Counted from the stretch's first letter, positions 1-25,542 are shown. The stretch is DNA of 25,542 nt from Eubacteriales bacterium (GCA_045532415.1 JAZSFY010000358.1:1-25542), one strand, 5' to 3'. Numbers and translations: made by a program. The notes: a model not told the origin generated them from the letters alone.

Positions 1-160
1 ATCAAATCTGACGCGCTCGTCCTGTTGCAACTAAGGCTCTGTCTTCGCTCGTTTTACACTAACTCCCTCGACAATCGCCAAGTTGCTGCCACTCAGAACA
101 GCTCTCTGCTTCCGCCACCGGCGGCGTTCGCTGTTCTTCCCCAAACTGAGCCACACCCCG
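1..160 (-). tRNA. 5' part of a tRNA-Pro-like gene interrupted in the D-loop by a long structured insertion (3' part lies outside the window)
   Basis: The minus strand from 160 reads CGGGGTGTGGCTCAGTTTGG, the typical acceptor 5' strand, T8-G9, D-stem GCTC and D-loop AGTTTGG of Firmicutes tRNA-Pro (C1 start). It is followed by non-tRNA sequence GGAAGAACAGC... instead of TAGAGC. It lies 25 nt downstream of a perfect sigma-A -10 box. The anticodon is not visible, so the identity rests on the 5' end only. Confidence 0.65.
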
Positions 161-184
161 TTTTGATTTAAAACAGCGAAGTCA

Positions 185-213
185 ATTATAGCACAAGGAA
201 AAATAATTGTCAA
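185..213 (-). promoter_or_regulatory. Consensus sigma-A promoter driving the interrupted tRNA gene
   Basis: TTGACA (213-208), 17-nt spacer and TATAAT (190-185), with an extended -10 TGn motif. Confidence 0.85.
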
Positions 214-235
214 CCTCGGGCAAATCAAATTATGG

Positions 236-649
236 TTATTTTCGCTGACCGTCCAAATAGGATTGAAGAATTATTTGGGCAGAAAGGGCGTCGATTACCT
301 GACGGCGTTTTTTGCCGTTAAAATCGGTTATATTAAGATAGGTATACGCCTGAACGGTAGAAAGGCGCTCGTCCACAAAAATAATTTCCAAATCGGTTTC
401 CTTGGAAAGCATTTCGGCAAAGGCTTTTGTTTTTTCAACGCGGAAGGATTCGCTTCCGTCCATATTTTTAGGAAGCCCCAAAACGATTTTTTTGCCGTTT
501 AATTCATTAATTTTTGCAACTGTTTTTTTGCAGGCATCGCGCATTCCTGTTACATTCAAGGTGCACTCGGCAGAAGCAAGAAATTCGGTTTCGTCGCTGA
601 CAGCGATACCAACCCTTGCGTCGCCGTAATCTATTCCTATTATTCTCAT
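236..649 (-). CDS. ruvX: Holliday junction resolvase-like / pre-16S rRNA nuclease RuvX (YqgF)
   Basis: MRIIGIDYGDARVGIAVSD, VLGLPKNMDGS, VDERLST and IDALSAQIILQSYLD are YqgF-family motifs. A GAGGA RBS precedes the ATG. Confidence 0.95.
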   Translation of the reverse strand: MRIIGIDYGDARVGIAVSDETEFLASAECTLNVTGMRDACKKTVAKINELNGKKIVLGLPKNMDGSESFRVEKTKAFAEMLSKETDLEIIFVDERLSTVQAYTYLNITDFNGKKRRQVIDALSAQIILQSYLDGQRK

Positions 650-680
650 AGTAAATCCTCTTTAATTTAGCATCCTTTAG

Positions 681-709
681 ATAATATATTATTTTCCACA
701 TTTTGTCAA
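681..709 (-). promoter_or_regulatory. Sigma-A promoter of ruvX
   Basis: TTGACA (709-704), 17 nt, TATTAT (686-681). Confidence 0.6.
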
Positions 710-789
710 CCTTGGTTAGGGATAAAATGATTATCAAAGGTTATAATATGATTGAACGAAATAAGTTCGTTCAGACAGGAGTTAAGCTT

Positions 790-1035
790 ATGGGAAAACG
801 AAGAAACAGCAGATTTCCCCAAAGCATCAACGGAGCCAACGGTTTTTTCTATCCCAACCGTTATATGCATCCTATAACAGACCCAAATTCATTTAACGGA
901 ACGAGATATTTTAACGCAAATCCGGGTTATGATAACGGAAGCGATATGTACTCGCCCACAGATACTTGGGGCAGTTACACAGGAGTGCCCGCAGACGGTT
1001 CGGAAAGACCTATCCAAGATGCAGACGATCTTTAA
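790..1035 (+). CDS. Small hypothetical protein (81 aa) with C-terminal GSYTGVP...P.QDADDL motif
   Basis: An AGGAG RBS at 777-781 precedes the ATG at 790, which is preferred over the track start at 703. The C-terminus DTWGSYTGVPADGSERPIQDADDL resembles a motif I recognise from small clostridial hypothetical proteins. Confidence 0.75.
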   Translation: MGKRRNSRFPQSINGANGFFYPNRYMHPITDPNSFNGTRYFNANPGYDNGSDMYSPTDTWGSYTGVPADGSERPIQDADDL

Positions 1036-1114
1036 AATGAACCGATTTTCATTTTAAAAATCAGCTTTTCCAAATAAGGCAATGGAATAATTAAAAATTA
1101 TATTCCTTACCTTC

Positions 1115-1160
1115 AAAAACAAGGACATCTCATTTTTTGAGTATGTCCTGTTTTTGTTTT
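1115..1160 (+). terminator. Intrinsic terminator after the small ORF
   Basis: GGACAT-CTCA / TGAG-T-ATGTCC hairpin flanked by an A-run and a TGTTTTTGTTTTTT tract. Confidence 0.65.
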
Positions 1161-1192
1161 TTATATTTTTTGTAAATAACTTGATTTTTATA

Positions 1193-1221
1193 TTGCGTTA
1201 TTCTTGAAAATCGGTTATAAT
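1193..1221 (+). promoter_or_regulatory. Sigma-A-like promoter of lipoprotein gene 1
   Basis: TTGCGT (1193-1198), 17 nt, TATAAT (1216-1221). Confidence 0.6.
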
Positions 1222-1252
1222 GATTTTGATTTTGCTAAGAAAGGAACAGATT

Positions 1253-4200
1253 ATGAAAAAATGGATCATTTGGTTGTTGGCTTGCATGATGCTTTTAACC
1301 GCTTGTGTAACCGAACAGCCTCAAACCTCCGACCAATCCCAAGTGGAAGAAACCGGACCCAAATATACTCTTGTCAGCGTAGGCAAGCCCTATACTGCCA
1401 ACGGTTTTTCCGATAACAAAAACTACGCAGACCTTTTCGGTCAACAGCTTACCGACGGTCAGATTACTCCCGATATCGGCGTTCACTACACCGATACAAG
1501 AATGGTAGGCTTTGAAGATCAATCTACCATTCAAATTGACCTTGGCGAGCCTATGCCTATTACCGCATTGGCTGTACGTTCTCTCGACATGACCAAAGAC
1601 GGCGTTGGTCTTGCTAACTCGGTTCGTTTTGAGGTTTCCGAGGACGGTGTAAAATTCCAAATCATTAAGGTTTGCAAATTTGAGCTTACCGGCGAAAAGA
1701 CTGTAAGCACCTGCAAATATGACGTTGTTGCAGACGGCAAGGAAATCAAGAATTACAGATATGTACGCGCTACCGTTACAGGCAGAGGCGGATATTGGTT
1801 CTATTTCCTTGATGAGGTTCAGGTTTTCGCTGATGTTCCCGAAACCGAAAAGCCTTTGTTTGCACAGTTGGCTTATGAAAACGAAAATATCGACAGACAG
1901 GCATGGAAGGAATTTTCCACCGAAAAGCCCGCTTCTCCTGTTGACGTTGTTAACATTGCTGACGGTCAGAAATACACATTTGACAGCTGTACTTTTGATA
2001 CACGCGCTCCCGAAAATGCAACAATTCTTACAGACAGCATGAGAACCTCCCGTTTGTTTGGCGATAAGGACACATGGGTAGGCTTTAACGGAAACGCAGA
2101 TAAAGCGCCTTCTATTTCCTTTAAATTAGGCAGACGCTCTAACCTTTATTCCTTTAAGGTTCATGCATTGGGTGCAGGCTTGAACGTTAAATATCCCGAT
2201 TATATTGATGTTTACGGCTCTGTAAACGGAAAGACCTATGTTCTTTTGGGAAGAATGTATGCACCTGCAGATTGCGATAACTATGCATACACTCTTACAA
2301 TGCTTGAATACATAAGCTGCAGTTATATTAAATTTGAGTTTCCCAAAACCGATGACGGATATTATTGGGTTGAAGAAATTCAGATTTATACAGGCTACAA
2401 CGAAAAGCAGGAGAATGGCGTTTATCCCGACCTTTCCTTCCCTATTGTTTCCTCTGATGTTTATTGGGATAAAGCCGATGCTGGCATCGACACAGCACAA
2501 AACCTTCTCATAGGCGCAGACCAGCAGATGGCGGCTATGTATTATGACGGTCTTGAAGAAAACGAATGGGCTACCAAATATCCCAAGCTTGCTGCTTATG
2601 ATTTTGAAGGCTTGCATGACGGCAAATTTGCAGTTTCCGACGATTGCTACAGCGGTGAATATTGGTTCACACGCGGTGTCTGCACCGAAATCTTCTATGA
2701 TATTGGCGCTATCAGCTCTATTCAAAAGCTTACTGTTAACGCACTTGAATTAGGCGGTGCGGCTATTTATAGTCCTAAAAATGTAACCGTATTCCTCTCT
2801 AATGACGGCGACAACTGGTATAAGGTAGGCGCAGAAGGCAAGGCAGACGGATACAAAGCTAGCCCCACGGCTATTCGTGTAAAATATGAATTTGCGCTTG
2901 AAAAGCCTGTTGAAGCAAGATTTGTACGCTTCCGTATTGAGCGCGACAGATATTCTGCAACCTTCACCTTCCTTGACGAAATCGAGGCTATCGGTACCAA
3001 GAGCATTTCTGCCGATACAATTAAGCTTTCCGACCTTGGTATTGACCCTGTTATTTATTATACCCATGCCGAAAAGGCAGAGTATGTTACTCTCGACAAT
3101 TCTACAATGAACGCAAAGGACCTTGCTCTTATTGTAGGTAACACAGGAAGCGAAAATATGCTTCTTCCCTTTGTTGCTTATCTTGATGAAGAAGGCAACG
3201 TTAAGGACACATTTATGGACGGCTTCATCTATTGGGGACCTCCTGTTCTTCCCTCCGGCGGCGCTATGTACTCCGAAAGCGTTAAGCGTGACTGGGAGCA
3301 TATGATGAAAATCACCTTTGACGGATGCAACGGTCTTGAAAAATTGGAGGAGGTTGTCGGTCAAGTTAAGGCAGAGCTTAATATTCCCGATTATACCGTT
3401 AAGGTTTATTTCTCCATGTTGACTATTATGGACAATATAACCGATTTCGGTACAGGCTCTTATATTGATGAATCTGGTAACCTTGTTGAAAAAGAACCTG
3501 TAACCTATACCGATGAAGAAGGCAACGAATTTGTTTATGACGGCGACTGCAACGGTGACGGCGTAAACGAAGACCTTACTACATCCGAAGGCAGAATTAA
3601 TGTATTCAACTGGTACATCGAAGCTGTTAAAAAGGAATTTGAAGCAAGAGGATATAAGCACATTGTTCTCGACGGCTTCAACTGGTGTAACGAATCTGTT
3701 CAGTATGGCAACGATGACTCTCACATTATGACCGAGGCAGGTCAATGTGTAGAAGATGCAGACAGCAACTTCATCTGGATTCCCTTCTATGAAGCAAACC
3801 GCTTCTATCTCGGCGACGAAATGAAATTTGATGCTGTTTGTATGCAGCCCAACTATGTATTTACAAACGATGCTCCTCTTTGGAGATTCTTCACATCTGC
3901 AGAAGCAACAAAGACACTTAACATGAGCATCGAAATCGAGCATTCTTATCAATGTCTTGGCGACCCCGATTATGCAAGAAGCTATATGCTTTATCTTATG
4001 TACGGCGTAGAATATGGCTATATGGACGGCATACATATGTATTATCAGGATACCGAAAACTATGCTTTGATGGCATACAGTGATAATCCTCTCTGCCGCT
4101 TGCAGTATGATGCAACCTACCACTTTATTAAGGGCGACCTTGATATAACTCCCGATGTAAAAGAAAAGATTAATGTTTCGGGCAGCGCAAGCACTATCAT

Positions 4201-4405
4201 CACAGGCAATCTCAACCCCGATAATGCAATCGAATTTTACACTCTTGTAAAGCAGCCTGAGCATGGTTATATTTCTCTTAACGCAGAAGGTCAATTCTGC
4301 TATTACCCCGAAAAGGGATATACCGGCACAGATACATTTACCTATACCTATAACAAGCTTCTCGGCGAATCCGAAGAATGCACAGTTGAAATTAACATAG
4401 GCTAA
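1253..4405 (+). CDS. Large lipoprotein: 3 discoidin (F5/8 type C)-like domains + DUF4855-like putative glycoside hydrolase barrel + C-terminal Ig-like (Big_9/cadherin-like) domain
   Basis: The AAAGGA RBS supports the ATG at 1253. The signal peptide has a lipobox (MKKWIIWLLACMMLLTA-C). Discoidin-like motifs recur (LTDG, IDLG, SEDG, RYVR, F.DE). DUF4855-like motifs are LLPFVAYLDEEG...DTFMDGF, GFNWCNE, FIWIPFY and AVCMQPNY. The C-terminus is PEHGYISLNAEGQFCYYPEKGYTGTDTFTY. Confidence 0.85.
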   Translation: MKKWIIWLLACMMLLTACVTEQPQTSDQSQVEETGPKYTLVSVGKPYTANGFSDNKNYADLFGQQLTDGQITPDIGVHYTDTRMVGFEDQSTIQIDLGEPMPITALAVRSLDMTKDGVGLANSVRFEVSEDGVKFQIIKVCKFELTGEKTVSTCKYDVVADGKEIKNYRYVRATVTGRGGYWFYFLDEVQVFADVPETEKPLFAQLAYENENIDRQAWKEFSTEKPASPVDVVNIADGQKYTFDSCTFDTRAPENATILTDSMRTSRLFGDKDTWVGFNGNADKAPSISFKLGRRSNLYSFKVHALGAGLNVKYPDYIDVYGSVNGKTYVLLGRMYAPADCDNYAYTLTMLEYISCSYIKFEFPKTDDGYYWVEEIQIYTGYNEKQENGVYPDLSFPIVSSDVYWDKADAGIDTAQNLLIGADQQMAAMYYDGLEENEWATKYPKLAAYDFEGLHDGKFAVSDDCYSGEYWFTRGVCTEIFYDIGAISSIQKLTVNALELGGAAIYSPKNVTVFLSNDGDNWYKVGAEGKADGYKASPTAIRVKYEFALEKPVEARFVRFRIERDRYSATFTFLDEIEAIGTKSISADTIKLSDLGIDPVIYYTHAEKAEYVTLDNSTMNAKDLALIVGNTGSENMLLPFVAYLDEEGNVKDTFMDGFIYWGPPVLPSGGAMYSESVKRDWEHMMKITFDGCNGLEKLEEVVGQVKAELNIPDYTVKVYFSMLTIMDNITDFGTGSYIDESGNLVEKEPVTYTDEEGNEFVYDGDCNGDGVNEDLTTSEGRINVFNWYIEAVKKEFEARGYKHIVLDGFNWCNESVQYGNDDSHIMTEAGQCVEDADSNFIWIPFYEANRFYLGDEMKFDAVCMQPNYVFTNDAPLWRFFTSAEATKTLNMSIEIEHSYQCLGDPDYARSYMLYLMYGVEYGYMDGIHMYYQDTENYALMAYSDNPLCRLQYDATYHFIKGDLDITPDVKEKINVSGSASTIITGNLNPDNAIEFYTLVKQPEHGYISLNAEGQFCYYPEKGYTGTDTFTYTYNKLLGESEECTVEINIG

Positions 4406-4413
4406 GTATTACG

Positions 4414-4452
4414 AAAAGTCTATCGCAATTAATTTTGCGATAGACTTTTTTA
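4414..4452 (+). terminator. Intrinsic terminator between the two lipoprotein genes
   Basis: Perfect 15-bp inverted repeat AAAAGTCTATCGCAA / TTGCGATAGACTTTT with a 6-nt loop and a T tail. Confidence 0.85.
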
Positions 4453-4481
4453 TTGCTTATTTGATAATTGTATATTATAAT
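4453..4481 (+). promoter_or_regulatory. Sigma-A-like promoter of lipoprotein gene 2
   Basis: TTGCTT (4453-4458), 17 nt, TATAAT (4476-4481). Confidence 0.6.
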
Positions 4482-4509
4482 ATTCATATATCACACATGG
4501 AGGTGCCCT

Positions 4510-7500
4510 ATGAAACGGTTAATTGCGTTAATACTATCTTTAATGCTTTTGCTTTGCGGTTGTGCGGAAGCAAACGATATCACATCAACAAGCGAAGAAA
4601 GCATACAAAATGAATCGTCTGATTTGGATTCCGAGCCCATACCTAATGAGCCTATTACCGAAATCAAGGATGTTGTTATCTCGAGAGGCAAGCCCTATAC
4701 TGTTTCTACAAAAGCGGCAGAGGAATATTCTGACACATATTCCTCCGAGCTTACCAACGGCGCTTCTCTAGAGAATGCATACAGCTTTGTAAACGCTTCT
4801 CTCACAGGATATGCCACAAGACGATTGGACGTTGTTATTGATTTAGAAAAGGTTTATGAAAACATTCATACATTACAGGGATGCTATTACCTTGATGATT
4901 CCGCAGGAATAAGCTCTTTGTTGAAATTTACTGTGTCATATTCCGAAAATAATACCGATTGGAAAAGCATAGGCCCTCTTGACGAGCCCGATTCCCCCAA
5001 ATTAAAGAACCTCAATATTTCAAGCAAAAGCCTTGAAACACCTATAACAGCAAGATATATTAAGTTTACGGTGTTTGGTAATGGGACCTGGATATTCCTT
5101 GAGGAATTATCGGTTATTGCATCTGCCTCGGAAAAATCCAATCCAAGCTATGGCAATTTGGTAGAAGCCGCATATAACACATTGGGGACTGTTGCTCTGC
5201 CTAAAGACGGAAATCCTATTGACAAAAGCCTGCCAAAGGTTTGTATATCTCAAAACGCCAAATACTCGGCGGATGCTGTTGCTATTTACAGATTTGGCGA
5301 TTTTACCTGCAAAATGCTTACAGATGGAGAATCGGGAAATATTCTCGAGGACCAAACCTGGGTTGGATACCAAGGCGGAAAGGACATTAAAATCAAGGTG
5401 ACTCTTGATGAGTTATCAGATAATATCGCTTCTATTGACGTAAACTGCCTGTCAAAAGAGGATATGAACATTTTTCTCCCTACCGCGATTTCTTTTACAG
5501 CAATCGACGGAAATGGCAACAGCCAAAATATAGGCGTTATTTATGGAAACCCCGATGCCAAGCAGGGCAACTATACCTTTACTCTTTCGCTTCCCAAAGC
5601 AATTAGCGCAAAGCATATTGAGGTTACTATTCATACTATTGATTCCGCAATGCATTTTATAGATGAAATATCTGTTTATACCTTTAGCGACAAGGACAAT
5701 GAGCTTCTTTATCCCGAGGTTGTTATTGACAATAACGTAACCGAATGGGAAAACCCTTCGGATGATTATAAAAACCTCATATTACACAAGCCTTGTCAAA
5801 TAAGCGTTGACGTTAATCCCCAAAAATCCACATTTGAGAATAATTCCAAGGTAACCGAGCCTATGCTTACCGACGGAATATTTTCTACAAACTATAATAT
5901 TCACAACGGTAAATTTTTCAAATTCAATGCATCTCAAAAGCGAACTATAATTTTCGATTTGGAGCATTTATCGGCGGTAGACAAATTCACATTAGGCTTT
6001 TGCCATATAGAGGGTTGGTCGGTTTATGCGCCTAAGGTTGTTAATGTCACGGTATCTGACGATGGCGAAAATTGGTATAAAATAGGTGTTATAGCCCCAA
6101 AAGAAACAAATTACACCGGAATAATGAGAGGCGAGCTTTTGCTTGAAGAAAAAATAAAAGCCAGATATGTTGCATTTTCCTTTGATATAATTATTTGGGC
6201 AGGCATTGACGAAATACAGATTTTCGGAACCGAAAATATTCAAAATGCAATTTCGCCCGATAAGAACGAAGCTGTTTATGCAACACAGGTTGTTAAAAAA
6301 AGAAAGGAACCTTCCCCCGATTTATTAAAGGGAGCCAAGGACCTTTGCCTTCTTTATCATTCTAATTATAATCCCGGATATACAGTTGACAATCTTATTC
6401 CCTATCTTGCCTATGTTGACGAAAACAATATACCGCAGGATGTTATGTTTGACAGCTTTTTGTTCCTTCACGATACAGGAAGCATGCCTAGCGGCGGCTC
6501 GGCATTTAAGGATTCTACAATGAGGGATTGGCAATGGTGTATCGACGATTTGTTTGTAAACGGAGAAAACCTTTATGCTCTTGAAGAAGCAGCAGGTCAA
6601 ATTAAAACCGCCCTTAATTTAGGAGATGATTATAAATATAAGGTTACTATGACGGTTTATTATCCCACTGCTTCTATGACCGCCTTTGGTGACGTAGACG
6701 GCGACGGAATATCCGAAAGCTTCGCAGTTTATCAAGACCGCATAAAGGCATTCAAATGGTATATTCAACAAATCGAAGAAAGATTTTCGCAAGCAGGCTT
6801 TAAAAATATCGAGCTGGTTGGATATTATTGGTGGCATGAGGGTATCGACGGAAACGAATCCGATTCTCAGCAGATGCTTAATGAGCTTGCGGATATTATT
6901 CATTCGGTTGGAAAGGATTTCTTCTGGATTCCTTGGTTTTGCGCTCCCGGATTCAGCGCATGGGAGGATTATGGCTTTGATATCGCTTGTATGCAGCCTA
7001 ATTATGTATTTACAAGCCAAGCGCCATACAGCAATCTTACAACCAACGAAAGGCTTACGGAATATTACGGCATGGGCTTTGAAATGGAGATTTTTGAAGA
7101 ATGCCTTATAAACGATTTGTTCTTTAAAAAGTATATGGAATATATCACCTTGGGCGCAGAAAAAGGATATATGAACGACACGGTGAATATGTATTATCAA
7201 AGCTATTTAGTTTTCAACATGGCTGCCTATTCTGATAATCCTATGGCAAGAAAGGTTTATGATACAACCTATCATTATATTAAGGGAGATTTGAAAAATG
7301 TTCCCGACAGTCTTGAACCCATGTCCTTTGACCTAAAGAAGAATAAGGTTTTCTTTGGTAATTTTGGGCTTGAAGAAGAAAAGCTGAGAGAATTTAAGAT
7401 TCATACTCTCCCCGAATATGGAACCGTAACCCTAACAGACAACGGCGGATTTTACTATTTCCCTGAAAAGGATTATGTTGGCGAGGTTAGGTTTAGTATG

Positions 7501-7560
7501 GTTTACAGCGAATATCTTTCTTGGTCAGAGCCTTTTGAAATCGTTTTGAATATAGTGTAA
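4510..7560 (+). CDS. Paralogous large lipoprotein: 3 discoidin-like domains + DUF4855-like barrel + Ig-like C-terminal domain
   Basis: The GGAGG RBS at 4499-4503 supports the ATG at 4510. Lipobox MKRLIALILSLMLLLCG-C. The architecture matches the upstream gene, with IPYLAYVDEN...DVMFDSFLFL, GYYWWHE, FFWIPWF, IACMQPNY, GFEME and PEYGTVTLTDNGGFYYFPEKDYVG. Confidence 0.85.
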   Translation: MKRLIALILSLMLLLCGCAEANDITSTSEESIQNESSDLDSEPIPNEPITEIKDVVISRGKPYTVSTKAAEEYSDTYSSELTNGASLENAYSFVNASLTGYATRRLDVVIDLEKVYENIHTLQGCYYLDDSAGISSLLKFTVSYSENNTDWKSIGPLDEPDSPKLKNLNISSKSLETPITARYIKFTVFGNGTWIFLEELSVIASASEKSNPSYGNLVEAAYNTLGTVALPKDGNPIDKSLPKVCISQNAKYSADAVAIYRFGDFTCKMLTDGESGNILEDQTWVGYQGGKDIKIKVTLDELSDNIASIDVNCLSKEDMNIFLPTAISFTAIDGNGNSQNIGVIYGNPDAKQGNYTFTLSLPKAISAKHIEVTIHTIDSAMHFIDEISVYTFSDKDNELLYPEVVIDNNVTEWENPSDDYKNLILHKPCQISVDVNPQKSTFENNSKVTEPMLTDGIFSTNYNIHNGKFFKFNASQKRTIIFDLEHLSAVDKFTLGFCHIEGWSVYAPKVVNVTVSDDGENWYKIGVIAPKETNYTGIMRGELLLEEKIKARYVAFSFDIIIWAGIDEIQIFGTENIQNAISPDKNEAVYATQVVKKRKEPSPDLLKGAKDLCLLYHSNYNPGYTVDNLIPYLAYVDENNIPQDVMFDSFLFLHDTGSMPSGGSAFKDSTMRDWQWCIDDLFVNGENLYALEEAAGQIKTALNLGDDYKYKVTMTVYYPTASMTAFGDVDGDGISESFAVYQDRIKAFKWYIQQIEERFSQAGFKNIELVGYYWWHEGIDGNESDSQQMLNELADIIHSVGKDFFWIPWFCAPGFSAWEDYGFDIACMQPNYVFTSQAPYSNLTTNERLTEYYGMGFEMEIFEECLINDLFFKKYMEYITLGAEKGYMNDTVNMYYQSYLVFNMAAYSDNPMARKVYDTTYHYIKGDLKNVPDSLEPMSFDLKKNKVFFGNFGLEEEKLREFKIHTLPEYGTVTLTDNGGFYYFPEKDYVGEVRFSMVYSEYLSWSEPFEIVLNIV

Positions 7561-7565
7561 ATAAT

Positions 7566-7598
7566 AAGGAGCTGTTTTTTACAGCTCCTTAAATTTTT
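7566..7598 (+). terminator. Intrinsic terminator after lipoprotein gene 2
   Basis: 10-bp inverted repeat AAGGAGCTGT / ACAGCTCCTT followed by AAATTTTT. Confidence 0.75.
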
Positions 7599-7687
7599 CT
7601 ACAAAAATATCCACTGTCCTTTTTATGGTACATATATTTGGGTACAATAGCCTTGTAAAATAAATAACAAACAAGGAGATTGACCAA

Positions 7688-7822
7688 ATGAAAGAATTAG
7701 TTTTTATGGCAAAAAGAGCCGCTTCAACTCCCGACGGATTTATAAACGGATTTATTAAAGGAGTTATCGGAAGTGCCGCAACAATCGTTATTCTTACATT
7801 CCTTACAGGTTTGGCAGGATAA
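7688..7822 (+). CDS. Small hydrophobic protein (44 aa), absent from the supplied ORF track
   Basis: An AAGGAG RBS at 7673-7678 precedes the ATG at 7688; the stop is TAA at 7820-7822. Translation: MKELVFMAKRAASTPDGFINGFIKGVIGSAATIVILTFLTGLAG. It is bounded by terminators on both sides. Confidence 0.65.
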   Translation: MKELVFMAKRAASTPDGFINGFIKGVIGSAATIVILTFLTGLAG

Positions 7823-7861
7823 CTCTAGCTTAGGAATCATTTAAAATGATTCTAAAAAAAA

Positions 7862-7898
7862 TTGGAGAAGATGCTTTATACAAAAGCTTCTTCTCCAA
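7862..7898. terminator. Probably bidirectional terminator between the small ORF and pncB
   Basis: TTGGAGAAGA / TCTTCTCCAA outer stem plus GCTTT / AAAGC inner stem, with A/T-rich flanks, between convergent genes. Confidence 0.7.
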
Positions 7899-7913
7899 AT
7901 TAATTTTATTGCA

Positions 7914-9350
7914 TTATTTAATTTTACCGCCGTTGGCAAGAAGGTCATGCTTAAGATCCCAAAGCTTTTGAGAAAGGTCAACATAATAACGGTGAGGGTT
8001 TTCAAAACGCTTTACTTCATCCCAAAGGTTGGAAACCTGATTAGCACAATAATCTCTTATATCAGAAAGCTTTGGCGTTTCATAAACAAGCTTACCCGAA
8101 AGGAAAATCGGCTTTAAAAGCTCGACTGCATCATAATCGGTAACAACCTGACGCTTCCAAGTGAAAACAGGGTCAAAAAGCTCTAAAGGCTCATTAAAAT
8201 CGGGTGTTTCATTATAAAGAGTTATATAATCTGCAATAGCTCTGCCTGTGCTTTTGCGGAAAAGGCGGTAAACCTTTTTGAAATGAGGATTGGTAATCTT
8301 ATCGGGGTTTTCGCTGATTTTAATTTTAGGAATGATATTGCCGTTTTCATCCTCAACTGCCGCAAGCTTATAAACACCGCCGAAAACGGGGTGGCTTTTT
8401 GCGGTTATCAAGCGCTCGCCAACGCCGAATGCATCAATTTGAGCACCCTGACGAAGGATATCCTTAATAATTTTTTCATCCAAGGAATTTGAAATAACAA
8501 TCTTACAACGCTGTAATCCTGCTTCATCAAGCATGCCGCGAACCTTTTTGGTAAGATACGCAATATCGCCCGAGTCGATTCTTACAGCGCAATTCTTAAT
8601 ATTACATTCCTTAAATACCTTTATTGCATTGGGAATACCGCTTTTTGTAACATTATAGGTGTCAACAAGCAATGTTGCATTATCGGGGTAAAGCTGGCAA
8701 TAGGTCTTGAACGCGGTATATTCATCATCAAACATCTGCACCCATGAATGAGCCATTGTTCCTGATGCAGGGATATCGTAATCCTTTGCAGAAAGAGTAC
8801 AGGAGGTGGAATTTACACCGCCTATGTATGCAGCTCTTGCGCCTAACAATGCCGCATCTGCGCCTTGAGCGCGTCTTGCCCCAAATTCGCTTACTGCCCT
8901 GCCGTCGGATGCACGAACAATACGGTTTGCCTTTGTGGCAATAAGAGATTGGTGGTTGAAGGCTGTTAGAATAAAGGTTTCGATAAATTGTGCCTCCATA
9001 ACGGGAGCCTTAACAGTCATTATAGGCTCTCTGGGGAAAATAGGAGTTCCCTCGGGAATTGCATAAAGGTCACCTGTAAAATGGAAATTCTTAAGATAAT
9101 CAAGAAATTCCTCATCAAAATGACCTTGGGCGCGGAGATATTGTATATCATCCTCGTCAAAATGAAGGTCCTTGATATAATCAATTATCTGTCCCAAGCC
9201 TGCGGCGATTGCATATCCGCCTCCATCGGGAACATCGCGGAAAAATACATCAAAATATGCAATGGTATCCTTTTTACCGCAACGAAGATAACCGTTTGCC
9301 ATTGTTAATTCATAGAAATCGCAAAGTAATGTAAGGTTACGCTTATCCAT
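7914..9350 (-). CDS. pncB: Nicotinate phosphoribosyltransferase
   Basis: LLCDFYELTM, EFGARRAQG, GTMAHSW, LLVDTY, VRIDSGD, DAFGVGE and FGGVYKL are NAPRTase motifs. The start is placed at MDKRN (9350) from RBS spacing; the track start is 9362. Confidence 0.95.
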   Translation of the reverse strand: MDKRNLTLLCDFYELTMANGYLRCGKKDTIAYFDVFFRDVPDGGGYAIAAGLGQIIDYIKDLHFDEDDIQYLRAQGHFDEEFLDYLKNFHFTGDLYAIPEGTPIFPREPIMTVKAPVMEAQFIETFILTAFNHQSLIATKANRIVRASDGRAVSEFGARRAQGADAALLGARAAYIGGVNSTSCTLSAKDYDIPASGTMAHSWVQMFDDEYTAFKTYCQLYPDNATLLVDTYNVTKSGIPNAIKVFKECNIKNCAVRIDSGDIAYLTKKVRGMLDEAGLQRCKIVISNSLDEKIIKDILRQGAQIDAFGVGERLITAKSHPVFGGVYKLAAVEDENGNIIPKIKISENPDKITNPHFKKVYRLFRKSTGRAIADYITLYNETPDFNEPLELFDPVFTWKRQVVTDYDAVELLKPIFLSGKLVYETPKLSDIRDYCANQVSNLWDEVKRFENPHRYYVDLSQKLWDLKHDLLANGGKIK

Positions 9351-9354
9351 TTTT

Positions 9355-11124
9355 CTAATCATCCTTCAATTTCTTTATAATATAAAGCAAGCCTACTGCC
9401 GCAGCAGCTACGCCTATGGCATATTTATTAATTTTTGTCTTGCTTTGCTTCTTTTTAATATGAACGTTCTTTTGTTGTTTTATATCTGGCTGTGTTTTGC
9501 CAGGCGTTTTTTCTTCTTGAACGTAAGCCTCGGGCTCTGATTCTGATTTTGGCAAATCAACTAAAGGCTCTGCCTTGGCTTTTGATTCTTCAACAAAATA
9601 AACCTTATGAAAATTGCCGCTTAAATATCTGCAAATAGTTTTATAAATATCCTTTTGAAAAATCCGCTCGATTATATCCGAGGATTGAAAATCGAATACA
9701 ATAACCTTATCTTGCATTTCTTTTTCATTCAAGGATTCCTTTATATCATTACTGTTACAAATTTCATCGGTTAAATATACCGCAGGGGAAAAACCGTAGG
9801 CTTCAATAGTTTTAGCAAAATCATGCTCAAGCATTTTTTTACGATTGGATATTTCAGACCCGAAAGCACTATAAATAGGATGCATGGCAACCGCATCAAA
9901 TCCGATACTTTTTGCCTTTTCCATACCGCTTGCTTGAAAAAGGGATATCATAATGCTTCTATACCCTTTTTCATTAAGCTTTTCCAAGCATTTTTGAACA
10001 AGAGCGGGATTATCCTCGAAATATTTTCTCCCCAAAGAGCTGTCATTCCAATTCCAACCGTAGATTTGAATATTATGAAGACATTCTGCATCCAATCTGC
10101 GTTCGACAGAATCAACAAACCAACAGAAGGCATCTACACAATCCTGAACATCCAAAAGCTTTTCCTGAATGCCGTCGCCATTCAGGTCGCCGAAAACATT
10201 CAATGAGATTCTGGGAACAGGTGCAGTTAAAAACACCTTCAGCTTAAAATCCTTATCATACAAACCGCAATTCTTCAAATCGCTGACAGCTTCATCCAAT
10301 GCTTTTAGGTTTCTTTCGGGGGCAAACATTTCATCTATAAGACTTTCCCAATCGGAAAGGTTGGACGCTTCATCCATATAGCCAAAAGCACCGCCTGAAG
10401 GTGCAAATCTATTAAGCTTTAGCAAAACAGAATCAAACAAAGCTCCCGCAAGTCTTGCTTCTTCATCGAACCTGCCCAGACAAGAGATGAAATTTGATTT
10501 TGTTATGCCTATGGATTCTCCTTTGGAGGAATATCCAAAAGGCAATGCCGCAATATTATTAATATTATCAAAGGGAGAGCAATCCCTAAAGCTGTCTACT
10601 GCTTCATAGCAAACCTTATCTCCCGAAAGCTTTTCTTCCAAACCTACACATTCGCTTCCCAAAATCCTTATTTGGTCGCAAAGTGCTTGGCTTTCAATGA
10701 AAAATTTGATTTTTACAAACCGAGCAGAAAAAGGCTTTTCTGCTTTATATGAGTAAACCGCTCGGGCTTTTGCAGAAAAAGAAAGGGAAAAAGGAGATAC
10801 TAAAGCACAAGCTTCATAAAAATCAATTCCGTCCACCGAAAAAGCAAAACAAACATTTTCGGGACAATATATATCTGCATTTGTGTTATGAAGAAAGCCT
10901 ATATCAAATTCGGATATACTGTAAAGCTCACCTAAATCAATAGTGATAATTCTGCCGAAGCCGCCGCAAAGCTTTTTCCATTGGTCCAAAGCATCCAAAT
11001 CACCAAAAGAGCCATTTGTCAGGCTGCTTACCTCTATTGTTTCAGACTCGGCATAGCTATATTTTATCGGCGCAAGCTCCTGTATGCTTACCCTTTTTCC
11101 TAATGCAAGATTTCTTACATTCAT
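9355..11124 (-). CDS. Discoidin domain + degenerate DUF4855-like domain with C-terminal membrane anchor
   Basis: N-terminal discoidin motifs (NLALGK, LTNG, IDLG, SVDG, ARFVK). The barrel resembles the two lipoproteins (LFDSVLL, APSGG, DWESLIDEMF, FGDLNGDG, AVAMHPIY). A K/E/P-rich linker is followed by the hydrophobic tail YAIGVAAAAVGLLYII. There is no signal peptide. Confidence 0.8.
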   Translation of the reverse strand: MNVRNLALGKRVSIQELAPIKYSYAESETIEVSSLTNGSFGDLDALDQWKKLCGGFGRIITIDLGELYSISEFDIGFLHNTNADIYCPENVCFAFSVDGIDFYEACALVSPFSLSFSAKARAVYSYKAEKPFSARFVKIKFFIESQALCDQIRILGSECVGLEEKLSGDKVCYEAVDSFRDCSPFDNINNIAALPFGYSSKGESIGITKSNFISCLGRFDEEARLAGALFDSVLLKLNRFAPSGGAFGYMDEASNLSDWESLIDEMFAPERNLKALDEAVSDLKNCGLYDKDFKLKVFLTAPVPRISLNVFGDLNGDGIQEKLLDVQDCVDAFCWFVDSVERRLDAECLHNIQIYGWNWNDSSLGRKYFEDNPALVQKCLEKLNEKGYRSIMISLFQASGMEKAKSIGFDAVAMHPIYSAFGSEISNRKKMLEHDFAKTIEAYGFSPAVYLTDEICNSNDIKESLNEKEMQDKVIVFDFQSSDIIERIFQKDIYKTICRYLSGNFHKVYFVEESKAKAEPLVDLPKSESEPEAYVQEEKTPGKTQPDIKQQKNVHIKKKQSKTKINKYAIGVAAAAVGLLYIIKKLKDD

Positions 11125-11978
11125 AGCCTTTCTCCAACACGTTCGCCATATAAAACTGTGGTTTCGATTTCTTGTGCGCTGTTTTCGGTAATATCAGCGT
11201 CAAGCCTTACCATGTCCTTTTTATAAAGAACCACTATTGTAGAGCCGCCAAAGGAAAAATAACCCTTTTCCTCTCCGCGTTTAAAGCTTTCGTTATGATA
11301 GTTATTAATTTTTCCAACCATCATTGCGCCAACCTCAACAAAAGCTACCTTGCCGAAATTCTCGGTATCCAAAACAGTCAATTCACGGCAATTTTTTCCG
11401 TAAACATCATATTTTTCCAAAGCAATAGGGTTGACCGTATGAAGGTCCCCCGAAATAAACTTATGAGAAAGCTCTCTGCCGTTATCGGGATAGCAGTAGC
11501 GATGATAGTTATCTACCGTCAAGCGGTAAACAAAGCATTTTCCGCCGAGAAATTCCTCTGCCAAGGAATCGTCCATTAATAGGTTTTTTATACTGTAATT
11601 ACATCCCTTTATTGTATAACTGCTGTCTTCATTTATATCATAAACAGTTAACTTTGAATCAGCAGGGGAAATAATTGAATTGTCAGAAAAATCAATTACG
11701 CGTTTACCGTCACGGATTTTTCTTATAAAGAACTCATTAAAGGAAGGAAAATCCCTTTGCTCATAATCATTCATGTCAATATTATGCTGTTTTATAAGCT
11801 TTTGGATACGTCCCTTTGAAAGAGATGATTCCATATAAAGCTTTCCTATATTTGAAATAAAAGGACGGCACAAAAGCTTTAAAAGCAATTTGCCAAATCC
11901 GTTATTATAAAGAAAGGACAAAAATCCCTCTTGCTTTTCATCAGCAGAAACGACATTTCCCTTACGGTCTTTTATCAT
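11121..11978 (-). CDS. psd: Phosphatidylserine decarboxylase proenzyme
   Basis: SFNEFFIRK, ISPADSK, YRLTVDNYHRY, VEVGAMMVG and the self-cleavage motif GEEKGYFSFGGST. Confidence 0.93.
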   Translation of the reverse strand: MIKDRKGNVVSADEKQEGFLSFLYNNGFGKLLLKLLCRPFISNIGKLYMESSLSKGRIQKLIKQHNIDMNDYEQRDFPSFNEFFIRKIRDGKRVIDFSDNSIISPADSKLTVYDINEDSSYTIKGCNYSIKNLLMDDSLAEEFLGGKCFVYRLTVDNYHRYCYPDNGRELSHKFISGDLHTVNPIALEKYDVYGKNCRELTVLDTENFGKVAFVEVGAMMVGKINNYHNESFKRGEEKGYFSFGGSTIVVLYKKDMVRLDADITENSAQEIETTVLYGERVGERL

Positions 11979-12010
11979 AATTAATCTCTTTTCAAAACTG
12001 TATTTGTAAT

Positions 12011-12039
12011 ATTATACAATCATACTCGAAAAATGTCAA
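12011..12039 (-). promoter_or_regulatory. Consensus sigma-A promoter of the psd operon
   Basis: TTGACA (12039-12034), 17 nt, TATAAT (12016-12011). Confidence 0.85.
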
Positions 12040-12044
12040 TAAGC

Positions 12045-12071
12045 AAGGGGCTGTCATAATAACAGCCCCTT
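12045..12071 (-). terminator. Terminator of CHAP-dockerin gene 1
   Basis: 10-bp inverted repeat AAGGGGCTGT / ACAGCCCCTT just downstream of the stop at 12086. The U-tract is short. Confidence 0.7.
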
Positions 12072-12085
12072 TTAGGAAACAAATA

Positions 12086-14701
12086 TTAATTAAATTTACC
12101 GCTTAAAATATCCTTCTTAAGCATCATGTAATCGGTAGCAGTAACCTTACCGTCACCGTTATAATCAGCGCGTTCTTTATATCCTTCGGTTACAGATGAT
12201 GTATTAAGAGTGCCGAAGATATATTGCTTGAGCATAAAGTAATCTACAACCTTAACAACGCCATCGCCGTTTATATCGCCTGCAAGACCAACCTTTGCAG
12301 GGATAACTTCGCTATCGACCAAGGTTCCGCATTCGGTACAGTATTGACACTTCAAGCCCTCTTTACCAAAGCCTGCTTCTTCCTCGATTACCCAGTTGCC
12401 TGCGTTATGTTTTGCATCAACATAATCGGAAACATAGCTGTCGCCGCAAGAGCAGGAATAGGTTGTATATCCGCGTTCTGTGCAGGTAGGAGCGGTAACA
12501 ACAGCATTGTAAGAGTGAGTGTGAACGGTTCCGTTATACACATCACCGAATACCTGAATTTCGTTAAGGAAGGTCCAAGAACCGCAAACCTTAGCAGAAA
12601 TTCTCAAATAGGATGCGTTAACTCCGCTTATATCCTTAAGCTCGCTCCAATAGCCATAGCAGTCGCCTTCCTTTGTTCCGGTTATGGGGAAGGATGTACC
12701 GTATTTTTGATAGTTTACACCGTCAGTGGAATATTCAAGATACAATTCATAAGGACTTGTAATACCCCAATCCCAATAAGCGCCCAAATATACCTTTGCA
12801 GAGGTAATTGTATAGGTCTTTTCAAGATTAAAGGTTATAGAACCGATTCCGTCAACAACATTTGTTTCAACGCCTTCTCTGTTATTAAAGCCGAACCAAT
12901 CGCTTAATACGTTGAAGTTGTCTGCAGCAAAGCCGTCGGTAAGATTAGCAGTATAAGAGCCTACGGTTTGACCGTTACCCGAAATTTGATAATCCTTTCC
13001 GAAAACAATGCTTGCGCCGCCGCTCACAAATTTACAATAAGAAGCAACAGATGCATAGTGAACCTCGTCAGTAAAGGTTACACCGTAAAATCTTACAAGG
13101 TCACCTACTTTGCATTTGCTAAGATTGTTATAGCTTGTTACGCTTTCGGGAACCGAGCTGTCTACATGGCAGGCAAGCAAAATCTCGCCATAGCTCATGT
13201 TGATGTCGGGAGTATTAACACTATTGCCCTCGGATTTGCTCTTTACTATCCAGCCCGAAGCGGCATCGCTCCATTGAAGAACAACATTCAAGGTATATGC
13301 AATATTAGCATTGGAAACAGTTGCCTTCCAGCCGTTATCAATTGCACTATTTGCAAGCTTGGGAGTGAAAATATGGCAATCGCCTGTTTGAATCTTTGCG
13401 TTAACACCTGTGATTCTTACACCACCGGGGTTAATACCTGTTTGTGCTTTAGCAAGAAGACCGTTGATGCTTTCTGCTGCAGCCTTATAATCGTCCTGTG
13501 TAGAGCTTGCGTTGTTATAGGTAGCTACGCCCAACTCATAAGCGTTACGAAGGTGATAGAGGTCTTCTTCGATATAATTTTCGTGATAAGCAGCTATTGC
13601 ATTATTAATAGCTGTAAGAAGAACAGGCTTATAATCGGAGGAAGAAGAACCGCCGCCTGATACATTATCGGAAATTTGGATAACCTTGTCTTCGCTTTTA
13701 AGGTTTACATATCCGCTTACGCCGTCATAGGTTACGATAGCTGCGGACTTATCAGCAGTAACACCGCTTGCCTCGAACATATGGCAGGTAGGAATATCTA
13801 CATAAACACCGTCGCCGTATTTTGCTCTTGTGGTACAAGCTGCATCGGCATAGAGATATTTATAGGAAAGAGTCATATACAAGCCTGCTGTGGGGTTTGC
13901 GCCCGAATAGTCAACAGAAGGAGCGCTGTTATCGGGATAAGGCATTGCGCCATAACCGTAGATGTAAGAGCTGGAAAGAGAGTAGTTCTTGAAGTAAACG
14001 CCGCCGCCATCTGTTTCAAGAGGGATATTCGAGCTTGTGTTGCCTTCAACGGTATAAACAGTATTTCCCGAAACATATACAACAATACCGATATGTCCCG
14101 AAGACGCTCCACCATTGCTGGAGAAGAAAATCAAATCGCCGCTTCTGGGAACATAAGAGCCACCCTTGTATGCGGAATACTTAAAATATCCTGCAGACTG
14201 CAAAACCCATGTCCATTGAGAGCAGGAATATTCCTTCCACATATAATCCTTAGGGTTTTTACCTGAAGGGCTGTCGTTATATTTTCTTCCTATGTAAGCA
14301 TTAGACTTTACATCAGTACAGCGGGATTGATAAAGACACCAAGAAACAAAGGAAGCGCACCAAGGATAATCGCTGCCGCCATAGCCCAAGCCCCAGTCGC
14401 CTTGCGACCAGTTATACTCGGTATAGTTAGGGCCTCCGGCAACAAGACCGGAATACTGACCTGCATAAGAGCCTTCCTGATAACCCAACTGAGAAAGTGC
14501 AATAGCCAAAAGGTCCTCACGGCTAACACCTGTTATGGGAACCTTGAGATAATTTTGATAATATCTTCCTGATTTGTAGGAATCGGATGCAGAGTTAACA
14601 GCCGTTCTGTATTCTGCCGCAGAAGCAGGAACCGCAAAAGCAGATGCCAACATCAGCAATACAAGAAAAACTGATAATGCTCTCTTTAAATGCAATTTCA
14701 T
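12086..14701 (-). CDS. Secreted CHAP-domain cell wall hydrolase with SH3-like, FIVAR-like, discoidin, Cys-rich HTHSY module and C-terminal dockerin
   Basis: Signal peptide ending in VPASA-A. CHAP motifs PWCASFVSWC, GHIGIV and VEGNT. Discoidin motifs LTDG and STDG..Y...W.F.NE. Cys-rich module HTHSYNAVVTAPTCTERGYTTYSCSC. Duplicated dockerin Ca loops GDINGDGVVKVVDY / ADYNGDGKVTATDY. Confidence 0.88.
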   Translation of the reverse strand: MKLHLKRALSVFLVLLMLASAFAVPASAAEYRTAVNSASDSYKSGRYYQNYLKVPITGVSREDLLAIALSQLGYQEGSYAGQYSGLVAGGPNYTEYNWSQGDWGLGYGGSDYPWCASFVSWCLYQSRCTDVKSNAYIGRKYNDSPSGKNPKDYMWKEYSCSQWTWVLQSAGYFKYSAYKGGSYVPRSGDLIFFSSNGGASSGHIGIVVYVSGNTVYTVEGNTSSNIPLETDGGGVYFKNYSLSSSYIYGYGAMPYPDNSAPSVDYSGANPTAGLYMTLSYKYLYADAACTTRAKYGDGVYVDIPTCHMFEASGVTADKSAAIVTYDGVSGYVNLKSEDKVIQISDNVSGGGSSSSDYKPVLLTAINNAIAAYHENYIEEDLYHLRNAYELGVATYNNASSTQDDYKAAAESINGLLAKAQTGINPGGVRITGVNAKIQTGDCHIFTPKLANSAIDNGWKATVSNANIAYTLNVVLQWSDAASGWIVKSKSEGNSVNTPDINMSYGEILLACHVDSSVPESVTSYNNLSKCKVGDLVRFYGVTFTDEVHYASVASYCKFVSGGASIVFGKDYQISGNGQTVGSYTANLTDGFAADNFNVLSDWFGFNNREGVETNVVDGIGSITFNLEKTYTITSAKVYLGAYWDWGITSPYELYLEYSTDGVNYQKYGTSFPITGTKEGDCYGYWSELKDISGVNASYLRISAKVCGSWTFLNEIQVFGDVYNGTVHTHSYNAVVTAPTCTERGYTTYSCSCGDSYVSDYVDAKHNAGNWVIEEEAGFGKEGLKCQYCTECGTLVDSEVIPAKVGLAGDINGDGVVKVVDYFMLKQYIFGTLNTSSVTEGYKERADYNGDGKVTATDYMMLKKDILSGKFN

Positions 14702-14826
14702 AAGTATCTCCTATTATAATTATTCGGGTTATCATATACCAAACCCATGCATTATGCATTTTAACACAAATTATATAATTTGTAAATAATTTAGTTGTCG
14801 ATTTTAGTTTTTTGTGGAAAAATAAC

Positions 14827-14859
14827 AAAGACGTTTGGGCAGATTGCCCAAACGTCTTT
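14827..14859 (-). terminator. Terminator of CHAP-dockerin gene 2
   Basis: Perfect 15-bp inverted repeat AAAGACGTTTGGGCA / TGCCCAAACGTCTTT with a U-rich tail on the minus strand. Confidence 0.85.
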
Positions 14860-14899
14860 TTGTCTAAAATTATTCTAGATATATTTCCTAGGTTAAATA

Positions 14900-17587
14900 T
14901 TAAACGTTGCCGTAGAAAATATCCTTTTTAAGCTTCATATAGTCAGCTGCAGTAACCTTACCGTCGCCGGTATAGTCAGCACGTTCCATATAGCCGTCCT
15001 TAGCATTTGCGCTATTGAAAGTACCGAAGATAATCTGCTTAAGCATGAAATAGTCATTTGTCTTAACAGCACCGTCACCGTTTATGTCACCCAAAAGGAT
15101 AGGCTCAACGTCATCTGTTGCAACAGTACCGTATGCTTCGATTTCATTAATGAAGAACCAGCCTGCATTAACAGCCTTGAAGCGGAGGTAGCTGCCTACA
15201 CCAACAACGTTGCTTACTTCATAAGTGAGGTAACCGGTAGGAAGATCCTTAGGAAGCTCAAAATATCCGATATCTGTCCAATTCTGTCCGTCATCAGAGG
15301 ACTGAAGAATAAGGTCGTAAGGTCTGCCGATACCGCCTTCGTTGGTATAAGCAAAGTATACCTTTGCTCTGCTGATAGAATATCTGCCGCCGAGGTTAAA
15401 GTCAACATTTACATAATTGCCGTCAAAGCGATTATTGTCATCCAATGCAAGCCAGGTTCCGTCAGCGGTATTGGTAGAAACCTTACCGTCGGTTACATTA
15501 GAGAATGCATTGTACTTTGTTGTTCCTGTAATTGTGGGAACCTTGCCGGAAATAATATTGGTTTCTCCTGTTACTGCAGCCTTTTCACCGTAAAGCTCAA
15601 ATTCGTTTACGAACCACCAAGAGGAGTTAACAGCAGCAACTCTTACATATCTGGAAGTAACACCTTCCAATTCCAAGCTGAGAGTAAATGTTGTTGCCGC
15701 AGTGGTATCCCAGTTAATTGTAGAAGTATCAAATGCCTTTACATAAGACCATGTGCTTCCATTATCGGAGGTAAAGATGGAAAGATCCCAAGGTCTGCCG
15801 ATACCACCATCGGGGTTATGATAACCGAAATGTATCTTTGCACCGCTGAGAGAATAAACCTCACCAAGGTCAAAGTCGAAGTGAGCATAGCCCTGAGCGT
15901 TGTGGTTCTTATCATCCAAGCCAAGCCATGTGCCATCGTAAATATCAGCGGAATAAATACCGTCGGTTACTTTGGACAACTGATTATACTTTGTAGTACC
16001 TGTAATTGTAGGAGTCTTGCCGTAAACGATGCTTTCGTTTTCTGTAGGAGCAACAGTTTCACCTGTATAAGGAGTACCGTTAACAACGATTTCATTAATA
16101 AACATCCAACTGCTGTTTACAGCCTTAATTCGTATATATCTGCCTGCATAGCCTGCGCCGGATGCGGAGAAGGAATATGTACCGTCAGACCATGTGCCTG
16201 TGGGAAGTGTGAAGTTATAAGCAGTTACCCAATTCTTATTATCATCGGAAACCTGAAGCTGAAGATCATAAGGTCTGCCGATACCGTTAGTGCTGTTAAC
16301 ACCAACATGAATCTGTGCGTCGCTGATATTATACTTAGCACCAAGGTCATAGTCTACATGAACATAACCGCCGGATTGATTTGCATCTCTAAGGCCGAGC
16401 CATGTTCCGTCATTAACATCGTTAGAATATACACCGTCGGTCAAGCCGGAGCCTGTGTGAGTTGTTGTGCCGGTGATAGTGTATTGCTTACCTGCAACAA
16501 GAGAACCATTGGAGGTAGTGGGAGCAGAAGGAGTAGAGGGAGTAGAGCTGTCGCCGGAGGAAGAACCGGTTGTAGTGATCTGAACAACACGCTTATTGTG
16601 AGTAGCTTCAACAAAGCTCTTAGATCTGGAGTTATAAACCCAACCTGTTACACCGTCATATGTTGTCTTAAGGAACAAGCCGTCAGAGGAAACTTCGGTT
16701 ACCTCAAACATTCTGTACTGAGGAATAACAGAAAGCTCGGTAGAAGAAGTGCTCTTAGACGCGAAAATAGACTTGTTGCCATTTGTCATATAAAGACCTG
16801 TGGTAGGATTGTATCCGGAATAGTCAATGTTAGAAACATTGTCGGAATCGTAAGGCAATCTGCCATAGCCGTGGATTTTAGAGTTGGAAAGAGAATAGCT
16901 CTTGAAATAAACACCGCCGCCGTTTGCTTCGACACCGGTACCGGAGGATGTGTTACCTTCAATTGTGTAAACTCTGCCGCCGGAAACGTATACTACGATA
17001 CCAACGTGACAGGGGCCTTGGGAATTCTTGAAGAAAATTATATCGCCGTAGATAGGAGTGTAAGAGCCGCCACGAGCAGCAGACTTCTTATAATAGCTTG
17101 TGTAGTTGGAAAGCTGGCTTACCCAAGCAGTACAGGAATATTCCTTCCAGATGCAGGATGTGTCGCCCTTGTTGAAACGGCAAGCATATTTATAAGATGC
17201 CTGGTCGGTACAACGGGATTGATAAAGAGACCAAGAAACAAAGGATGCGCACCATGCATAGCTGTAGGTGTCAAGCCAGTTACCTGCATTGTAGTTGAAT
17301 TCGGTATAGTTACCTTTACTTGCAACGGTACCGCTGTAGCTACCTGCAGAGGGACCCTCCTGATAGCCAAGCTGAGAGAAAGCAACAGCCAAAAGATTGT
17401 TTCTGTCGTCGTCGCCAAGTGTAAGCTTAGTATAATTGGTATAATATCTTCCGTTCTTGTAGGAAGATGAAACAGAATTTCCGCCTTTTCTGTATGTAAG
17501 AGATGCAGAAGCGGGAAGAACCAGGCAGGGAATCATCATTGCGAGAACAAGAGCCACCGCCAAAACGCGAGTGAAATGCTTTTTCAT
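14900..17587 (-). CDS. Secreted CHAP-domain cell wall hydrolase with SH3-like region, three tandem discoidin domains and C-terminal dockerin
   Basis: Signal peptide ending in LPASA-S. CHAP motifs AWCASFVSWS, CHVGIV and IEGNT. An S/T/P linker is followed by three ~155-aa repeats (GK...ITGTT...TDG...DGTWL...GIGRP.DL...SDD...W...VNSSW.F.NE). Dockerin GDINGDGAVKTNDY / ADYTGDGKVTAADY. Confidence 0.9.
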   Translation of the reverse strand: MKKHFTRVLAVALVLAMMIPCLVLPASASLTYRKGGNSVSSSYKNGRYYTNYTKLTLGDDDRNNLLAVAFSQLGYQEGPSAGSYSGTVASKGNYTEFNYNAGNWLDTYSYAWCASFVSWSLYQSRCTDQASYKYACRFNKGDTSCIWKEYSCTAWVSQLSNYTSYYKKSAARGGSYTPIYGDIIFFKNSQGPCHVGIVVYVSGGRVYTIEGNTSSGTGVEANGGGVYFKSYSLSNSKIHGYGRLPYDSDNVSNIDYSGYNPTTGLYMTNGNKSIFASKSTSSTELSVIPQYRMFEVTEVSSDGLFLKTTYDGVTGWVYNSRSKSFVEATHNKRVVQITTTGSSSGDSSTPSTPSAPTTSNGSLVAGKQYTITGTTTHTGSGLTDGVYSNDVNDGTWLGLRDANQSGGYVHVDYDLGAKYNISDAQIHVGVNSTNGIGRPYDLQLQVSDDNKNWVTAYNFTLPTGTWSDGTYSFSASGAGYAGRYIRIKAVNSSWMFINEIVVNGTPYTGETVAPTENESIVYGKTPTITGTTKYNQLSKVTDGIYSADIYDGTWLGLDDKNHNAQGYAHFDFDLGEVYSLSGAKIHFGYHNPDGGIGRPWDLSIFTSDNGSTWSYVKAFDTSTINWDTTAATTFTLSLELEGVTSRYVRVAAVNSSWWFVNEFELYGEKAAVTGETNIISGKVPTITGTTKYNAFSNVTDGKVSTNTADGTWLALDDNNRFDGNYVNVDFNLGGRYSISRAKVYFAYTNEGGIGRPYDLILQSSDDGQNWTDIGYFELPKDLPTGYLTYEVSNVVGVGSYLRFKAVNAGWFFINEIEAYGTVATDDVEPILLGDINGDGAVKTNDYFMLKQIIFGTFNSANAKDGYMERADYTGDGKVTAADYMKLKKDIFYGNV
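15120..16505 (-). repeat. Three tandem intragenic discoidin-domain repeats
   Basis: The protein repeats are visible, and the nucleotide core AGGTCTGCCGATACC (encoding GIGRP) recurs near 15320, 15790 and 16271. Boundaries are approximate. Confidence 0.8.
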
Positions 17588-17653
17588 AAAACCTCTCCTA
17601 TTATAATATTATTTTAAGCGAGCTTTCGCCCACATAAAGCCGATTCGCAATAG

Positions 17654-17682
17654 ATTATACCATATTTTTAAAAAACTGTAAA
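17654..17682 (-). promoter_or_regulatory. Sigma-A promoter of CHAP-dockerin gene 2
   Basis: TTTACA (17682-17677), 17 nt, TATAAT (17659-17654), with extended -10 TGG. Confidence 0.7.
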
Positions 17683-17770
17683 GAAATTTAACAATTTTTT
17701 TTGTCATGATGCTTTTTTCATTATATTGCACAAATCAGGCACTTTGAAATTGTGCAAAAAGAAAACAACA

Positions 17771-17797
17771 AGACCGCTTTTTAGAAAAAAGCGGTCT
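17771..17797 (-). terminator. Terminator after cpsD-like gene
   Basis: 12-bp inverted repeat AGACCGCTTTTT / AAAAAGCGGTCT followed on the minus strand by TGTTGTTTT. Confidence 0.8.
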
Positions 17798-17810
17798 ATG
17801 ATGTCATATA

Positions 17811-18503
17811 TTATTTAGAGTTTAAAGAGCGTTTGCTGTAATACTTACGATAATAATACTTCTTATTTTTAGGCTTACGGTTGTTTCTTACGACGCCAAG
17901 CATCTTACAGCCGCTTTTTTCTATTTTTTCAACAATAATTTGAGCATCGCGGTAATGCACCTTTGAATTGCCGATTACCATAATAGCTCCGTCGCATTTT
18001 TCGGCAACAACAGCAGCGTCAATAATCTGTCCCAAAGGAGGAGTATCGATTATAATATAATCGTAAACCTTTCTGCATTCGGACAGCAATGCCGCAAAAT
18101 ATTTTCCGCTCAAAAGCTCAACAGGGTTGGGAGGACACTGACCTGCAAAAAGAATATGCATTTTAAGGTCATTAACAGGATAAAGGCAATCGGTAATCGA
18201 GCTCATTCCGGTCAAAACCTCGCTCAATCCGCTATGGAATGAAGCTGTTGTGTTTCTTACTGCCATAACAGACTTTCGCATATCGGCATCAATGAGCAAT
18301 ACCCTTTTATCAAGCTGAGCAAATGATTTTGCTATATGGAGAGAAACCGTTGTTTTACCGTCGTTTTCATTACAGCTTGTTATACAAATAACCTTTACGT
18401 CCTGTCCGCAAAACTGAATATTTGTACGCAATACCTTATAAGCTTCCTCGGTAAAAAAATCATTGTCGCCGGGTAATTTCAAATCAATAGATGAAATGCT
18501 CAT
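17811..18503 (-). CDS. cpsD: BY-kinase (CpsD/CapB family tyrosine-protein kinase)
   Basis: EEAYKVLRTNIQF, Walker A NDGKTT, LLIDADMRK, PPNPVELL, Walker B IIIDTPP, and a C-terminal tyrosine cluster KKYYYRKYY. Confidence 0.92.
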   Translation of the reverse strand: MSISSIDLKLPGDNDFFTEEAYKVLRTNIQFCGQDVKVICITSCNENDGKTTVSLHIAKSFAQLDKRVLLIDADMRKSVMAVRNTTASFHSGLSEVLTGMSSITDCLYPVNDLKMHILFAGQCPPNPVELLSGKYFAALLSECRKVYDYIIIDTPPLGQIIDAAVVAEKCDGAIMVIGNSKVHYRDAQIIVEKIEKSGCKMLGVVRNNRKPKNKKYYYRKYYSKRSLNSK

Positions 18504-19279
18504 TTTTTACCTCCGTTTGCTTCTGTGAGTTTCCTTTGACCATACGCATATTTGCCTTTTTTCTTTGCTTCGTCGGCATCGGGGATGTCGCCCAAAATGC
18601 TTAATCCCAAGCAACGCTCTATATCGTCATCCGTATGGATATAGTTATCAAAAAGGAAAAGCGCAAGGAATACAATATAAATCAATCCGCCTGCCGCAAT
18701 TCCGTAAATCAAATAATTTGTAAAGGAAACTCCGTTAATCGCATAAGGGCTGTAAGTTCCTTCTTCAAAAACCTGAAGCTGGTCATAATTCAAAGTACGA
18801 TTAATGGACTCGGCGCCGATGCGGCAAACACCGTCTACTATCTGTTTTGCCATTTCGGGGGATGTGGCAATTGCAGTAACCTCCAGAACACGGGTTTCCT
18901 CGGGATTGGTGATAGAAATAGACGACTTAAACGCCCCATAACCATTTTTCACTCCAAGCTCATCTCCAAGCTTGTTTAAAACCGTACGGCTGGTAAGAAG
19001 ATAGCGGCTGTCAGCTCTAACGACATTAGCCAATGCATAGTCTACAGTCCATTGCTGATCGAGCTTACCATTCTCGTCTAGGGCAGAATTTTCCTTTGTC
19101 CCCAGTAGATACAAGGTCGCAGTCGAGGAATACATCGGAACATAATTAGCTTTAGCATAAAAATAGAACGCTACCGAAACAACAACAGCGGCTATTATTA
19201 CATAATGAAAGCATCCGCGCAATACATTCCAAAGATCCTTAAGGGATATAGTCTTTAAACCGATCTTTTCCTTATCCAT
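18500..19279 (-). CDS. cpsC: CpsC/CapA-family transmembrane BY-kinase activator (Wzz-like)
   Basis: ISLKDLWNVL, two TM segments, P.YSSTATLY, and C-terminal DNYIHTDDDIERCLGLSILGDIP. Confidence 0.9.
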   Translation of the reverse strand: MDKEKIGLKTISLKDLWNVLRGCFHYVIIAAVVVSVAFYFYAKANYVPMYSSTATLYLLGTKENSALDENGKLDQQWTVDYALANVVRADSRYLLTSRTVLNKLGDELGVKNGYGAFKSSISITNPEETRVLEVTAIATSPEMAKQIVDGVCRIGAESINRTLNYDQLQVFEEGTYSPYAINGVSFTNYLIYGIAAGGLIYIVFLALFLFDNYIHTDDDIERCLGLSILGDIPDADEAKKKGKYAYGQRKLTEANGGKK

Positions 19280-20006
19280 TTATTTCCTCCGCAATACTAT
19301 TTTTAAAAATTAATTCATATGCGTTTTCAAAACAAAGCTTTGAGGCAGATTCCTTTCCGTATTTATCGGAAAGATAATTATATGCACCGCTTATCAAGGG
19401 CAGCCTGTCGATTGATGAATGGCCGTCACTTGAAATAAAGCTTACCAGCTCCTCGGACAAAAGCTTTTTGACCTTAACCTTCTGAAAAAAGCCAATCCCG
19501 CCATAAACGCTTATAGCATTGATTTGAAACAAAACTCCGTCGCGCTTAAGGCTTTCTATAAATTTTACCGAAAGCTTATCATAACGTTCGGTGTGAGCGA
19601 GAATAGGCACATATCCCGAACGAAGGATAGAATAAAGTCCTTCACAGATATTAGCTTGCGATTCGGTACAGTTAAACTCAACCAGAACATATCTGCTGTT
19701 CCCTAGGGTTTTGCACATACCCTGCCTAAGCCATGAGCCCGATTCATCCATATAAAAAAGCTCGTTGCCTAAAAGAAGATGAAGATCAGGATACTTTTCT
19801 GAGCAATATTCCTTCAATTCATCGAAAGCCTTTTGGGTTTTATCAGAATTATTCCCAAATTCACTAGGGCAAAAATGCGGTGTTGCACACATAAAACGGA
19901 CTCCGTCATTATATGCAAGGTCGATCATTTCAAGCATTTCTGCCCGATTCGATGCACCGTCATCGGTTCCGTAAAGAATATGGGTATGTATATCGGCAAA
20001 AAACAC
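19272..20006 (-). CDS. cpsB: PHP-family tyrosine phosphatase (CpsB/CapC)
   Basis: DIHTHILYGTDDGA, ATPH, GNE, YVLVEF, PILAHTERY and SDGH motifs. GTG start. Confidence 0.92.
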   Translation of the reverse strand: MFFADIHTHILYGTDDGASNRAEMLEMIDLAYNDGVRFMCATPHFCPSEFGNNSDKTQKAFDELKEYCSEKYPDLHLLLGNELFYMDESGSWLRQGMCKTLGNSRYVLVEFNCTESQANICEGLYSILRSGYVPILAHTERYDKLSVKFIESLKRDGVLFQINAISVYGGIGFFQKVKVKKLLSEELVSFISSDGHSSIDRLPLISGAYNYLSDKYGKESASKLCFENAYELIFKNSIAEEING

Positions 20007-20040
20007 AAAAATGCCCCTTTACTTATAATTCGACAAATTT

Positions 20041-20069
20041 ATTATGACACATCTAAAATCAAATGTCAA
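20041..20069 (-). promoter_or_regulatory. Sigma-A promoter of the cpsBCD-like operon; its -35 overlaps the dusB stop codon
   Basis: TTGACA (20069-20064, containing the TGA stop of dusB), 17 nt, CATAAT (20046-20041), with an extended TG. Confidence 0.7.
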
Positions 20070-21022
20070 TAGCCAAAAACCTCGTTGATTGCATTAATTG
20101 CATCCTGCTCTGTTACCAAAAGTGATATTTCCTTTCTCATTTTGGCAGATCCTGAAAAGCCCTTGCAATATTGAAGCAAATGATGTCTGAACTCTTTAAT
20201 GCCGTTGGCACCTTTTTCTCTTACAACAGTTTTGAGCTGCCTGAAAAGCAGTTCCTTCTTTTCTTCATTTGTAGGCACAGAAAACTCTGTACCCTCTAAT
20301 TTGGCAAGTATTTCGCTAAATACCCAAGGAGCACCGTAAGCGCCTCTACCTATCATTACACCGTCGCATCCTGTTTCCTTCTTCATATTACAGAAGTCCT
20401 CATAGGAAGCAACATCGCCGTTGCCTACAACAGGAATTTTAACGGTTTCCTTTACCTTTTTTATTATTTCCCTGTCGGCATATCCCGAATACATTTGTGA
20501 ACGTGTTCTTCCGTGAACAAAAACCGCGCTGGCTCCGCCTTTTTCAACCGCCAAAGCAACCTTCAAAGCCGATTCGGGGTCGTCATCATCGCAAGCCTTT
20601 CGGAATTTTGCTGTAACAGGCACATTTACTGCATTGGCAACCGTATAAACAATTTTTTCGCAAAGGCTGGGATTTCGCATCAATGCGCTACCCTCTCCGT
20701 TTTTTACAAGCTTGGGCACAGGGCAACCCATATTGATGTCAATGTATTGAGGATTATATCGAAGCATCTGCTTGGCGGCAAACGCCATTATCTGAGGGTC
20801 GCTTCCGAAAAGCTGAATCGCCGCAGGGCGTTCATCATCATAAAGCTTTGCAAGGTCATCGGTTTTTCTGTCATTATAGCTGACAGCCTTTGCGCTTATT
20901 AATTCACTTGTAACTCCTTCTGCACCGCATTTTATACATACAGCACGAAAGGCATGGTCGGTTATTCCTGCCATAGGCGCAAGAAAAAGTCCATGGCGAA
21001 ATTCCAAATTTCCTATTTTCAT
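20066..21022 (-). CDS. dusB: tRNA-dihydrouridine synthase
   Basis: LAPMAGITD, IQLFGSDP, IDINMGCPVPK, GEGSALM, VHGRTR, PVVGNGD and GVMIGRG. Confidence 0.95.
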   Translation of the reverse strand: MKIGNLEFRHGLFLAPMAGITDHAFRAVCIKCGAEGVTSELISAKAVSYNDRKTDDLAKLYDDERPAAIQLFGSDPQIMAFAAKQMLRYNPQYIDINMGCPVPKLVKNGEGSALMRNPSLCEKIVYTVANAVNVPVTAKFRKACDDDDPESALKVALAVEKGGASAVFVHGRTRSQMYSGYADREIIKKVKETVKIPVVGNGDVASYEDFCNMKKETGCDGVMIGRGAYGAPWVFSEILAKLEGTEFSVPTNEEKKELLFRQLKTVVREKGANGIKEFRHHLLQYCKGFSGSAKMRKEISLLVTEQDAINAINEVFGY

Positions 21023-21029
21023 TTATATA

Positions 21030-23099
21030 TCAGTTGACGGTTTTTCCGCCGCCTGTCCTTTCAAGGAATTTTTCCGCTTCATGGAATAAAGCGGAATATT
21101 CGGGTTTATGTCTGTTTTCCTTCAGCTTTTCCGCCAAACCGTCGGTTTCGGCAAGAAGGGTAATATCATTTATCGCCGCGCAGGCAAAGGAAAATTCACC
21201 GCTTTGACGTACACCGAAGAAATCACCGGGCCCTCTTTTTTCCAAATCGGCCTCGGCTATTTTAAACCCGTCGGATGTATCTCTCATTACAGCCAAACGG
21301 TCGGCAGAATCATCCGTGGATTTGCCGTTAACAAGAATACAAACAGAACGTCTATCTCCTCTGCCTATTCTTCCTCTAAGCTGATGAAGCTGTGACAAAC
21401 CGAAGCATTCGGCATTTTCGATAACCATAACAGTAGCCTCGGGAACATCCACGCCAACCTCGATGACCGTGGTTGCCACCAAAATTTTGGTATTTCCCTT
21501 TGCAAAATCCTCCATAACTCTGCTTTTTTCGGCAGGCTTTAGCTTGCCGTGAAGCAATCCCATAGGGATTCCGCTAAAATATCCCGAGGATAATTCATCA
21601 AAATAGCTTTCGGCGGCACGTTTTTCCGAATCCGCCTCGCCTTCTTCAATAAGTGGACAAACAATATATGCCCTGCCGCCTGCAGAAATCTCTTTTTTTA
21701 TAAAATCATAAACCCTTTGAGAGTCATCCTGAGAAACAACCCTTGTTTCGATTTCCTTTCTGCCCACAGGACGCTCGTCCAGCAGAGAAACATCCAAATC
21801 TCCGAAAATAATCAGAGAAAGTGAACGAGGTATAGGGGTTGCAGACATAACAAGCATATGAGCGCGTTTGCCTTCATGCTCGCTTTTTGACAGTAATTGA
21901 GAACGCTGCTTTACACCAAAGCGGTGTTGCTCGTCTACTACCTCAAGAGCACAATTTTTAAAGACGGTATTATCGGTAATTAAGGCATGGGTTCCCACAG
22001 CCACATGAACATCGCCATTGGCTATTCCCTCCCGCACACGTTTTTTTTCTGCCGCAGGCAAGCCCGAAACCAAAAGCTCGGTTTTGATTCCAAAGGGAGA
22101 AAGAAATTTATCCAAGGTCTTTTTGTGCTGACCTGCCAATATTTCGGTTGGAGCCATCATACAGGCCTGAAATCCGTTTTTAACACAAAGATATATTGCC
22201 GCCGCCGCAACGGCAGTTTTGCCGCTTCCCACGTCGCCCTGAAGCAATCTTGCCATCGGAACATCCTTTTCCAAATCGGCAAAGATTTCCTTAACCGAAC
22301 GCTTTTGAGCATTTGTCAGCTCAAAGGGAAGATTTTCGACAAAATGCTTTATTCCCGTATTTTTCAGAGTTAAGGGAAATGCATTTTCCTTTTTTACCGA
22401 ATTTCTCATATTGGACAAAGCCAAACGGAAAACCGCTATTTCACCAAAGGCTATGGTTCGTCTTGCCATAGCAAGGTCATTTTGAGTTTGAGGAAAATGC
22501 ATTAATCTAACGGCTTCTCCTCTTGAAATAAGATTATATTCCTTTCTTATTTCCTGAGGAAAAAGCTCGGGCAGAGAATCGCAAAGCTTCAATACCTCGA
22601 TAACAGAGGATTGAATATTTTTCTGCGTTAAGGGCGGAGAAGCCCGATATATAGGAACATAATAAGGAAGCTCCTTATTGGGAAAGATAGGCTCCAGCTT
22701 GGGAGAGGTCATTTCCCTGCCGTAATAGCCAATCTTCATTCTGCCGTACGCCCGGTATCTCCGTCCCTTTGTCAACGACTTTGCCATAAAGGGGCAATTA
22801 AAGAACACAAGCTCCATCGAGCTGCTATCGTCCTCAACCACAGAACGGAACACCGACATATTTCCTCTCAGGTATTTAGGTGTGCTTGTTTCTCTTACTG
22901 TTATCTCAACAGCGCAAAGCTCTCCGTCAAGAGCCTCGCTGACCTTTCTTATTTTGCCTCGTTCCTCATATTTACGAGGGTAAAATTCCAAAAGGTCCTT
23001 AACCGTTTCCACTCCCAATCGATTGAAAGCGGCAGCCTTGGCTTCTCCGATACCTTTTATTAAATTCACAGATGTTTCAAGGGTTAACCTTACTGCCAT
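21030..23099 (-). CDS. recG: ATP-dependent DNA helicase RecG
   Basis: RLLQGDVGSGKT, MAPTEILA, DEQHRFGV, MSATPIPR, ATTVIEVGVDVP, QLHQLRGRIGRG and RGPGDFFG.RQSG. Confidence 0.97.
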   Translation of the reverse strand: MAVRLTLETSVNLIKGIGEAKAAAFNRLGVETVKDLLEFYPRKYEERGKIRKVSEALDGELCAVEITVRETSTPKYLRGNMSVFRSVVEDDSSSMELVFFNCPFMAKSLTKGRRYRAYGRMKIGYYGREMTSPKLEPIFPNKELPYYVPIYRASPPLTQKNIQSSVIEVLKLCDSLPELFPQEIRKEYNLISRGEAVRLMHFPQTQNDLAMARRTIAFGEIAVFRLALSNMRNSVKKENAFPLTLKNTGIKHFVENLPFELTNAQKRSVKEIFADLEKDVPMARLLQGDVGSGKTAVAAAAIYLCVKNGFQACMMAPTEILAGQHKKTLDKFLSPFGIKTELLVSGLPAAEKKRVREGIANGDVHVAVGTHALITDNTVFKNCALEVVDEQHRFGVKQRSQLLSKSEHEGKRAHMLVMSATPIPRSLSLIIFGDLDVSLLDERPVGRKEIETRVVSQDDSQRVYDFIKKEISAGGRAYIVCPLIEEGEADSEKRAAESYFDELSSGYFSGIPMGLLHGKLKPAEKSRVMEDFAKGNTKILVATTVIEVGVDVPEATVMVIENAECFGLSQLHQLRGRIGRGDRRSVCILVNGKSTDDSADRLAVMRDTSDGFKIAEADLEKRGPGDFFGVRQSGEFSFACAAINDITLLAETDGLAEKLKENRHKPEYSALFHEAEKFLERTGGGKTVN

Positions 23100-23113
23100 T
23101 TATTATTCCTCAA

Positions 23114-25306
23114 TCAGAATTTTTCCATCGTGATATTTGTATATTCCAATCCAATATCATCCAAAGCATTTTGCTCACGCTCGCCGTGAGTTAAAATGAA
23201 TATTTGATGCTTTTTAGTTGCTTCCTTCAAAGCACCTGCCATCATTCTCAAGCGTGAATCATCTATACGAACGAATGCATCATCAAGTAATATAGGAACT
23301 CCGCAGCCTCCGAAAAGCATATCCGCCAACGCAAGGCGCAGAGAAAGATATGCGCTGTCCCGTGTACCTGCCGACAGAAACTCACAGCTTCTGCGGAAAT
23401 CGGTTTCAAAGCTCATGGAAAGACGGGTATCTATCTCGAAATTATGATATTTTCCGCCTGTTGCCGCAGTAAAATATTCGTCAGCGCGTTCACCGATTCG
23501 AGGTGCAACCATGCTTTTCATATAATCGCTTGCTTCCTCGATTGTTTTTATTGCGGTTTCATAAGCCTTATGCTTAATTGAAAGCTCATATATTCTGTTA
23601 TTAAGAGCATCACGCTTGCCTACCATAACCGCAGGGTCGCCGCTTCTTGCCTCGATAGCGGCAATCTTAACCTCGTCATTTTTATTAAGCTCGGAAAGCT
23701 GATTGTATTGCTGAGTATAAAAGGCTATTTCGCGGTCAACCTTTGCTCTTTCTCTTTCAGGCTTGGTTGCTCCTCTTGCTTCCTCTGTAAGTCCAACAAC
23801 ATCAATACCCTCGCTTGCCGCCGCAAGCTCATTTTTCTTTGCGCGCCAAACTGCAAGCTTTTCTCCGCTTTCGGCAGAAGCAGAAAGAATATGCTCGATT
23901 TGCTCGCCGTAATTCTTGCCCGACACCTCGGCATATTTACCGATTTCCTCGTCAAGGGATTTTTTAAGTATTAAGCAATTGGTTCGGCTTTCGTCATAGG
24001 AGCATTGCAATGCCTCAACACGGCTTTCTGCCTCGTTGGTTCTTGCCTCAAGAGCAGGAAGGCTTAAAATCGCTTCCTTAAGCTCTCCGATATTCTTCAA
24101 GCCGTATTCCTTTGCCAAGCTGGCAGGCTTGCCAAGCAAAACACCGCCGCAGGCACCTAAAATAATCGCTATTGCCAAACACAAAAATGCGCTTGGGTTA
24201 TGATATGCAATATAAACAAATAATCCAACTACTGTGAAAAGCACAGCCGCCGCAAAGAAAAGCTTGGAATTACGCTCACAATTATGTATAAGCTTTTGCG
24301 CCTTTTTAGCTTCGGCAACATCAATTACATGAAGAGATTCGCATTCCTCCAATTCTGCCTCGGCTTCCTCTAAAAGCTCGGCAATGTTATTGCAATTTCT
24401 CTGCTCGGCAACAAGCTCGGCATTTTTAGAAGAAAGAAGTGAAAATGCACCGCCGTCTGCCTGCTGCTTTAAGCCTGCAGAGGCATGAACATATTCCTCT
24501 CGTGCAAGATTTTCCTCTACGGTCAATCTGTTAATAGTGCGTAATTTAAGAGAAGCTTCGTATTTTTCGATATTTCTTCTTTCCTCCGAAAGCTCCTTCA
24601 AGCGTTCTGCCGCATCCGAAACAGTTACCGAACGCTTCTTTATATCCTCTCTTAACTCCAAAGCCTCTTGACGAAGCTCGGTAGATTCGGTTATTTTTTC
24701 CTCAAGGCTATCTCTTTCTCTTTCCGCCTTAGGGAGCAATCCGTTTCCTGCCTTGCCCTTTATTTCATTTTTGCAATCGGTCAACCGCGAAAGCGCCTTT
24801 TTGGTACCAACCTGCTCGTCAGCACTTATCGCAATATTCCTCAATCTGTCGGCAAGTATTTCATCCTTGCTTTGAGGCACGGTAAGCTGACGAAAAAACA
24901 ATGTTCTCGCAAAAATTTCCTCGCTTACGCCGAAGAATGCTTCGCCGGGGACCTCACCTGCAAATTCGGTTTTGCCTGTCATACGGTTGGTTACGCTGAC
25001 GGTTTCCTTGCCGGAGGGAGCAAGCTTGCGGTAGATTATATAACGCTCGCCGTCGGAATTTACGGTTATACTTCCCTCAACTGTTTCGTTATCCCAAGGA
25101 GTATAAAGCCTTTTTTCGTTTTCCGAAAGGGTTTGCAATCTTGTTCCTGCAAAGCCGTAAAAAACAAATTTAATAAACGCCGCCAGGGTGGATTTACCGC
25201 TTTCGTTAGGTGCAGAAAGAATATTTATGCCCTTTTCTGCGGAAACAAAGGTGTTTTTTAGTTTACCAAAGGAGGCAACCTCTATTTTTTCAATAGTTAC
25301 ATTCAT
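23114..25306 (-). CDS. YhaN-like SMC/Rad50-type AAA ATPase with coiled coil and central hydrophobic hairpin
   Basis: FGKL, Walker A APNESGKST, a long coiled coil, signature LSAGTRD, Walker B ILLDDAF and H-loop ILTH. Confidence 0.88.
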   Translation of the reverse strand: MNVTIEKIEVASFGKLKNTFVSAEKGINILSAPNESGKSTLAAFIKFVFYGFAGTRLQTLSENEKRLYTPWDNETVEGSITVNSDGERYIIYRKLAPSGKETVSVTNRMTGKTEFAGEVPGEAFFGVSEEIFARTLFFRQLTVPQSKDEILADRLRNIAISADEQVGTKKALSRLTDCKNEIKGKAGNGLLPKAERERDSLEEKITESTELRQEALELREDIKKRSVTVSDAAERLKELSEERRNIEKYEASLKLRTINRLTVEENLAREEYVHASAGLKQQADGGAFSLLSSKNAELVAEQRNCNNIAELLEEAEAELEECESLHVIDVAEAKKAQKLIHNCERNSKLFFAAAVLFTVVGLFVYIAYHNPSAFLCLAIAIILGACGGVLLGKPASLAKEYGLKNIGELKEAILSLPALEARTNEAESRVEALQCSYDESRTNCLILKKSLDEEIGKYAEVSGKNYGEQIEHILSASAESGEKLAVWRAKKNELAAASEGIDVVGLTEEARGATKPERERAKVDREIAFYTQQYNQLSELNKNDEVKIAAIEARSGDPAVMVGKRDALNNRIYELSIKHKAYETAIKTIEEASDYMKSMVAPRIGERADEYFTAATGGKYHNFEIDTRLSMSFETDFRRSCEFLSAGTRDSAYLSLRLALADMLFGGCGVPILLDDAFVRIDDSRLRMMAGALKEATKKHQIFILTHGEREQNALDDIGLEYTNITMEKF

Positions 25307-25542
25307 ATCTTTTCACCTCCGTTATAATCTACAACGCTTCTGTCCTCTAATGCAGATATACCGTATTTCAAAGCAAGGGCAAGAACGCGGTATTCCTCAG
25401 AATCCTCGTCAAGTCCCTCCATTTGAGAAAGAAGCTTTCGGCAAAAGATTCCTTTTAGGGTGTTGCTCTTTTCAAGCTCACCTAAATTAGGCTTCAAGCG
25501 GGTTTCGTCAATTATTTCGATATAGCAGGGATATTCACATCC
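25303..25542 (-). CDS. C-terminal end of a YhaO/SbcD(Mre11)-like metallophosphoesterase (truncated by the window edge)
   Basis: The frame is open from the window edge: GCEYPCYIEIIDETRLKPNLGELEKSNTLKGIFCRKLL...ALALKYGISALE. This resembles the C-terminus of clostridial YhaO-like nucleases, and it has an ATGA overlap with the YhaN-like gene. The catalytic N-terminus is not visible. Confidence 0.65.
   Translation of the reverse strand, partial: GCEYPCYIEIIDETRLKPNLGELEKSNTLKGIFCRKLLSQMEGLDEDSEEYRVLALALKYGISALEDRSVVDYNGGEKI

Follow-up and report, generated by a model that had tools for sequence, protein, structure and literature searches.

Positions 160-10 of the window hold what we read, with slightly more confidence than doubt, as one copy of a small insertion element that carries no gene and resides in gut and rumen Clostridia and in phages. 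By window we mean the whole stretch of DNA that was analyzed, 25,542 nucleotides from Eubacteriales bacterium (GCA_045532415.1 JAZSFY010000358.1:1-25542). The copy is located after G18-G19, at the D-loop position of a truncated spare tRNA-Pro(CGG), between the promoter and the intact gene. Its core, hereafter the module, apparently represents a family of approximately 105-120 nt that folds into two hairpins in a strand-specific manner and has gone without description: we found no account of it in the literature searched and no entry in Rfam 15.

The window copy lies in a truncated tRNA-Pro

The features of the locus are collected in Table 1. The promoter of the unit is of the sigma-70 type with an extended -10 TG and, as the original prediction had stated, it is perfect; the closest relative (G207) has a matching promoter at the equivalent place of the locus. 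The 20 nt of tRNA-Pro 5' end that had been read behind it are also present, with a start about 1-2 nt away from the one proposed. This fragment A has the same sequence as nt 1-20 of the intact G207 tRNA-Pro(CGG) and covers the acceptor 5' strand, the D-stem 5' strand and the D-loop up to G18-G19. The foreign insert that had been claimed in place of TAGAGC corresponds to the core, but the claim missed that the tRNA resumes behind it as fragment B. The latter agrees with GAGCGCGTCG of the G207 tRNA-Pro, and in relatives that have GAGCGCTTGG in their own tRNA, GAGCGCTTGG occurs also at the position of fragment B. GAGC at 18-15 is able to pair with GCTC at 151-148, which gives a D-stem that closes the module. 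The anticodon-stem variant of fragment B is that of the local tRNA, namely CGTC in the window and in G207, as compared to CTTGG in further species of the genus. Hence the stub either arose from the local gene or is kept matched to it by gene conversion.

Table 1. Features of the tRNA-Pro locus in the window
Feature	Position	Strand	Details
Promoter of the tRNA-Pro unit	213-185	-	-35 TTGACA at 213-208, 17-nt spacer with TG, -10 TATAAT at 190-185; 12 of 12 consensus matches
Leader, promoter to tRNA-like head	161-184	-	About 24 nt; putative transcription start, placed from the promoter position
Fragment A	160-141	-	CGGGGTGTGGCTCAGTTTGG; copy of tRNA-Pro(CGG) nt 1-20
Core module M	140-20	-	121 nt; 151.6 bits with covariance model R1
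Hairpin A of core M	137-130/102-95, C126-G106, 124-120/116-112	-	
Linker between hairpins A and B of core M		-	GAGUGGCAGC
Hairpin B of core M	86-81/32-27, 79-77/37-35, 74-72/41-39	-	Tip variable
Conserved 3' tail of core M		-	GCAACAGGA
Fragment B	18-10	-	GAGCGCGTC; tRNA-Pro nt 23-31, D-stem 3' strand and start of the anticodon stem
Start of A/T-rich spacer	1-9	-	Window position 1 is contig position 1, the contig end
ruvX/yqgF, upstream neighbour	236-649	-	Holliday junction resolvase-like; PF03652, E = 2.6e-38; synteny anchor

By analogy with G207, some 35 further spacer bases, an intact tRNA-Pro(CGG) and a terminator would be expected beyond the contig end. The assembly that contains the window is 71% complete and holds 23 tRNAs, none of which is a tRNA-Pro; hence the downstream tRNA-Pro gene is simply unassembled. 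Running ARAGORN on the window returned no tRNA, and Rfam likewise gave none over the element. Other metagenome assemblies break near position 11 too. In two animal-gut metagenomes, the summed contig depth over hairpin A (97-144) rises up to about 10-fold (58x) and about 40-fold (230x) above the flanks, so this stretch is common to many organisms or copies in both metagenomes. We also considered an rRNA operon leader, as the contig end (AGATTTGAT) looks like a 16S start; this candidate was discarded because tRNA-Pro follows in relatives and the genome has no SSU rRNA match. Elsewhere in the window, positions 1220-4405 (+) encode a protein of 1061 aa in which F5/8 type C, DUF4855 and Ig-like domains were recognized; it is probably secreted and glycan-binding or glycan-degrading, and a second ORF of approximately 1030 aa follows; both are unrelated to the module.

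The same locus in related genomes

A BLAST search of 40 related genomes recovered the element (tRNA head, core and tRNA nt 22-32, approximately 146 nt) at 76-85% identity, either as a single unit or in tandem arrays of up to three copies. Where the loci of relatives reach far enough, the arrays lie directly upstream of a complete tRNA-Pro(CGG). The flank of G207 is 90% identical to the window, and in its locus, promoter and leader precede a single element, behind which an intact tRNA-Pro(CGG) with a terminator follows after a spacer of 44 nt. An uninterrupted gene for the same anticodon, one of the checks proposed in the original prediction, is thus found 44 nt downstream of the element in G207. 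These loci imply that the tRNA is not resumed and that the element is a stub ahead of the real gene. Indeed, the 3' tRNA half that had been expected to resume amounts to nine nucleotides in the window, and in the complete loci of relatives no anticodon arm, T arm or 3' acceptor strand belongs to the interrupted copy, the intact cognate tRNA following behind it. The tRNA homology ends after nt 31 here, between nt 25 and nt 46 in relatives and at nt 62 in one copy. With the rest of the tRNA missing, the suggestion of a tRNA with an expanded D-arm is unsupported.

The interval between promoter and tRNA-Pro near ruvX varies within the genus: it is filled in the window, G207 and G196 and empty in G182 and G190, while the same ruvX-side site carries a decayed half-hairpin in G178.

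In another relative (G009:C6, L005 1672-1946), the module unit is followed by a second stub that spans tRNA-Pro nt 1 to about 38. Approximately 170 nt of unrelated DNA lie beyond the stubs, and then an intact tRNA-Pro whose anticodon stem reads CTACG, as compared to CTTGG in both stubs. This genome is an exception to the local-variant rule: either its stubs stem from a gene other than the tRNA-Pro now beside them, or the latter has changed in the meantime.

A widespread family with a conserved fold

Covariance model R1 detected the module in 55 of 151 genomes that represent the order in our sample, and a single genome may have as many as 11 copies. Together with a scan of GTDB, this search recovered the similar inserts in Clostridia tRNA genes that the original prediction mentioned. 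Among GTDB species representatives, at least 120 species loci contain the degenerate core pattern. The host titles of the 80 matches listed are nearly all those of gut or rumen Clostridia, and the matches include Faecalibacterium, Ruminococcus, Oscillibacter, Faecousia, Acutalibacteraceae, Lawsonibacter and Christensenellaceae. The genome of the window itself has a second copy (C120:296-449), which lies behind its own promoter and approximately 50 nt upstream of tRNA-Ser(UGA). Weaker BLAST matches likewise revealed a homologous core after G18-G19 of a tRNA-Ser 5' fragment, upstream of an intact tRNA-Ser.

All helices drawn in the original prediction (137-130/102-95, 124-120/116-112, 86-81/32-27, 79-77/37-35 and 73-70/43-40) are found where it had placed them. 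Taken alone, the window copy has an unexceptional fold (z = -1.6). The proposed search for homologues and covariation returned a multi-copy family in which the helices covary strongly across approximately 190 homologues. In an alignment of 105 copies, 23 of the 27 pairs show double changes, 91% of the cells are pairing as compared to 67% in shuffles, and the covariation score is 0.58 versus 0.19 in shuffles and 0.04-0.12 with slid partners. This alignment was fitted to model R1; an independent check was provided by MAFFT and RNAalifold on 15 aligned homologues (A2), which gave two hairpins and 17 of 27 pairs kept through double changes. U-G pairs are common at two positions of the 105-copy alignment, which restricts the fold to the tRNA-sense strand. 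The consensus consists of two plain, dissimilar hairpins, with the conserved unpaired nucleotides concentrated at the junctions, and mutual information gave no pseudoknot beyond them. Compensatory changes across many sequences are the conserved structure by which a structured non-coding RNA family is recognized, and on this basis the module would be one. No Rfam 15 family other than tRNA itself matched the window and the complete loci at gathering thresholds or at E up to 10; this holds for the intron families as well, in agreement with the absence of a group I or II core noted beforehand. Resemblances to the hammerhead, SRP domain IV, the K-turn and group II domain V were inspected by eye and discarded.

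Modules reside in partial copies of adjacent tRNAs

To describe the genomic context, we took a census of 172 non-identical full-length copies from two sets of loci. Ninety-four of them lie within 400 nt of a tRNA gene, as compared to a chance expectation of about 2%, estimated from roughly 50 tRNA genes per 2 Mb. Almost all of these (91 out of 94) are on the strand of the tRNA, 51 upstream and 40 downstream. The left flank of 45 of the 51 upstream copies is the 5' part of the neighbouring tRNA, beginning at nt 1 in 34 of these. It ends at nt 18-23 in 40 of the 45, and occasionally at nt 31-37 or 45; on the right, the tRNA is continued for 5-28 nt and then stops. In 15 of the 40 downstream copies, the right flank corresponds to the tRNA through to its 3' end, starting in the anticodon, variable or T region, and the terminator is often duplicated as well. 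The partial tRNA hosts comprise at least 13 amino-acid identities, including Pro, Ser, Leu, Met, Trp, Lys, Ala, Asn and Gly. None of the 91 co-oriented tRNA-adjacent copies lies within a complete tRNA. The module usually occupies a loop position (D, anticodon, variable or T) of a partial tRNA copy that adjoins the intact cognate tRNA, and its orientation is nearly always sense.

The junctions lie in a run of G. The module begins with GGGGA... and ends with ...GCAACAGGA, which are not inverted copies of each other, and inspection of the junctions by eye gave neither inverted ends nor target duplication. Sites away from tRNAs also occur, as in the case of a copy just 3' of the guaA stop codon. 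No recurrent protein gene adjoins the bacterial copies that were examined. A guide-RNA scaffold of TnpB or IscB with a tRNA-derived guide was rejected, since no such gene adjoins the examined copies and the ORF abutting one of them is guaA.

The flank on the far side of the module is duplicated in 59 of 79 tRNA-adjacent copies as compared to 7 of 44 others and none in shuffles. Duplication is thus linked to tRNA targets, and insertion need not bring it about. In addition, the position of the module in the tRNA copy correlates with the side of the tRNA on which it lies.

A possible route to the tRNA stubs

In the reading that we favour, insertion would occur in the transcript-sense strand, next to a G run and at single-stranded or hairpin-flanked sites, with the machinery supplied in trans or by the host. 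An insertion into a single essential tRNA gene would be lost, while one that hits one copy of a tandem duplication would survive. Recombination between the repeats would then remove the module, through the distal repeat, or the sole intact gene, through the proximal one; persisting lineages would retain a short distal repeat and have lost the proximal part. Such survivorship would place upstream modules near the 5' end of the tRNA and downstream modules near its 3' end, with the part facing the intact gene deleted. The model, which is our inference, fits the counts, namely D-loop sites in upstream stubs, variable or T-region sites in downstream stubs, and ragged inner breakpoints. It is also possible that the duplication was created during the insertion itself.

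As for the window, the tRNA-Pro promoter would drive transcription of the unit, which would form part of the pre-tRNA leader, and the D-stem 151-148/18-15 could close the module in the transcript. Maturation of the downstream tRNA by RNase P would cut the leader away together with the module, so the latter would be neither spliced nor needed for the tRNA. The sequence was matched in DNA runs only, and no RNA-seq run with it was found.

Apparent mobility and candidate machinery

Dispersed copies of the module are 98-99% identical within G156 and 95-99% within G095. Furthermore, the core of a Pro-context copy in one family (G026) is 97% identical to that of a Ser-context copy in another (G035). 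A REP-like two-hairpin repeat, CCAAGGCCCCCTTGT.AAAGGGG / GCTGTCACC..GGTGACTGGGGG, was observed in G095 (L097, G095:C3, approximately 90 nt downstream of the module; L095 and L098), a genome that is also rich in short tandem repeats of the CCTCATT type. The repeat is found both unfilled and with the module between its two hairpins, thus providing an empty and a filled site in one genome, and this pair has no duplication beyond ambiguous G residues. G156 and its congener G049 are too divergent for a clean comparison of filled and empty sites. Near-identical dispersed copies, together with filled, empty and decayed alleles, suggest at the sequence level that the module is mobile. The high identity within genomes could instead reflect gene conversion rather than recent movement.

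We searched the genomes for proteins that could mobilize the module. The Y1 transposase domain (PF01797) is only weakly enriched, occurring in 27 of 55 module-positive and 30 of 96 module-negative genomes, and it was found in none of the seven genomes of family f17, six of which have the module. Similarly, RVT_1 was not found in G095 (96% complete) and G069, both rich in modules and nearly complete; more divergent reverse transcriptases may have escaped this search. Neither protein is therefore required for the module, and mobilization by IS200/RAYT or by a reverse transcriptase was rejected. As a separate observation, an ORF of 189 aa (G117:C34 24212-24499; L093 234-521) matches Y1_Tnp weakly (E = 1.6e-5) and is encoded approximately 280 nt downstream of a module, in the same orientation. 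Several genomes with the module, G000:C30 among them, contain comparable ORFs that are weakly Y1-like.

Phage copies

At least 115 IMG/VR viral contigs contain the core pattern, most of them from one group of tailed gut phages. The copies are in sense between late structural genes (terminase, portal and head) and lie away from att sites and tRNAs; no tRNA was found in the 11 phage contigs scanned. A BLAST search of GenBank phage records with the module returned no match. In one contig (L272 7327-7434; also in L308, L256, L351 and L321), the module is in frame and stop-free within a 2004-aa ORF that has a weak LPD3 match. The region of the ORF in which it lies is a low-complexity linker, and the corresponding place in a related phage, L317, is occupied by another sequence. 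An origin from microviruses or rolling-circle replicons was also considered and rejected, given that the small viral contigs are pieces of larger tailed-phage genomes and that the neighbouring 'replication initiation protein' has no Pfam match.

Alternative explanations

The module may instead be a non-coding RNA that is useful to its host in cis or trans, with a structure kept for cell or phage use and a spread that is secondary. This RNA could be a small RNA that RNase P releases from the leader, it could serve processing or stability, or it could act on the transcribing polymerase in the manner of antitermination RNAs. The orientation in sense within transcription units argues for it, as do the position of both own-genome copies right behind a strong promoter, the sense copies between phage late genes and the clustering of conserved unpaired nucleotides at junctions. 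The helices are also kept by compensatory changes in low-copy genomes of the genus, which could reflect a host function. However, the module is patchy even within the genus, where the tRNA-Pro locus of G182 and G190 works without it and the copy of G178 has decayed. Many downstream-type copies lie behind the tRNA terminator, where little transcription is expected, one copy sits in frame inside a phage ORF, and no conserved protein partner is found nearby. We consider a host-useful RNA fairly unlikely.

An unlikely, more radical reading is that the module represents a new class of mobile elements without any protein. It would exist as an RNA or single-stranded DNA form of approximately 115 nt, and its movement would rely on chemistry of its own or on general RNA or DNA enzymes hijacked from the host. 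It would enter, in sense, loops that are exposed in stable-RNA genes, intergenic sites flanked by hairpins, and operons of phages, and the tRNA genes that it hits would survive solely through tandem duplication.

It is quite improbable that the stubs are scars of site-specific integration, that is, attL/attR-type tRNA duplications left by tyrosine-integrase elements, with the module as the remaining end (CIME-like) and the tandem units formed by accretion. Such att duplications share with the module the partial tRNA copies beside intact tRNAs and the tandem units, here arrays of two to three; moreover, the module is frequent among phage contigs, and integrases reportedly use the anticodon-loop and T-loop regions, as Williams is said to have described in 2002. 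They differ in that tRNA homology flanks the module on both sides (nt 1-20, then nt 20-32), which puts it inside a tRNA copy and not beside a crossover segment. The commonest site is the D-loop, and the predominance of 5' fragments upstream is unusual for integrases. In addition, the units measure only approximately 180 nt and have no recombinase, modules occur at non-tRNA sites without duplication, and the phage copies are remote from att sites and tRNAs.

Movement at the RNA level can also be imagined: the module RNA would join exposed loops of abundant stable RNAs, by itself or through a host ligase or nuclease, and would then be copied into DNA. The insertion points are indeed tRNA loops, single-stranded in RNA, the orientation is sense, target duplications and inverted ends are absent, and the junctions fall at a G run, including the nested self-junctions of G116. 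The same loops are exposed also in the single-stranded DNA of the non-template strand, so the pattern of sites cannot tell an RNA from a DNA route. With no RVT_1 found in G095 and G069 and no match to a ribozyme family, we hold this explanation to be very improbable.

Finally, it is scarcely credible that the module is an intron or intervening sequence which self-splicing, or nucleases and a ligase of the host, would excise from a tRNA-Pro precursor interrupted in the D-loop to give a working tRNA: the insert does lie exactly after G18-G19, in sense behind a strong promoter and within a D-stem that can close around it, and like bacterial group I introns of the anticodon loop and archaeal BHB introns (including those of the D-loop) it is a structured sense insert at a defined loop position, but nt 32-76 of the interrupted copy are missing here and in all relatives, in complete loci of relatives the tRNA homology stops 5-28 nt after the insert, none of the 91 co-oriented copies is in a complete tRNA, Rfam gives no group I or II match, and the intact cognate tRNA lies alongside, 44 nt downstream in G207. 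Excision of the insert could not restore a tRNA, since the copy that hosts it is incomplete, and neither a catalytic intron core nor a bulge-helix-bulge motif at the junctions was recognized in the fold of two plain hairpins. The intron reading of the original prediction is thus rejected, and its reading as a tRNA-targeting repeat stands.

Comparison with known repeats

The nearest analogues of the module are the tRNA-linked repeats and RtT RNA of Escherichia coli and the small non-autonomous repeats, such as REP, MITE and RPE. The E. coli tyrT repeat carries a 19-nt copy of the tRNA 3' end. As in the case of the module, the E. coli units adjoin a tRNA, each contains a short copy of one tRNA end, and their origin is unexplained. 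A passage of PMC3318445, which cites Bosl and Kersten 1991, describes the 178-bp repeats of the tyrT operon (RtT/rttR) as co-transcribed with the tRNA, with a small RNA processed from the unit. RtT is in Rfam, and the module has neither sequence nor covariance-model similarity to it, only tRNA itself being matched. Moreover, the E. coli units copy the 3' end only and are located downstream, whereas the module is embedded in a tRNA fragment on either side of the gene and occurs also away from tRNAs and in phages.

Similar to REP/REPIN sequences, MITEs and Rickettsia palindromic elements (RPEs), the module is short, gene-less, structured, multi-copy and patchy. It differs from all of them in being strand-specific and asymmetric, with two unlike hairpins and a bias for the sense strand and for tRNA loops. 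Among the readings of the original prediction, a MITE-like repeat that targets tRNAs fits best. In common with classical MITEs, the module is multi-copy, dispersed and non-coding, and its presence varies among relatives, also at the syntenic locus; terminal inverted repeats and target-site duplications, on the other hand, were not seen by inspection, and the module is strand-specific. The co-occurrence with Y1 transposases expected of REP/REPIN sequences with RAYT was not observed (27 of 55 versus 30 of 96 genomes, and none of seven in f17). Dependence on a retroelement is equally unsupported, as RVT_1 was not found in G069 and in G095, where copies are 95-99% identical. RPEs can occupy RNA genes, transcribed DNA between genes or positions in frame with an ORF, and the copy in frame in the phage ORF resembles them in this trait. 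IS200/IS605 elements and group IIC introns resemble the module in their orientation-specific and duplication-free insertion adjacent to hairpins or loops and in their subterminal hairpins. In contrast, the module has no adjacent transposase, TnpB or intron-encoded protein, its two hairpins are unlike each other, and it does not have the architecture of group II domains.

The module is a very common and strongly structured element of major gut genera, yet Rfam 15 lacks it. Metagenome assemblies break on it at tRNA loci, as at the contig end of the window, and the tRNA-like stubs that it makes can mislead annotation and finders of integration sites. The puzzle is the route by which a gene-less, asymmetric and strand-specific module reaches tRNA loops and phage operons. 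If true, the survivorship model would offer a general account of tRNA-linked repeats, which have been unexplained since the 1970s, and movement as RNA or single strand without a dedicated enzyme would amount to a new kind of mobile element.

Nested modules and fold-back hairpins

Two loci of G116:C96 (L034 and L054), 8.4 kb apart, contain arrays of truncated pieces of the module joined head-to-tail at ...CTGTGG|GGAG and ...GAGTGG|GGAG. The arrays adjoin ORFs without Pfam matches, and the module seems to have restarted repeatedly within its own copies. In many units, the truncated side carries a piece of tRNA together with its own inverted complement, which form a tight hairpin; the complement follows the piece in the upstream type and precedes it in the downstream type (L024 1621-1642, L012, L049 and L028 1460-1500). 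One example consists of CATAACGGGGC and then GCCCCGTT. These hairpins may have originated from fold-back synthesis, from quasi-palindrome correction or from selection for a hairpin at the RNA end.
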